Numbered from the stretch's first letter, positions 1 through 64,000 are shown. The stretch: 64,000 nucleotides of DNA from Candidatus Bathyarchaeia archaeon (GCA_038883795.1 JAVZLK010000002.1:64001-128000); one strand, 5' to 3'. Translations and numbers: made by a program. Notes: generated by a model not told the origin, from the letters alone.

Positions 1-219
1 AAGGGAAATTCTGCAGACTTAACCGTTATTGATTTAAAAAGAGAGGACAAAATAGACGCATCAAAATTCCACTCAAAAGCAAAATACTCTCCCTTCGACG
101 GATGGAAGTTTAAGGGAAAACCAGTTAAAACTTTTGTTAAAGGTAGATTGGTTATGGATGAAGGAGAAATAGTCGCTGAGGCTGGATGCGGAGAAATAAT
201 TCGGAGAGAAAAAATTTGA
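1..219 (+). CDS. pyrC: dihydroorotase-family amidohydrolase, C-terminal fragment (5' truncated by window edge)
   Basis: Frame 1 reads [11 protein letters not shown]...[24 protein letters not shown], the typical C-terminus of dihydroorotase/allantoinase enzymes; TGA at 217-219. Confidence 0.8.
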
Positions 220-695
220 AGTTCATCGCTGATGGTATGCTTGGAAAACTTACCCGTTGGCTTCGCATGTTAGGGCATAATGTGAAATATTCAAGTAAAC
301 TTGACGATAATCAACTAATCGCCATAGCAAAAAAGGAACGGAGAATCCTTCTCACACGGGATTTAGAGCTTTATCAACAAGCCACAGCAAAAGGAGTAAA
401 CGCCCTCTACATCGAAGGAACAAACGAAGCTGAAAGACTTGCTCAACTTGCAAAAAGATTCAAAATCCAATTAGACATAGACATGGCAACATCAAGATGC
501 CCAAGATGCAACACAAAAGTGAAACCAATACCGAAAGAAAAAGCAGAAGACAAGGTGGAAAAAAGCACATTCACACACTACAACGAGTTTTGGGAATGTC
601 CCAAATGCGGAAAAATTTACTGGCAAGGAGCCCACTGGACAAAGATAAGGAAAACCCTTGAAACAGCAAAAGAAATAAAACAAAAAGGGCTTTGA
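216..695 (+). CDS. Mut7-C RNase (PIN-like) domain protein with zinc ribbon
   Basis: [45 protein letters not shown]; TTG start at 216 overlaps the pyrC stop. Confidence 0.9.
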
Positions 696-701
696 AAACT
701 T

Positions 702-938
702 TTATTCTTCTTCTAAAAGCCACTTAAGAGGAATATCCTGATATGTGCCGTCTGGCAACGTTCGCCTAATAGTCATCGGCAAAATTCCAGCCTCAAGCTC
801 TTTTAGGGCTATGTCTATAGGACTGGAAAAACCCTCAGAAATTTCGACAAGTATTGGAGCTCCCATGGATATCTGTAAAGCCCTAGCCCCCACTATCCTA
901 GCCTTTTCGAAACGAGTAAGCTTCGGAGGACCTATCAA
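702..938 (-). CDS. rpo6: DNA-directed RNA polymerase subunit Rpo6 (K/omega)
   Basis: [22 protein letters not shown] signature; the true start may be slightly upstream. Confidence 0.95.
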
Positions 939-965
939 AATTTTCTTCTCTTTTTTAGACGTATC

Positions 966-2606
966 CTAATACTCCCCAGCGCCTGCTCCAGGCGGGCCAC
1001 CCGGAGGTGTTGGAGGAGCTTTCATTTTTCCAGCAGCAATGACGTCATCAATCTTAAGTATCATTGAGGCGGCTTCTCCAGCAGATTTGACGATTTGTTT
1101 CTTAACAGCTAAAGGCTCGAAGACTCCAGCTTCGCTCATGTCTTGGACTTTTCCAGAGTTAACTTCTATTCCAGCCCATGTTTCGCCCTTTTCGTGGCGT
1201 GCTCGCAGTTCTGATAGTATGTCTATTGGGTCTAAACCAGCATTTTCTGTTAGTGTTACTGGAACTACTTCGATGGCTTCTGCGAAACTTTTAACTGCAA
1301 GCTGTTCCCTGCCCGGAAGGGTTTCAGCATATTTTTTGAGCGCTCGTGAAATTTCAAGCTCTGGTGCTCCGCCTCCAGCCAATATTTTTGGTTCTTCAAC
1401 CACGTCCCGAACCACACATAACGCATCATGTATTGACCTTTCTGCTTCGTCTACTATGCGTTCTGTCCCACCCCTTATTAATATTGTAACAGCTCTCGGA
1501 TGCTTGCATCCTTCGACGAAGGTCATTTTGTCGTCGCCTATCTTACGTTCCTCGACGAGGCTTGCGTAGCCCAAATCGGATGGGCTCATGTCGTCTATGT
1601 TGGTTATTATTTTTCCGCCGGTGGCTTTTGAAAGTTTTTCCATGTCTGACTTTTTGATTCTGCGAACAGCGAGAATTCCCTTTCTGGCTAAGAAGTGCTG
1701 TGCCATGTCGTCTATGCCTTTTTGGCATAAGACTACGTTGGCGCCTACTGCCTCTATTTTTTCAACCATCTGCCGCAGCATTTCCTCTTCTTGTTTGAGG
1801 AAGGCATCCATTTGTTCTGGGCTTTCAATGTTTATTTTAGCATCAAACTCCGTCTTCTCAATTTCCAAAGCGGTATCCAACAAGGCTATTTTGGCTTTTT
1901 CCACCCGTTTTGGCATTCCGGAGTGGACAACTTCTTTGTCTAAAACTATGCCTTGAATAAGCTTAGTGTCTCTTAGGGATTCACCTGGTTTCTTTTCAAC
2001 TTTAATGTCGTCAATATCCACCTTGTATTTTCCATCTTCTTTTTCTGCAACCTCAAGAACCGCCTTAACTGCAAGCTCAGCCAAGTATTCTCTATGTTCA
2101 GCTACTAACTTGCTTGCCATGGAGGTCATAGCAACCTTCTTTAAGTATTCTTCGCGGTTTGATTCTGTTGGCATTGCTATTTTTTCTAGAACTTCTAGTG
2201 CTTTTTCGCTGGCTTTCTTATACCCGTCTATAATTATGGTTGGGTGGACATTTTTTCCAATAAGCTCTTCGGCTTTGTTGAGTAATTCGCCGGCTAATAT
2301 TACGGCTGTTGTTGTGCCGTCGCCGGCTTCGTTATCTTGGGTTTTTGCAACTTCCACCATCATTTTAGCTGCTGGATGCTGAATATCCATCTCATCCAAA
2401 ATTGTTCGTCCATCACTTGTAATTGTGGTATCGCCGAAGCTGTCCACAAGCATCTTATCCATACCTTTTGGACCTAAAGAACTTTTCACGGTTTCGGCTA
2501 CAATTCTTGCAGCCATTATGTTAGCGTGTTGGGCTTCTCTTCCTCGGCTTCGGCTTGAGCCTTCTTTTAATATTAAAACTGGAACGCCTCCAGCTTGTGT
2601 TGACAA
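966..2606 (-). CDS. ths: thermosome (group II chaperonin) subunit
   Basis: [22 protein letters not shown] motifs; TTG start at 2606 after a GGGAGG RBS. Confidence 0.97.
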
Positions 2607-2921
2607 GCAAACAACCTCCCTAATGCGTCTCAATGAGAAACAGCATTACAATATAAATTTTTCCTTAACTACGCTTAATTAAGCATATTTCTGAAACAAA
2701 ATCGCATCACCGAACTCCTTGGAGTCTATAGGCTATATAAGCCAACAAGTTTGGTTGCTGTAATTTTTGTGCTAGATTTCGGCTTTTAATGTTTAGGATA
2801 CAGTTTAAAGTTTAGTTGGAATTATGATGAATTTTTAGGATTTATCTTATGAAATTTTTCTGCATAAGTTTTTAGAGTATGCTTTCGTAATAAACACTAA
2901 AAAATCGTGGAGGAAAATTAA

Positions 2922-4736
2922 ATGTCGAAAACTAGGCTTTCATTCATCGTCGCAATAACCATCATTTTCGTTTTAATCATGCTTGGACTTTGCAGTGTTC
3001 CTCTTTCAAACGCAATCGAATCTACCGTGAATGCCAATCCGAGGATTATTTATTGGCCTGCGCCTCAAGTATGGCAAACAGAAGATGGGCGTATCATGTG
3101 GAGTTCTGGAGGCATGGACGCAACAAGCATCGCATGGTCACCCTCTGGAGAACTGCTATTAATAGCTGGTTCTGACCGTTTTGTAGTGATTAACGCAAGC
3201 ACTTGGTCGCCGATTAGTGAGTCTTGGAATCCGCGGGGTTATAGCGGTCAAGGCGTGTTTGATAGTTTTGTTATTTCACCAGTCGACTCGAAAATATTCT
3301 ATGTCAACACCAGCTATGTATTTGCTCCTTCTTCCGCAATATATTCGATAAGCTTGGGTGGTTCTGATCCAACTTTCATAACCTACGTTAATAGTTGCTC
3401 CTCATGCGTACCCACATTCTTTGACTTGTCAAGCGATGGCACAACATTGCTTTACACGGAATTCGCAGAGAACCGTACTTCATATCCCTACACTTATGTT
3501 AGCCGAATCTGGAAGGTCAACCTAGTAACAAGTGAGAGATCACTGGTTCTGGAACTTGAGGGGTCAGATAACCAAATGTTTAGCGTTAGGTTTTCTCCAT
3601 TAAACGACAAGATAGCCTTCGCAACATACACTGGCGTTTGGATCATTAACTCCGATGGAACTGACCTAACCAAGATTGCTGATATCTCAGAAAACAACAT
3701 TGCAATGCATTTAAATTGGGCACCAAATGGAACAATGCTAACATACACTGAAGTTAATTACGGAGAAAGAACTGATTATAATCCGTATAATATTTGGTGG
3801 GATAGTAGTAACATCACAGCTGTAAATGTTGATGGAAGCAACAAAAGCACAATTTTCTATGGAGCCAAATGTTGGACATGGTCGCCCCTCAACGACTCTA
3901 TAGCCGCCTTCATTAAACCGATAGCCTGGGGTGTCCCATACCTTATAGATTTAAGCCTTCCAATATCCTCCAACCCGGACAGCGACGGAGACGGCCTATC
4001 TGACCGCGAAGAAATTTTCTGTGGATACTTTAACCCGCTAGATCCTACAGACATCCATAAAGACTATGACAATGATGGCTTATCCAACTTGGAAGAGTAC
4101 GAGTTTAACATAAATCGGACTGGTGTTGGAGCCTATCCGTTAAATCTGTTAAATCCAGATACTGATGGGGATGAACTCAGCGATGGCGTTGAAATTAAAG
4201 TTTTCCGGACAGATCCCACAAGACGGGATACGGATGGCGACGGCTACGGTGATGGTCTTGAGGCTGCAGCAACTGGATTAAACGCTTTTATTTCCGTTCT
4301 GCCTGAAGGTTGGATTCGCATGCAGCTTCAATGGTCAAACAAGACAATGTATGTTTCAACAAACTCTTCTGTGCTCGGCGTAGTCTTTAACTCCACAAGC
4401 ATGGCTCTAAGCATCAATGTCGGCGGTCCGGACGGAACGACAGGCATAGCCAACATAACAATACCCATAGAGATGATAAATTCTCTTTCAAACGTCCAAG
4501 TCACATTGGATAATCAACCCATAGAGTTCCAAATAAACCAGGTGGGCAGCTACGCTCAGATTTATGTGGAATATCATCACAGCTTTCATGAGTTGACGGC
4601 GCATCTGCAAGGCGGTGGCGGTGGCATCGGCGGCGTGGATTTAACGGGCTTCATGAGTTACTGGTGGCTGATATTGTCGGTTGCCATCGTAGCGGTTGCA
4701 TCTGTGATAGCGGCAATAATCGTGAAACGCGGATGA
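2922..4736 (+). CDS. membrane-anchored surface protein with TolB-like beta-propeller and DxDxDG Ca-binding repeats
   Basis: Signal peptide, repeated WSP/FSP motifs, DSDGDGLSD/DYDNDGLSN/DTDGDELSD/DTDGDGYGD repeats, Gly linker and C-terminal TM helix. Confidence 0.75.
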   Translation: MSKTRLSFIVAITIIFVLIMLGLCSVPLSNAIESTVNANPRIIYWPAPQVWQTEDGRIMWSSGGMDATSIAWSPSGELLLIAGSDRFVVINASTWSPISESWNPRGYSGQGVFDSFVISPVDSKIFYVNTSYVFAPSSAIYSISLGGSDPTFITYVNSCSSCVPTFFDLSSDGTTLLYTEFAENRTSYPYTYVSRIWKVNLVTSERSLVLELEGSDNQMFSVRFSPLNDKIAFATYTGVWIINSDGTDLTKIADISENNIAMHLNWAPNGTMLTYTEVNYGERTDYNPYNIWWDSSNITAVNVDGSNKSTIFYGAKCWTWSPLNDSIAAFIKPIAWGVPYLIDLSLPISSNPDSDGDGLSDREEIFCGYFNPLDPTDIHKDYDNDGLSNLEEYEFNINRTGVGAYPLNLLNPDTDGDELSDGVEIKVFRTDPTRRDTDGDGYGDGLEAAATGLNAFISVLPEGWIRMQLQWSNKTMYVSTNSSVLGVVFNSTSMALSINVGGPDGTTGIANITIPIEMINSLSNVQVTLDNQPIEFQINQVGSYAQIYVEYHHSFHELTAHLQGGGGGIGGVDLTGFMSYWWLILSVAIVAVASVIAAIIVKRG

Positions 4737-4752
4737 TGGGAGGGTCAACGTT

Positions 4753-5424
4753 ATGAGTAAGGCAGTTGCTCTGGGAACAATAATCATCCTCTTTCTGCTC
4801 TGTTTAGGTTCAGTTTACGCTACGGCGCAGTTAGGCGTTAAAGCAGGCGACTGGATAAAATGCGACTACGTTTCAGGCAGCAATTTACCAAGCGAGTTTA
4901 TCCAATGGGTTAAAGTGGAATGTCTATCAGCCACCGGAACAACTGCAACGTTACGCGTGACAACACACTTCAGCAACGGCGCAGAACAAACTGAAATCAT
5001 GACGTGGGATGTTGCCAGCGGCACTGGAAACGCGACTTTCCAAGCGCTTATACCAGCAAACTCAAAGAACGGAGATGTCATTCCAGCGGTGGAAGGAGGC
5101 AGCGTAACCATTGCTGGTGAAAGAACAGGAACCTATGCTGGGGCAAGCAGAACAGTTGTCTACGCAAGCTTAACACAAGGAGATATGCAGTTCAGCTACT
5201 GTTGGGACAAGGAGACAGGAATCATCGTGGAAGTAACCTTAACCCAAGGCTCAACAAGAGCCACTTTTAAAGCAACAAGCACAAACATTTGGCAAGCATC
5301 CTCGTCAAACCCGCTACCAATACCAAGCCTACCGATTGAAATGTTTTCCATCAGCATCTCAGTGATAGTGGCAATAGCCATAGTGGCCACAGCAGTAATC
5401 TTTACAAAGCACAAAAGAAGCTAA
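4753..5424 (+). CDS. secreted/membrane-anchored hypothetical protein
   Basis: Signal peptide, GVKAGDW and WDKETG motifs, C-terminal TM helix with basic tail. Confidence 0.7.
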   Translation: MSKAVALGTIIILFLLCLGSVYATAQLGVKAGDWIKCDYVSGSNLPSEFIQWVKVECLSATGTTATLRVTTHFSNGAEQTEIMTWDVASGTGNATFQALIPANSKNGDVIPAVEGGSVTIAGERTGTYAGASRTVVYASLTQGDMQFSYCWDKETGIIVEVTLTQGSTRATFKATSTNIWQASSSNPLPIPSLPIEMFSISISVIVAIAIVATAVIFTKHKRS

Positions 5425-5584
5425 AACTCGAAAATACTATTTCTCTTTTTCTATTCTCTATATAAAGGAAATTTTTAAAGGATTGTTTAAGAAGAAAACT
5501 TCCATTAGTCATCGCTATGGAAAAACTATTTGAGAGCCAACTATGTTATTTTCGATAAATAATCTTTCATAAAAGGCTAATATT

Positions 5585-6700
5585 TTAGCTTGGCTTTAAG
5601 GATGCTTTCAGTCCAGTTCCCGTGAGGATTATTAATGTTTTCTCTTTTCGCGCCTTCATATCTTCCAGTAGTTGCTTTTGGTAAGCCGCATAAGCCACAG
5701 CTGAACTTGGCTCCACAAAAAACCCTTTTCCAGCAAGCTCCATAAAAGCCTCATAAATCTCGTTTTCGTCAACCATAACTGCATCGCCTCTTGCTTCCCT
5801 CAACTTTTTAACCATAAGCTCCAAAAGCGGAGGATTTACGCTCACCAAAGCATCAGCTATAGAAGTTATTTTTTCAGGAGGAACGTAGCTTAAATTTTTA
5901 AATCTATGGTAGAGGGGTGAAACTTGCTGTGTTTGGCAAGCCACAATTTTTGGCATATCTTCTATCATATTTGAATCAACAAGATGCCTAAAACCATCAA
6001 TCACGCCTAATAATAGAGTGCCAGCCGAAACTGGCAAGTAAATGCGTTTTGGAACATGCCATCCAAACTGTTCTGCTATCTCATAGGCAAGGCTTCTTAT
6101 TCCATCCCTAAACAATGGATGCAAAATATGTCCAACATAAAATTTTCCATCCTCAGCCTTTTGTGCTTCTTCAGCAACCTTGCTGCGACTTCCCGAAACT
6201 TTGACGACCTCTGCACCATAGTATTGAATTTGGTTAAACTTGGGTCCAGAAACATTTTCTGGAACATAAATCTTCGCCTTTAAACCAGCGCGAGTAGCAT
6301 ATGCAGCCATAGAAGCCCCAGCATTGCCAGAAGAATCTTCGCTTATGTAGCCGCCAGCCTCTTTCACAAGTTTATGTATTGCGGAGAAAAGCACCGTTGA
6401 ACCTCTATCCTTAAACGAACCAGTTGGATTAAGACTTTCAAGTTTAAAATAGACATTTTCTGAAAACTTAACAAGGGGAGTCCAGCCCTCTCCCAACGAT
6501 ATGATATCCTCTTTTTTTACATATGGGAAAAATTTTGCATACCGCCAAAGCGTATACTCTTTACCTATAATTTTTCCAACCTTAAAATCGATAAAAGTTT
6601 GCAGTTCCAAGGGCTGACCGCATTTTTGGCATTTAAAATCTAGTAGGTTGGTTGAAGGTTGTCCGCAAAGGCTGCATTTAATTTCATAATCCATAAACAA
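5585..6700 (-). CDS. thrC: threonine synthase-like PLP-dependent enzyme
   Basis: N-terminal Zn ribbon, SLGEGWTP, NPTGSFKDRG, DSSGNAGAS, VEPSSA. Confidence 0.8.
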   Translation of the reverse strand: MFMDYEIKCSLCGQPSTNLLDFKCQKCGQPLELQTFIDFKVGKIIGKEYTLWRYAKFFPYVKKEDIISLGEGWTPLVKFSENVYFKLESLNPTGSFKDRGSTVLFSAIHKLVKEAGGYISEDSSGNAGASMAAYATRAGLKAKIYVPENVSGPKFNQIQYYGAEVVKVSGSRSKVAEEAQKAEDGKFYVGHILHPLFRDGIRSLAYEIAEQFGWHVPKRIYLPVSAGTLLLGVIDGFRHLVDSNMIEDMPKIVACQTQQVSPLYHRFKNLSYVPPEKITSIADALVSVNPPLLELMVKKLREARGDAVMVDENEIYEAFMELAGKGFFVEPSSAVAYAAYQKQLLEDMKARKEKTLIILTGTGLKASLKPS

Positions 6701-6710
6701 GACACCATTA

Positions 6711-7238
6711 TTATATTAGTTCTTGACCTTTCTGGAAGGCTTTCAAGTTGGGTTCTAAAGTTTTTGCGGGCACAGTTTCCTCGATGACTTTTTCCATAGT
6801 TTCGCCATTAACAAGCCTTGTTATTTTGGTTAAGGCTCCAAGCATCATCATGTTTGCGTATGTCGCTTCTCCAAACATTTTCTTGCAAGTTTCGGTTATG
6901 GGGATTGTGTAGACTTTCGCCTTCGCTTCATGGATTTTCTGCACATTTGTGCTATCAATTATCAGTATTCCATCATCTTTAAGGCAATGTAAATGTGCAT
7001 CTAAAGATTCTTGGTTCATAGCAACCAAGATGTCGCATTTTCTAACAGCTGGAAAACCTATTTTTTCATCTGAAATTATCACCTCGCTTCTCGCTAGGCT
7101 TCCTCTCGCCTCGGCTCCATAACTTTGTGTTTGTAAAACCTTCCTTCCTTCATAAGCAACAGCCTTACCCAATATTTGCCCAGCTAAGACAACGCCTTGA
7201 CCGCCACTTCCACCTATTATTATTTCAATCTTTGCCAA
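6711..7238 (-). CDS. 2-oxoacid:ferredoxin oxidoreductase gamma subunit
   Basis: GGSGGQGVVLAG, QSYGAEARG, NMMMLGA. Confidence 0.92.
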   Translation of the reverse strand: MAKIEIIIGGSGGQGVVLAGQILGKAVAYEGRKVLQTQSYGAEARGSLARSEVIISDEKIGFPAVRKCDILVAMNQESLDAHLHCLKDDGILIIDSTNVQKIHEAKAKVYTIPITETCKKMFGEATYANMMMLGALTKITRLVNGETMEKVIEETVPAKTLEPNLKAFQKGQELI

Positions 7239-8055
7239 TTTTCTGCGCCTCCTTTAACAAAGCGTAAACATTCTCCACAAGCGTTGGACGCTTCCTTTCC
7301 ACAAACTCTCCAACAACAATTTTACCCTCTAAATCTTCTTCGCTTATCCTTTCTGCTTGCTCAAATGGAATGGAGTTTTCCCTAAACCATTTCAGCATCT
7401 CTCCAACATTTTTAAAGCCCATTCTTCTGCCATATGCTGTGGGGCATTGAGTTACAACCTCAATGAATCTGAAACCTTGTAGTTGTATTGCCTTTTTGAT
7501 TGATTCTTTTAATTCGTTTAGGTGGGCGGTTGTCCATCGGGCTACGTAGGCTGCACCAGCTGCCACTGCAAGTTTTGCAGCGTCTAAGGGATGCTCAAAG
7601 CTCCCATAGGGCGTTGTAGTTGTGTAGGCTTTATAAGGAGTTGTGGGTGCCACTTGCCCCCCAGTCATGCCATAAACCATGTTGTTCCCCATTATCACAA
7701 GAATATCCGTATTTCGCCGTGCTGCGTGGATAAAGTGGCTTAAGCCTATGCCAACTATGTCTCCATCGCCTCCAAAGACGACAACGTGAAAGTTTGGTTT
7801 CAGAAGTTTTATGCTTGTTGCTGGGGGTATGCTTCTCCCATGAAGCGTGTGAACAGAATCAGCCTTAAAATATGGCGATGGAATCCAAGAAGTGCAGCCT
7901 ATACCACTTGTAAAAATGAAATTGCTCAAATCCTTATAACCCAATTCGTGAACAGCCCTCAAAAAAGCGTCGCTTAAAGCATACAAGCCACATCCTGGAC
8001 AGAAAGGTAATCGCAAATCTCTCATGTAATTACGACTTGAAAAGGCTTCACCCAT
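7225..8055 (-). CDS. korB: 2-oxoacid:ferredoxin oxidoreductase beta subunit (TPP-binding)
   Basis: FCPGCG, SGIGC, TLHGR, GGDGD, YGMTGGQVAPTT. Confidence 0.92.
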   Translation of the reverse strand: MGEAFSSRNYMRDLRLPFCPGCGLYALSDAFLRAVHELGYKDLSNFIFTSGIGCTSWIPSPYFKADSVHTLHGRSIPPATSIKLLKPNFHVVVFGGDGDIVGIGLSHFIHAARRNTDILVIMGNNMVYGMTGGQVAPTTPYKAYTTTTPYGSFEHPLDAAKLAVAAGAAYVARWTTAHLNELKESIKKAIQLQGFRFIEVVTQCPTAYGRRMGFKNVGEMLKWFRENSIPFEQAERISEEDLEGKIVVGEFVERKRPTLVENVYALLKEAQKIGKD

Positions 8056-8059
8056 CCAT

Positions 8060-9184
8060 TCATCGCCCCCTTAAAATTTCAGCCAAAATCTCCTCGGGCG
8101 TAATCATTTCTCCCCCGCCAATTTTATTCAAAGGAACAACTTCCTTAGGACATGCAACTCTTTTAACTTCATAAAATATCTGTCCCAAATTCATCTCAGG
8201 AACAATTATTTTTTCAGCAATTTCCGCCAAAAGTGCGATTTGTTTTTCCGGGAAGGGCCACACGGTTTTTAAGCGAACATAACCAGTTTTGACTCCCTTG
8301 GCTTCTGCAACCTCTACGGCTTCGTAAACTGCTCGGGATGTGCATCCAAAGGAGACTATGCCAACCTGGCAGTTGTTAACGTTGTAAGTTTCAACTTCCA
8401 CTATGTCGTCCACGTTTTTCTTTATTTTGTTGTTGATGGCTTCTAAAATTCGCCTATGCACTTTCGGGTCTGCTGTAAAACGGACTCCATATTCATCATG
8501 GGTTGAAGCGGTAACAGCAACATTAAAACCCTCGCCAACTGATGGCATGGGCGCCACATTCTCCAAACCAAAAAACATTTTATCTTCAGCCTCGGGCTTT
8601 TTTCTGTTTACTATTTCAATTTTTTCTAATGGTGGGATTGCAACTTGCTCTCTAACGTGGGCTATGACTTCATCGGTTAAAATAACAACGGGCGTGCGAT
8701 ATTTTTCAGCTAAGTTAAAAGCCCTAATTGTAAGCTCAAACATTTCTTGAACAGAGTTGGGGGAAAGCGCAATAGCAGAATAGTCGCCATGCGTTCCCCA
8801 ACGAGCCTGCATCACATCGCCCTGAGCAGCCTTGGTGGCTTGGCCGGTGCCGGGCCCAACCCTCTGAACATCAACAACAACGCAGGGCGTCTCAGTCATA
8901 AAACCCCAACCGATTGTTTCTTGCATCAAACTGAAACCTGGTCCAGAGGTTGCAGTCATAGCTTTTGCTCCACACCAACTCGCCCCCATAACAGCACCAA
9001 TAGAAGCTATCTCATCCTCCATCTGCATGAAGATGCCTCCGACTTTGGGCAGTCGCTCCGCCATATACTCAGAAATTTCGTTTGCGGGAGAGATGGGATA
9101 TCCGGCGAAAAATCTGCAGCCAGCGATTATTGCTGCTTCAACACAAGCCTCATTTCCTTGCCAGAAAAATGTTTTTGAAGTCAT
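8060..9184 (-). CDS. korA: 2-oxoacid:ferredoxin oxidoreductase alpha subunit
   Basis: FFAGYPISP, QMEDEIAS, TATSGPGFSLMQE, VPEMNLGQ. Confidence 0.93.
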   Translation of the reverse strand: MTSKTFFWQGNEACVEAAIIAGCRFFAGYPISPANEISEYMAERLPKVGGIFMQMEDEIASIGAVMGASWCGAKAMTATSGPGFSLMQETIGWGFMTETPCVVVDVQRVGPGTGQATKAAQGDVMQARWGTHGDYSAIALSPNSVQEMFELTIRAFNLAEKYRTPVVILTDEVIAHVREQVAIPPLEKIEIVNRKKPEAEDKMFFGLENVAPMPSVGEGFNVAVTASTHDEYGVRFTADPKVHRRILEAINNKIKKNVDDIVEVETYNVNNCQVGIVSFGCTSRAVYEAVEVAEAKGVKTGYVRLKTVWPFPEKQIALLAEIAEKIIVPEMNLGQIFYEVKRVACPKEVVPLNKIGGGEMITPEEILAEILRGR

Positions 9185-9275
9185 TTTTCACGCTGCCTCT
9201 TTTTCTTTTGTTTTTAGCATTACGTTAAACTTAAACTTGAGTATTTTACGCTTAAACCCCTTTCTGAAGATTCTT

Positions 9276-10391
9276 TCACTTTTTAACTTCGTTTTCATAT
9301 ATTTCGGAAATAAACTCGCCGATGGCTGGGGCAGCAGTTAAACCTGGCGACTCGATGCCTATCAAATTTATGAAACCAAACAAACCCTTATCCGCCTCAT
9401 GTCTTATAACAAAATCTCTAAACCCTTCCCCTGGACCCTGAAGTTTTGGTCTCACTCCAGCAAAATCCGATGTTAGTTGATAGTTGGTGATACATGGCAA
9501 AAATCTTTTGACATCTTCCCGAAACTCCTCTTCGTCAGAAGTCACTTCGTAGCTAATGTTATTCACGTAATAGGCGTTTGGTCCCAATTTGACCACTCCA
9601 GCCAAATCCGGAGTTAAATGGATTCCCAATCCCGGTCCTTTTGGAACAGGGTAAACGAGCATTTTTACTGGAGGTTTGCCGATAAGCCTAAAGTAATCGC
9701 CTTTACAATAATGCAGTTTATAACCAAGTTTTTCCACATCCAAGCCAATAAGTTTGGCGATTTTGTCTGAGTAAAGTCCAGCACAGTTTATCACAGTTTT
9801 GGCTTTGATTGTGAATTTTTCGCCGAAACTTGTCCCACTCACCTCATAAATATCTTTCACCTTCTTTAAACCTGTTACTTCTGTTTTTGTAGCCAAAACG
9901 GCACCGTTTTGGGAAGCCTTCGCATAAAAATAGTTCATAAGCTCATCAGGTTCCACAATGCCTGTAGAAGGCGTATAAAGCGCCTTTTCAACTTCAACAT
10001 TTGGCTCAAACCGCTTAACCTCTTCCTTTTCTAAAATTTTCAAGCCTTCCACTCCGTTTGCTCCTCCCCAACGCTTAAGTTTTTCCAACTCCTCCATTTC
10101 TTCCTCTTCGATGGCTACTGTCAGTTTTCCTAATGGCTTGTAGGGAATTTTGTATTTCTCGCAGATTTCGTAAATCATCAAATTGCCTTTAACGCACAAT
10201 TTGGCTTTTAGGGAGCCAGGGGGATAATGAATCCCTGAGTGAATTACGCCACTATTGTGAGTGCTTGTTTCTTGTCCAAACTTTGCATTTTTCTCCAAAA
10301 TATAGACGCCTTCATTATTTTCGGAAAGTTTTGCAGCTACAGCTAAGCCAACTACACCAGCGCCTATAACAACTATGTTTGCTTCTTCCAT
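9276..10391 (-). CDS. lhgO: FAD-dependent oxidoreductase, L-2-hydroxyglutarate oxidase (LhgO)-like
   Basis: GAGVVG Rossmann motif, ETSTHNSGVIHSGIHY, GLGIHLT, GIESPGLTAA; ATG at 10391. Confidence 0.8.
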   Translation of the reverse strand: MEEANIVVIGAGVVGLAVAAKLSENNEGVYILEKNAKFGQETSTHNSGVIHSGIHYPPGSLKAKLCVKGNLMIYEICEKYKIPYKPLGKLTVAIEEEEMEELEKLKRWGGANGVEGLKILEKEEVKRFEPNVEVEKALYTPSTGIVEPDELMNYFYAKASQNGAVLATKTEVTGLKKVKDIYEVSGTSFGEKFTIKAKTVINCAGLYSDKIAKLIGLDVEKLGYKLHYCKGDYFRLIGKPPVKMLVYPVPKGPGLGIHLTPDLAGVVKLGPNAYYVNNISYEVTSDEEEFREDVKRFLPCITNYQLTSDFAGVRPKLQGPGEGFRDFVIRHEADKGLFGFINLIGIESPGLTAAPAIGEFISEIYENEVKK

Positions 10392-10539
10392 AAAAGACCA
10401 TAAAACATACGTTAATAAATTTTTATGCCTACACCTGTTCACTCAAAATGTACCTTTAAAAGAATATGATTAAAAGCGCAAAAGTTTTTTACAAGCACCA
10501 GAAAATTAAGTTTCCCAATCAACCACACTTGAAGGGAAA

Positions 10540-11331
10540 ATGTTGAATAGGATAATTGTTTGCCTAAAACAGGCAATTGACGTTTCACAGTTGAAAGTTG
10601 ATCCAGCAACGCGGCAGTTAATAACGGCTGGTGCAGCCAAAAAAATAAGCGATTTTGACAAAAACGCCCTAGAAGAAGCTATTAGGATTAAGGAGAAAGT
10701 TGGCAACATTGAAATATTAACGGTAACCGTAACAGCGGAAGATGCAAAAACTGTTCTGCGGGAAGCCCTTGCCATGGGAGCAGACAGGGCTTACATGGTT
10801 ATGGATCCAAACTTTAAAGATGTTGACACTTTGGGCACGGCGTATATCCTAGCAGAAACCATCAAAAAAATTGGAGCCTTTGACTTGATTCTTTGCGGCG
10901 AAACCTCCCTAGACAGTTTTTCAGGCCTTGTTAGCGCAAGATTGGCGGAGCTTTTAGGATTAGTGCACGTGAGTTCTGTTAGAAAGGTTTCTGTTGAAAA
11001 TGATGTGGTTATTGCGGAGAGAGCCCTAGAAGAAGCGGTTGAAACTGTGAAGGTAAAGATGCCAGCTTTAGTTTCGGTTACTCGAGAAATAAACCAGCCA
11101 AGAATTCCGTCGCTCATGATGATTATGAAGGCTTCTAAAAAGGAAATAATAACGTGGACAACCTCCGATTTGAACCTTCAAAAAGAGAATTTGGATGCAA
11201 AAATTGAGGTACTGGAGGTTTTAGCTCCAAAAACAGAACGCAAACGAGTGAAGATAACAGGCGAAACAGCGCGGGAGATTGCTGAAAAATTGGTTAAGGC
11301 GTTGGTTGAGGAAGGCGTTGTTGGAAGGTGA
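10540..11331 (+). CDS. etfB: electron transfer flavoprotein beta subunit
   Basis: IIVCLKQ, DKNALEEA, ALAMGAD, INQPRIPS. Confidence 0.93.
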   Translation: MLNRIIVCLKQAIDVSQLKVDPATRQLITAGAAKKISDFDKNALEEAIRIKEKVGNIEILTVTVTAEDAKTVLREALAMGADRAYMVMDPNFKDVDTLGTAYILAETIKKIGAFDLILCGETSLDSFSGLVSARLAELLGLVHVSSVRKVSVENDVVIAERALEEAVETVKVKMPALVSVTREINQPRIPSLMMIMKASKKEIITWTTSDLNLQKENLDAKIEVLEVLAPKTERKRVKITGETAREIAEKLVKALVEEGVVGR

Positions 11332-12287
11332 AGGGCATGATTCTGGTTTATTCTGAAATGCACGATTTGGCTTTGGAGATGCTTGGGAAGGGGAGAGAAA
11401 TAGCGGATAAATTGCAAAAGGAATTGGCAGCCGTTATAATTGGGTATAACGTTCGAGAAAAAGCAAAGGAGTTGATAAATTATGGAGCAGACAAGGTTTT
11501 TGTAGTGGATAATCAAGCCTTAACCCGTTTTCAAACAGAACCCTACCTAAGTATTCTTCATAGTTTAGTGGTAAACCACAAACCGGAAATAGTGTTAATT
11601 GGCTCCACAAGAAATGGAAAGCCTCTCGCAGCTAGACTTGCAACTCGCCTCAACACGGGATGTATTCCCGATTGTAATAGGTTAAGTGTTGACGAGCAAG
11701 GAAGGCTTGTATGCGAAAGAATAACCTACGGCGGAAACGCCACTGCAAAATTAACCTTCAAAACAAAACCGCGAATAGCAACGATACCCCCAAGAACATT
11801 CGAAAAACCCCAGCCAAAAGACCGTAGCGGACAAATAATAAATTTCGAAGCAAAAATTGAAGCACCAAAAACAGAGATCATCGAAACAAAGCCTCTCGAA
11901 GTTTCTGCCGTAAGAATTGAGGATGCTGACATAATAGTCAGCTGCGGGAGGGGACTAGAAAGGAAAGAAGACACTGCCTTACTGGAGGAGTTGGCAAAAA
12001 TTCTGAACGGACAAGTCGGCAACACGAGACCTTTGGCTGAAGATAGAAAATGGTTTACGGAGTGGGTTGGATTGTCTGGACACAAGGTTAAGCCAAAACT
12101 TTACATTGCATGTGGAATTTCAGGCGTAATACAGCATGTGGCTGGAATCCGAGACGCAAAAGTCATAGTGGCTATTAACAAGGATGAGAATGCACCAATA
12201 TTTGAAGTTGCAGATTACGGCGTTGTAGGCGACTTATACCAAATATTACCAGCACTGAAAGAAGCGTTAAAGAAGCAACTGCAGTAA
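11328..12287 (+). CDS. etfA: electron transfer flavoprotein alpha subunit
   Basis: VGLSGHKVKPKLYIACGISGVIQHVAG, AINKDENAPIF. Confidence 0.95.
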   Translation: MKGMILVYSEMHDLALEMLGKGREIADKLQKELAAVIIGYNVREKAKELINYGADKVFVVDNQALTRFQTEPYLSILHSLVVNHKPEIVLIGSTRNGKPLAARLATRLNTGCIPDCNRLSVDEQGRLVCERITYGGNATAKLTFKTKPRIATIPPRTFEKPQPKDRSGQIINFEAKIEAPKTEIIETKPLEVSAVRIEDADIIVSCGRGLERKEDTALLEELAKILNGQVGNTRPLAEDRKWFTEWVGLSGHKVKPKLYIACGISGVIQHVAGIRDAKVIVAINKDENAPIFEVADYGVVGDLYQILPALKEALKKQLQ

Positions 12288-12507
12288 CAACATATTTTTG
12301 GCTTTAAAATCAACCAATACGAAACCTACCCTCTAGATTTTTCGCTTGTCAATTTAGGCTTGTGGATCGTGTTAAATTGAATACCCTCTCTAGGATTTTT
12401 GGCGTCGCCCTTTATCAGAGTTTTTGTTCAATTCTCTTTAAGCTCGCCAAATTTAAATTCACACGACCATAAAAACACGTAAAACAAAAAGGAGAACAGC
12501 CCATATC

Positions 12508-13113
12508 ATGCCTTCAAAAAAAGACCAGTTAGAAACAATAGCGTCTGAAATCCTAAACTGCAAAAAATGCCCACTACATAAAACTCGTAAAAATGCTGTT
12601 CCCGGCGAAGGCAATCCAAACGCAAAAATAATGGTTGTTGGGGAGGCTCCGGGTTATTGGGAAGATGTTCAAGGTAGACCCTTTGTTGGTGCTGCTGGAA
12701 AATTTCTTGACACGTTATTAGCTAGTATAGGCTTTTCGAGAGAAGATGTTTTTATAGCCAATGTTTTAAAATGTAGACCGCCAAGAAACCGTGAACCCAC
12801 GCCAAAAGAAATCCAAACATGCACGCCCTATTTGGATAGGCAGATTTTGGCGGTTCAGCCGAAATTTATTGTTACTCTTGGGAATTATTCCACCGCATAT
12901 ATCTTCTCAAAAGCTAATTTGCCTTTTCCAAGTATAACACAGGTGCATGGAAAAATCTACGAAGCATCAGTTTTAGGCATACGCCTAACTATTTTTCCAA
13001 CTTTTCATCCAGCCGCAGCCCTTTACAGCGCCCAATACAAAAAAGAACTAACTAATGATTTCCAAAAGTTAAAAGGTGAACTTGAAAAGAGGGAATTAAT
13101 TAGATCTTCTTAA
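12508..13113 (+). CDS. udg: uracil-DNA glycosylase family 4 (Fe-S)
   Basis: CKKCPL, VGEAPG, GRPFVGAAG, KCRPPRNR, FHPAA. Confidence 0.95.
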   Translation: MPSKKDQLETIASEILNCKKCPLHKTRKNAVPGEGNPNAKIMVVGEAPGYWEDVQGRPFVGAAGKFLDTLLASIGFSREDVFIANVLKCRPPRNREPTPKEIQTCTPYLDRQILAVQPKFIVTLGNYSTAYIFSKANLPFPSITQVHGKIYEASVLGIRLTIFPTFHPAAALYSAQYKKELTNDFQKLKGELEKRELIRSS

Positions 13114-14011
13114 CGGCCTTTATTTCTTCAAGAAGCTCCTCTACATTTTTATACGTTTTAGAGGGTAAATCAACTAAAAAAGCTTCAAGTCTCTCTTGTT
13201 TTCCCTCCTCCGCTTCCACAAGCCTCCAACCCACTTTTTTGATTAACATGCTTTTTGAAATGGGATAACGTGTCTTTGCTAAAACTTCTCTTAACGATTG
13301 TAAACCAATAGAGCTTGTAACTTTTGGAAACTTTCCCTCAGTCAAATATTCTTTAAAGCGTATTGCATCTTCAAACATGGAAAGATTGTTAAATAATACG
13401 TAAACCGTTTTTCCTTCTTTTTCGTATAGCGTAATGGCTTCTTTCAGCCTTTGCAACTCCGCATCACTGTACTGGTAATAATACATTTGCTCGCCTAACC
13501 CATGAAGCCTAAAATAAGCCACAGCACCCACATAAGCTGGCAAGACTCTAAATGGGTCAGTCACATGCGAAACATTAACCTCCTCTAAAACCTTCCTAAG
13601 TTTCTCATAAGTTTCTGGAGTCTCCCAAACTGGTCCCCGAGTCTCCCAAACCAAAACTAAGTCTTCACGGTTCACTTCTTTGAAAAATTTTTCCGCATCC
13701 CCAAGCTTGTCTGGTCTGAAAGATCCAGGCGTCTGAATCAGCAGTATTTTTGAATTTAAAATTTTGCAGATTTTTTTCATTTTTTCAAAGGCTTGAAGGC
13801 ATGTGTCAGTGATTTTCATTTTTTCTTTGTGACTTATGTCTTGATGAGCCTTCACTGTAAACTCGAAAGTTTCTGGTGCCTTGTTCCGCCAACCTTCAAC
13901 GGTTTCCATGCGTGGGTATTGATAAAAAGTGCTGTTCAGCTCTACAAGGTTAAAGGTTTCATAATATTTTTTCATTGATGTTGGAAAACCGCAACAGCCA
14001 ACCTTAATCAT
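13100..14011 (-). CDS. DUF72 (YecE-like TIM-barrel) protein
   Basis: VGCCGF, VELNSTFY, FTVKAHQ, YFRLHG, LFNN. Confidence 0.88.
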   Translation of the reverse strand: MIKVGCCGFPTSMKKYYETFNLVELNSTFYQYPRMETVEGWRNKAPETFEFTVKAHQDISHKEKMKITDTCLQAFEKMKKICKILNSKILLIQTPGSFRPDKLGDAEKFFKEVNREDLVLVWETRGPVWETPETYEKLRKVLEEVNVSHVTDPFRVLPAYVGAVAYFRLHGLGEQMYYYQYSDAELQRLKEAITLYEKEGKTVYVLFNNLSMFEDAIRFKEYLTEGKFPKVTSSIGLQSLREVLAKTRYPISKSMLIKKVGWRLVEAEEGKQERLEAFLVDLPSKTYKNVEELLEEIKAVKKI

Positions 14012-14027
14012 TAATAATTCGCGCCCA

Positions 14028-14819
14028 TTATGCACTTATTTTTGGGGGTGGGCGGACTGGTTTTCCAAGTTTTCTGCGAAGTGCAATCCGATAAAGCTTT
14101 CTTAATGATTTAATTAGCTGCTCAACTGTTGGCAAACTAGAATATATGAGCGGAATGCGGTCATATTCCGCCAGCCTTATCGAATGCTCATCTGGCTTAA
14201 CGCCTTGAAAAACTACAACCTTCGGCTTCAAATTGTTCAAGCGGACAATCAGCATGGGCGAATTCTCATTCCCAATATTCGTAAAGACTAGTGCCCTCTC
14301 TGTTGTGGCGCCAAAAAGCTGCGAATATTCCAAACCAGAAAGAGTTTCAATAGCCCTTTTCTCATCAATAACCGTATAACCATAAACTTCTTTAACAACG
14401 GTGCTTGCACATGCGACTATCTCGCCTTTTATGGCTTTGCATAAGTATTCAACGCGAACTGGTATAGGAAATTCTCTAAGGTCAAGTATAGCTACACTTG
14501 GCGAACTGGTTAACTTTGCAAATTCACGGATGAAACGGCTTCCCCGTTCCTCATCGATTTTCAATAGTGCCCAAACAAACCTCCTAACAAACTTTGTTCC
14601 TGGACTTTCGCGTCTTCCGCTTTCATAATCGCTAATAACTGAAGGCGCTACAACCATCTTATCAGAAAGGCTTGTTTGTGAAATGGCAAAAAGTTCCCGC
14701 CATTTCCGCATGGTGGCGCCAGGCTTATTTGATAGGATTATTTCTCCTGCAATCCTCCTCGCCAGAACTTCTCTAACGCTTGGAGACACAGCCATGCTAT
14801 ACGCCTTCCAGTCCGCCAA
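14028..14819 (-). CDS. XRE-type HTH transcriptional regulator (archaeal COG1709-like)
   Basis: RRIAGEIILS, ISDYESGRRESPG, GATTERALVFT. Confidence 0.8.
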   Translation of the reverse strand: MADWKAYSMAVSPSVREVLARRIAGEIILSNKPGATMRKWRELFAISQTSLSDKMVVAPSVISDYESGRRESPGTKFVRRFVWALLKIDEERGSRFIREFAKLTSSPSVAILDLREFPIPVRVEYLCKAIKGEIVACASTVVKEVYGYTVIDEKRAIETLSGLEYSQLFGATTERALVFTNIGNENSPMLIVRLNNLKPKVVVFQGVKPDEHSIRLAEYDRIPLIYSSLPTVEQLIKSLRKLYRIALRRKLGKPVRPPPKISA

Positions 14820-15070
14820 GTTTTCCTTTAAAACAATGCGAAGTATAAAACTATACCGCTCTTAATTTCAACATTGAATGGCATGTACATAATGTTTATA
14901 TTTTGGAATATAGAAAAAGAAAGGAGATTTGATAATGTGCCCACAGCTACTAAGACTAAAGAAATTCTTGATGCATGTTGTTAGTGGGCACTTTATTAAA
15001 ACACAGATTATGTATTAAACGCCCCTTTGAAAACCACGATTGTTCTGGTTTGGGGGTGAGGTGATGGAAA

Positions 15071-15829
15071 ATGGGTGTAAAAAACAACTTGTCCATTGTT
15101 CATTTGTCTGACATACATGCGGGCGCAAAGTTAGAAAAGAGTATGCTTGAAAAGGCGATAGATGAGATAAACAAGTTAAACCCAGATTTGATTGTTGTGA
15201 CTGGCGATTTGACGGAAGAAGGCTTGCTTGAGGAGTTTAGAGAAGCGCATAAGTATTTGCAGAGGCTAAAATGTAAGCATCTTGTTATTGGAAGCGGAAA
15301 TCATGATTCAAGAAATACGGGTTATAGACTATTTCCAAAGTTCTTTGGAAAGCAATGGTCGATAACCGAATTAAACGAAACTGTACTTATTATGCTGGAT
15401 TCCTCTAGGCCAGATCAAGATGAAGGCGAAGTTGGTTATCGCCAGAGACTCTGGTTAAAGCAATGCTTAGAAGAACATCGTGAAAAATTCAAAATCGTTG
15501 CTTTGCATCATCATCTCTTGCCAGTACCGGATACTGGAATGGAAAAGAACATGATAGTGGATGCTGGTGACGTCCTGTGGACTCTTGTCTCTTACGGTGT
15601 TGACTTGGTCTTGTGCGGTCACCGTCACCGTCCATGGATTTGGAATCTTGGAGGCTTATCTATTGTTTATGCGGGGGCTGTTTCCACAAGTAGGCTTCGA
15701 GGTTTTTATCAGAACTCTTTTAACATAATAAATATTGAAGATGGCAAAGTTAACGTACGCTTAAAGATAGTTAATGGGAATGAGTACATTTTTGAACCAA
15801 ACATAATAAAGACATTGCAAACAGTTTAG
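15071..15829 (+). CDS. calcineurin-like metallophosphoesterase (Icc/CpdA-like)
   Basis: SDIH, TGDLT, GNHD, LHHH, CGHRH. Confidence 0.9.
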   Translation: MGVKNNLSIVHLSDIHAGAKLEKSMLEKAIDEINKLNPDLIVVTGDLTEEGLLEEFREAHKYLQRLKCKHLVIGSGNHDSRNTGYRLFPKFFGKQWSITELNETVLIMLDSSRPDQDEGEVGYRQRLWLKQCLEEHREKFKIVALHHHLLPVPDTGMEKNMIVDAGDVLWTLVSYGVDLVLCGHRHRPWIWNLGGLSIVYAGAVSTSRLRGFYQNSFNIINIEDGKVNVRLKIVNGNEYIFEPNIIKTLQTV

Positions 15830-15879
15830 CTATGAACGGTGGCAAAGCCAAAATAATATAAAAAGAAAATGGAGAAATG

Positions 15880-16935
15880 TTATAGGATTGATTCTCTGTT
15901 TAGTGGGAAAGCCGTTGTAGTTCTTATGTCGCTTGTTCCAAGCACGAACTGTGTGACTCTGTTTAGTCCTATGCCGCATCCAGAGTGTAACGGTCTGTCT
16001 TCCTTGTAAAAGTCCAAGTACCATTTGAAGTCTTCTATGCTTCCGCCCCTTTCAACCAGCTGTTTGAACATTGTTGAGTTTATTAGTCTTTGATAGAGTT
16101 TCTCGTATCTGTATTCTCTTTCTGCTGCTCCTACTGCTTCTCCACTGAGTGGCAAAAGAAGGTCTGCGCTATTGACTATTTCTGGATTTTCGTCGTTTTC
16201 CCTCATGTTGAAGAACTTTATTGGTTTTGGAAAATGTGTTACGAAGAGTGGTTGGTTGCCCTTCATTTGAACAAGTGTCTTTTCATGGTGGCTTTTGAGG
16301 TCATCGCCCCATTTGACTCCATATTCGGTTAGGAGCCCAACAGCTTCTGTGTAGGTTATTCTATCAAAAGGTCTCTTGATTTTTCTAAGTCTTTCTACAT
16401 CCGCGTCCAAGATTTGAAGTTCCTCTTCGCATTCTTTAAGTGCACAGTTTACCATTGAACAAATTGTGCCTTCCACATGCTTTAAGAGCTCATCAAGGTT
16501 GCCAGCAAACTCCAACTCGATTAAAGTAAACTCTGTTAGGTGCCTTTCATCAGCTAAAGGTTCTGCTCTGAAGCTTGGTCCAATACACCAGACTTTTTCA
16601 AGGAAAGGCGTCAAAACTTCTAGGTATAACTGTGCTGTTTGGCTTAGATATCCCTTTTGTCCAAAATAGTCCAGCTGAAACATCGTGGCAATGTTTTCGC
16701 AAGCACCAGTTGCCCTTGTTATGTGAGGAACAGTTACTTCAATGAACCCTTGCTCTTCAAAGTAGTTTCTCGCTCCCTTCAAAAGTTTTGATTCAATCTT
16801 TATAACCGATTGGATTTCCTTTGTTGAAAGTAATTTCTGTCTGTCCTTTGTATTGTGGAGAAGGCTGAGGTTTAATTTTTTCTCAGAAACTTTTTCAATC
16901 TCGCTAATTTGGGTCTCCAAGACCCACACCGACAA
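15880..16935 (-). CDS. AsnRS catalytic-domain paralogue lacking anticodon domain (archaeal asparagine synthetase A-like)
   Basis: LSQTAQLYLE, FRAE...RHLTEF, HSGCGIGLNR; no N-terminal OB fold. Confidence 0.8.
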   Translation of the reverse strand: MSVWVLETQISEIEKVSEKKLNLSLLHNTKDRQKLLSTKEIQSVIKIESKLLKGARNYFEEQGFIEVTVPHITRATGACENIATMFQLDYFGQKGYLSQTAQLYLEVLTPFLEKVWCIGPSFRAEPLADERHLTEFTLIELEFAGNLDELLKHVEGTICSMVNCALKECEEELQILDADVERLRKIKRPFDRITYTEAVGLLTEYGVKWGDDLKSHHEKTLVQMKGNQPLFVTHFPKPIKFFNMRENDENPEIVNSADLLLPLSGEAVGAAEREYRYEKLYQRLINSTMFKQLVERGGSIEDFKWYLDFYKEDRPLHSGCGIGLNRVTQFVLGTSDIRTTTAFPLNRESIL

Positions 16936-16992
16936 TCCTAGGTTTACACTTATAAATTTTGCGGCGCATAATACATACTAAAAAGAACCAAT

Positions 16993-17895
16993 TTAAAACG
17001 CAAATATTAGAAAGATTCCCGTGACAACCATTATGGCTCCAACAACATTTTTTAGTGTAACATGTTCATGAAGTAGAATTGTTGCGGTTAATGTTGAAAA
17101 TAATGGTGTAGTGGAAGATATTGGAACCGCTTGGGCTTCTGATGTATGTATGAAACTGTATGCAAGGAAGAACCATCCCAAACCGAGGGCTATGATGCCG
17201 CCCGAAATTAGCATGGCTAATGTTTTTCTTTGCATTTTTAGGAAGCCAAATTTTCTATCAGTGATTGGTGAAGTAGCCAATAGTAAAACTGCGATTGACA
17301 TTGTTCTTATGATGTTTATTGCCAAGGTGTTGTCTAAGCTGCTCGTTTCTGGAAGCGTTACCGCCACGTCCATTAACGTTATGCTCATGGACCACATCAA
17401 AGCCGTAATTAAAGCGGAAATCACTCCCTTAACCAAGTTTTCTTTATGCACTTTCTGTGAGCTTTGTTCCTTCTCTTCGCCGCTTAAAAGTGCTACTCCA
17501 AAAACGATTATAAATGCTCCCAAAACTATCTGTGAGGTGACGGTTTCCTCTAAAAGGAAAATGGCCCATAAAAGATTGAAAAGCGGGTAAATGCACGTTA
17601 TTGGGACGGCTCTTGCCACGCCTATAAGTTTTAGGCTTTGCATGTATAATGTGTCGCCGAAGCCTAAACCAATTATTCCACTTATGCACGCCAGAAAAAC
17701 AGCATTAAGCGGCAAGGCAGTTAAAATTTCTATTTTGCCAATAACCGCTAAACAAGTAATTAGAATCGCGCTTGTGCATGTAAGTCTTACAATGTTTGCT
17801 GAAATCGGCTTGGTTTTTAACAATGCTTCCCTATAGAGAACTGCTGAGAATGTCCAGGTTATGGCCGCCCCTAAAGCGGCAAGTTCGCCTATCAT
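16993..17895 (-). CDS. EamA/DMT family transporter
   Basis: About 10 hydrophobic segments in two repeats, GDTLY...GVARA. Confidence 0.88.
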   Translation of the reverse strand: MIGELAALGAAITWTFSAVLYREALLKTKPISANIVRLTCTSAILITCLAVIGKIEILTALPLNAVFLACISGIIGLGFGDTLYMQSLKLIGVARAVPITCIYPLFNLLWAIFLLEETVTSQIVLGAFIIVFGVALLSGEEKEQSSQKVHKENLVKGVISALITALMWSMSITLMDVAVTLPETSSLDNTLAINIIRTMSIAVLLLATSPITDRKFGFLKMQRKTLAMLISGGIIALGLGWFFLAYSFIHTSEAQAVPISSTTPLFSTLTATILLHEHVTLKNVVGAIMVVTGIFLIFAF

Positions 17896-17963
17896 TGTTT
17901 CACGCAGTTTTTGAAGGGATAAATTTTGCTCTAAGCTGTTAAATATCTAACGCTCAAAAATTA

Positions 17964-18677
17964 TTGAATGGGTGCGTTAAAATGCAACTTCATCTAAATT
18001 GGGATTCACGTGTCTCATCGAAGTTTCCAGAACTCTCCGTATGCATTGGCATCATCACTGGCGTGCGTGTGGAAAAGGAGAATGAGCAAATCAAAAACCT
18101 AAAAAGGAGTGTCTACGAGGAGGTTAGAGCCAAATATAACCTTGAAACGTTGAAGGATAATCCAGTGGTGAGAGCCTACAGAGATTTTTACTGGAAGCTT
18201 AACATAGACCCGACGAAGACGAGACCTTCTGGCGAAGCCTTACTGCGGAGAGTTTTGCATGGCGATGACCTGCCACGTATATCCACGGTTGTGGATGCAT
18301 ATAATTTGGCTTCTATGAAAACTATAATTCCCATAAGCGGATTCGACAAAGACCACATAAATCCGCCGTTTGAGGTTCGCTTTGCAAATAACGGTGAAAC
18401 TTTTACGGGTATAGGTATGAGCAAACCACTAGTTTTGGCGGATAATATGCTTGTTTTGGCTGATGAAAGGCAAGTTTTATGCATTTACCCCTACAGAGAC
18501 GCAGAGTATACAAAAATTACAGAAAAAACAAAAAATGTTGTGATAATAGGTTATGGCGCTCCAGGAATAGAAAGGAATCAACTTATCGAGGCTGTGGAAA
18601 CCACTCTCTCATACATTAAAGCTGTTTCTGGAGGCGAAATTCAAACCATAAGAGTTTTTAGTTCCACATCTAAATAG
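17964..18677 (+). CDS. stand-alone B3/4 domain (PheRS-beta editing-like) protein
   Basis: AYRDFYW, DPTKTRPSGEALLRR, VVDAYNLAS. Confidence 0.88.
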   Translation: MNGCVKMQLHLNWDSRVSSKFPELSVCIGIITGVRVEKENEQIKNLKRSVYEEVRAKYNLETLKDNPVVRAYRDFYWKLNIDPTKTRPSGEALLRRVLHGDDLPRISTVVDAYNLASMKTIIPISGFDKDHINPPFEVRFANNGETFTGIGMSKPLVLADNMLVLADERQVLCIYPYRDAEYTKITEKTKNVVIIGYGAPGIERNQLIEAVETTLSYIKAVSGGEIQTIRVFSSTSK

Positions 18678-18693
18678 AGGATGGCGTCGCGAT

Positions 18694-19461
18694 ATGTCTT
18701 TCCGTGAAAAAATGGAAAAAAAAGCAAAAAACAAAAAATCTAATATCGTTTTGAATTTGGATTTTCCCTTTGAAAAACCAGAAAACCGCCAAAGCCTCTA
18801 TCAAAAGGCAAGTCATGTTCTTGAGGTGGTTTCGCCATACGTTTGTGCTGTAAAAATTAATCATCACCTGGTTCTACCACTGGGCGTTTTTGATGGTGTC
18901 CAGAAACTTGTAAAGAAGGCTCATGATTTTGGGCTCATGGCAATAATGGATTGTAAAGCAAATGATATTGGCTCAACAAACCAAGTCATTGCAGAATACT
19001 ATTATGCAGCTGGTTTTGACGCTCTAATAGCCAACCCCTTCATTGGATGGGAAGAAGGTTTAAAACCCATTTTTGACGTCGCCAAAAGGCTGGAGCGGGG
19101 CGTGATTCTTCTCGTTTATATGAGTCATAAAGGCGCAAGCGAAGGCTATGGACAGACTATTTATGACCCGGAAACTGGCGAAAAAACATTGCAGTATGTG
19201 GCATTTGCAAAAAAGGCCTCACGGTGGGGAGCCGATGGTGTTGTTGTCGGAGCCACATATCCTGAAAAAATAAGAGAAGTATACCAAATCTTGGGCGAAA
19301 AAACACCCATCTACTCGCCTGGAATCGGCGCCCAAGGAGGCGAAATAAAAGCCGCCTTGCAGGCTGGAGCCCGTTATCTTCTCGTGGGAAGAGCAATAAC
19401 GCTTGCTGAAGACCCAGCTGAAGCTGCTAAGGAAATTAGAAATCTTGCCATGCCAAAATAA
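18694..19461 (+). CDS. pyrF: orotidine-5'-phosphate decarboxylase
   Basis: DCKANDIGST, VVGATYP, PGIGAQGG, VGRAI. Confidence 0.95.
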   Translation: MSFREKMEKKAKNKKSNIVLNLDFPFEKPENRQSLYQKASHVLEVVSPYVCAVKINHHLVLPLGVFDGVQKLVKKAHDFGLMAIMDCKANDIGSTNQVIAEYYYAAGFDALIANPFIGWEEGLKPIFDVAKRLERGVILLVYMSHKGASEGYGQTIYDPETGEKTLQYVAFAKKASRWGADGVVVGATYPEKIREVYQILGEKTPIYSPGIGAQGGEIKAALQAGARYLLVGRAITLAEDPAEAAKEIRNLAMPK

Positions 19462-19469
19462 GCGCATTC

Positions 19470-19622
19470 TTATCTTTCGCGTCTTTCCCAAAGTTCCTTT
19501 TTTAGTAGGTCTCTGACGGCTGAGCGTATAGCTGCGCTTCTGCTTGGATACATATTCGCCCTAACAAGCTCGTCTAATCCTTCCAGATAGGCTTCGGGTA
19601 ACAATACTGTTACGAGTTTCAC
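19470..19622 (-). CDS. small ribbon-helix-helix (CopG/CdrS-like) regulator, not in ORF track
   Basis: GTG start; MKLVTVLLPEAYLEGLDELVRANMYPSRSAAIRSAVRDLLKKELWERRER (50 aa). Confidence 0.85.
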   Translation of the reverse strand: MKLVTVLLPEAYLEGLDELVRANMYPSRSAAIRSAVRDLLKKELWERRER

Positions 19623-19637
19623 TTTGTTTCCCCCTGA

Positions 19638-19657
19638 CATGTTATGCATATAACATG
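19638..19657. promoter_or_regulatory. palindromic operator upstream of the RHH gene
   Basis: CATGTTAT-gcat-ATAACATG, perfect 8-bp arms between the minus-strand TATA-like box and the start codon. Confidence 0.55.
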
Positions 19658-19692
19658 CTGCAAATATAAAATTTGACTATAAATCTGAACCT

Positions 19693-20070
19693 TTAGAGGT
19701 TTTCTCTCATGTTCCAAACTTCTTTAAGTGTGCTTTGGAATGTTTTGTAAACATCCTCAACATAAATGGTGCGGCGGCGTATTCCTTGTTGAATCATTCC
19801 TGCGGCGACTAGGGCTGAGCCTATTATGTCGCTTATTGTTGGGTCTGGGAAGGCTATGAGGGCTAAACCGATTTTTATTAGTTTTGAACTATTCCCTTTA
19901 TGCCACAAATTTTTTGTTGTTTTGGCTTCTTGAGTTGTTTCTTTCATGTTTTGCAATAGTTCCGCATAGCTTTCGTTCAATTCTTTTAAGGCGTCAGCCA
20001 AAGCTTTTGCATCTTCGATTTTCATTTTGACACCGCCTAACTTTTCTATTATAGAGATTCTGAAGCACAA
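19693..20070 (-). CDS. hypothetical protein with a hydrophobic hairpin
   Basis: ORF with LIKIGLALIAFPDPTISDIIGSALVAAG segment; likely start at the internal MKIED. Confidence 0.6.
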   Translation of the reverse strand: MCFRISIIEKLGGVKMKIEDAKALADALKELNESYAELLQNMKETTQEAKTTKNLWHKGNSSKLIKIGLALIAFPDPTISDIIGSALVAAGMIQQGIRRRTIYVEDVYKTFQSTLKEVWNMRENL

Positions 20071-20226
20071 AAACTTTAAATTGAATTATTACCTTAATTT
20101 GCTGCTTCTTTTTCTCAAAAAACACTTCAATTTTTAAATAATAATTTTGAAATTTGTTCTTTCATCTCGTATTTTTTATTGTTTTGTGGTAAACCATAAA
20201 TTGTGAAACAGCAAATCAGTTAGAAC

Positions 20227-21447
20227 ATGAAAGGGGATGTCCAAGTGGAGTCGTTTGAAGCGGAAAACTTTGTGAAAAATCAAATTGAGGAAATTAGAAA
20301 AAAGATTGGCAATGAAAAGGCTCTTGTTGCCGTTTCGGGCGGTGTTGACAGTTCGACATGCGCTGTGTTAACACATAAAGCCATAGGCGAAAACCTTGCC
20401 TGCGTAATCCTTGATGATGCTTTCATGCGGGAAGGCGAACCAGAACGCGTGGCAGAAATCTTGTCTAACCCTCCTTTGAATGTTCCAACAAAGGTTGTGG
20501 ATGTTCGTGAACGTTTTCTGCAAAACATGAAGGGTTTAAGGGATGCTGAAGAAAAACGTAAAAAATTCCGTGAAACCTTCTATCAGGTTCTGGGTGAAAC
20601 AGCAAAAAATGAAGGCTGCAAAATCCTCGTTCAGGGCACAATAAAGGCAGACATTGTCGAAACCGTTGGCGGCGTTAAAACTCAGCATAATGTTTTGGAG
20701 CAAATGGGCATAAACCCCATGGAACGTTACGGCTTCAAAGTCGTCGAACCCCTCGTATCGTTATACAAGCCCCAGGTGAGAATGGTGGCAAGATATCTCG
20801 GGTTGCCAGCCGAAATTTGTGAGAGGCAACCCTTCCCCGGGCCGGGCTTGTCTGTTCGTGTTGTTGGAGAAATTCGCCGTGAGAAGCTTGAAACTTTGAA
20901 GAAGGCTACAAAAATTGTTGAATGCGAATTGGAACAGCACAAGCCAAGCCAGTATTTTGCCGTAATCATTGACGATGAAGAGGAGTCAAAGCCTTCTGAG
21001 GTTAATCGCATCAAAGAAACTGTTGCAAGGCTTCTAAATGTTCCATCAAGAAATGTTGACGTGAAAATTTTCAGAGACAAAGCCACTGGAGTGGAGGGTG
21101 GAAAGCGACGTTATGGCGAAATTGTCGGAATTAAGGTTCAAACAATGAATGGAAGGGTCCATCAAGCATCTATTCTAAAAATTGTTTCCCTTCAAGCGAA
21201 AATTATTACTGAAAACCCTGCTGTGGCACGGGTTTTCTATGCTGTTAAAGATTTAGCCCAAAAGAAGCCTTATGTTGTTGGCATTCGCTCTGTTCAAACT
21301 GAAGATTTCTTAACCGCTAAAGTTTCAGAAATTCCTTGGGCGACATTGAATAAAATTGGTGACACTATCTTCAAAGAATGTGGCGATGTCTCAACGGTTT
21401 ATTATGATGTAACTCCAAAGCCGCCCGCCACCATTGAAATGGAATAA
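20227..21447 (+). CDS. guaAB: GMP synthase ATP-pyrophosphatase subunit B
   Basis: AVSGGVDS, QGTI, KTQHN, RQPFPGPGLSVR, YDVTPKPPATIE. Confidence 0.93.
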   Translation: MKGDVQVESFEAENFVKNQIEEIRKKIGNEKALVAVSGGVDSSTCAVLTHKAIGENLACVILDDAFMREGEPERVAEILSNPPLNVPTKVVDVRERFLQNMKGLRDAEEKRKKFRETFYQVLGETAKNEGCKILVQGTIKADIVETVGGVKTQHNVLEQMGINPMERYGFKVVEPLVSLYKPQVRMVARYLGLPAEICERQPFPGPGLSVRVVGEIRREKLETLKKATKIVECELEQHKPSQYFAVIIDDEEESKPSEVNRIKETVARLLNVPSRNVDVKIFRDKATGVEGGKRRYGEIVGIKVQTMNGRVHQASILKIVSLQAKIITENPAVARVFYAVKDLAQKKPYVVGIRSVQTEDFLTAKVSEIPWATLNKIGDTIFKECGDVSTVYYDVTPKPPATIEME

Positions 21448-21484
21448 CCTAAATAGCCAAGCTACACTATTTCTTGCGATTAAC

Positions 21485-21811
21485 ATGTTCCGTGTTAGAG
21501 TAAACAAAATAGAATCAATTCGGGATTTGGACGGCAACCTTGGAAAGCGTATAGAGTTGGTTGAAGAGCGGCAGATTCCCCGCTTTGTTGTTAGGCCGCA
21601 AAGCGAAGAGGCTAAAATGGTGCAAGAAGTTCTTCAGGCTGTGCAACAGCAATTGCCCCTTTTTCCAGCAAGAACAGAATTTGCAATTCCAAAAATAATA
21701 TTGTTTCTGACTGAGCAAGAATATGAGAGTTTGGGCATAGACTTTGATGTAAACCAAACTTATGAGATATGGCTTGAAAACCAGAACATACGATTTAAGA
21801 AAACAGCATAA
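21485..21811 (+). CDS. arcadin-1-like protein
   Basis: D-x-x-G...RIELVEE, PKIILFLTEQEYE...FDV pattern resembling Pyrobaculum arcadin-1 as I recall it. Confidence 0.65.
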   Translation: MFRVRVNKIESIRDLDGNLGKRIELVEERQIPRFVVRPQSEEAKMVQEVLQAVQQQLPLFPARTEFAIPKIILFLTEQEYESLGIDFDVNQTYEIWLENQNIRFKKTA

Positions 21812-22199
21812 CCTCCTTCCTTATACGCCTCAAACCCGCATACTTGGGATGGAAGGATAAGACAAAAATCATGTTCCTCAAGGCATTAAAAATCTCTCTT
21901 TCATTTGCCTTCCCATCCTTATCACAATAAATTGGAACTGGTTCTTCGTCGCCATTCTTGTAATAAACATATATGGGCGTGAACTTCTCCCTTAACATGA
22001 TGACTTCAAAATTTGCCTTCAACACCTTCGCCATCTTTTCAGCCGCGGCCCTAATAAACCTCATACGCTTTTCATGTAATGTGGAATTTGAAGCGTAAAC
22101 CATTACCTTTCCACCAGAGTTCTCGAACATAGTAATTTCACCAAAATCCAAACCGCTTTCGACCTTTTTTAAAGCAAGCGTTACAACGACATTTGCCAA
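21795..22199 (-). CDS. hypothetical protein
   Basis: ORF with PIYVYY...PVPIY...FVLSFHP; start uncertain. Confidence 0.6.
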   Translation of the reverse strand: MANVVVTLALKKVESGLDFGEITMFENSGGKVMVYASNSTLHEKRMRFIRAAAEKMAKVLKANFEVIMLREKFTPIYVYYKNGDEEPVPIYCDKDGKANEREIFNALRNMIFVLSFHPKYAGLRRIRKEVMLFS

Positions 22200-22270
22200 A
22201 AGTGGAGAGAGATGGGTTAAAGTGAAAACTCATAAACCTTCAAAACCATAAATTTTCAAGGCGATTTCCT

Positions 22271-22558
22271 ATGAAGGTTAGGGCGCACGTATTTGTAAGC
22301 GGCATGGTGCAAGGCGTCTTCTTCAGATCAGAAACCCAATACGAAGCCAAAAAACGAAATGTAACAGGCTGGGTTCGCAACCTACCAGACGGCAGAGTTG
22401 AAGCCGTTTTCGAAGGAGAAGAAGAAAAAGTTAAAGAACTCATAAACTTCTGCAAGCATGGACCGCCAGGCGCAAGAGTCACAAATGTGGATGTGCGTTG
22501 GGAAAATTATACGGGCGAGTTTAAGGATTTTGAAATAAGATATGGATACCGCTTCTAA
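22271..22558 (+). CDS. acyP: acylphosphatase
   Basis: [28 protein letters not shown]. Confidence 0.95.
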
Positions 22559-22625
22559 CATTCTTTTAAAATATCTAAAGTAGATAATATAATTCCAAAA
22601 TAGATAAGTTGCTTTTCAATTTTGG

Positions 22626-23039
22626 TTATGTTCTTTTTCTTGGCACTCTGAAATGGGATGCTTTTCCCGCGCTTATGTAGTCGCCTCCTATTCCTCGCAC
22701 TACTGAGGCTATTTTTGCGAAGTTTTCTGAACCCAAAAACTGTCGGGGCTTTATTATTATGTAATCTTCTTTTTCTTCAAAATTTAATAGATTCTCTAAT
22801 TCTTCTGGGAACATCATTTTTATGTCCTCTATTCCCTGTAATCTTTCTGAGGGTTTTGGCGTTATAGGCGTGGGCGTCGGTGTTGGAGTTGGAGATGGTG
22901 GCTGCGCCAAGTGGGAGATGGCTATGGATTTTAGGGCTGTTGAAACTTCCCTCAAATCTTCTGCGACTCTGTTTAAAACCACGAGAAGCTCGTCGATTCT
23001 TTCTACAAGCTTTTCGAGGATTCTCCTTTCTTCGCTCAT
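22626..23039 (-). CDS. hypothetical protein (coiled coil, PT linker, small C-terminal domain)
   Basis: MSEERR start, PSPTPTPTP linker, PRQFLG...GGDYISAGK. Confidence 0.65.
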   Translation of the reverse strand: MSEERRILEKLVERIDELLVVLNRVAEDLREVSTALKSIAISHLAQPPSPTPTPTPTPITPKPSERLQGIEDIKMMFPEELENLLNFEEKEDYIIIKPRQFLGSENFAKIASVVRGIGGDYISAGKASHFRVPRKRT

Positions 23040-23138
23040 ACGTTTTTCCCTTTTCCAAATCTTAATACTATACGCATTTATTAATTGTTTTTCATCCTTT
23101 AATAAAGTAGCATAGAGGCATAAGGAGAAGCCGCGCAA

Positions 23139-24176
23139 GTGATTGAAATCGATGGAAGCCAGAAAAGTGGAAGCGGCACAATACTTAGGTTGTCCGTTGC
23201 CTTAGCCGCCATACTAGGCGAAGACCTTCACATTTACAACATTAGGCAAAAGAGACCGCAACCAGGCTTGCGACCCCAACATTTAGAAGCAGTTTTAACA
23301 GCCGCCAAACTCTGCGATGCAGAAGTGAAAGGCGCAGAGCTTAACTCCAGAGAGCTTTGGTTTAAACCAAAAAAGGTTAAGGGTGGAAGTTTTGAGGCGG
23401 AAATTGGCACTGCCGGGAGCATCCCAATGCTTTTGATGACTATTTTGCCCATATGCGCCTTTGCAGAAAACACCGTACACTTACATGTGTCAAGAGGTGG
23501 AACGGACGTTTCTAATTCGCCTACAATCAATTATATACGCTATGTGCTTTTGCCAACGCTTAAGCGAATGGGAGTGAATGCCTCTTTGATCGTTCATAAG
23601 TATGGCTATTATCCGAAAGGCATGGGAGAAGTAACCATAACCGTTGAGCCATGTAAGCATCTGAAACCTTTAGTTTTGAAAGATTTTGGCAAAATAAAAA
23701 CAATAAAAGGGGTTTCGGTTTGTACTTTCTTGGCGGATAGAAGGGTTGCTGAACGTCAAGCAAAAGCCTCAAATGAATATCTGAAGGAGAAAGGCTATTC
23801 AGCAGAAATTCAAATAATAAACGATGAGTCTAACCCTCTGCAAAAAGGAAGCTCCCTTGTCTTGTGGGCTGAAACGGACGCAGATGCAATTTTGGGTGCA
23901 GACGCCATAGGCGAATTAAGAAAAACAAGCGAAACTGTGGGACGGGAGGCTGCAGAAAAACTTTACGTGGAGGTTTCTGCTAAACCCACAGTGGATGTGC
24001 ATCTGGCTGATATGCTTGTGCCATATGTTGCTTTAGCTGATGGAGGTTCCGTATACTTTACACGGGCGCTTTCGGATCATTTGGAAACAAATATTTGGCT
24101 TGCAGAAAAAATCTTGAGTGTTAAATTCCACATTAACAAAGTTGGCGGGCTTTACAAAATTGAGAAGGTTGGCTGA
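23139..24176 (+). CDS. rtcA: RNA 3'-terminal phosphate cyclase
   Basis: IDGS..SGSGTILR, PGLRPQH, GYYPKGMG, DVHLAD, HLETN. Confidence 0.93.
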   Translation: MIEIDGSQKSGSGTILRLSVALAAILGEDLHIYNIRQKRPQPGLRPQHLEAVLTAAKLCDAEVKGAELNSRELWFKPKKVKGGSFEAEIGTAGSIPMLLMTILPICAFAENTVHLHVSRGGTDVSNSPTINYIRYVLLPTLKRMGVNASLIVHKYGYYPKGMGEVTITVEPCKHLKPLVLKDFGKIKTIKGVSVCTFLADRRVAERQAKASNEYLKEKGYSAEIQIINDESNPLQKGSSLVLWAETDADAILGADAIGELRKTSETVGREAAEKLYVEVSAKPTVDVHLADMLVPYVALADGGSVYFTRALSDHLETNIWLAEKILSVKFHINKVGGLYKIEKVG

Positions 24177-25599
24177 AGCGAAGGAGAATAAAATTTTGAA
24201 GGCAAATGTTAGGGGAATTTACACAACAGCCTTGACAAAACTGCTTTTAGACCACAATTTCGAAATAGTTAATCCTTCTTTAGCCATAAAGAGGCGCTTT
24301 GGGCTCCAGGATAATTTTGCTCCTCCAGACTTGAAAATTAAGGATAGATTTGATTTGCAAGGCGTAAGGGTTCTGGGAACCCTTGAAGCAGTAAACAAGT
24401 TTCATTCCATTTTACATTCTTACCTTGATGACGTTATAACTCGAATGTGGCTCGTTAGCGTTGATGGAATATACCGGGGAAATGTTGTGGTTTCAGATGA
24501 GTATGGCGTTTACATTGACATTGGTAATGGCATAGTTGGTCGGGTTCCAAAATCTGAGATTGCATACGCCAATGAAAAGCAATTAACGGTTCAGGTTGAA
24601 AGGAAAAGGATAGGAGCAAAACAGCCTCTTTTAACGACAAATTTGAAGATTGTTGGAAACTACGCCATCCTAGCCCAAAACAGCAAGGTCGGCGTAAGCC
24701 TAAAAATCCGAGATTTACACAAGCGAGCGGAACTTTATGCCCTTGGAAAGTCTCTGGCGCCTAATGGTTGGGGAATTATTTGGCGTGAAACATCCGCAAA
24801 CCAGCCGAAGGGAGTTTTGGAAAACGAGATAAGAATGCTTGCGAATAAAGTTGAAACGTTAAAAGAGAAAATGGCTTCATCGACGGAGGCTCCAGCGCTT
24901 TTAGTTGATGGCTTATATTTTATGGATGTGGAATTTCCATACTTTTCCAAAAAAGGCATGGATAGGCTGAGGGCTTCCGCAGTCACAACTCTGGATGGTC
25001 ACCATTTCTATAAGAGTTGTGGCGGAAGGGTTTCTTCGGCTTTGGAGATGGCTGAGCGGCTTTTAGAAGAAGGCGAAACGCGAGAGAATGTCGAAAAATC
25101 CTTTAGGAAGCAGATTCTTTATGAGTTTCCAGAAGCAGATTCCGTTGTAGATGTTGAGCATGTTAAGCTCAGCGGAATTGTTTTCCATCTTGGACAAGCA
25201 ACCATAGCAGCCCTAAACGATAAAGAGTTAAAGTTTAAGCGAACAATACAAAGCGACGGTTTCTATGATGGACTTGGCGTTAAAAAAGAAGCTGGCGATA
25301 CAGCCTTAAGCGAAACAAAACTTGGCGAATGGTACATCACAACAAAATATTTCTCTCCTAAAGGCGAGCTAAAAGGAATATACGTTAACCTGAACACGCC
25401 AGTGGAAGTTTATCCCAACGCCATACGTTATGTGGATTTGGAAGTTGATGTCTGCATCAAACCAGATGGCTCGTTTCAAGTTTTAGATGTGGAGAAACTT
25501 GAGAAAGCTTTGGAAAGAGGCTTCATAAGTAAAAGGCTTTTTGAAGTTGTTAAGGAAATGGCAAACGAAGTTGCGCATCAAAACTTTCCTTCTGAGTAA
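24118..25599 (+). CDS. fau-1: FAU-1 RNA-binding ribonuclease (S1-like plus DUF402)
   Basis: VRGIYTTALT, GHHFYK, YDGL, YVNLNTPVE, YVDLEVDV; true start probably near 24170-24200. Confidence 0.85.
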   Translation: MLNSTLTKLAGFTKLRRLAEAKENKILKANVRGIYTTALTKLLLDHNFEIVNPSLAIKRRFGLQDNFAPPDLKIKDRFDLQGVRVLGTLEAVNKFHSILHSYLDDVITRMWLVSVDGIYRGNVVVSDEYGVYIDIGNGIVGRVPKSEIAYANEKQLTVQVERKRIGAKQPLLTTNLKIVGNYAILAQNSKVGVSLKIRDLHKRAELYALGKSLAPNGWGIIWRETSANQPKGVLENEIRMLANKVETLKEKMASSTEAPALLVDGLYFMDVEFPYFSKKGMDRLRASAVTTLDGHHFYKSCGGRVSSALEMAERLLEEGETRENVEKSFRKQILYEFPEADSVVDVEHVKLSGIVFHLGQATIAALNDKELKFKRTIQSDGFYDGLGVKKEAGDTALSETKLGEWYITTKYFSPKGELKGIYVNLNTPVEVYPNAIRYVDLEVDVCIKPDGSFQVLDVEKLEKALERGFISKRLFEVVKEMANEVAHQNFPSE

Positions 25600-25602
25600 G
25601 AA

Positions 25603-25902
25603 TTGGAATTAGAAGCCTCAATTATTAAGCTGCATCCTACATGCCAATTCATAACCTATAAGTTAGGAGTATGCTTCTTCTATTCACGATGCCTAATGCA
25701 TGCTGACGTGGAAATTCTAACAGAAATTCCATGCTTCAAATGCCTGTTTTGGGAACCAATAAAACAAAGCAGCCTATATTGCAATCCAAATGAATGCCAA
25801 AAACTGACAGAATGGCTTATTAAAAACGCCGAAAACCCGCAACGAGACGAGGTTAGTTTAAAAGTCGTCTCTAAGGCTTTAATCAGCACAAAGAAAAAGT
25901 AA
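25603..25902 (+). CDS. small Cys-rich hypothetical protein
   Basis: PCFKC...CNPNECQKLTEW putative Zn-binding motif; likely start at the internal Met. Confidence 0.55.
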   Translation: MELEASIIKLHPTCQFITYKLGVCFFYSRCLMHADVEILTEIPCFKCLFWEPIKQSSLYCNPNECQKLTEWLIKNAENPQRDEVSLKVVSKALISTKKK

Positions 25903-25961
25903 ACTAATTTTTTGCTGAATAAGTTTATGTTGTTTCGCTGCAAAATTATAGTGAAAACCGT

Positions 25962-27041
25962 ATGGAAAATGTTGTTGGCAAGAAGTCTGTATGCTTAAAA
26001 GTTTGGAAAAACTTTGGCGAGAAAGCCATAATCTTAGTTACCAAACTCAGACTTGTTGATGAAGAACTGGAAATTAAAAGAGATGAAGCATTCATTTATG
26101 TCCCGCTTATCCGTCAACCTTCAGAGAGTGAGTTAAAAGCCTTAAGAGAGCAGCTTCCAAACTTTCAAATTTCAATCGATATTTTTTCAGAAAGAAAAAG
26201 GCGGGTAACGTTCACTGAACTGTTGGAGGATAGGCTTCCTCCTCATTTGTTGGCTAGTTTGCCAAGGGCTATAGATTTTGTTGGTGACATAGCCATAATT
26301 GAGATTCCTCCAGAACTTGAAGCCTATAAAACTTTGGTTGGTGAGGCAATTCTTAAAGCGCATGAAAATGTGGAGACTGTACTTGCCAAGGCTGGTGCGG
26401 TTTCTGGAACTTATCGTCTAAGAGAATTTGGCGTAATTGCTGGAAAACCCAAAACAGAAACAATTCACAAGGAGTATGGCTGCCAATTTTATGTGGACCT
26501 TTCAAAAGCCTACTTTTCCCCACGCCTATCTTATGAGCATAACAGAGTTGCATCATTGGTTGAGGAGGGCGAAACAGTTATAGACATGTTTGCTGGAGTT
26601 GGTCCATTCTCTATATTAATTGCAAAAAAACATGAGAATGTGAAAGTTTATGCCATAGACGTGAACCCTAACGCGGTGGAGTTTCTACAAAAAAATGTTA
26701 GGCTTAACAGGGTTGAAGGCAAAGTCCATCCAATTTTAGGCGATGCAAAACAGGTTGTTGAAGAAAAACTTTTTGGAATGGCAGACCGTGTGATTATGAA
26801 CTTGCCGGAAAAAGCCATAGAGTTCATAGATGTCGCATGTAAGGCAATAAAGCCCACGGGTGGCATAATCCACTTTTACACTTTTGTCAGCAGTTCTGAA
26901 TCTTTGGAAAATTTGAAACTTAAACTTATTGAGGCTGTTGAGAAGTGCGGAAGAAAAGTTGAGAAGGTTTTGTTTTCTCGTTTTGTTCGGGCAACAGCCC
27001 CCTATGAATGGCAAGCCGTTATAGACGCAAAAATTCTTTAA
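25962..27041 (+). CDS. trm5: tRNA (guanine37-N1)-methyltransferase Trm5/Tyw2 family
   Basis: VGDIAI, YFSPRL, DMFAGVGPFS, IMNLP. Confidence 0.88.
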   Translation: MENVVGKKSVCLKVWKNFGEKAIILVTKLRLVDEELEIKRDEAFIYVPLIRQPSESELKALREQLPNFQISIDIFSERKRRVTFTELLEDRLPPHLLASLPRAIDFVGDIAIIEIPPELEAYKTLVGEAILKAHENVETVLAKAGAVSGTYRLREFGVIAGKPKTETIHKEYGCQFYVDLSKAYFSPRLSYEHNRVASLVEEGETVIDMFAGVGPFSILIAKKHENVKVYAIDVNPNAVEFLQKNVRLNRVEGKVHPILGDAKQVVEEKLFGMADRVIMNLPEKAIEFIDVACKAIKPTGGIIHFYTFVSSSESLENLKLKLIEAVEKCGRKVEKVLFSRFVRATAPYEWQAVIDAKIL

Positions 27042-27463
27042 ACCCTTACCGTTAGCATTATTTTCACTTCTTGTTCTGGATTTTTCAGTTTCTCTATAAG
27101 ATGTCTTGATAAATCGATTGCTGCTTTATCTGCTTGGATTGCCAATGTTCGGCTACAAATGTAACCGCTCTTTCTTACAACCATGTCTGTTGAATGCGTT
27201 AAAATCAGCTTTGGGCTCCCAAAAGCATTCACAACATCAGCAACTTCTTCGGCTTCAATCAGCAAACTTATTTTAGCCTTTTCTCTACGTAAAATTTCCT
27301 TAAATTCAGCGCTCAAATCCGCCAAAGCCTTGTTAGCCGAAACAGCAATAATACAGTCTCCTTTTTTTGTTAGTCTTTCTTCTTTAGTTATTTCTAAAGT
27401 TGTTGGGTGGGTGGCTTGGATGTTTTTGTGTCCATATGCGAAAATAACTTCTCTTATTTCCAT
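27038..27463 (-). CDS. DUF371 family protein
   Basis: GHKNIQATHPTTLEIT, GDCII, VVRKS..ICSRT. Confidence 0.88.
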   Translation of the reverse strand: MEIREVIFAYGHKNIQATHPTTLEITKEERLTKKGDCIIAVSANKALADLSAEFKEILRREKAKISLLIEAEEVADVVNAFGSPKLILTHSTDMVVRKSGYICSRTLAIQADKAAIDLSRHLIEKLKNPEQEVKIMLTVRV

Positions 27464-27478
27464 AAAATGCCTCGAGGC

Positions 27479-27931
27479 TTATTTTAAAACAAGTTTCAGT
27501 ATAATTGCGTCATGCCCCTCTCCAAAGTAGTCTCTTCTAAATGCTGAAATACGAAAATTATGTTTGTAATAGAAGGGAATGGCGGAAGCACATTTATAGT
27601 GAACCTCAGCCAAGACCGCTTTCACTTTCTTCCTTTTTAGAGCTTTCAACTCTTTATTTAACAGCATTTTTCCTATTCCCTTCCCTTGAAATTCTTTGTC
27701 AACCACTATATCCTCAAGAACAGCCTCATCATTACACAAGTCCGCTTGCACATACCCAACAACTTTTCCATTATAGACAGCCACAAAAGACAAGTCTGGA
27801 TTTTCCTTCAATTCTTCCCGCAGATGTTTACTATACCTTTCCTTAGTTGCATGGGGATTCGCCAACATGGCAAGTTCTGAAATCACGGGTAGATCCTTTT
27901 CATGCATCTTTCTAATAACAACCTCGAACAT
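27479..27931 (-). CDS. GNAT acetyltransferase (RimI-like)
   Basis: QGKGIG acetyl-CoA motif, AIPFY, DYF..GHDA. Confidence 0.88.
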   Translation of the reverse strand: MFEVVIRKMHEKDLPVISELAMLANPHATKERYSKHLREELKENPDLSFVAVYNGKVVGYVQADLCNDEAVLEDIVVDKEFQGKGIGKMLLNKELKALKRKKVKAVLAEVHYKCASAIPFYYKHNFRISAFRRDYFGEGHDAIILKLVLK

Positions 27932-27953
27932 GATGCTTTCCCAAGTATAGTGG

Positions 27954-28919
27954 TTATTCGAGAACTTCTATTGAATCAACCTTTCCGTCGCCGTCCAGGT
28001 CGAATCCTTGAATTACCGTTGCAAAAGACTCCTTACCATCATAATTCTTTAAGGTTTTTTTCCAAAAGTTTGTTAAGGCTAAGACGCAGGCTTTTGTTCC
28101 CACAGCTTTGTTTCCAGCCAAAACTATAACCCACTTACTATTATCCCATGGGTTCACAATTTTCGCTATCAAACCAACAGCATCTGCAGTGTAGACGTTT
28201 GAGGTTTTTCTTGAAACCAAACCGCCGAAGAGGAAGCCTTGTTCTGAGGGTTGCATGTTAAACCTTATTGGCAAATAATCATTCAACTCCTGCGTCAAGA
28301 GGTTTGTTCCCGGTCCACCCACGAGGATTAGGTTGTTTTTCTCTTCCTTTTCTGCTTTAACGTCAACGTCGAGTTTTATGGCGAAATTCTCTGGCATTTT
28401 TGCAAATTGCCCCAAAAAGAATGTTAAATGAGAGGCGTAGTGTCCATCTCTTGCGCTGGTTTTGAAAGGTCCGTGAGGCGTTGGGCTTCCAACAACTATT
28501 TTTCCTTCAAATGTGCCGTCTTCTTTTATGAATCCTTTGAAGAATTTTTGGATTTTCTCATCCATTATTGGAAGCGAAGGTCTCTCTAAAGTTTTATATC
28601 CTTGGGGAAGTTCTATTCCAAAGGCTGGTGAAACAGCCTTGTAATATTTTGCTATGGCGCCTTTCTTTTCTTCTTCTTTGGCTATGGTTATAGCTCCGGC
28701 CCTCGCCAACTTCCTTATGTGATAATAAACTTTCTGTTCGTGAATGCCAATTTTTTTAGCTATTTCCAGCGGATACATTTCCCTTTCAGAAAGCATCATC
28801 AAAATTTTCCAGCTAAGCCTATTCAAAATCATTTTTAGCTTTTGAGGGTCTTCAAATATGGCTATTTTTTTTACTTTCTGCTTTTTTCCCTCTTCATGGA
28901 GTAATAGTTTTTTGTCCAT
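27954..28919 (-). CDS. ArsR-type HTH regulator with C-terminal alpha/beta domain
   Basis: YPLEIAKKIGIHEQKVYYHIRKL HTH; NLILVGGPGTN C-domain. Confidence 0.75.
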   Translation of the reverse strand: MDKKLLLHEEGKKQKVKKIAIFEDPQKLKMILNRLSWKILMMLSEREMYPLEIAKKIGIHEQKVYYHIRKLARAGAITIAKEEEKKGAIAKYYKAVSPAFGIELPQGYKTLERPSLPIMDEKIQKFFKGFIKEDGTFEGKIVVGSPTPHGPFKTSARDGHYASHLTFFLGQFAKMPENFAIKLDVDVKAEKEEKNNLILVGGPGTNLLTQELNDYLPIRFNMQPSEQGFLFGGLVSRKTSNVYTADAVGLIAKIVNPWDNSKWVIVLAGNKAVGTKACVLALTNFWKKTLKNYDGKESFATVIQGFDLDGDGKVDSIEVLE

Positions 28920-29201
28920 GGCTTTTCATAAGCATAAAGGCGAATCCATTATTAAAATTTTTATTATGGTAACTGGACAAAGCTCCAAAGCAAGAGGAAT
29001 GCGAAAACCATTGTGTATTATAAAGAATTTTTTAAAACTTTAACAAAAAATAAAGTAATTTACGCCTAAATTGGGCATTAAAAGGCGGAATTATTCTTAA
29101 AAAATTTTTAGAACTGGAAAATTATTCCTAAAAAAGCTTATTACTTCCAGAAAACCTTGAATAAGGCTTGCAAAGTTCAAAATCGGCGATGAGGCTTTAA
29201 A

Positions 29202-31031
29202 ATGTGTGGAATTTTCGGATGCATACTCAAAGATGGAAAAGCGGCGCCAATAATTCATGCTGCATTAAAAAGGCTTGAATACCGCGGTTATGACTCTGTT
29301 GGAGAAGCAACAATATACGATGGCAAGCTCTACATAAAAAAGGACCAGGGAAAAATTGAGGAAGTTAATAAAATCCACAACTTGGACGATTTGCCTGGCA
29401 ACATTGGCATTGGACATACGAGGTGGGCTACCCATGGTGCGCCCTTGCAAGTTAATGCACATCCCCATGTAGATTGTGGTGGGCAAATAGCCATAGTCCA
29501 CAACGGAATCATAGAAAATTTTGCTGAATTGAAACTTGAGTTGGAGAACCGCGGTCACGTTTTCAAATCAAAGACCGACACTGAAGTGGCAGCACATCTC
29601 ATTGAAGAAATTTTAAAGAAAAATCCATCTTTAAGCCTCGCCGACGCCGTTCTAGAAGCTGTTAAAAAGCTTGATGGTTCTTATGCTATTGCTGTGATTT
29701 CGCCGAGAGACCCGACCAAAATAATATGTGCAAGAAATGAAAGCCCTCTGGTTATTGGAATAAATGAAAACGCAATTTACTGCGCTTCTGACATTCCCGC
29801 ATTTTTGCCACTAACCAACAAGGCAGTAATAATTGATGATGGAGAACTTGTTACGCTTTCCCTAGAAGGTTTCGAAATTAAAAAAATTGCTGATTCCAGC
29901 CTCGTCTTGCGGGAGCCGAAACTTATTGATTGGACACCTGAGATGGCTGTGAAACAGGGATATCCACATTTTATGCTCAAGGAAATTCATGAGCAACCAG
30001 CAACTTTGCGGAACACCCTGAGATTGCAGGAGCATTACCTTGACTTAATGGCAACCTTTCTTGACCGCGCCCGCGAAGTCTACTTAGTGGCTTGTGGAAC
30101 ATCCTATCACGCATGTTTGGCTGCATCTTACATGTTTTCTAAGCTTGCCTTTTTGGCAACCTACCCAGTAATAGCATCAGAATTCATTGAACAGCATGGT
30201 AAATCCGTAAACATAGACAGTACAATTTTGGCGGTAAGCCAGTCCGGCGAAACAGCAGATACTTTGGCTGCTGTTAACTGTGCAAGACAAAGGGCGGCAA
30301 CAATCCTTGGATTAACCAACGTCATCGGTTCAACATTAACAAGGGTTTCAAGGGTTTACATTGGTCAACAGTCTGGTCCAGAAATTGGAGTGGCGGCAAC
30401 AAAAACCTTTACGTCTCAACTTTCGGTTTTGGCTCAACTAGCCCTCAGGCTAGCTAAGAAAAGAGGCAAAGTTTCGCAGGATGAGATGGATTATTTGGCT
30501 GAGAAAATGGAGAAACTGCCAGACACTGTTGAAACAATAATCCAAACAAGAGAGGAAAAGGTGAAACAAATTGCAAGAAAATACAAGGATGCCAAGACGT
30601 TCTTTTTCTTGGGACGTGGAATAAGCACAGCCACCGCCTATGAGGGTAGACTAAAACTTATGGAAATCGCCTACGTTCCAGCCATAGCTTTTCCAGCTGG
30701 CGAAAGCAAACACGGACCAATAAGCCTCATAGAACCAGGCTTTCCGGTTGTCTTTATTTGCCCCAAAGATGAAACCCACAAAACAATAATTGGAAACATC
30801 ATGGAGATGAAAGCCAGAGGGGCCTCAATAATAGCGGTTATGGAGGAAGGCGATGAAGAAATAAAAAGTTTGGCAGACGATTGGGTTGAAATACCTAAGG
30901 GGATTCCAGAAGTCTTATCGCCAATCCCGTATATTATTCCGTTGCAGCTTTTAGCCTATTACATGGCTGTGGAAAGGGGATACAACCCAGACATGCCTAG
31001 AAACTTGGCAAAATCCGTTACAGTAAAATAA
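29202..31031 (+). CDS. glmS: glutamine--fructose-6-phosphate aminotransferase
   Basis: [36 protein letters not shown]. Confidence 0.98.
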
Positions 31032-31075
31032 CGTTAAAAGCCTCTTTCACAATATTTCATTTTGGTGCTACAAAA

Positions 31076-31781
31076 TTGGAGAAAAGGGAATGGGAAAAAC
31101 TCATTGAAAACCTAATAAAGGAAGGCATCCTCCGCTCGCCAAAAGTCATCAAAGCCATGCGTTCTGTGCCTCGCTCAAAGTTTCTTCCAGAGAACATGCA
31201 ATCTTATAGTGCTGTGGACACGCCGCTTCCAATTGGTTTTGGGCAAACAATTTCGGCGCCACATAGCTCCGCAGCTGCGGGCTAGGCGAAACATGGTTTC
31301 AATAATGAATGAAGCCCTCCAATTGGAAGTCGGCCACAAAGTGTTGGAAATTGGGGCTGGTTCGGGGTGGCATGCCGCCACAATAGCTGAGATAGTTGCC
31401 TCCAGCGATGCGCCAAGAAGCGAATGGGGTCACGTTTACACTGTTGAAATAATTCAGGGATTAGCAGAATTTGCGAGAAAAAATATTATCAATAATGGTT
31501 ATGGTGACCGCGTTACCATAATATGCGCAGACGGTTCATTGGGTTATCCAGAGAGGGCTCCATACGACAGAATCCTTGTAACCGCCGCCGCGCCAGAAGT
31601 TCCAAAACCATTAATAGAACAGCTAAAACCAAATGGAATAATGCTAATCCCTATTGGAAGCGTATCGCTGTTCCAAAGCCTTATAAAAATCACAAAAGGC
31701 GCTGATGGAAAACTTAAAGAAGAAAACCTTGGCGGAGTAGCCTTTGTTCCGTTAACTGGACGTTATGGCCACAAATTTTAG
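31076..31781 (+). CDS. pcm: protein-L-isoaspartate O-methyltransferase, split by a 28-nt insert (exons 31076-31262 and 31291-31781)
   Basis: GQTISAPH in one frame and MVSIM...[10 protein letters not shown]...[11 protein letters not shown]...FVPL in another; removing 31263-31290 gives a 225-aa ORF. Confidence 0.9.
31263..31290 (+). other. candidate bulge-helix-bulge mRNA intron (28 nt)
   Basis: CGCC(31257-60)/GGCG(31285-88) 4-bp helix, 3-nt bulges ACA and AAA, inner stem TAGC-t-CCGCA/TGCGG-GCTA. Confidence 0.75.
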
Positions 31782-31783
31782 GC

Positions 31784-33085
31784 TTATCCTATGGAAAGTT
31801 TTTCTTTATAGGCTTGTAAATCTAAAAATCCATGTCCGCTTATGTTCATGCATATGACCTTTTCTTCACCAGCTTTTTCAGCCTTTAATGCTTCATCTAT
31901 TCCCGCACGTATAGCGTAGCTTGACTCTGGTGCTGCAAGCCAACCTTCAGCTTGTAGGAAAATTCTTGCTGCTTCAAAAATTGCTTTTTCGTCTGCTGGG
32001 TAGGCTATAGCTTTTACTATGCCATGATGCCTAAGAACGCTTATGAGTGGAGCGGCAGCATGATAACGTAAACCATCCGCCTTTATGGGCACCATTTCCG
32101 TTTTATGCCCAAGCGTGTACATTTTAAGCATTGGCGTGTGTTCTGCTACATCGCCGAAATCATAGCGGTACTCGCCTTTAACAAGGTTTGGTGCCGCTTC
32201 TGACTGGGCTGCCAAAAACTCACATCGACGCTTTTTCTGTAAAACTTCGCCGGCAAAGGGTAGGGCTATTCCGCCAAAGTTTGAGCCTCCACCCAAACAA
32301 CCAATAATCAAGTCTGGAGAATCATCGGCAATTTCAAACTGTTTTATTGCTTCTAAACCGATGATTGATTGGTGTATTAGAACATGGTTTAGAACGGAGC
32401 CGAGGCAATAAACGCTTCCTTCATGGGTTTCCGCATATTCCAAGCCTTCTGAAACTGCTATGCCCAATGACCCTTGATGGTTTAAATCCTTAGCTAAAAG
32501 GGTTTTTCCGATGTTTGTTTCCTTGCTTGGAGAAGCATAAACGTCTGCTCCCATAAGTTTCATCAGCGTGCGCCTATCAGTCTTCCAGTTGTATACGGCT
32601 CTGACCCAAAAAATCACGCACCTAAGCCCCATAATTGCCGCTGCATAAGAAAGCGCACTTCCCCATTGTCCAGCTCCGGTTTCTGTTACTAATGTTGTTT
32701 TTCCTTCTTTAGCCGCATAATAGGCTTGTGCTAACGCTGTATTAACCTTGTGAGAGCCTGTGGGCGACAAGTCTTCCCGTTTATAATAAAGCCTCACCTT
32801 CTTCAGTCCCAGATATTTTTCTAATCTTCTGGCTCTGTAAAGGGGACGGGGGCGTCCAGCTTGAATATATAATTCTCTTATTTCCTCTGGAATTGGAATC
32901 CACCTTTCATTCGACATTTCCTGTCTAAGACATTCGTGCACCATGGTTTTTCCGAGAAATTCCATGCGTGAAGGACCAGTTTCTGGTTCTTTCGGTGGCG
33001 GTAATGGTTCGGGTAAATCTGGAATGATGTTGTACCATTTCGTCGGCAACTCGTCGATTGGGAGGTTTATTTGATTTTTCTCCAT
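31784..33085 (-). CDS. trpB2: tryptophan synthase beta chain, TrpB2 type
   Basis: PTGSHK, TETGAGQWG, GSLGIAVSE, GGGSNFGG, NISGHG. Confidence 0.93.
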   Translation of the reverse strand: MEKNQINLPIDELPTKWYNIIPDLPEPLPPPKEPETGPSRMEFLGKTMVHECLRQEMSNERWIPIPEEIRELYIQAGRPRPLYRARRLEKYLGLKKVRLYYKREDLSPTGSHKVNTALAQAYYAAKEGKTTLVTETGAGQWGSALSYAAAIMGLRCVIFWVRAVYNWKTDRRTLMKLMGADVYASPSKETNIGKTLLAKDLNHQGSLGIAVSEGLEYAETHEGSVYCLGSVLNHVLIHQSIIGLEAIKQFEIADDSPDLIIGCLGGGSNFGGIALPFAGEVLQKKRRCEFLAAQSEAAPNLVKGEYRYDFGDVAEHTPMLKMYTLGHKTEMVPIKADGLRYHAAAPLISVLRHHGIVKAIAYPADEKAIFEAARIFLQAEGWLAAPESSYAIRAGIDEALKAEKAGEEKVICMNISGHGFLDLQAYKEKLSIG

Positions 33086-33174
33086 GAGCCTTCACCTTTT
33101 AAAGAATTTTCTTTTATTAATGCCCTCTCAAGTTAAAGATTTCCATTTAAACATGCAGTCTGCTCATACAAAAA

Positions 33175-34209
33175 CTATCTAAACCACTCTTCCAGTGTTG
33201 TTTTTCCCTTTTGCTTTGTTATGCCTTTCTGCATTTTCTCCACAGCCTTCCTGACACGGTCTTCTGAAAAGTCTCTTTCTCTACATATGAAATTTACAAT
33301 TCCTTCCATATCAGGTTCTTTCCATTCTATTTTGTAATTATCCGTAACCTTTGGATGGAGAAAAATCTCCCTAATTCTTTGAGGTTCAACTGGAAACTCT
33401 GCATTTTTCAAATATGGCATGGCATTCTCAATGTTCCCATACTCTTTTATCAGTTTTAAGGCAGTTTTTGGTCCCAAACCCTTAACGCCTTCTGGATTGA
33501 AGTCCGTTCCTATCAGTATGCCCACATCAATTAGCTGTTCATAAGTTATATCGCATTCTTGCAGAACACTTTCCAACTCGACAACTTCTGGAATAACTTC
33601 GATATAGACATTTTTGCTCGGAAGCTTTCTCCTTCCAGAAATTGTCACGTTTCTTACAAGCCTTGGAGCGCCAAAAAGCAAGCTGTCATAGTCTTGGCTT
33701 GCACAGTAGTCTGCGTCTCCACGCTTTACTATGTGTGCAGCTTGGGCTTCTCCTTCGCTGGGTGCTTGAATCCATGGGATTCCCATCAAATCCAAGAGTT
33801 TTTTGCTGTCTTCTGCCATGTAATCTTTCAGGCGGGAGGTGGCTTGCGCATACATGCGGGCTTCTTCTATCTTGCCCTCTTTTATGGCTTGTTCATATTT
33901 TATTAGGGCTTCTTCTTTTGCTTTCATGCGCCTCTTTATTTCCACTTCCTTAAGGGTGGGCGGTGTTCCATCAAAAACGTAAATTGGTTTTATTCCCATT
34001 TCCACAAGGTTGCTTGTTCTGTAAAGGAGCCCGCTTAAATGACTTGTGATTCTTCCCATAGTATCCTTTAGCGGCGTGCCGTTTGGCTGGCGGATTATTG
34101 CCAAAAACTGGTATAGGGCGTTATAAGCGTCTATGGCTATGGATTTTCCACTTAAATCTTCAAGTCTAACAATTTTTTTAGGAACCAAATCTCGAAGGTT
34201 TACTCCCAA
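33175..34209 (-). CDS. fen: flap endonuclease 1
   Basis: GV N-terminus (TTG 34209), IDAYNALYQF, APSEGEAQ, SQDYD, GTDFN, C-terminal PIP-like TLEEWF. Confidence 0.97.
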   Translation of the reverse strand: MGVNLRDLVPKKIVRLEDLSGKSIAIDAYNALYQFLAIIRQPNGTPLKDTMGRITSHLSGLLYRTSNLVEMGIKPIYVFDGTPPTLKEVEIKRRMKAKEEALIKYEQAIKEGKIEEARMYAQATSRLKDYMAEDSKKLLDLMGIPWIQAPSEGEAQAAHIVKRGDADYCASQDYDSLLFGAPRLVRNVTISGRRKLPSKNVYIEVIPEVVELESVLQECDITYEQLIDVGILIGTDFNPEGVKGLGPKTALKLIKEYGNIENAMPYLKNAEFPVEPQRIREIFLHPKVTDNYKIEWKEPDMEGIVNFICRERDFSEDRVRKAVEKMQKGITKQKGKTTLEEWFR

Positions 34210-34315
34210 AACAACCCCGTGAAAATATAGCATAAGACTATAATAATAAACTTGCGAAAACACACAAGATATAAGGAAGCTTTACAAATACAAAAGCTAT
34301 CAATGAGGAATAATC

Positions 34316-34504
34316 ATGGCAGAAAAAACAGCAACCATAACCCTCGTAACATGCACAAGCTGCGGCAAACCCATAGCTCCAGGAGCGGAAGCCACAAAAT
34401 TTCTATGCCCAAACTGTGGAGAAATTCTCATAAGGCGTTGTGGAAAATGCAGAAAGTTTGGGCGCCCCTATAAATGTCCAAAATGCGGCTTCACTGGACC
34501 ATAG
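34316..34504 (+). CDS. small Zn-finger protein (DUF1610/HVO_2753-like)
   Basis: [28 protein letters not shown]. Confidence 0.9.
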
Positions 34505-34536
34505 ATACAATAAGAAAAAAGTGGAAGTTGAAGCAT

Positions 34537-36129
34537 TTACTCTGGCGGTATTTCGCTGAGCAGTGTTTTTAGGTCTATGCCCATCTTCTTGTTCTTGTAA
34601 GCGTAGTAAATGTAGAGGGCTAAGCCTATACCTAAAACAAGGCATGATATGAAAATGTCCAATGGCGCCATGACTTGGGCGTTTGCGGCGAAGAAGAATA
34701 TGCCCAAAGCAAAGGCGGCAACACCACATATAGCTGGAACCGGTACTCCAGCAACTTCAACCTTAATGCTTTCGTAGATTTCAGGCTTAGTTATTGGCAG
34801 CAAAGCCAAGGCAAGTCCAGTGAATAAATAGCCAAGCAAATACATGAAAGTCGCATTAATTCCACCAGCCAAAGTTCTCAGCGGACCCAAAACTGGCGAA
34901 GAAATAATTATGCCTATGGCTCCACCAATTACCATGAACAATATTGCCCAAGTTGGCGTGTGGAATCTTTCGCTAACATCAGCGAACCTTTCTGGAAACA
35001 GCCTATCAAAAGCCAAAGAGAAGACTCGTCTAGTTTCCATCATTAAAGCGGCAGGCTGCACGTGGTAAAGGCTGAAGGCTCCAGCCGTTGCTATTAGAAA
35101 TGTGAGGAGCACATTTCCACCACCAAAAATAACACCAAACATGGGTAACACTGGCTCAATTCTAGGCGTGATTTTAAAGTCTGCTGCTGTGCCTTTGTAA
35201 TAGGCCCAATTATATTGTGAGATGAATTCTCCACCCGCATAAAAGGCTGAAGCTGCCATAGTTATATAAATAACAGCCGTTATCAACGTACCACCGATTA
35301 TTCCAATCAACAAGTTTCTTTTCGGGTTCTTTATTTCGCCCGACCATTGAGCAGGGTTATGAAAACCAGAGTATGCGAAAAGAGCCGCACCTGCAACAGC
35401 CCGAATTGTGGCATCAAAGTTTGGTGCAGCTGGGCTCCAATTATATTTCTGGGCGATCGAAACAATTTCATCGTAGGATCCTGTACCCCAGACGGAGTCC
35501 CATGCGCTTTTGAAGGATGTCGGATTGAATGGGTTTGCGTAGTTTAGAGCGATGCAAGCTAGTGCGCCTATTATTGGAATGAGCCATATTATTGCTGTGT
35601 AAGCTTTGAATGCTGTTCCTCCAATCGTCAAAAACAGCCACACAGTGAAAAGCAGGAACAAGGCGCAAGCAATTTTTATTGTGGGGTCAGCAGCGGCAAG
35701 CCAAGATCCAAAATCAGCTAGACCCTTGTTGCCTGTTCCTTGCCCCAGCATTCTAAAAGCAATAGCCCAAAGGGACACATCCGTATAAAGTAGAAATCCT
35801 ATTGAAAACCACCTGCCCAAGAAGTTTCCTATTGTTACGACGTAGCCGAGTGCTGGGTTTGTTGTTCTTGAGATGAAAACGTAGTCTCCTCCAGCCCTTG
35901 GCATGCAGGAGGCTAGCCATGCGTATGAGATGGCGAAGAAGAAGGCTGGAATAAGTCCGATTATGAAGGCTAGGGTGGGGTCTGAGCCTGGATAAGTGTA
36001 TGGCATTCTTATTGATAGTCCCCAGATTCCTGCGCCTATCATGTTGTTCATTGCCATCATTAGTGCCATCATTGGACCGAATTCTCTGACAAGCCCAGTG
36101 GCTTCTCTTACAAAAGTTGCTTTAGACAA
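34537..36129 (-). CDS. APC-family amino acid/polyamine permease
   Basis: FVREATGLVRE, MPRAGGDYVFISR, GEIKNPKR, AFDRLFP, about 12 TM segments, EIPPE end. Confidence 0.9.
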   Translation of the reverse strand: MSKATFVREATGLVREFGPMMALMMAMNNMIGAGIWGLSIRMPYTYPGSDPTLAFIIGLIPAFFFAISYAWLASCMPRAGGDYVFISRTTNPALGYVVTIGNFLGRWFSIGFLLYTDVSLWAIAFRMLGQGTGNKGLADFGSWLAAADPTIKIACALFLLFTVWLFLTIGGTAFKAYTAIIWLIPIIGALACIALNYANPFNPTSFKSAWDSVWGTGSYDEIVSIAQKYNWSPAAPNFDATIRAVAGAALFAYSGFHNPAQWSGEIKNPKRNLLIGIIGGTLITAVIYITMAASAFYAGGEFISQYNWAYYKGTAADFKITPRIEPVLPMFGVIFGGGNVLLTFLIATAGAFSLYHVQPAALMMETRRVFSLAFDRLFPERFADVSERFHTPTWAILFMVIGGAIGIIISSPVLGPLRTLAGGINATFMYLLGYLFTGLALALLPITKPEIYESIKVEVAGVPVPAICGVAAFALGIFFFAANAQVMAPLDIFISCLVLGIGLALYIYYAYKNKKMGIDLKTLLSEIPPE

Positions 36130-36245
36130 TTTTCTCCTCTCCTAATTGCACAATTTTTTCATTATATTATGATGTATTTATAAGCCTTTTTAAAAAAGTT
36201 CACTTGTCATGGAATTCTTTAGAAAATTGATTGTTAAATCAAAAA

Positions 36246-37202
36246 TTAACAAGCCACCCTCCAGTGTCCCTGAACCTTATCCCCACTCAAGAAAACAATG
36301 TAACCACGCAAAATACCCTCAGCATACTCAGAACCAGGATTAACGCATAAGGTTCTACCAAACCTTTTGAAACCAGCAGACTCATGTATATGCCCATGCA
36401 ACCCCAAGAGAGGCTTATACTTCTCTATCATATGCCTCACAGCTTTGCTGCCCATAGGCGCCAAATCTACTCCGCCACCGAAGCGAACCCTAACTGAAAA
36501 GTCATCCTTAAGTCTGGGCGCTGTGTCGAGTCCAGAATTGTATGGTGGTGCATGAAAGTTGCATATGAGTTTCTCGTAATTTTTGGCTTTAGCCATTAAC
36601 CCCTCTAACATGGGTTCAAGCTTCTCGTCTGGCGCTTCCCTTGTGGTTTTCCAAGGAGTTGGATTAACCCAGCCGCATGTAACCATTTCATATCCGTCTG
36701 GAAGGTGGACAAGCTTCATTTCGCATGCAACTACAGAATCGCTCTTTTCAAGAATTTCATCAACAACCAAACGGTCGTCATTTCCAGGCGAAACGTAAAG
36801 CACGGATTTTCCCTTAAATTTTTCAGAGGCAAGGTCCATCCACTGTTGCATTCGTTCCACCATGAGGCGGTTGAAAAGGTCTTTTTGGGCTTGGGGGTCA
36901 TTGTTCAAGCGTTCAATTTCTTCTTTTTCGCATGGATAAGGATAGTAACCAGAATTGGCTATCTTTGCACTTTCTTCTTGAAGCTGATTTGCCGTAATTT
37001 TAATATGTCTGCCAAAAATTTCATATGAATATTCACTGCCTTCTCTAACCATTGGTATAACCATTTTTCCAGTTAAATCTCCACCCAAAATTGCAATGTC
37101 AACCTTAAAATGTTCAATTACTCTTAAAAACTTCTTCCAACAAGTGTCGCTTCCATGAACGTCTGATGCGAAGAAAAGTTTCAGCAACCTTTTCATCTCC
37201 AA
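36246..37202 (-). CDS. calcineurin-like metallophosphoesterase
   Basis: SDVHGS, GGDLTGK, PGNDD, HAPPY, HGHIHES, NPGSEY. Confidence 0.88.
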   Translation of the reverse strand: MEMKRLLKLFFASDVHGSDTCWKKFLRVIEHFKVDIAILGGDLTGKMVIPMVREGSEYSYEIFGRHIKITANQLQEESAKIANSGYYPYPCEKEEIERLNNDPQAQKDLFNRLMVERMQQWMDLASEKFKGKSVLYVSPGNDDRLVVDEILEKSDSVVACEMKLVHLPDGYEMVTCGWVNPTPWKTTREAPDEKLEPMLEGLMAKAKNYEKLICNFHAPPYNSGLDTAPRLKDDFSVRVRFGGGVDLAPMGSKAVRHMIEKYKPLLGLHGHIHESAGFKRFGRTLCVNPGSEYAEGILRGYIVFLSGDKVQGHWRVAC

Positions 37203-37229
37203 ACTTTAGTTCTAATGATAATTTTCAAC

Positions 37230-37241
37230 AAAATATACTTT
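37230..37241 (+). repeat. putative attL direct repeat
   Basis: AAAATATACTTT, identical to 45168-45179. Confidence 0.6.
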
Positions 37242-37250
37242 GCTCTATGC

Positions 37251-37451
37251 TTATGTCTGAGAAAGTAAATGTCTGCTATGTTTAACCATATGTTCGCAGT
37301 AATCCGTCGTTTCAGTTTGCGCATTATAGCAGTTTTGGCATTCAATTATTCGCTGTTTTAAATTCGCTTTCGGAAAACGCCAAACGCAATTAGAAAAAAT
37401 TGGGTGTTTCGGTTCGGCGGTTTCCGTTTGTTTTTTGGGCATCTTACGCAC
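37251..37451 (-). CDS. small Cys-containing hypothetical protein
   Basis: C..CQNC..C pattern; overlaps the upstream gene stop and ends just inside the left repeat. Confidence 0.5.
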   Translation of the reverse strand: MRKMPKKQTETAEPKHPIFSNCVWRFPKANLKQRIIECQNCYNAQTETTDYCEHMVKHSRHLLSQT

Positions 37452-37734
37452 GCTCGATTCTTACGCCTTTCTCTGTTCGGAAAATCTTTACGGGAATGTC
37501 TACACCTTTTTGCCAGCCGAGCGCTTCGTATAAGGCTTTTTCAATGTGCAAAAACCCGTATTTGTTGATTTTGCCTTCAAAAACTGTTTGTTCGGTTTCC
37601 TTGGCTTTCTTTTCGATTATCTCTGCAGCTTTTTCCTCAGCGGTTTTGCCTTCTGCTTTGGCTGACTTTTCGAGCGCTTCAGCCGTTTTCTCGGGTAATT
37701 GAATTTTCTTTTTCGGTTCAAATCTATTATTCAT
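37444..37734 (-). CDS. small DNA-binding-like protein (RHH-like N-terminus, AbrB-like C-terminus)
   Basis: IQLPEKTAEALEKSA..EGKT then GKINKYGFLHIEKALYEALGWQKG..V; AGGAG RBS-like upstream. Confidence 0.6.
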   Translation of the reverse strand: MNNRFEPKKKIQLPEKTAEALEKSAKAEGKTAEEKAAEIIEKKAKETEQTVFEGKINKYGFLHIEKALYEALGWQKGVDIPVKIFRTEKGVRIERA

Positions 37735-38369
37735 TTTTTCTCACTTCTCCTTTTAACTCGCCCTCGGCGTCTGTCCGAAGGCAATGAGAAAAAGGGGAAA
37801 AGAAAACTTCGCATTTCTGCTTGCTACACAGCCTACTTTGTATTTATCCTATGCAATCGAGTGTCGCTTACCCGCTTATATGCATCATGAACGTAATAAC
37901 GGTTTAATCCGCTATTCGTTTTTCATGTGCTGCATTTCGTGCGTTTCCGGGGCTTTACCATCGTGCCCGTTCCAGACCCGGGTAACCCCGTTCCCGCTTT
38001 CGCTTATCGGCGATTTAACGATTCGCTGATTATTTTTGAGCGTTTAAACGGGTCGCTTTTTCGATTGGCGCTTTTACGTTTATGCGTTTTTCGTTTCCGG
38101 GAGTTACGCTTTCCCGTCCGTTTTACGCTCGCTCCTACGGGTCGTTTCGTTTCGTTTTTTCCTGTGCGTGTCGCTTTGCGACGAATAAGCGTATATTGGG
38201 TATCTATTTAAATTTTAGGTATGAATTATTCAGATTAGGCTAATTAAGCCACAAATTGACGATTTTCAGACTATATAATAAAACGTTTGTCACACCAATT
38301 TAAAAAAGTGAAAATATGTGTAATTAAGAAAGTAAAAATTTAAATAAACAAACGATTATTAAATCACAA

Positions 38370-38394
38370 TGGTCATCAGTGATCAAAATGACCA
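38370..38394. promoter_or_regulatory. inverted-repeat operator overlapping the RHH start codon
   Basis: TGGTCAT(38370-76)-N11-ATGACCA(38388-94). Confidence 0.5.
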
Positions 38395-38537
38395 AACATA
38401 TAAAAATTAGTGATGAAAACTACAAAGAACTCATAAAAATCATCGGACTACTACAGGTCAAAGAAAAAAGAAGAGTGACTATAGATGATGCAATAGATTT
38501 TCTTCTTCAGAAGGTGAAAGTAGATGAACAACAATAA
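38388..38537 (+). CDS. small RHH-like regulator upstream of methyltransferase, not in ORF track
   Basis: MTKHIKISDENYKELIKIIGLLQVKEKRRVTIDDAIDFLLQKVKVDEQQ (49 aa); overlaps the MTase start. Confidence 0.7.
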   Translation: MTKHIKISDENYKELIKIIGLLQVKEKRRVTIDDAIDFLLQKVKVDEQQ

Positions 38538-39432
38538 GAACTCCCTTTATCCCGAACGTGTTTTGTCAGAGATCTTAAAGTCAAGAGAAATAGAACTGCC
38601 AAGGACTCGGCACAAGATTGTAATTGGTGACAGCAGACATATGGATGAAGTAGCAAACGAATCAGTGCATTTAATAGTTACATCGCCTCCTTACCCAATG
38701 ATAGATATATGGGACGGCTTATTCAAAAAATTAGGATGTAAAACCTTTAATGACATGCATGATTATTTAGCTGACGTTTGGGCGGAATGTAAACGAGTTC
38801 TAGTTAACGGCGGAATTGCTTGTATAAATATCGGGGATGCCCTACGAAAAGTTAACGGCGTCTTTAGACTTTTTCCAAATCATGCAGAAGTCATTAAAAG
38901 ATTTGAGGAACTCGGATTTGTAACATTGCCAAATATTCTTTGGAAAAAGCCTACGACTAAACCTAATTCTTTTCTTGGTTCTGGTTTCCTTCCAACCAAC
39001 GCTTATGTTACATTAGATTGCGAATATATACTGATTTTTAGAAAAGGTGGCGACCTGAGAAAGTTTCTTACAAAAGACCCATACAGATACGCCAGTTACT
39101 ATACAAAAGAGGAAAGAGATGTATGGTTTTCCCAAATTTGGGACATCAAAGGCGTTAAGCAAGAATCCAACGAAGTTGAAAGAAGAGTAGCAGCTTACCC
39201 AGACGAAATTCCTTATAGATTACTAAGAATGTTTTCGATAATAGGTGATACCGTTTTAGATCCATTCTTAGGAACAGGCACAACAACTAAAGTTGCCATG
39301 AACCTTCACAGAAATAGCATAGGCTATGAGATAGATGAAAAAATGCTAACTCTAATAAAGAAGAAAATCGGTTACCAGCAGAGATTGTTCGAACCACATA
39401 AATTTGAAATCGAAATAATTAAGAAGCATTAA
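38524..39432 (+). CDS. beta-class N4-cytosine DNA methyltransferase (type II RM)
   Basis: VTSPPY catalytic motif N-terminal to DPFLGTGTT SAM-binding motif. Confidence 0.92.
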   Translation: MNNNKNSLYPERVLSEILKSREIELPRTRHKIVIGDSRHMDEVANESVHLIVTSPPYPMIDIWDGLFKKLGCKTFNDMHDYLADVWAECKRVLVNGGIACINIGDALRKVNGVFRLFPNHAEVIKRFEELGFVTLPNILWKKPTTKPNSFLGSGFLPTNAYVTLDCEYILIFRKGGDLRKFLTKDPYRYASYYTKEERDVWFSQIWDIKGVKQESNEVERRVAAYPDEIPYRLLRMFSIIGDTVLDPFLGTGTTTKVAMNLHRNSIGYEIDEKMLTLIKKKIGYQQRLFEPHKFEIEIIKKH

Positions 39433-39470
39433 TTAAAAAATACTATTAACAAATATGGAAAGAGGCGACA

Positions 39471-39749
39471 ATGATGAGTAAACTTGTAAGAATAGAGCAT
39501 ACATTAAGAAGATGGGAGAAAAAGTATGGCTACATAGGGCTTTCTCTTGAACAAGAGCGTGATTTGTTTTCTGAAGTTAAGGATAAACGTTTTACATTGA
39601 AATTTTTAGGAAAAACTTTATTGGAACGGAAAATCGACGATAGCTGGCGCATATATGTTGGGTCCAGAGTTATGGAAGATTTAAAAGTTGATGACGTTTT
39701 GACAATTTACCAAGACAAAGACGGAAATTACTACGTTGAAAGAAAATAA
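39471..39749 (+). CDS. small hypothetical protein, possible B3/EcoRII-N-like beta-barrel
   Basis: beta-rich 92 aa with YGYIGL, RIYVG, LKVDDVLTI. Confidence 0.55.
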   Translation: MMSKLVRIEHTLRRWEKKYGYIGLSLEQERDLFSEVKDKRFTLKFLGKTLLERKIDDSWRIYVGSRVMEDLKVDDVLTIYQDKDGNYYVERK

Positions 39750-39752
39750 ATA

Positions 39753-40352
39753 TTATTGCTCAAACTCAAACTCTATACCATCTTCTGTTTTTCTGTAGTA
39801 AACAATCTTTGCTGCTATCTTTTCCCCCAAGCGACCCTTTTCAATTTTATAAGTTTCTGGTTTAATAGAGACTGGTGTATCACCAATGAATCCATCGATT
39901 CCTTGTGCTTCTTCATCTGGCGTCGCCAATCTGTAGTTTTTCCTCAAGGTTGAAGCAATTCTTTTTAGCACAAGCTCTTGAAAACGCAGTCCAATAAAAG
40001 TTTTAACCAACACCAAATCTTCAACCCATTCTCTCACTATATTTTCATCGATTTTATCCATAACATTTTTAAATTCTTCTAACTTTTTAACTATTTTCTT
40101 TGTCGCCCGATCTATTGCATTTGGCATCACAGCCAAATACCATTTTTTCCATCCTTCAAATGTCTTGTAAGGACATTTTTGAATTAACTCACTCATCTGT
40201 CCAACAACTTCTGGTCGTGTTGCACCAGAAAAGCGATTTGCCAAATTTAAAATAGGAGAAACGTAAGTAGGAAAAACCTTCGACTCGCCAATTAGTTCAG
40301 TCCTGAGTTCGTCATTTTTAAGTTTAAATTTCATTTCGTTCACACTTTGCAA
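39753..40352 (-). CDS. MjaI-family type II restriction endonuclease
   Basis: NLAN...ATRPEVVGQMSELI, WVEDLVLVKTFIGL, EEAQGIDGFIG..PVSIKP..Y. Confidence 0.82.
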   Translation of the reverse strand: MQSVNEMKFKLKNDELRTELIGESKVFPTYVSPILNLANRFSGATRPEVVGQMSELIQKCPYKTFEGWKKWYLAVMPNAIDRATKKIVKKLEEFKNVMDKIDENIVREWVEDLVLVKTFIGLRFQELVLKRIASTLRKNYRLATPDEEAQGIDGFIGDTPVSIKPETYKIEKGRLGEKIAAKIVYYRKTEDGIEFEFEQ

Positions 40353-40398
40353 ATGTGCTTTGTATATAAACTTGATAAAAAACTTTCGGGCAGAGCAA

Positions 40399-41517
40399 TC
40401 AATTTCTGAAAAAGGTTGTAAGCTCAGAGTTGGGAATAAACTTATGGAAGATTAAGCATTTATCAGACAGCGTATATCTAATAAGTTCCAGATTTGTTGG
40501 TTTATTTTCTTGTAAAAATTTCACAGCATCGCTTGAGAATTCTTTTGCACATAGGTAACCATATACTTTGCTTAAATTGTTTTCACAGAGAAACTCTGCT
40601 ATCCAAACCATATACTTGACAAGTTGGTTAATATGCTCAAAAGACGCTTCTTTAGTTTTTAACTCTATGATCTTATATATTCTGCAATCGTTTCTTTCCA
40701 GAAAACCAAAGACATCCATGAATTTTATGTAGAAAGAGCGAATGGTATTAGCAATGAAGCTAAAATCTCCAAAGATATTTTTAATATTTTCATGCGCCTT
40801 TAAATCCTCTGGCTCAAAGGCATTAGCCATAATCCACGCTTCCATTAATTTTTCATCTCTAACAAGACCATTAATAGGAACCAAAGGCAATTCTATCTTT
40901 TTAAAATTGGACAAATTTTTTGAAAATACACTCGAATTAGAAGGCCCTTTTGGATTATTCTTTCGAAGCAGTTCAATCAGTTTTTTACCCTCTTCAGGTA
41001 ATAGTGGTCTGACAGTTTTTTCTTTATCTTCATACTTCCATCTTTCTGGGATAGTCCATATGCCTTTACAAAGATCTTTTAACTTAAAAACTTCATTTGC
41101 ATCAAAACCTTCATCAAAATAGAGACCCTCATCAGATTTAATAGAAATTTGCCAAAGAAAGTCGCTTTCAGACAAGGAAGGTAACTTTTTATTAACCAAT
41201 TTTTCTTTTAATAAATTACTACTTCTAAATTCCTCAGGGATTGAAGGATTTTCCAGAAATGTGCTTTCAGCTCTAAAGGCACCAAAAATTTTTTGTTCAC
41301 CTTTCACATGTATAAAAATTTGATCATCTTTCTTCACCCTTTTTAGATCAGCGAATATATCATAAATAGTAGCAAGCAAAGCATTTAATTCTGCAATACT
41401 AAGCGATTTTTGTTTTGTATTCCTATAGTATTTTTTGGGAAGACGGACGCCTATATATCCTTCTCTAAGAAATTGTAAAAATGTTGATTTATTATCTACG
41501 CTTATTATATGCGGCAT
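40399..41517 (-). CDS. putative modification-dependent endonuclease (PUA/EVE-like N-domain plus NucS-like PD-(D/E)XK domain)
   Basis: VKKDDQIFIHVK..IFGAF N-domain; MDVFG...IIELK...QLVKY C-domain. Confidence 0.65.
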   Translation of the reverse strand: MPHIISVDNKSTFLQFLREGYIGVRLPKKYYRNTKQKSLSIAELNALLATIYDIFADLKRVKKDDQIFIHVKGEQKIFGAFRAESTFLENPSIPEEFRSSNLLKEKLVNKKLPSLSESDFLWQISIKSDEGLYFDEGFDANEVFKLKDLCKGIWTIPERWKYEDKEKTVRPLLPEEGKKLIELLRKNNPKGPSNSSVFSKNLSNFKKIELPLVPINGLVRDEKLMEAWIMANAFEPEDLKAHENIKNIFGDFSFIANTIRSFYIKFMDVFGFLERNDCRIYKIIELKTKEASFEHINQLVKYMVWIAEFLCENNLSKVYGYLCAKEFSSDAVKFLQENKPTNLELIRYTLSDKCLIFHKFIPNSELTTFFRN

Positions 41518-41703
41518 AACTTACTAAGATAAGATCATACTCTCACACTCAATAAAAGATTTATGTTAGGAGCCATCAATGTTGGAACAATTCAAAATCC
41601 TGAAATTTGAACTTGTGTTTAGAGGTCATATTCTCGACATCTCTTTGTATGATTCTGTCAAAATCTGGCAAAAAAGACTACTCAATGTTGTGAAAATTTA
41701 AAA

Positions 41704-41760
41704 TTCTGTTTTCCGTTTTTCGATTTTCGGTTTTCCGTATTTCGTTTTTCGGTTTTTCCG
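41704..41760 (+). repeat. degenerate 7-9-bp tandem repeat of TTTT(C)CG, about 8 units
   Basis: ttttccg tttttcg attttcg gttttccg tatttcg tttttcg gtttttccg. Confidence 0.75.
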
Positions 41761-41819
41761 AGTTGCGTTTTTTATTAAACGTTTATATATAATCCGTTTC
41801 GTTAACTAAGCGAAAAAAG

Positions 41820-42071
41820 TTGATAATAATGAGCGAAAAAGAGAAAAATCCAAAAGCCTGCCCATTATTGGTTAGCGATAACCCTAAGGACATTAAAAAG
41901 CTGAAACTTGAAAAAGGACAATGCCCAATTCCACCTATCCTTATGAATGCAAAACTTAGCAATATCGCCGAGACGGCTGGCGTTTCCGTTGAGCGAATGT
42001 TTGAAGCTTTGGTTAACATCACAATAGAAGAGTTGTGCTCAAAAGGTTTACTTAATCTGGTGAGAAAATGA
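41820..42071 (+). CDS. small hypothetical protein, possible RHH-like C-terminal helices
   Basis: IPPILMNAKLSNIAETAGVSVERMFEALV; TTTATATA box at 41782-41789. Confidence 0.55.
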   Translation: MIIMSEKEKNPKACPLLVSDNPKDIKKLKLEKGQCPIPPILMNAKLSNIAETAGVSVERMFEALVNITIEELCSKGLLNLVRK

Positions 42072-42712
42072 TGATAACTATTCATTGGCGAACAGTCCGT
42101 AAAATCTGGCGTGAATTAGCTGGTAAAAAACCTTCTCCTCAAACAAGGCATATATCGATTAACGGGCATGATGTTGTTGAAGTAATATTTACAGAAGAGC
42201 AAGCAAATGTAGTTATCGAAAGAGCTGACATAAAAGGCACAGATGCTATTAAAAAAGGTAAAAAGGGACCTATTGTTACTTTAAACCCGATGCATTTAAA
42301 TAGAGTTGGTTTCTTAGGACAAGTTGCATTTTATATATACGCTTTCGCTGATTTTAAAAAAGGTTTAGAATTAATTAAAATAGGGTATCAACCAGATATC
42401 ACCGATGTAGTTTTTAAGGGTTACCAGATTGATATAAAGACTCGTTCTAAACATTGGCATGATTGGCTTATGGTTCCAGAATTTCAATTTAAGAATAAAT
42501 TACACGATTTTTACGTTGGTTGTAGGCTTATGAGAGAAAATCCGTATATTATTCAAATATGGGGTTATGCAACTCGCAAAGAATTAGAAGAAGTTGAACC
42601 TTCCGATAAGTGGGGATATGATTTAACCAGAGCGATACCGTTTAAAAATCTTCACCCCGTTATTGAATTAAGAGATTTACGAATTAAAAAACCTCTTCAA
42701 TCATTCTTTTAA
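42068..42712 (+). CDS. putative PD-(D/E)XK nuclease
   Basis: GQVAF helix, PDITD...QIDIKTR, DFYV, WGYAT. Confidence 0.6.
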   Translation: MMITIHWRTVRKIWRELAGKKPSPQTRHISINGHDVVEVIFTEEQANVVIERADIKGTDAIKKGKKGPIVTLNPMHLNRVGFLGQVAFYIYAFADFKKGLELIKIGYQPDITDVVFKGYQIDIKTRSKHWHDWLMVPEFQFKNKLHDFYVGCRLMRENPYIIQIWGYATRKELEEVEPSDKWGYDLTRAIPFKNLHPVIELRDLRIKKPLQSFF

Positions 42713-42730
42713 ATCTCAACCTGATTCGTA

Positions 42731-43645
42731 ATTAGCGTTTAAATCTCGTGTTCAGTGCATCAACTTTTCGCTCGATAAGTTACCCTTCACCTCGGTTAAG
42801 AATAACCTCGTAAAATCGTGATGCACTAAACACAACATTTAAACGCTGATTTAAAAAAGCAACGAGATTTAGTGGCACGATTCGGTGCAATGTCTCTTCG
42901 CTTCACATGCTAGAGGATAGGTATAGCGGAAAACTCGACTCACGCTAATACGTATCTCCTAACCGATGAAACAAAGAGACATTGAATTGTTTCAACCTTT
43001 CTACCTCGAGAGAATAGGTCTGCGAAAATCTGCGTCTTAACGTGCCCTATATCCTACCGAGGTTGAAAGGTAGAAACGATAGTGCAAAGACTCTGTGTTT
43101 CTGTCGTCGGAGGCGTATAGTCAGTTCGGGAGGCAGTCCGGAGCAGCACCTATCCCCTAGGCGCAGAAACACAGAGACATTGCAGATTTACCCGATGCAC
43201 AATTTGAATACATAAAATTGAAAAATTGGTTCTCGTTTAAGAAAAATTCTGCTCACCCTATAACGCCTTTTTCTTTTTCCTTAATTGAAAATAAGCCTAT
43301 TAAGGATGAAGCACAGTTTTTCTTAAACGAGCTTCAATTTTTCAATTTTACAAAATGGGATAATACATGGAATTAGAACTTTAGTGGGTTATATCGCTTA
43401 AAGTTTGAGATTTTGAGATTTAGACTTTATAGCAGAATTTCGGGAAGGAAGAGATAGTAAGTTAGTTTAAAAGTTATCACTTTTGAAGAGGGTATATCTC
43501 TCCCTACGGTTTTTGCTATTAGACCCTAAATCTCAAAATATTGAATGTTGAATTGCGGGAAAATTTTTGCGCAAAAGCATGATAAACGCAGAATTATCAA
43601 GCGTTTAGGCACGGTTTGTTCGCTGATTTTTTAAGATTTTTCCGC
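42731..43645. repeat. array of seven long imperfect hairpins (ncRNA or ssDNA sites)
   Basis: Inverted repeats at 42731-42850, 42888-42984, 42986-43080, 43083-43184, 43213-43350, 43410-43539 and 43555-43645; no ORF of 60 aa or more in the track. Confidence 0.85.
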
Positions 43646-43757
43646 CAAAAGAGTATACCGCACAAAAACAATCAACAAGCTAAGATTATGGAACATAATT
43701 AATTAGGAGGTATAATCGAATCACCGTCCGCTATAACGAAATTTTTTGGGTGCGAAG

Positions 43758-45026
43758 TTACCGTTTTACGATAACCTCGCCATTTGAAAGCCTGTGAACG
43801 ATTTGCCAGCCAGCTTTAAGATATTGCAGAAGTTGGCTTTCGGGAATCTGTTCAAAAGTTTCGTTTAAACCCGCTCCATCTGGGTTCGTGTCGCTTTCCT
43901 TCATTAAATCTTCGAATTCTTTCTCCGTCATCCAGCGTTTCGCACGGTGACCGTATAAAGTCATTAATTCAGCGAAGAATCGTTTGCGTTCTTCAGCGTT
44001 TAAAGTTTCCATTCTGGCTTTTATTTCGGCTTTAAGCAGTTCGTCATGTTCAGGTTTCGGCTGTAAATCAATTAAGTGGTAAGCCTTTGCGTATATGTCT
44101 CTTTGAATGTTTTCAGAGGGAATTACGTAGCGGCTTTCAATGTCGCTCATTTTCAATTTATGTCCCATCCAATAACGCAATATTATGGGGTGCCTAATTT
44201 CTAAAGCCATATACGTTTCAAACAGCTTTCTTATTCGATGCGGTGAAGCTTTAACGCCGACTTTTTCGCCGAGCCTTTCCACTATTTTCGAAAGACAATC
44301 TAAACCGAGTTTTTCGTAAGGTTTTCTGTTGCTTACGGTTAATGGTGTATTATCGTTTATCGTTTCGCCCCGTTTACGCCTTAAATCCAAATATAACCTT
44401 AAAACTTCAATGGCGTTTGGTCCAAGCCAAGTTTCATATCGCACCTGTTCTTTACGCCTGATAACGTGTATGTGTATGAATTGTTCGCCTTTTTCAAAAT
44501 CTCGTTTTATGTCGCCGTAAGTTAATTCGATAAAATCTTCTCTGCTCATGCCTGAATCTTTTAAGCCTCGAATTATCCACCTTTGCTGAACAGTTGCGAC
44601 GTTATCTATTTTCTTAAATTCTTCAATCGTTAAAGGTTTAAGACCTTCAATAATGCCTACGCTCGGTGTTCCTATGTCCAATTTTATTCGACAGTTATAT
44701 TTGATTAGGCTTTTTACGGTTGCGTGAACGCTTGAGGCTACGTTTTTGGTGAAACCTCTGTTTTTGACAAGCCAATTTACGAATAAGTCAAGTTTAACAT
44801 CCCAATCTTCTAAGGCTTTGTCTAAATCCGCTTTTGCCTCAGTTTCCCATTTAGCCACCGTTTCATCAGGGTTTAACCCGCTGAATTCATGCCAAAGCAT
44901 AAGATTTCGTGAATAAATGCGTTCGGTTCTTTTGCTTCCGCTTTTCTTTGCTGCAAGCCTTTCAAATAATCTTTGAACGGTTTTAAACTGTTTCGCCCAC
45001 TTTTCATATTTGCTTTCGCTTTCCAT
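43758..45026 (-). CDS. tyrosine recombinase/integrase
   Basis: SGMSRED, RRK, SPHRIRK, WMGH, SRY catalytic-region motifs. Confidence 0.9.
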   Translation of the reverse strand: MESESKYEKWAKQFKTVQRLFERLAAKKSGSKRTERIYSRNLMLWHEFSGLNPDETVAKWETEAKADLDKALEDWDVKLDLFVNWLVKNRGFTKNVASSVHATVKSLIKYNCRIKLDIGTPSVGIIEGLKPLTIEEFKKIDNVATVQQRWIIRGLKDSGMSREDFIELTYGDIKRDFEKGEQFIHIHVIRRKEQVRYETWLGPNAIEVLRLYLDLRRKRGETINDNTPLTVSNRKPYEKLGLDCLSKIVERLGEKVGVKASPHRIRKLFETYMALEIRHPIILRYWMGHKLKMSDIESRYVIPSENIQRDIYAKAYHLIDLQPKPEHDELLKAEIKARMETLNAEERKRFFAELMTLYGHRAKRWMTEKEFEDLMKESDTNPDGAGLNETFEQIPESQLLQYLKAGWQIVHRLSNGEVIVKR

Positions 45027-45167
45027 TTTTCCACTTCCTTTAAATTAGACACTTTGCGCTTCCGCCCCTGAAGCCACGTAGTTGCTCACGTCCGTAAGGG
45101 CGCTTACGGTTTAAAAAAAAGGCGGGGATATTTTTAAACTTTATTTTATTGGACGTTTTTGTTTATT

Positions 45168-45179
45168 AAAATATACTTT
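45168..45179 (+). repeat. putative attR direct repeat
   Basis: AAAATATACTTT, about 140 bp upstream of the integrase start. Confidence 0.6.
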
Positions 45180-45269
45180 ATGGAACAACAAACTCATGCT
45201 TAAGACCGTGGTTTTACCAATAACTTTTTCTGTTTTCTCCCTTATTGTAATGTTTGGGGAAACCTAACA

Positions 45270-46358
45270 GTGCGTTACGTTCTCTTCAAAGATTATGATG
45301 GCACAACCTACGAAATTGAAATGCCATTAACTTCAAAAGTTAACTACGAAACTATCAGAAAAAGCCTTGAAATACCAGATTATGTTGACAAATCAAGTTT
45401 CACCATGGAAAGAGGCTTAGTTACCATTTGGGCTGGGCTTAACGCTCACAAAGTAAAAGAATTTTCTCCAACAGTATCTCTTCAAAAACCCATCAGAGAA
45501 CCCATACCAACTTTATTCTTTGGCGGGGCAGCAGTTCGCATGCTATCTCCAAGCGCAAACAAACCTTCAAGCCCCTTCTTCCGCGAATTAAACGACATAG
45601 ACTTAATTGCTCCCAAAAACCGCGCCCAAGACCTCTACAAATTATTGTTATCCCTTGGCGAAATTTGTGGAACAAGATATTACCATTTCGCAGCCCGTTC
45701 CGACTGCAGATTTAACGCTATGAGGGCTGGAAAACGTTACCGTGTTAGAACCATCGAAAAAATCCTTGAAGATGACTCACTAGAATGTGGAGTCCTTGAC
45801 ATATTCACAGACGCCGTGGACCTTAGGCATAAAGTTGACGTCCGCGAAGAATTCAACTTTCCAAAAGAAAACTTGTATACAATAGGCATTGAAAACGTCA
45901 TCCTCTCCAAATGTCAATTTATCTTTGACGTGCCAGTTTCCGTCCGAAATGAGCTTACCCGCCAGCACATGGAATATCGAGTTCTCAACTACCCCCATTA
46001 TAAAAGTGACCGCCTTTTGATTGGTATAGAAGAGAAGGACATGAAAGACGTATGCGCATTATTCTTTGACCACGAAATTGGCAACCAAAAAGATAACATA
46101 AACCCAGACAAAATGCGCAAAATTCTTGAAAAGGATAAGAAGTTTGCCTTAACTTTCCGGCTCAATCTCGAAAACATATTAAGAAATGATGTGGTTCTTC
46201 AAGGGATAGGGTTCTCAAAGGCAGATATTACAAAAATTTTCTCCCGCATACAGAAGATCTTAGATGCTATGCCAAAAGTGGAGAAGAAATGGAGTAGTCC
46301 ATGGTGGAACGTTGATGTGGAAACTCCTCAAATAGTTGGGAAAAGCCACATTTCATAG
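45270..46358 (+). CDS. putative nucleotidyltransferase-fold protein
   Basis: FFGGAAV...RELNDIDL (hGG...DhD), later LDIF and LSKCQ, KDMKD. Confidence 0.6.
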   Translation: MRYVLFKDYDGTTYEIEMPLTSKVNYETIRKSLEIPDYVDKSSFTMERGLVTIWAGLNAHKVKEFSPTVSLQKPIREPIPTLFFGGAAVRMLSPSANKPSSPFFRELNDIDLIAPKNRAQDLYKLLLSLGEICGTRYYHFAARSDCRFNAMRAGKRYRVRTIEKILEDDSLECGVLDIFTDAVDLRHKVDVREEFNFPKENLYTIGIENVILSKCQFIFDVPVSVRNELTRQHMEYRVLNYPHYKSDRLLIGIEEKDMKDVCALFFDHEIGNQKDNINPDKMRKILEKDKKFALTFRLNLENILRNDVVLQGIGFSKADITKIFSRIQKILDAMPKVEKKWSSPWWNVDVETPQIVGKSHIS

Positions 46359-46478
46359 AAACAGTTTTCATTAAAACGTAACGGATTCATTATCCTTTGA
46401 TGATTTTAATTGGCAAAACTTTAAATGGAGTTCCCTAATTGTTAAAGGGCGAGAAGAGTTTCGCAAGGAGAATATTGA

Positions 46479-46754
46479 ATGGGTAATGTTATAATTTCGT
46501 ACAAGATATTTCCAACAGACGTGATCGTGGACTTTACTAATTTGAAAAAGAAAATTGAAAAATGCTTGCCCGAATTTGCATCCGTTTATGGATACGGCGA
46601 AGAACCCATAGCCTTTGGCTTAAAAGCCTTAATAGCACACATAAAATTTCCAGAAGACAAAACTGGCATGCTGGATGAATTTGAAAAGAAACTTGAAGCA
46701 GTGGGTGAAATAAGCCAGGTGCAAACGATTATGGTGCGTAGGGTGAGCAGATAA
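46479..46754 (+). CDS. ef1b: translation elongation factor 1-beta
   Basis: KIFP, EEPIAFGLKAL. Confidence 0.93.
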   Translation: MGNVIISYKIFPTDVIVDFTNLKKKIEKCLPEFASVYGYGEEPIAFGLKALIAHIKFPEDKTGMLDEFEKKLEAVGEISQVQTIMVRRVSR

Positions 46755-46839
46755 CCTTAAACGATTGTTTTAAACATTTATATAGGAATGAATCTTTGCT
46801 TTGAAACATATTACGATGCAAATAACGGAGGAATTCTAA

Positions 46840-49011
46840 TTGAGTGAAGTGCAATTGCGGGTTGGCGATGCAAAACAAAGGGATGTGGGAAGGGGAATAG
46901 CCCGCATAGACCAAAGAACAATGGAAAAATTGGGCATTTCAGCAGGCGACGTTATAGAAATAGTGGGTAAAAGGTCAACTTCAGCCATAGCTTGGCCAGC
47001 CTACAGCGAAGACCAAAACCGAGACATCATAAGAATAGATGGCTTCACTCGCAAAAATGCTGGAGTAGCCATAAACGAATACGTAATCGCAAGACCAGCC
47101 AAAGTCAAAAACGCCATAAGCATAACGTTGGCGCCTGTGGATATGCGATTGAACGTTGACGAAGACTTCACAAACTTTGTCAAAAACCGCCTCATGGAAA
47201 GAACTCTCGTGGAAGGCGACACCACACTGGTTATGATGCTTGGTCATGCTATACCCTTCACGGTCTCAAAGACCCGTCCCCACGGCATAGTTAAGGTTAC
47301 CCCAGAAACAAGACTAACAATCTTGAATGAACCAGCCCCAGAAGGGCGAGGGCTTCCAAGAACAACATATGAAGACATTGGCGGACTGCAAGAGGAAATC
47401 CAAAGAGTACGCGAAATGGTTGAGCTTCCATTGAGGCATCCTGAACTTTTCCAAAGGCTTGGAATAGAACCACCAAAAGGCGTATTGCTTCATGGACCGC
47501 CTGGGTGCGGTAAGACTTTGCTGGCTAGGGCTGTTGCTAACGAGTCTGAAGCGAATTTCTTCTCCATAAACGGACCTGAAATAATGAGCAAATTTTATGG
47601 CGAATCCGAAGCCAGACTTAGAGAAATCTTCCAGCAAGCCCAACAGAATGCTCCAAGCATAATATTCATTGACGAGTTGGATGCCATAGCGCCAAAAAGG
47701 GAAGAAGTCACCGGCGAGGTTGAAAGGCGTGTTGTTGCACAACTTCTTGCCTTAATGGATGGTCTATCTGGGAGAGGAAACGTCATAGTTATTGGCGCCA
47801 CAAACAGACCTGGCGCCCTTGACCCAGCCCTTCGTAGGCCAGGACGATTTGACAGAGAAATCGAAATAGGCGTTCCAGATAAGCGGGGAAGATACGAAAT
47901 CCTACAAATTCATACTCGTGGAATGCCCTTAGCTGAGGATGTTGACTTAAAGAAGCTTTCTGAAATAACTCACGGTTATACGGGCGCAGATTTGGCGGCT
48001 CTCTGCAGAGAAACAGCCATGAAAGCCCTCCGCCGATATTTGCCCCAAATAAACCTTGAAGAGGAGCGCATACCGCCAAGCGTTTTGGAGAAGATGGAAG
48101 TGAAAATGGAAGACTTCATAAATGCCTACAAAGAAGTGACGCCCACGGCCATGCGCGAGGTCTATATAGAAGTGCCAACAATTCATTGGGACGACATCGG
48201 CGGACTCGACGAAGTCAAACAGGAACTTAAGGAAGCGGTGGAATGGCCGCTGAAAAATCCTGAAATTTTCAAGAGGCTTGGAATAAAACCTCCAAAGGGC
48301 ATACTTCTTTATGGACCGCCTGGGTGCGGTAAGACTTTGTTGGCGAGGGCTGTGGCGACAGAAAGCGAAGCCAACTTTATAACAATTAAGGGTCCTGAAG
48401 TTTTTTCAAAATGGGTCGGCGAATCCGAGAAAGCCATAAGGGAAGTTTTCAGAAAAGCCAGAATGGCAGCGCCAGCCGTAATATTCTTTGATGAGATGGA
48501 TTCCCTTGTGCCCCGGAGAGGCTTAGGCTTTGCAGACAGTGGCGTAACAGAGCGAGTCATCAGTCAACTCTTAACTGAAATGGATGGAATCCTAACTTTA
48601 GAGGACGTTGTTGTTATAGCGGCTACGAACAGACCTGACATTATTGACCCTGCAGTGCTTCGACCTGGAAGATTTGATAGGCTGATATATGTGCCAGAAC
48701 CAGATGAGAAAACTCGGCTTCAAATATTCAAAATTCACACAAGAAATATGCCATTAGCCAAAGACGTAAGCTTGGAGCAGCTGGCTGCCATAACCAAGAA
48801 TTATTCTGGTGCAGACATAGAAGCCCTCTGCAGAGAAGCAGCCATGCACGCCTTACGGAGAGATGTGAACGCTAAAGAGGTTACATTGGCCGATTTTCAA
48901 GAGGCAATGAAAAAGATTGGGCCTTCAATAACGCCTGACATGGAAAAATGGTATAAAGGCTTCATGCAGCAGGTGAGGCAAGTTCAAAAACCAGCAACAC
49001 CAGTGGCTTAG
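46840..49011 (+). CDS. cdc48: CDC48/VCP AAA+ ATPase
   Basis: N-domain plus two AAA modules (GPPGCGKT twice, RPGRFDR twice). Confidence 0.97.
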
Positions 49012-49023
49012 GAGTGCGTAATT

Positions 49024-49251
49024 TTGCCAGTCAAAACTTGGAAGACGCATCCAGCCTACTACGTTCTATTAGAAGTCTTAAAAAAGAAGGGCGCCATGAC
49101 GGATACTGAGCTCTTTGAAGTTTTAAGCGAGGAGTTTAAGGATTTAGGCTTCAAGGATTTCAACGAGTTTCTTATGAGGTTGGAGGTTGCTGGAAAAATA
49201 CGAACAACCTCTATGGTTCGTGGAAAAAGAAGAGTTGAACTTATAACATAA
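49024..49251 (+). CDS. small winged-helix hypothetical protein
   Basis: MTDTELFEVL...FNEFLMRLEVAGKI; directly downstream of cdc48. Confidence 0.7.
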   Translation: MPVKTWKTHPAYYVLLEVLKKKGAMTDTELFEVLSEEFKDLGFKDFNEFLMRLEVAGKIRTTSMVRGKRRVELIT

Positions 49252-49282
49252 GCATTTAACTTCAAACTTTTTATGTGTAATC

Positions 49283-50515
49283 ATGGAAAACCTTTCAGAT
49301 GCCATAGTCATTGGAGGCGGACCCTGCGGTTCCTTTACAGCCCTAAACCTTGCGAAGCTTAAAGTTAAGGTAAGAGTTTTTGAAGAACACGCCCAAATTG
49401 GCTTTCCAGCGCATTGTCCAGGACATGTGGCAATTAACGGTTTGAAACGTTTAGGCTTATATCCACTTCCGGAAGGCATTGTTGAGAACACTTTTTGTGG
49501 AGTTATCTTTCACTCGCCGAAAGGCAGCGAATTTTCTGTCCGCTTTTCTTCACCCATAACGTGCGTTGTTAACCGTTCCCTTTTTGACAATTATATTGCA
49601 GAAATGGCGAAAAATAAAGGAGTTTTTTATCATCTAAATTCTCGTGTTGAATCCTTAATCTTTGAAGACGGTTTTGTAAAAGGAGTAAGCGTAAACCAGA
49701 ATGGAAAAGTCGAAAAATTTTTCGCTAAAATTGTGGTGGATGCTGAAGGAATTTCTTCAAAAATTCTGCGACAAGTCAACTTCTCACCCAAATATGGGCG
49801 TATGTTCGTTCATGGCGTACACGCAGAAGTTGAAAACGTTGAAAATGTGGAACAAGACAGCGTAGAAGTCTTTCTCGGCAAAGATTATGCGCCTGGTTTC
49901 TATGCATGGTTAATTCCAAAAGGCGAAGACAAAGCAAAAGTTGGGTTAGCCGCAAAGCGTGGAAATCCGAAAGATTTTCTGCAATGTTTCATGCTTAAAC
50001 ATCCAGTAGCCTCAAAAAAATTGCGTAAAGCGAAAATTTTGCATATGGCTTTTCATCCCATATCCCTTGGCGGACCAATCTCAAAAACTTATTCGAATGG
50101 TTTTTTGGCTGTTGGCGATGCAGCTTCTCAAGTTAAGCCGACAACTGGCGGCGGCGTAATTTTTGGGCTTTCATGTGCAAGGATTGCTGCTGAGGTTGCA
50201 TATGAAGCCTTGCAGAGAAATGATTTTTCTTCAAAATTTCTAAGTGTATACGCCCAGCGCTGTAAAGAAAATTTTGGTTTTGACATGAAGGTTATGCTTA
50301 AAGTTAGGAAGATACTTAACGGTTTGTCTGACGAGAAACTTGACGAAGCTATCAGTTTATGTGAAAGGCTGAATTTAAACAAGACTTTAAATAAAATTGA
50401 AGAAATAGACTTTCAAGGGAAAACCCTTTTGAAACTTCTGCCGAATCCGAGGGTTTTGCCAATTATCCTTCGTTTCGTTTTTCTTTATATCTCTGCAACT
50501 TTTATGGAGCAGTAG
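49283..50515 (+). CDS. geranylgeranyl reductase-family flavoprotein
   Basis: GGGPCG, DAEG, PGFYAWLIP, VGDAASQVKPTTGGG. Confidence 0.88.
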   Translation: MENLSDAIVIGGGPCGSFTALNLAKLKVKVRVFEEHAQIGFPAHCPGHVAINGLKRLGLYPLPEGIVENTFCGVIFHSPKGSEFSVRFSSPITCVVNRSLFDNYIAEMAKNKGVFYHLNSRVESLIFEDGFVKGVSVNQNGKVEKFFAKIVVDAEGISSKILRQVNFSPKYGRMFVHGVHAEVENVENVEQDSVEVFLGKDYAPGFYAWLIPKGEDKAKVGLAAKRGNPKDFLQCFMLKHPVASKKLRKAKILHMAFHPISLGGPISKTYSNGFLAVGDAASQVKPTTGGGVIFGLSCARIAAEVAYEALQRNDFSSKFLSVYAQRCKENFGFDMKVMLKVRKILNGLSDEKLDEAISLCERLNLNKTLNKIEEIDFQGKTLLKLLPNPRVLPIILRFVFLYISATFMEQ

Positions 50516-50538
50516 ATAAATAGGTTGTTAAAGGAGTA

Positions 50539-51485
50539 CTATGCATACTTATTTAGCCATTGAGCCAAAACATTTTCTAAATCGTTAACTATGTTAATCG
50601 TATTCTCTAATCTTATTGCATTGAAGGGAGTAGCAAACGATTCAAGAACTTCGAATGCTAAATGTTGCAATTTTTGAAAGGATGTTTGGTTTAGTTCCTT
50701 AAAAGCAGCTAATGGCTTAGAATAGTTAGCAGATGACTCTGCTTCTGCTATTAAATTTTCTAGGACAGACCTTACGGTAGGTCCTCCCTGGCATGATTTC
50801 CACTGAATAAAGGTATAACACATAAATCTATCAATTATATAAAGTGGTTTCCTATACCCGCTAAGTTCTGGGTTTAGGGCATCAACCCTTTTAGACCATG
50901 ATAATATGCATACTCCATTTCATTGAAAAAACCTTTAATCAAAGCTTTAATATTAAATTCGTTAGGTTCGGTTTCTCGGAGTCCATGTCGATATGTCAAT
51001 AAGAGAAATGAAATGCTGGTAGCTCTATCGATGCCGAACTTAAATAGACTTAAGGCGTAACCGGTGCCTTCTAGATTTTTCTGTAAGCTAGACTGCAATA
51101 AATTGTAATAATATGCATTCCCTACAGCTGAGGCTATGAGAGTAACAAGTACAGCAACCAAGAAAATGTTTCTAGTTTTCTTCGTTTTCCATTTGGAGGG
51201 TGAAATTGGCAAATGTGGATGTTCTTCCACTCCACTCATTAGATTTACTGCAGCAATTCCTATGCTGGAGAGTTCGTATTTGCCGTTTTCTGAATGCCTA
51301 ATCAATTCACCCAAGTTTTCAATGTGATAACTCAGATGCCCACTGTCAATGGAAAGGATGTTCAAAATTTCTGAGAAACTCATTTGCTTGCCCACTAACA
51401 TTCTAAGTATCTTTCTTCGTATAGGATGTTTGAGTGACCTAAAAATCAAAGAATATGTTTCTTCCTCCATTTTTTCCGCACACAT
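50539..51485 (-). pseudogene. ArsR-HTH plus TM protein apparently frameshifted near 50880
   Basis: LKHPIRRKIL HTH ORF stops at 50874; the downstream frame is open across the stop (ALNPELSGYRK...MCYT). Confidence 0.55.
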
Positions 51486-51689
51486 TGTTTCCTTTCCTCA
51501 TTTTTTATGAGTTTAAATGGAAAGAAAAGGGTTTTTATGAAGAAAACTTTACAAAAAACTGTAAAGAAAACTTCACTTAAAATGGTAAGACTCCTTGCTA
51601 CTCCATGGTAGATACCAAAGTTAAATCTAAACATCTGCAAATCCTTAAAATCCTCGAGCGACAAAATGGAGTAAGCGGTTGAAAGTGGC

Positions 51690-52052
51690 ATGTCGGAATT
51701 TCGTTATAAGCAAGTGCTTGTCTTTCGTTCAGATTTAAAATTAAGCAAAGGTAAGATTGCTGCTCAAGCTGGGCATGGCGCTGTTTCTGCTGCTGAAGAG
51801 GCTCGCAAAAATCAAAAAGCTTGGTGGAGCGCTTGGATGGATGAGGGGCAATGCAAAATTGTTGTTAAAGTTAAAGGTGAAAAGGAAATTTTGGAGTTAG
51901 AAAAAGAGGCGAAGACTTTGGCTTTGCCATGCGCACTAATCATAGATAGGGGCTTAACAGAAGTTCCGCCTGGAACCATAACCTGTTTGGGTATTGGTCC
52001 TGCGCCATCCGAAATTATCGATAAACTGACTGGGAAGCTTCCTCTTCTTTAA
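51690..52052 (+). CDS. pth2: peptidyl-tRNA hydrolase Pth2
   Basis: YKQVLV, KGKIAAQAGH, DRGLTEV, GIGP. Confidence 0.95.
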   Translation: MSEFRYKQVLVFRSDLKLSKGKIAAQAGHGAVSAAEEARKNQKAWWSAWMDEGQCKIVVKVKGEKEILELEKEAKTLALPCALIIDRGLTEVPPGTITCLGIGPAPSEIIDKLTGKLPLL

Positions 52053-52066
52053 GGAAGGCGAAAGGT

Positions 52067-53443
52067 TTGTTTGTTCCTAACCTTGAGAAACTTATGGGCA
52101 TGGAAGTTTATGCCACAAGTTCTTTAGGTATTGGTGGAGCTATTAGGCATTGTGTTGATGATTTTATTGTTGAGGAAATCCTTGTTGACGGTTCTAGAGC
52201 GGAAGTAAAATGTTCTGGTATGCCCAAAGCGTTAGGTTCTTCGGCAGAGAGGAAACGTTATCTTTTATGTGTTTTGGTCAAACGAAATTGGGACACTTTT
52301 TTAGCCATAAAAACCATAGCCAAGCAACTCGGCCTAAGCCCAAACAATATTCATTTTGCTGGCATAAAAGATGCTAAAGCGGTTACCGCCCAATTCATTA
52401 CGGTTGATGGTGTTTCAGCCTATGAAATTCGAAAGACTAAAGTTAAAGATATAAAAATCCATCCAGTAGGCTATCTTCGCCACAAGCTTTCCACATACTA
52501 TCTCTTTGGAAATAATTTCAACATAACCATTAGAGCCATAAGCCACTCCAAATCATCCATCAAAAAGCGTATAGAAAAGACCATCGGAGAACTTGAGACT
52601 ATTGGTGGGATTCCAAATTTTTTCGGCCACCAACGTTTCGGCACAGTTCGCCCTATAACGCATACTATTGGAAAAGCCCTCGTCAAAGGAAACTTCAAAA
52701 AGGCCGTGATGCTTTTCTTGGCTAAACCAAGCCCTTACGAGCATTCAGAATCCAGAAAAGCTCGAGAACTGCTGCAAAAGACACAAGATTTTAATCAAGC
52801 ATTGAAAAGCTTTCCAAAACAGTTGCATTATGAACGTTTAATGCTTGAGCATCTGGCACGAAAACCGCAAGATTTTTTGGGAGCCTTTAAACGTTTGCCC
52901 ATCAAGCTTCGAGAGCTTTTTCCTCAAGCTTATCAAGCCTACCTTTTCAACAAATTCCTAAGCAAAAGAATTCTAGAAGGGCTTTCGTTAAATAAGGCTG
53001 AAGTGGGTGATTATGTTGTTAGTGTGCAGCGTTCTGGATTGCCATTATTAACAATGTATAAAGTTGTGAAGGCTGAAACTTGTGCAGAAATTAATGAGGC
53101 AATGAAGGCTGGAAAAATGCAGTTAGCTCTTCCTCTAATAGGTTTTAAACAGAAGTCTTCACAGGGTGTTCAAGGAGAAATTGAAAAACAAATTTTAGAG
53201 GAGGAAGGCATAACTTTTGAAAATTTTAAAATCAGTTTAATGCCAGAGGTAAGCTCGAAAGGTGAACTGCGAACCGCTTTAACTCCGCTAAACAATTTTC
53301 AACTAAAAGAAGTTTCCGCTGATGCAGCTAATCCATCCAAAAACATGGCAAAAATAAGCTTTGCGTTGCATCGGGGTTCGTATGCAACCGTACTCTTAAG
53401 AGAGATTATGAAACCACGTAATCTGTTAAAGGCTGGATTTTAA
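52067..53443 (+). CDS. truD: tRNA pseudouridine(13) synthase TruD
   Basis: DFIVEE, AGIKDAKAVTAQ, PNFFGHQRFG, GSYATVLLRE. Confidence 0.95.
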   Translation: MFVPNLEKLMGMEVYATSSLGIGGAIRHCVDDFIVEEILVDGSRAEVKCSGMPKALGSSAERKRYLLCVLVKRNWDTFLAIKTIAKQLGLSPNNIHFAGIKDAKAVTAQFITVDGVSAYEIRKTKVKDIKIHPVGYLRHKLSTYYLFGNNFNITIRAISHSKSSIKKRIEKTIGELETIGGIPNFFGHQRFGTVRPITHTIGKALVKGNFKKAVMLFLAKPSPYEHSESRKARELLQKTQDFNQALKSFPKQLHYERLMLEHLARKPQDFLGAFKRLPIKLRELFPQAYQAYLFNKFLSKRILEGLSLNKAEVGDYVVSVQRSGLPLLTMYKVVKAETCAEINEAMKAGKMQLALPLIGFKQKSSQGVQGEIEKQILEEEGITFENFKISLMPEVSSKGELRTALTPLNNFQLKEVSADAANPSKNMAKISFALHRGSYATVLLREIMKPRNLLKAGF

Positions 53444-54195
53444 AATAGTATGGAGAGGCATGTTAAGGCACCTTCTCCCTTGCGAAATTCAGACATCTCC
53501 AATTCAATCACAGAAAATCCCGCCGCTTCTACCATTTTCTTAGTTTTAGGATAGCCCTTCGCCATCAAAACTGTCCCATTTATGGCAAGACAATCCGCAG
53601 CATACTCCTCGTCTTTCGGGACAACAATTTTCTCATAATCTCGCATTATGTCCAAATCAAAGTATCCCTTCGAGAGGACGACATAATTGTTTCCAAGATA
53701 GGTACAAGCAGACTTTAAGTGAAGCACGTTTCGAACTTTCACTGGAACCACCTCTACATCACTTCCGTTCAAAATTTTCCTAAGTTGATGTATCGCTTGG
53801 AGGTTGGTTCTTTGGGAAAGTCCAACAAAAATCTTGTCTTCGATTTTTAGGGCGTCCCCGCCGTCGATGGTGGCTGGAGGCTTGATGTAGTAGGTTTCCT
53901 TTAGTTTTTCCAATACTTTGGCGACTTCAATCACTTCTGGTTTTCGGGATTTTATTTTCATGTTGCATATTATCGCCTTCTCTCTGATTATTATCGCTGT
54001 ATCTTCGACAAAACAACTGTCAGGAAGCGTATCATCGCCTTTCACCCAAACGAGTTTCAAACCGAGCCTTTCTAAAGTTTTGCAGTATTCTGCGTGTTGC
54101 TTTTTTGCAAGTGCCACATCTATTCTTTCGACATTTGTCCTAACACATTGGTCATAAGAATTTGGTACTGGTCTTACTATAGCGTACTTAACCAT
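53440..54195 (-). CDS. dimethylargininase (DDAH)/amidinotransferase-family protein
   Basis: PDSCFVEDTA, IDGGD, LHLKS, GALTCLS. Confidence 0.88.
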   Translation of the reverse strand: MVKYAIVRPVPNSYDQCVRTNVERIDVALAKKQHAEYCKTLERLGLKLVWVKGDDTLPDSCFVEDTAIIIREKAIICNMKIKSRKPEVIEVAKVLEKLKETYYIKPPATIDGGDALKIEDKIFVGLSQRTNLQAIHQLRKILNGSDVEVVPVKVRNVLHLKSACTYLGNNYVVLSKGYFDLDIMRDYEKIVVPKDEEYAADCLAINGTVLMAKGYPKTKKMVEAAGFSVIELEMSEFRKGEGALTCLSILF

Positions 54196-54210
54196 AAGCT
54201 CACACTAGGT

Positions 54211-55383
54211 TCATTTAATTGCCTTTTCTGCATTTTCAATTAACGTTTGTTTCTTATCAAGTGGTACCGTTACGTTTGCGGCATATTGATGTCCATCAGC
54301 AACGCCAAAACCCTCTGAAGCCTTGTCCAAAAGGTTTACTGCGCCTGGAAGCTTTCCATTATCGATTAAAGATTGCAAGGTTTTTGGCACTCGAACCGAA
54401 GCTTTAACAAACTTTTCCTTCAGCGTTCCCCATCCTGGAATCTCTGATGGAACATTTACAAAACCAAAAATGTATTTGTTGGGTTTTACTAGGCGTGTTT
54501 GGTAAGCCAAGAAAGAACAGAATTGTCCAATAACTTTTGTGCCCATGCCAGCATACATGTCTCCAGCATCAAACCACTGAATGTGATCTGTTTCCTTCAA
54601 CCTTTCACGGTAAAGCCTTCCCAAAAGGTGACGGTTAGCCTCCTTACGCTTATTCTCTAACGCATTGATCTTTTCTTCAACTTCTTTGCTTAATCCTTCT
54701 AAGCAAGCGTTTACGCCAATTTCTGGACCCCCCTCATAATATCCTACAGCGCCCAAAATCTGAAGCTTGGCGAAAAGGGAGTCCAAGCGAGTTTTAAATT
54801 TGGTTATCTCGTAGCTTTTGCCCTTCTGCTGAATAATTCCATTTTTACATGCTTCTTCCAATACCATCTTATTTATTCCCATAAAGCCTTCTGGAATTTC
54901 GCAACTTCCAACCAGAGCCAAATAACCTAAATCCACATTTGTTTGGTTTAATGTTTTTGTGAATAAGTAGCAGCATGTTGCTCCAGAAAAGTCCGTTTCG
55001 CCCCTAAATCCATAGTTTTCAAGGTTTAAATCAAAAACTTGTGGGTCTGTGGCTGGTTTTGGGTCGTGATGGTCCAATATTATTGTTAGGTTTTTGCCCT
55101 TATTGTATTCGGATATCATGTCTGCGTGGGATGAGCCAATATCCACATAAAAAATTGTTTGACCCGTTTTTGAGTGTAAGTCTTCGATGACTTCTATGTA
55201 GACCTTTTCTAGGCAGAATGTTTTTGGCTTTATTTCTTCGCGTTCTAAAGCCTTTTTTGTTATTGCTGCTGAGCATAAACCGTCAGCGTCGTCATGATGG
55301 ACTATTATGGCTTCTCGCGGCTTTTTAGCCCTCAACTCCTCAATCGCTTGTTTTGCTTTTTTTTCAAAATCTTGAAGTTGCAT
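54211..55383 (-). CDS. DHH-family phosphoesterase (RecJ-like)
   Basis: HHDDADG, DIGS, LDHH, DGH. Confidence 0.82.
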   Translation of the reverse strand: MQLQDFEKKAKQAIEELRAKKPREAIIVHHDDADGLCSAAITKKALEREEIKPKTFCLEKVYIEVIEDLHSKTGQTIFYVDIGSSHADMISEYNKGKNLTIILDHHDPKPATDPQVFDLNLENYGFRGETDFSGATCCYLFTKTLNQTNVDLGYLALVGSCEIPEGFMGINKMVLEEACKNGIIQQKGKSYEITKFKTRLDSLFAKLQILGAVGYYEGGPEIGVNACLEGLSKEVEEKINALENKRKEANRHLLGRLYRERLKETDHIQWFDAGDMYAGMGTKVIGQFCSFLAYQTRLVKPNKYIFGFVNVPSEIPGWGTLKEKFVKASVRVPKTLQSLIDNGKLPGAVNLLDKASEGFGVADGHQYAANVTVPLDKKQTLIENAEKAIK

Positions 55384-55398
55384 GAGTAACGCCTCTTT

Positions 55399-55932
55399 TT
55401 AGCCTATTGTTTTTAGGATGTCTGACCGCGTTATTATCCCCACAATCTCTTTGCCCCTTGCCACTAATATTCCTTGATGTCTCTCAAGCAGTGGGCGGAC
55501 GGCGTCTATGGGCATTTCTTCCGACACTGTTGGCAAGGGTGGACCCATAACGTTTTTTACCTTTTCCTTTGCTATGTTTGAGCTTAAGTTTCTGATTATG
55601 CTTTCTTCTGTTATTGTTCCAACAACTCTGTTTCCGTTCAGCACGGGCATCTGCGAGATGGCATTTCTCACCATAATCTCGCTTACTTTTAAAATGTTGT
55701 TGTTTGGTCTCGCAAAGAGGACGCCTTCGGTCATTATGTCTTTGCACTTTTTCTTTTTTCCTTCCGTCAAAACTTCTAAGATTTTGTTGATTGTGGAAAG
55801 TCTCGGATCAACTTTCTCTTGTTCTATTTTTGCTATGTGGGCTTGTGATACGCCGACAAGTTCTGCAAGCCTTTTCTGGGTTAAGCCAGCCTCAAGTCTT
55901 AGTTTTCTAATGAGGGAGCCTGTCACCGCCAA
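55399..55932 (-). CDS. XRE HTH plus CBS-pair transcriptional regulator
   Basis: LTQKRLAELVGVSQAHIAKIE..DPRLST, two CBS motifs. Confidence 0.9.
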   Translation of the reverse strand: MAVTGSLIRKLRLEAGLTQKRLAELVGVSQAHIAKIEQEKVDPRLSTINKILEVLTEGKKKKCKDIMTEGVLFARPNNNILKVSEIMVRNAISQMPVLNGNRVVGTITEESIIRNLSSNIAKEKVKNVMGPPLPTVSEEMPIDAVRPLLERHQGILVARGKEIVGIITRSDILKTIG

Positions 55933-56015
55933 AATATAACCACCAGTTATTTTCTTTTATAAATTAATACAGTAAATTATATATTTGTTTTGCGCATACA
56001 TCCCTAAACTTCACT

Positions 56016-57239
56016 GTGGAAAGGTTTACCATGCGGAACATAATAGTAGAAGACCTAAAACAGACGCCCTTGGAAAGACAGCGCATAGAAATAGTGGAAA
56101 GAAAAGGTCTTGGACATCCGGATTATATCTGTGATGCTGTGATGGACCAGATTTCCATAAACCTAAGCAAAGAATACTTGGAAAAGGCTGGTTTAATCCT
56201 CCATCATAACGTTGACAAATCTCTTCTTGTGGCTGGAGAAGCTGAACCAAGATTTGGTGGGGGCATAGTTAAACAGCCCATGCTCTTCGTTTTCGGCGAC
56301 AGGGCAACATCGGAATTTAACGGTACAAAAATAGACGTTAAAGAAATAGCAATACGCGTTGCCAAAGAGTGGTTCAGAAAGAACATGCGCTTTGTAGACC
56401 CAGAAAAACATGTGAAATATCAAGTAGAACTCAAGCCCGGCTCTGTGGGGCTTGTGGACATTTTTAAGCGGAAAGGAAAAGTTTTAGGAGCCAATGATAC
56501 GTCTGCTGCTGTTGGATATGCGCCAATGACTAGAACAGAAAAAATAGTTTTGGAAACAGAGAAATTCCTAAACTCTCAAAACTTTAAACAGCGTTTTCCG
56601 GAATCGGGTGAAGACATAAAGGTTATGGGTTTCAGAGTAAACAACACCCTAAACCTTACAATTTCCATGGCTTTTGTCGACCGCTTCATAAACAGCGAAG
56701 AAGAATACTTCGAAAAGAAAGCAAAAATTCTCGAAGAAACAGAAAAATTCGTCAAGGCAAACACAGACTTTGAAACAGTTAACATTCAACTAAACACTTT
56801 GGACGCTCGTGGAAGAGGCTTAGGAGGCTTATACCTAACAGTTTTGGGCACAAGCGCAGACAGCGGCGACTCAGGACAGGTTGGAAGGGGTAACCGTGTA
56901 AACGGCTTAATATCCCTAAACAGACCCTTCTGTTCCGAAGCCGCAGCAGGCAAAAACCCAGTAAGTCACGTTGGAAAAATCTATAACGTTTTAACCTACA
57001 AAATAGCCCAACACGTTTACGATGAAGTGCCTGAAGTTGAAGAAGTTTACATTTGGTTGCTGAGTAAAATTGGAAGCCCCATTGACCAGCCTGAAGTGGC
57101 AGCAGCACAAGTTATAATGAAGGGCAACAACGCCATAGAAAAGGTTAGACGCGAAATAAGCGATGTGCTAAACTACGAGCTGGAAAATATAGACAAATTC
57201 TGCATGGAGCTTGCCGAAGGAAAAATTCAAACATATTAA
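56016..57239 (+). CDS. mat: archaeal S-adenosylmethionine synthetase
   Basis: ERKGLGHPD, ANDTS, GEDIKVMG, GRGNR, GKNPVSHVGKIYN. Confidence 0.95.
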   Translation: MERFTMRNIIVEDLKQTPLERQRIEIVERKGLGHPDYICDAVMDQISINLSKEYLEKAGLILHHNVDKSLLVAGEAEPRFGGGIVKQPMLFVFGDRATSEFNGTKIDVKEIAIRVAKEWFRKNMRFVDPEKHVKYQVELKPGSVGLVDIFKRKGKVLGANDTSAAVGYAPMTRTEKIVLETEKFLNSQNFKQRFPESGEDIKVMGFRVNNTLNLTISMAFVDRFINSEEEYFEKKAKILEETEKFVKANTDFETVNIQLNTLDARGRGLGGLYLTVLGTSADSGDSGQVGRGNRVNGLISLNRPFCSEAAAGKNPVSHVGKIYNVLTYKIAQHVYDEVPEVEEVYIWLLSKIGSPIDQPEVAAAQVIMKGNNAIEKVRREISDVLNYELENIDKFCMELAEGKIQTY

Positions 57240-57304
57240 CTTGAAACGTTTTTGAGTTTTTAATTGTAAGGCTTATTACTCTCCATTCTTAGGTATGATT
57301 AGAG

Positions 57305-58324
57305 TTGAAGTTTATGAAGGCTTGGGAAGCTGCTAGAAATGCTTTAGAATGCGTACTAGAATCCAAAAAGGGCGAAAGCATTATCGTTTTTTGTGATTAT
57401 GAAAAGCTTGATGTTGGTGAAGCCTTTACAAATGGCGCCCTAAACCTAGGCCTACAAACAAGACTAATACCGCTGAAAACTAGTGCGAATGTTTTTAGAA
57501 AAGAAATTCCACCCCAAATCATGGAAATTTTAACAAAATACACACCAGATATCTACATTAACCTTCTCCGCGGTTCTCGCGAAGAAACACCCTTTAGAAT
57601 AACACTCATAAAAATGGAAACAGCAGAACGCAAAGCCCGTTTGGGTCACTGTCCCGGCGTTACTTTAGACATGCTAACCCAAGGCGCTTTAGCTCTAACA
57701 GTTAAAGAGCATAGAGAAATGCAAAGTTTTGCAAAAAACCTAATCCAAAAACTGGGTGATGCAGCACACATAGAAATTACAAATCCAGCTGGCACAAAGG
57801 TTTCCCTAAACGTTGAAGGAAGACCCTTCTACACGGACACTATAATTGATTGGGAAACTATGAAGTGGATGAATTTGCCAACAGGCGAAGTTATCGTAGC
57901 GCCAGTGGAAGATTCTCTTGAAGGCACTTTTGTGTGCGACATGGCTGTGGGCGGAATAGGGCCTCTGAAAAACCCAGTTAAATTAACAATCCATAAAGGT
58001 AAAGTGGAAAACATTTTTTCTGAAGACTTGTTAACATTAGAGAAAATTAGAGATTCCTTTAAAACTGACGAGTGGTCAGATGTTGTGGGCGAGTTTGCTT
58101 TTGGAATAAATAAGAAAGCAAGGTTTGTCGAAGAGTTCCTTGAAGCGGAGAAAATGTTTGGCACAATTCACATAGCCTTCGGCAACAACTCCGACATGCC
58201 AGGCGGCAAAAACAAATCCAAGAACCACATGGACTTTCTGATTTCAAAGCCAACCGTGAAGGTTTTTGACAAAAAGGGCTCATGTATGAACGTTCTTGTT
58301 GATGGAGTTTTTCAATGCTTATAG
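57305..58324 (+). CDS. M29-like aminopeptidase
   Basis: GT, NLPTGEV, GEFAFGIN, EAEK, HIAFG, HMD. Confidence 0.8.
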   Translation: MKFMKAWEAARNALECVLESKKGESIIVFCDYEKLDVGEAFTNGALNLGLQTRLIPLKTSANVFRKEIPPQIMEILTKYTPDIYINLLRGSREETPFRITLIKMETAERKARLGHCPGVTLDMLTQGALALTVKEHREMQSFAKNLIQKLGDAAHIEITNPAGTKVSLNVEGRPFYTDTIIDWETMKWMNLPTGEVIVAPVEDSLEGTFVCDMAVGGIGPLKNPVKLTIHKGKVENIFSEDLLTLEKIRDSFKTDEWSDVVGEFAFGINKKARFVEEFLEAEKMFGTIHIAFGNNSDMPGGKNKSKNHMDFLISKPTVKVFDKKGSCMNVLVDGVFQCL

Positions 58325-58388
58325 CATGCTATTGTTAAAACACTTAAAATAGTTAAAAGTTTAAACTTAGAAAGAAAGGTGAATACGG

Positions 58389-58649
58389 TTGAGTGGAACG
58401 GAAGAAAAGCTTCCTATATCTGGTTTCTACAAGGTTGTTGATTATATTAACATTTTTAAAAGCGAAAAATGGTGGGAAGCCATAGTAGTTTTCGAATCTC
58501 TCGGGAGGCGTTCCATCGGTTTGTATTTGTGGCAGAACAGAAACGGAACATGGAAAAGAAAGCATAAATTTAACATAAGAAACTTGGAAGAATGGAATAA
58601 ACTTAAAAACGCCATAGAACAACTAACGCCAAAACTGGTTTCAAAATGA
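58389..58649 (+). CDS. small hypothetical protein
   Basis: Trp-rich beta strands followed by a C-terminal helix. Confidence 0.65.
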   Translation: MSGTEEKLPISGFYKVVDYINIFKSEKWWEAIVVFESLGRRSIGLYLWQNRNGTWKRKHKFNIRNLEEWNKLKNAIEQLTPKLVSK

Positions 58650-58755
58650 TCATTTTAGCTATTTTATGTATTTTTGATTTTGTTTTTGAATAAGAATCCA
58701 AAATTGAATAATTTTATTAATTCATAACTACACAAAAACATGAAGGGCTGATATC

Positions 58756-59166
58756 ATGGAAACCGAACAAGAAGTTGAACAAGAAGCACAAGAAGTTGAA
58801 CTTCAAGAGGCAACAAATGGAGAAGAAATCGAGCAAGAACAAGAAACTGGAGAAGAAGAGTATCAAGTTGCAGAAGAAACGCCGATGCAAAAACAAGAGG
58901 CAAAACAGAAAAACACGCACTCTAGCAATCAGGTAGAAGATAGGAGCGGCTTCATTCATGGACTTTCCGTAGGTTTAGGAATTGGGTGTATTGCAACTTT
59001 CGTCATAGTTTGGATTTCAATATTCTTTGCTCCGCAGTTGCCGTCAGTCACCTACGAAAATTTGCTTTCAATATTCATTTACCCGCTAATCTATCTATTA
59101 ACAGTGGGTTTAATAGCACTGACTGCAGGCATAGTTAGAGAATATTATTCAAAAAGCAAATTCTAA
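58756..59166 (+). CDS. membrane protein with acidic Glu/Gln-rich N-terminus
   Basis: EQEVEQEAQEVE low-complexity tail, two TM helices. Confidence 0.65.
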   Translation: METEQEVEQEAQEVELQEATNGEEIEQEQETGEEEYQVAEETPMQKQEAKQKNTHSSNQVEDRSGFIHGLSVGLGIGCIATFVIVWISIFFAPQLPSVTYENLLSIFIYPLIYLLTVGLIALTAGIVREYYSKSKF

Positions 59167-59250
59167 ATCTCTATTCTAGCCTTTTCTCTCTGCATTATTA
59201 AAAACAATAATAATTTAATAATTGATGGTTTAATCTATGATTGTGAAATC

Positions 59251-59874
59251 ATGTCCTACGCATTTAAGCAAATTTTAGAAAAAATAGCGGGTGAAAAAGC
59301 TCCAGGTCCATCTCCAACTTTTTCGCTTTTTCATATGTTAAATGCCATAGAAGTTATAGCTAAACAACCCATCGGTCGTGGCATGTTAGCTGAAAATTTG
59401 AAAGTTGGGGAAGGAGCTGTGCGCACTATAATAAGTCGACTGCAAAAAGCTGGTTTAATCACAGTTTCCAAGGCCGGATGCGTTCTTACAAAAAAGGGTT
59501 TAAGTTTATGGAAAGAGTATAAGGCAATCTTTAAAGAGAAAATAAAGATTGAGAAAAATGAGTTGACGCTTGCAGAGTATAATTTTGCAATTTTGCTAAA
59601 AAATCATGCGCATAAGGTTAAATCTGGTATGGAGCAACGGGATGCTGCCGTGATGGTGGGAGCGAAAAGTGCCACGACGCTGCTTTTTAGGGGGCAACGC
59701 TTAATCATTCCATCAGTTAGCAGCAATGTGGCTGAAGATTTTCCAAAGGCTGCAAGTCAGATTTTGAAACTTCTAAAGCCAGAGGAGAACGATGTTATAA
59801 TTATTGTTGGTGCTGATGCTCCAGAAAAAGCTCACTATGGAGCTTTAGCGGCGGCGTGGGTTTTGCTTAATTAG
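59251..59874 (+). CDS. winged-helix protein (DUF4443-like C-domain)
   Basis: IGRGMLAENLKVGEGAVRT, GMEQRDAAV..GA. Confidence 0.7.
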   Translation: MSYAFKQILEKIAGEKAPGPSPTFSLFHMLNAIEVIAKQPIGRGMLAENLKVGEGAVRTIISRLQKAGLITVSKAGCVLTKKGLSLWKEYKAIFKEKIKIEKNELTLAEYNFAILLKNHAHKVKSGMEQRDAAVMVGAKSATTLLFRGQRLIIPSVSSNVAEDFPKAASQILKLLKPEENDVIIIVGADAPEKAHYGALAAAWVLLN

Positions 59875-60632
59875 TATGTGTATTTATCTCCCCCAGCTAA
59901 AATGCGTTCTAATGCCATGTTGAAGTTTATCATCCCCTCATTCGTTTTCGCTGAAACTGGAATTAGCAAGAATCTTAAGCCAAGTTTGTGGATTGCCAGC
60001 ATCATGTTTCTGCTAAGTAAGCGCTTTGTTCCTTCAAGTTTTTGTTCAATCGCAGTTTCCAAAGCCTTAGGATTAGCCGACCAATCCACAATCTTGTCAA
60101 CTTCCTCTTTTGGAAGCAAGTCGCATTTTGAGAGAAGATGCACTTGTGGTAGTAAGAAGCGGTTATAGACCGCTGCTGAAAGGAAAAGGTTTGAAACATA
60201 ATTAAGTGGATTAACGCAAAAAACGGCGTCAAATAAGTAAACTATTGCTTTGTTTTCCTTTGTAAGCTCATTGGCAATGTAGGGTCCGCTTGCCCTAAAG
60301 GCGAATAACTCCATCTGCCCGGGAGTGTCAATCAAAACTATGTCTGACCTTAAATCCTCGATTTCTTTGGAAATTTCTTCAATTTTGTCTGCAATCAAAT
60401 CTGCAGCCATTATCAATGCGCCGTTTGGGCCTAAACTATACTCTTCCATGAGGCTTTCAATATCCACGTAATCTCTAATGTCCACGTCTGGCGTGTATGG
60501 AAGTGTTAAAGCTCCCGGATCAAGGTTTACGACTGCAACGTCTTGTTTTGCCATTTTTAGCCATTCATTGAAAGCTGATGTGAGCATTGACTTTCCAGAG
60601 CCAGCGGTTCCTATGATGAAAACTGTAAACAT
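59871..60632 (-). CDS. GPN-loop GTPase
   Basis: GTAGSGKS, NLDPG, LGPNG, DTPGQMELF, SKCD. Confidence 0.93.
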   Translation of the reverse strand: MFTVFIIGTAGSGKSMLTSAFNEWLKMAKQDVAVVNLDPGALTLPYTPDVDIRDYVDIESLMEEYSLGPNGALIMAADLIADKIEEISKEIEDLRSDIVLIDTPGQMELFAFRASGPYIANELTKENKAIVYLFDAVFCVNPLNYVSNLFLSAAVYNRFLLPQVHLLSKCDLLPKEEVDKIVDWSANPKALETAIEQKLEGTKRLLSRNMMLAIHKLGLRFLLIPVSAKTNEGMINFNMALERILAGGDKYTY

Positions 60633-60659
60633 TATTATCGCCTTTTGGTTGTGTTAATA

Positions 60660-61832
60660 TCAATGCTTCAGTTGGTTGGTAAAAGTTTTTTCTGTTTGGG
60701 AGGGAATTTCTGGTGGTTGGGGTTCTTGTATTTTTGGTTGAGCTTGCCGAGAAGTGATGAATATGATTACGCCCATGCAAACTAAAATTGTAGTGGTTGC
60801 CAACAACAAAACGAAGAATGCGGATAGTACTGTTACTGTTTGGATTGGGCTGTCTGCTCCAGCATAATTATAATCTCCAGACCAGCTTGCACGAACAAAA
60901 CAAACTCCACTGGAAGTTTCCACATTCCAAACGTATCTAAACTGCCCATTAGAATCCGTTGTGGTTATGCCCAAAACTTTCCATGGCGAATTGTTCACGC
61001 TTATGTAAATGGTAACTGTCTTATTTGGTAGGGCTGGAGAAATTTCTCCAGTAAGCGAAACTGTGCCTTGATTAATAACATAAGTGGGGGACACGGTAAG
61101 CGAAATTGTTGATGCATTTAGGGGTTTGTAGCTTGCTGAAACTTGGCCAGGCGAAGATCGTTCACAGTTTTCAAGAGTAATAATTTCCGCGGAAGCCTGC
61201 TTTAAACTGTCTGGGCATTCGCCGACTCTCCATCCGTCTTGAAAGTAACCAGTGCACTCAGCAATGTAATATTTAATGTTGTTGTAGGTTATGTAGTAAA
61301 CTTGTCTTCTGGCATCGTATGGCGTATGTGAAAGGCTTACGCCGACATTCATGTGTGCTTCTTTTTCATAATATAAAAGTACAACTTCGAGTCCACCAGC
61401 TTTCATAATTGATGCTGCGATGAAAGAGAATAGGTCGCAGTCTCCCTTATTCTCCACCATAGTTTCTATCGGGTATTTTGCTGGTTCAGTTACTTCATAT
61501 GGGATTTGATGTACAATCATTAACACGCCGTTGGCGAAATCTTCATCATCCGAATAAATTTCCCATAGTTTATCTGCGATGGGCTTCAATGCGTATGGCG
61601 TTACAAATTTTGCAAAATCAGCCTCCGAATTCAAAGCGTGACTTTTTCCACGATAATAATCGTAGAGGGATTGTTGAATTGTAACGTTTAACCTATAATA
61701 TGTTGAGCCATTAGGTTCGTTTAAAATCTGATAGGAAACGCTGTAGGCTTCTGCCTGGCAACATGGAAACAAATAAAAAAATGTAAGCAAAACCATAATT
61801 GTTATAAGCGTTTTTGAAGGTTTCAGCTTCAT
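60660..61832 (-). CDS. membrane-anchored transglutaminase-like protein with Ig-like domain
   Basis: Signal peptide, GDCD...AHM...IAECT triad, TTDSNG beta-sandwich, C-terminal TM. Confidence 0.72.
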   Translation of the reverse strand: MKLKPSKTLITIMVLLTFFYLFPCCQAEAYSVSYQILNEPNGSTYYRLNVTIQQSLYDYYRGKSHALNSEADFAKFVTPYALKPIADKLWEIYSDDEDFANGVLMIVHQIPYEVTEPAKYPIETMVENKGDCDLFSFIAASIMKAGGLEVVLLYYEKEAHMNVGVSLSHTPYDARRQVYYITYNNIKYYIAECTGYFQDGWRVGECPDSLKQASAEIITLENCERSSPGQVSASYKPLNASTISLTVSPTYVINQGTVSLTGEISPALPNKTVTIYISVNNSPWKVLGITTTDSNGQFRYVWNVETSSGVCFVRASWSGDYNYAGADSPIQTVTVLSAFFVLLLATTTILVCMGVIIFITSRQAQPKIQEPQPPEIPSQTEKTFTNQLKH

Positions 61833-62004
61833 TGTTCTCTCAAAATTTGTTATTAACCTAATTTATGGCTCTTATGAACCCACAATCAATAGTGAAGGTA
61901 TTCTAAAGGATAATTTTGGGGAGATATCTTAAACAATTTGTCAAATAAAAATACTTTTGAATTAGTTCCTAGTTAAACGACATAATAATACCCTCAAATT
62001 ATAT

Positions 62005-63009
62005 ATGCAAAAGCTGTTAGAAATTGATGTAGAGACTATGGTGGAGATAACAAGTTTAGGTTTGCATATAACGGACTGTTGTAATGCCAACTGTCTTCAC
62101 TGTGCTTTTTTCTGTGGCCCAGAAATTAAGGGCTGTATGAATTTTAAAGAAGCGAAAAAGTATGTAACTGATGCTAAAGCATTGAATACTGAAATAATTT
62201 GTATAACGGGCGGTGAGCCGATGCTTTATCCCGTTTTAGTTAAAAGGATAATAGCTGAATGTAGCCATTTATCGTTTCCTCAAATATGGCTCTTCACTAA
62301 TGGCTTCTGGGCACACAATAAATCCAAAGCAAATGCAACTGTTCAGGAACTTAAAAACGTTGGCTTAACAAAAATGTTTTTTAGCGTAGATTTTTTCCAT
62401 CAAGAGTATGTGCCTATAAAATCTGTCAAAAACGCAGTTGAAGCATCTTTAGAATCCAGCCTTGAAGTTTCTATCGACGCAAGGTTTGTTGGTAAACCAG
62501 GAGAACAGAACAAGTTTAACTTTGCCACCCAACGCCATCTTGAATTTCTAAACAATCTTACCACAAAAGTTGAAGTGACAAAAACTCAATCCATGTTTGT
62601 CGGTAGAGCAGCAGAATCTCTCATAAAGCATGTTAAAATGAAACCCTTATCCGAAATCCTAACTGAAACATGCTCAGGTGCGTGGGCTGGGGGAACGCTG
62701 AAGTCTCCTTTGGGAGTTGATGTAGACGAGTTTGGATTCGTCACTATATGTCCGGGCTTAAGCATTGGAAATGCACGGGAAGTCTCTCTTAGAAAAATTG
62801 TTGAGAATTATAATTATCAAGATTATATGGTTATTGCTGTACTCTGCGATGAAGGGCTGAAAGGCTTAACAGAGCTTGCCTCTAAGTATGGTTTCGTTCC
62901 AAATAGAGCTTATGTCGATGGGTGTCATTTATGCTATGAAACGAGAAAATTCATTAGAAAACACTTTCCAGAAGCTTTTTGCTATTCTGATAAGATTTTG
63001 ACGAAATAA
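62005..63009 (+). CDS. radical SAM protein
   Basis: CNANCLHC (CxxxCxxC), TGGEP, TNG, C-terminal Cys cluster. Confidence 0.9.
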   Translation: MQKLLEIDVETMVEITSLGLHITDCCNANCLHCAFFCGPEIKGCMNFKEAKKYVTDAKALNTEIICITGGEPMLYPVLVKRIIAECSHLSFPQIWLFTNGFWAHNKSKANATVQELKNVGLTKMFFSVDFFHQEYVPIKSVKNAVEASLESSLEVSIDARFVGKPGEQNKFNFATQRHLEFLNNLTTKVEVTKTQSMFVGRAAESLIKHVKMKPLSEILTETCSGAWAGGTLKSPLGVDVDEFGFVTICPGLSIGNAREVSLRKIVENYNYQDYMVIAVLCDEGLKGLTELASKYGFVPNRAYVDGCHLCYETRKFIRKHFPEAFCYSDKILTK

Positions 63010-63051
63010 TTTCCGCTTAATTCGCAGAAAAACCATAGAAACATCTTAAAT

Positions 63052-63831
63052 TTAGATTTTCACGAATTCCCTTTCTCTGCGGTTAAAAACGCAAACTTTT
63101 GTATAACCCGCTTTCTTTGCTAATTTTATGGCTTCTTTGAAGTTTCTGCCCACATCGTTTGGTTCATGCGCATCTGAGCCAAAAACTATGGGAACATTGT
63201 GGTTTTGTAATATTTTCAGAAATTGTTCGCTTGGATAAATCTCTTGGCATGGTCTTCTTAATCCGCTGGTGTTGATTTCCGCACAAACGTTATACTTTAC
63301 CATTGCTTCAGCAGCCTCTTCAAGAATTTGGGAAAAATCAGTTTTTGGTTTAAATCCAAAAATTTTTATCAGGTCTGGATGGGCTAAAATGTCGAAAAGC
63401 TGACTTTGGCACAATTTTTTGACAAGACTAAAATATTCTTCATAAACCTTTAGAATATCTCTTTTTGAGTATTCGTTAATTTGTGATGGCGAATCAACAG
63501 ACCACTCGCCAATAAAATGAACAGCTCCAATAACGTAATCAAAAGGAAATTTTCTAACAAAATCTTCAATTTTTTCAGTAAATTTTGGTATGAAATCCAC
63601 TTCAGCGCCCAATTTCACTGGCAAATCTGCGTTAGCCTTTAAATTGAGAAAGTTTTGAAGATAAGTCGAGTTTATGGGTAGAAATGGGCATCCCTTAATG
63701 TGATGAAATGTTACATGTTCAGAGAAGCCTATTTCGCCAAGCTTCTTCAACTTTGCCATTTTGACATAATCTTCCATGGAGCCTTTGGCGTCCAGCGAAA
63801 CCTCAGTGTGAATATGATAATCTACAAGCAT
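63052..63831 (-). CDS. hisK: histidinol-phosphatase, PHP family
   Basis: DYHIH, SEH, GAVH, AHPD, EINTSG, GSDAH. Confidence 0.85.
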   Translation of the reverse strand: MLVDYHIHTEVSLDAKGSMEDYVKMAKLKKLGEIGFSEHVTFHHIKGCPFLPINSTYLQNFLNLKANADLPVKLGAEVDFIPKFTEKIEDFVRKFPFDYVIGAVHFIGEWSVDSPSQINEYSKRDILKVYEEYFSLVKKLCQSQLFDILAHPDLIKIFGFKPKTDFSQILEEAAEAMVKYNVCAEINTSGLRRPCQEIYPSEQFLKILQNHNVPIVFGSDAHEPNDVGRNFKEAIKLAKKAGYTKVCVFNRREREFVKI

Positions 63832-63847
63832 TCATATTCACTTAGCC

Positions 63848-64000
63848 TTATGTTCTGATTTTTCCTCCACTTTTCTGCACGAGCTCTGACAATTGAATTA
63901 TGGCTTTTCCAATTCTGTCTTTGGCTATTTTAGAATTTTCAGCGGTTGTTGAAAAGTGGATTTCTATGCGCGGTTCTCTCTCCTCGCCTTTTGGATGGGA
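63848..64000 (-). CDS. CinA-like/NMN-deamidase-related protein, C-terminal fragment
   Basis: Minus frame reads SHPKGEEREPRIEIHFST...GGKIRT*, cut by the window edge. Confidence 0.5.
   Translation of the reverse strand, partial: SHPKGEEREPRIEIHFSTTAENSKIAKDRIGKAIIQLSELVQKSGGKIRT

Follow-up and report, generated by a model that had tools for sequence, protein, structure and literature searches.

Hairpin cis-elements have been described in small archaeal mobile elements. The report on pRN1 describes a stem-loop of 100 nt downstream of the replication operon. Replication requires it, it remains functional after being moved, and an intact stem is more important than its position (PMC4234260). For the integrative virus SNJ2, a pleolipovirus (Rep-Arvir family), the published account proposes as origin a conserved hairpin of about 20 nt located 3' of an integrase-containing replication operon, which has an inverted repeat upstream of it and ORF19 as its dedicated Rep (PMC13107129). 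Runs of imperfect hairpin sites of similar size to those treated here are described beside a tyrosine recombinase in attC arrays and CALINs, including archaeal ones (10.1101/2022.02.06.479319), and the mobile repeats of Haloquadratum named SMR-A, of about 110 bp, are described as having prominent inverted ends and as inserting into the palindromes of other elements (PMC3119063).

The window, that is, the whole stretch of 64,000 nt analysed here from a Candidatus Bathyarchaeia archaeon, contains six genuine long imperfect hairpins that form a conserved part of a small chromosomally integrated element of this hot-spring archaeon. The array resembles the published description of pRN1 in having stem-loops of about 100 nt in non-coding DNA just 3' of an operon in a small archaeal element, but pRN1 has one stem-loop beside a prim-pol/helicase Rep, whereas the window has six or seven hairpins beside an integrase, and no Rep was recognised. 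In contrast to SNJ2, the hairpins are five times longer and multiple, and no Rep of that family was found. A hairpin 3' of the replication or integrase operon, as in both systems, was present in the window and in three further loci (L038, L041 and L095), and a cognate initiator alongside was found neither in the window nor in the related element of a congener (G001). Unlike attC arrays, the units lack R''/R' boxes, cassettes and an IntI, and the crossover site lies elsewhere; unlike MITEs, SMR-A and PATEs, which likewise measure about 100 nt and have long inverted arms but are multi-copy and dispersed, they occur at a single locus. Single-strand origins of rolling-circle plasmids are also long imperfect palindromes in non-coding DNA, and their function is strand- and orientation-specific; by contrast, the array showed no strand bias, its units were flipped between genomes, and no initiator of the HUH or Rep_trans type was found.

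To our knowledge, hairpin origins have one or two hairpins rather than six, and the mobile elements of Bathyarchaeia are almost uncharacterised. The word 'hairpin' is absent from a 2021 review of archaeal tyrosine recombinases, and the titles and abstracts of the papers listed in a search on hairpins or imperfect palindromes and archaeal integrases describe no such array; for the mobile elements of Bathyarchaeia, virus and provirus surveys were listed. The locus supplies a precisely bounded element of 7.9 kb with empty-site controls and a minimal relative of 2.9 kb, in which the conserved, covarying hairpin module is the obvious candidate for a cis-acting core.

The integrated element and its hairpin array

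The integrated element (~7.9 kb, 37242-45167) was delimited by two copies of a 12-bp direct repeat, AAAATATACTTT, one at the left junction (attL core, 37230-37241) and the other at the right (attR core, 45168-45179). The orthologues of the flanking genes (36246-37202 and 45270-46358) lie 132-147 bp apart in three congeners (G001, G002 and G003), and the alignments of these empty sites to the window break at 37241 and 45168, with an overlap of 11-21 nt found at both element ends. The depth of metagenome contigs was about 7 over the integrase gene versus 75-230 from ~45168 onward. From the repeat junctions and the empty sites, the crossover site was assigned to the ends of the element, the nearest hairpin being 1.4 kb away. 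A comparison of the att arms with the array gave 7, 1 and 0 common 9-, 10- and 11-mers (null means 5.0, 1.3 and 0.4), without excess. These data show that the array lies inside the integrated element and is separate from its att site, and the proposal of the earlier note that this integrase uses the units as its recombination sites was not upheld; neither can any of the hairpins be taken for the att site itself.

Besides the array, o214 and the integrase, the element contains small ORFs and, according to Pfam, genes for an N4/N6 methylase, a MjaI-like endonuclease and a NucS-like protein of 372 aa. The neighbouring genes include CDC48, aEF-1beta, FEN1 and a MjaI-type restriction system, which indicate an archaeal host, and a tRNA scan of the window found none. 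Pfam scans of the ORFs of this element and of the G001 mini-element recognised no replication initiator (Rep, primase or helicase), nor did searches against PHROGs and NCBIfam, which covered o214, the integrase, the NucS-like protein and a flanking ORF of 362 aa.

The tyrosine integrase (422 aa, 43758-45026, minus strand) occupies the right end of the element. It matched PF00589 with an E value of 1.1e-5, slightly below the Pfam cut-off, and was assigned to the integrase family phrog_1 by PHROGs, while its best NCBIfam match was XerA (42.7 bits against a cut-off of 220); no integron-integrase model was among the NCBIfam matches listed, and no IntI signature was seen. Homologues were present in 79 of the 401 genomes of the class, and the genome of the archaeon itself has 26 PF00589 and five PF16795 matches.

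Convergent with the integrase across the array is o214 (214 aa, 42068-42712, plus strand), which belongs to a family of 13 proteins without a Pfam domain, all of them named only 'hypothetical protein'. The earlier note had called it a PD-(D/E)XK gene. The signature PD...DxK was indeed found, with D110, D113, D122 and K124 invariant in 14 sequences, although a confident AlphaFold2 model (pLDDT 82) matched restriction endonucleases and archaeal Hjc resolvases of the PDB weakly (all E >=0.1), which makes the assignment of o214 to the PD-(D/E)XK proteins plausible but not proven. An atlas lead to DUF5843 found no confirmation in Pfam. Among the 401 class genomes, the o214 profile recovered the archaeon itself and one weak match (G191), at a locus without hairpins.

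The gap of 1,045 nt between the stop of o214 (42712) and that of the integrase (43758) has no long ORF, the only ORFs overlapping it being of 41-57 aa and chance-like, and it is tiled by long inverted repeats. An inverted-repeat search was combined with folding of each unit against 200 dinucleotide shuffles (z-scores given for RNA as plus/minus strand; no strand is assigned to any hairpin). H1 (42731-42850, z -8.5/-10.0) has arms at 42730-42762 and 42819-42851, with outer arms TAAATCTCGT and ACGAGATTTA at 42740-42749 and 42862-42871. H2 (42886-42984, arms 42888-42924/42948-42984), which is preceded by a degenerate leader (42866-42892), H3 (42986-43080, arms 42986-43016/43050-43080, z -5.6/-5.3) and H4 (43083-43184, arms 43083-43103/43164-43184, z -6.0/-4.5) abut each other with gaps of 1-2 nt, the other units being 28-59 nt apart. 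H2 and H4 are inverted paralogues placed around H3, hence H2-H3-H4 is itself a larger palindrome with H3 at its centre. A 21-nt leader motif, GCATCGGGTAAATCTGCAATG (43178-43198, minus strand), lies against the 5' arm of H4 and extends into it. H5 (43213-43350, z -9.9/-10.0) has arms of 41 nt (43213-43253/43310-43350, 88%) with two AAAATTG repeats each, and H6 (43410-43539, arms 43410-43423/43526-43539, z -6.3/-6.5) is a unit for which no homologue was found elsewhere. H7 (43555-43645) is a weak hairpin.

As RNA, H1-H6 gave z-scores from -5.6 to -9.9 on the plus strand and from -4.5 to -10.0 on the minus strand, and as DNA from -4.1 to -8.0, whereas H7 was marginal (-2.1 and -1.7 as RNA on the plus and minus strand, -1.6 as DNA). 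In a genome scan for gapped inverted repeats (81 contigs, 2.18 Mb, 837 chunks; non-overlapping hairpins of >=60 nt with a score >=22), five of the 24 strongest hairpins fell within the 850 nt of the array (G000:C2:106699-107539). The positions and arms that the earlier note had given for H1-H6 from the sequence were thus recovered by the search and backed by strongly negative z-scores on both strands, as were its ORF-free gap and the abutment of H2, H3 and H4; its seventh hairpin proved marginal, and the eighth that it had suggested was unsupported (z -0.6 and -0.8).

The energetically preferred strand was the minus strand for H1, H2 and H5, and the plus strand for H4, H6 and H7. The same note had placed the G-U-favouring mismatches of H1 and H2 on the minus strand and those of H5-H7 on the plus strand, which agrees with our energies for all of these units except H5, whose folding was better on the minus strand (-54.6 versus -48.6 kcal/mol). 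Its conclusion that no single strand is clearly preferred agrees with energies that switch between units and with the mismatch counts given below. The word TAAATCTS occurs in inverted copies that flank units, and of its 20 copies in the window, where 7.1 are expected over the whole length, seven lie within 42672-43534.

Several known identities were rejected. An integron attC array was discarded since the region 42700-43760 contains a single GTTRRRY, that strand lacks RYYYAAC, and no pair lies 40-150 nt apart, so that the absence of attC ends reported previously holds, and an attC array or CALIN also disagrees with the integrase, which is not of the IntI type, and with the lack of cassette ORFs between the units. 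The direct repeats of the array form two-copy families only (71-100% identity), without the identical and regularly spaced repeats of a CRISPR array, which is excluded, as already noted; the sole match to a CRISPR model scored 21 bits, its gathering score being 43. No family of Rfam 15 matched any part of the window at gathering score, and the ten sub-threshold matches of a permissive scan were to microRNA-precursor (n = 8), CRISPR-repeat (n = 1) and snoRNA (n = 1) models. No flanking target-site duplications were seen by eye, nor were IS605-type ends, and the element has no transposase. A shufflon of the Rci type was rejected, since the inverted TAAATCTS words exist but the segments are non-coding and the mapped inversion joint is imprecise.

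Homologous loci and turnover of the units

No second copy of any unit was detected in the archaeon's own genome, where the searches returned self matches and short matches with E >=0.3. A DNA search of 60 relatives recovered an array homologue in one of them, the congener G001, and a search of the class sample recovered none in its 400 other genomes, with the proviso that metagenome-assembled genomes may lose repeats. A covariance model of H2/H4 matched three of 151 genomes of the family (the archaeon itself, G001 and G460), each time at the array locus. The units are therefore not a dispersed MITE or small mobile repeat in the own genome or in the relatives searched, and the genome-wide scattered family that the earlier note had named as contrary evidence was not found.

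In G001, the array is part of an element of 2,933 bp flanked by 50-bp direct repeats that correspond to the 3' half of tRNA-Gly(GCC), the site that this element used for integration. It adjoins a PF16795 integrase that has no similarity to the PF00589-like integrase of the window, and the units follow in the order H7-like, H1, an H4 arm fragment, H5, leader plus H3, H2 and another H4 arm fragment. Otherwise the element holds a 56-aa AbrB/MazE-like ORF, an ORF of 187 aa (o187) and one additional hairpin; the array, of about 1 kb, is by far its largest non-coding part, the second gap being of ~0.35 kb with one hairpin. The H2-H3 block of the window is 88% identical to that of G001, and H5 has kept its arms but not its apex. 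The relation of o187 to o214 is doubtful (E 0.0044, probability 8%).

A metagenome contig (L041) encodes an integrase 39% identical to that of the window and a homologue of o214 (46% identity over 112 aa), and the 1.3-kb gap between them contains an identical 21-nt leader followed by a single H4-like hairpin. G460, a genome of another genus, encodes an integrase that shares 25% identity with that of the window and is followed by a gap of 1.15 kb. Collinear with the window, this gap contains counterparts of H1, of H4 with its leader and of the H7 tail, as well as a second word resembling the leader; it also has a hairpin of its own (z about -6). The 3' part of H7 and its tail (43625-43679) are kept beside the integrase stop of G460 (blastn, 55 nt, 73%, L095 7995-8048), and a relative of o214 was not found in this genome.

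The number of units per locus ranged from one (L041) to at least six. The array adjoined a tyrosine integrase in four of four loci (the window, L038, L041 and L095), in all of them 3' of the integrase stop, on the side of the integrase's coding strand, and beginning in the window at most ~110 nt from that stop, while the o214 family was found beside the array in two of the four (the window and L041), possibly three. The earlier note had suggested looking for similar arrays beside integrase homologues, with variable unit number and order and covarying stems: variation in number, order and orientation was found, as was covariation, but 29 further loci that encode homologues of the integrase had no hairpin arrays.

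The pairing of homologous units was compared with that of slid partners. For H1 in three genomes (the archaeon itself, G001 and G460), 86% of the cells were paired, versus 27-46% with slid partners, and 13 pairs had changed on both sides, versus 1-4 in the slid controls, values that none of 500 shuffles reached. For the H2/H4 family (five sequences), 85.9% of the cells were paired, versus 37-50%, and eight pairs had changed on both sides, versus 0-4. H3 showed a compensatory change from C:G to T:A at alignment columns 27/79 between the archaeon and G001. As judged from these alignments, compensatory changes are shown to keep the hairpin potential of homologous units across genomes. The mismatch cells revealed no strand bias, with ratios of G-T to A-C of 10:6 for H1, 11:10 for H2/H4 and 21:16 overall, and the energetically preferred strand varied between genomes as well as between units. 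The arms of both H1 and H5 were conserved, and their apices were unalignable.

Rearrangements were observed between genomes and, with contigs from hot-spring metagenomes, between strain variants. Two sequencing runs labelled metatranscriptomic are flagged as probably DNA, and their contigs do not bear on expression. According to its asymmetric flanks, H1 of the archaeon is inverted relative to that of G001 and G460, and the joint of the inversion that separates the archaeon from G001 carries 14 unrelated bases, indicating an imprecise exchange. In G001-type contigs H4 was removed exactly between TGCA...TGCA words (skip from 43075 to 43177), and H5 showed multi-base 'corrections' from arm to arm. 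Opposite-strand joints were found at 42871/43199 (G001-type) and 43214/43544 in metagenome contigs, and one X2 contig had H7 joined directly to H5, with no piece of H6. One X1 contig of 818 nt contained 401 nt of the integrase gene with six differences, its match ending at 43750. The metagenome contigs indicated a turnover of the array much faster than that of the integrase gene, and these variants show that units can be flipped, lost and duplicated.

Possible functions of the array

The reading that we favour, with a probability of about 0.4, takes the array for a module of DNA palindromes acting in cis, which would probably serve the excised, circular element as a hairpin-type origin of replication or as a priming region. 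It would be built of modular units, each an imperfect DNA palindrome of 95-140 nt and some preceded by the 21-nt leader, and would constitute the main non-coding part of a rare family of small Bathyarchaeia integrative elements. The palindromes would act as DNA, in the form of extruded hairpins or cruciforms or of hairpins on either single strand, with the TAAATCT(C/G) words and the leader as putative protein-binding sites and o214 as a possible structure-specific partner. A function at the DNA level is suggested by the strand symmetry, the tolerance of flips, the variable copy number, the conserved arms with free loops and the clustering of TAAATCTS, and the absence of strand bias disfavours a classical strand-specific single-strand origin. 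An origin is further suggested by the published hairpins of pRN1 and SNJ2, both just 3' of a replication or integrase operon, and by the small element of G001, where the array offers by far the most room for functions in cis.

Our confidence in an origin is held at this level because no Rep was recognised, the multiplicity of the hairpins is unprecedented and turnover is high. Fast turnover, with unit joints that differ among contigs, would be unexpected for a conserved origin, and two further points count against it: L041 has a single hairpin, and o214 accompanies the array in two or possibly three of the four loci. We liken the array to the hairpin cis-elements of small archaeal mobile elements, with a minority chance that it is a categorically different thing. 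Should it be an origin, it would represent a multi-hairpin version of the pRN1/SNJ2 type and could seed a vector for an uncultured lineage; should it not, these flip-tolerant and fast-shuffling units of leader plus hairpin would have no described counterpart.

An unlikely alternative is that the array acts as structured RNA, transcribed either as the 3' UTR of the mRNA of the integrase or of the convergent nuclease, or in the form of small hairpin RNAs of its own. Such RNA would regulate the stability or the termination of mRNA (retroregulation), or would have the neighbouring nuclease as its target. The position of the array directly after the integrase stop, between convergent genes, is consistent with this, as is the covariation of the stems; moreover, the consensus of the archaeon and G001 folded H1, H2-H3 and H5 better on the integrase-sense strand by 3-6.5 kcal/mol, and the conserved G-U pairs of H2-H3 numbered six on that strand versus one on the other. 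Against RNA, across homologues G-U did not exceed A-C in the ratio reported above (21:16), H4, H6 and H7 preferred the opposite strand and H1 was flipped between genomes. The variation from one to at least six units argues against one integrated fold, and Rfam gave no match at gathering score, only chance microRNA-precursor models below it.

To a similar degree we doubt that the palindromes maintain themselves without a function for the element, as MITE- or SMR-like insertions or duplications in a permissive gap. Arm-to-arm conversion or hairpin-templated repair would then preserve the symmetry of the palindromes, and their instability would explain the rearrangements. Even in DNA palindromes that have no function, arm-to-arm conversion could produce compensatory changes, and the arm-to-arm corrections of H5, the exact deletion of H4 between TGCA words, the inverted paralogy of H2 and H4, the truncated H4 arms and duplicated leader of G001 and the fast turnover among strains all point in this direction; the Haloquadratum repeats of ~110 bp, as described, also insert into palindromes (PMC3119063). 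In contrast, such units had no further copies in the own genome or in the other 400 class genomes, and the matches of the covariance model, in three of 151 family genomes, were confined to the array locus. Furthermore, H1, H4 and the tail of H7 occur in collinear order in genera with integrases only 25% identical, which implies long retention, and elements with integrases of 39% identity carry an identical leader.

Clearly less probable, in our estimate, is that leader plus long hairpin constitutes a new modular cassette in archaeal mobile elements, a folded nucleic acid working with the nucleases of the element rather than an origin. Its units would be gained, lost, flipped and duplicated, and could, for instance, offer sites for structure-specific recognition, or decoys, where elements are in conflict with one another or with the defence of the host. 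Rather improbable too is that the hairpins are substrates or decoys for o214, which would bind or cut the extruded cruciforms; this could initiate replication or recombination, for instance, or a nuclease could be titrated. The invariant PD...DxK, the inclusion of archaeal Holliday-junction resolvases among the weak fold matches of o214 and the joint occurrence of an o214 homologue, a hairpin and an integrase in L041 are in line with such a role, but the fold matches are all at E >=0.1, the G460 array has no o214 relative and the relation in G001 is doubtful.

It is very improbable that the units are attC- or shufflon-like sites at which the integrase acts on folded or inverted DNA for excision, inversion or shuffling: a tyrosine recombinase adjoins the array in all four loci, inverted TAAATCTS words flank the units, and order and orientation differ between genomes, with the opposite-strand joints described above, but the att core is found at the ends of the element (in G001, at tRNA-Gly), homologous arrays accompany unrelated integrases (PF16795 versus PF00589-like), there are no R-box ends, no IntI signature and no k-mer excess shared with the att arms, the inversion joint carries 14 unrelated bases, and 29 loci with integrase homologues lack arrays.

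Occurrence of the leader elsewhere

Viral contigs searched with a leader 20-mer, a 28-mer of the H3 loop and the o214 profile yielded no related locus. Exact copies of the leader outside the window were found twice in G001 and once in L041, and diverged copies in G460; the leader scan of genome contigs matched only G001, and among the 11 contigs recovered from metagenomes with the leader 19-mer L041 alone was related, the others being chance matches in coding DNA. When up to three mismatches were allowed, 332 family genomes gave 37 matches in 32 genomes, versus six for the reversed control. An integrase within 3 kb was found at two of the 30 such loci examined, those of the archaeon itself and of G001, and the other 28 appeared to lie in coding or unrelated contexts. 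Within the window, a leader-like match of 18/21 positions, which may be due to chance, was observed inside a PLP-enzyme gene (33006-33026).

Borders, insertion site and cargo of the 7.9-kb element

A 12-bp direct repeat, AAAATATACTTT, present at positions 37230–37241 and 45168–45179 of the window, bounds an integrated element of 7.9 kb that is inserted in an intergenic region flanked by two divergently oriented genes, one encoding a metallophosphoesterase and the other a conserved protein of 362 aa. The empty site for this element was present in the three congener genomes G001, G002 and G003.

The cargo of the element includes an N4/N6 DNA methylase, assigned to PF01555, and a restriction endonuclease of the MjaI type (PF09568, E 7e-66), both located within 38524–40352, followed by a 372-aa protein (40399–41517) with a weak NucS/PD-(D/E)XK C-terminus. 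The left end is occupied by a 96-aa ORF on the minus strand (37444–37734); as a remark on position only, this ORF would sit upstream of the integrase gene, in the same orientation, if the element were excised and circularised, beyond the stretch at 45027–45167 that separates the integrase gene from the right end. For the integrative pleolipovirus SNJ2, circularisation is reported to restore an operon.

Related loci

The homologous array in G001 (locus L038, contig C8) belongs to a mini integrative element of 2,933 bp (L038 7045–10027), inserted in tRNA-Gly(GCC) with 50-bp att repeats. Besides the hairpin array, it carries an integrase gene (PF16795) and two other ORFs, one AbrB/MazE-like (56 aa) and one of 187 aa. 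An additional hairpin (9631–9757, z about -6) was located directly upstream of the AbrB-like gene. On L041, the metagenome contig encoding a 39%-identical integrase, an HNH endonuclease-like ORF (1979–2386; PHROGs E about 1e-5) separates the integrase gene from the gap that contains the hairpin.

Hairpins, recombinases and leader-like sequence elsewhere in the genome

The tyrosine recombinase load of the source genome, a 2.18-Mb MAG, is unusually heavy, with 26 PF00589 and five PF16795 matches in the whole genome, many tyrosine recombinase matches being on short contigs. Among its strong long hairpins outside the array, 26% (n = 5/19; C64:2329–2435, C64:3908–3973, C21:11718–11795, C19:12066–12154 and C10:41930–42165) were at most 3 kb from such a match, with 6.9% expected for random places; no sequence was common to the array and these five hairpins.

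Outside the array, the 21-nt leader motif that abuts hairpin H4 was matched at 18/21 positions in window 33006–33026 (0 expected from shuffles), a match that may be due to chance and that falls within a gene for a PLP-dependent enzyme (31784–33085, minus strand), in its 5' portion.
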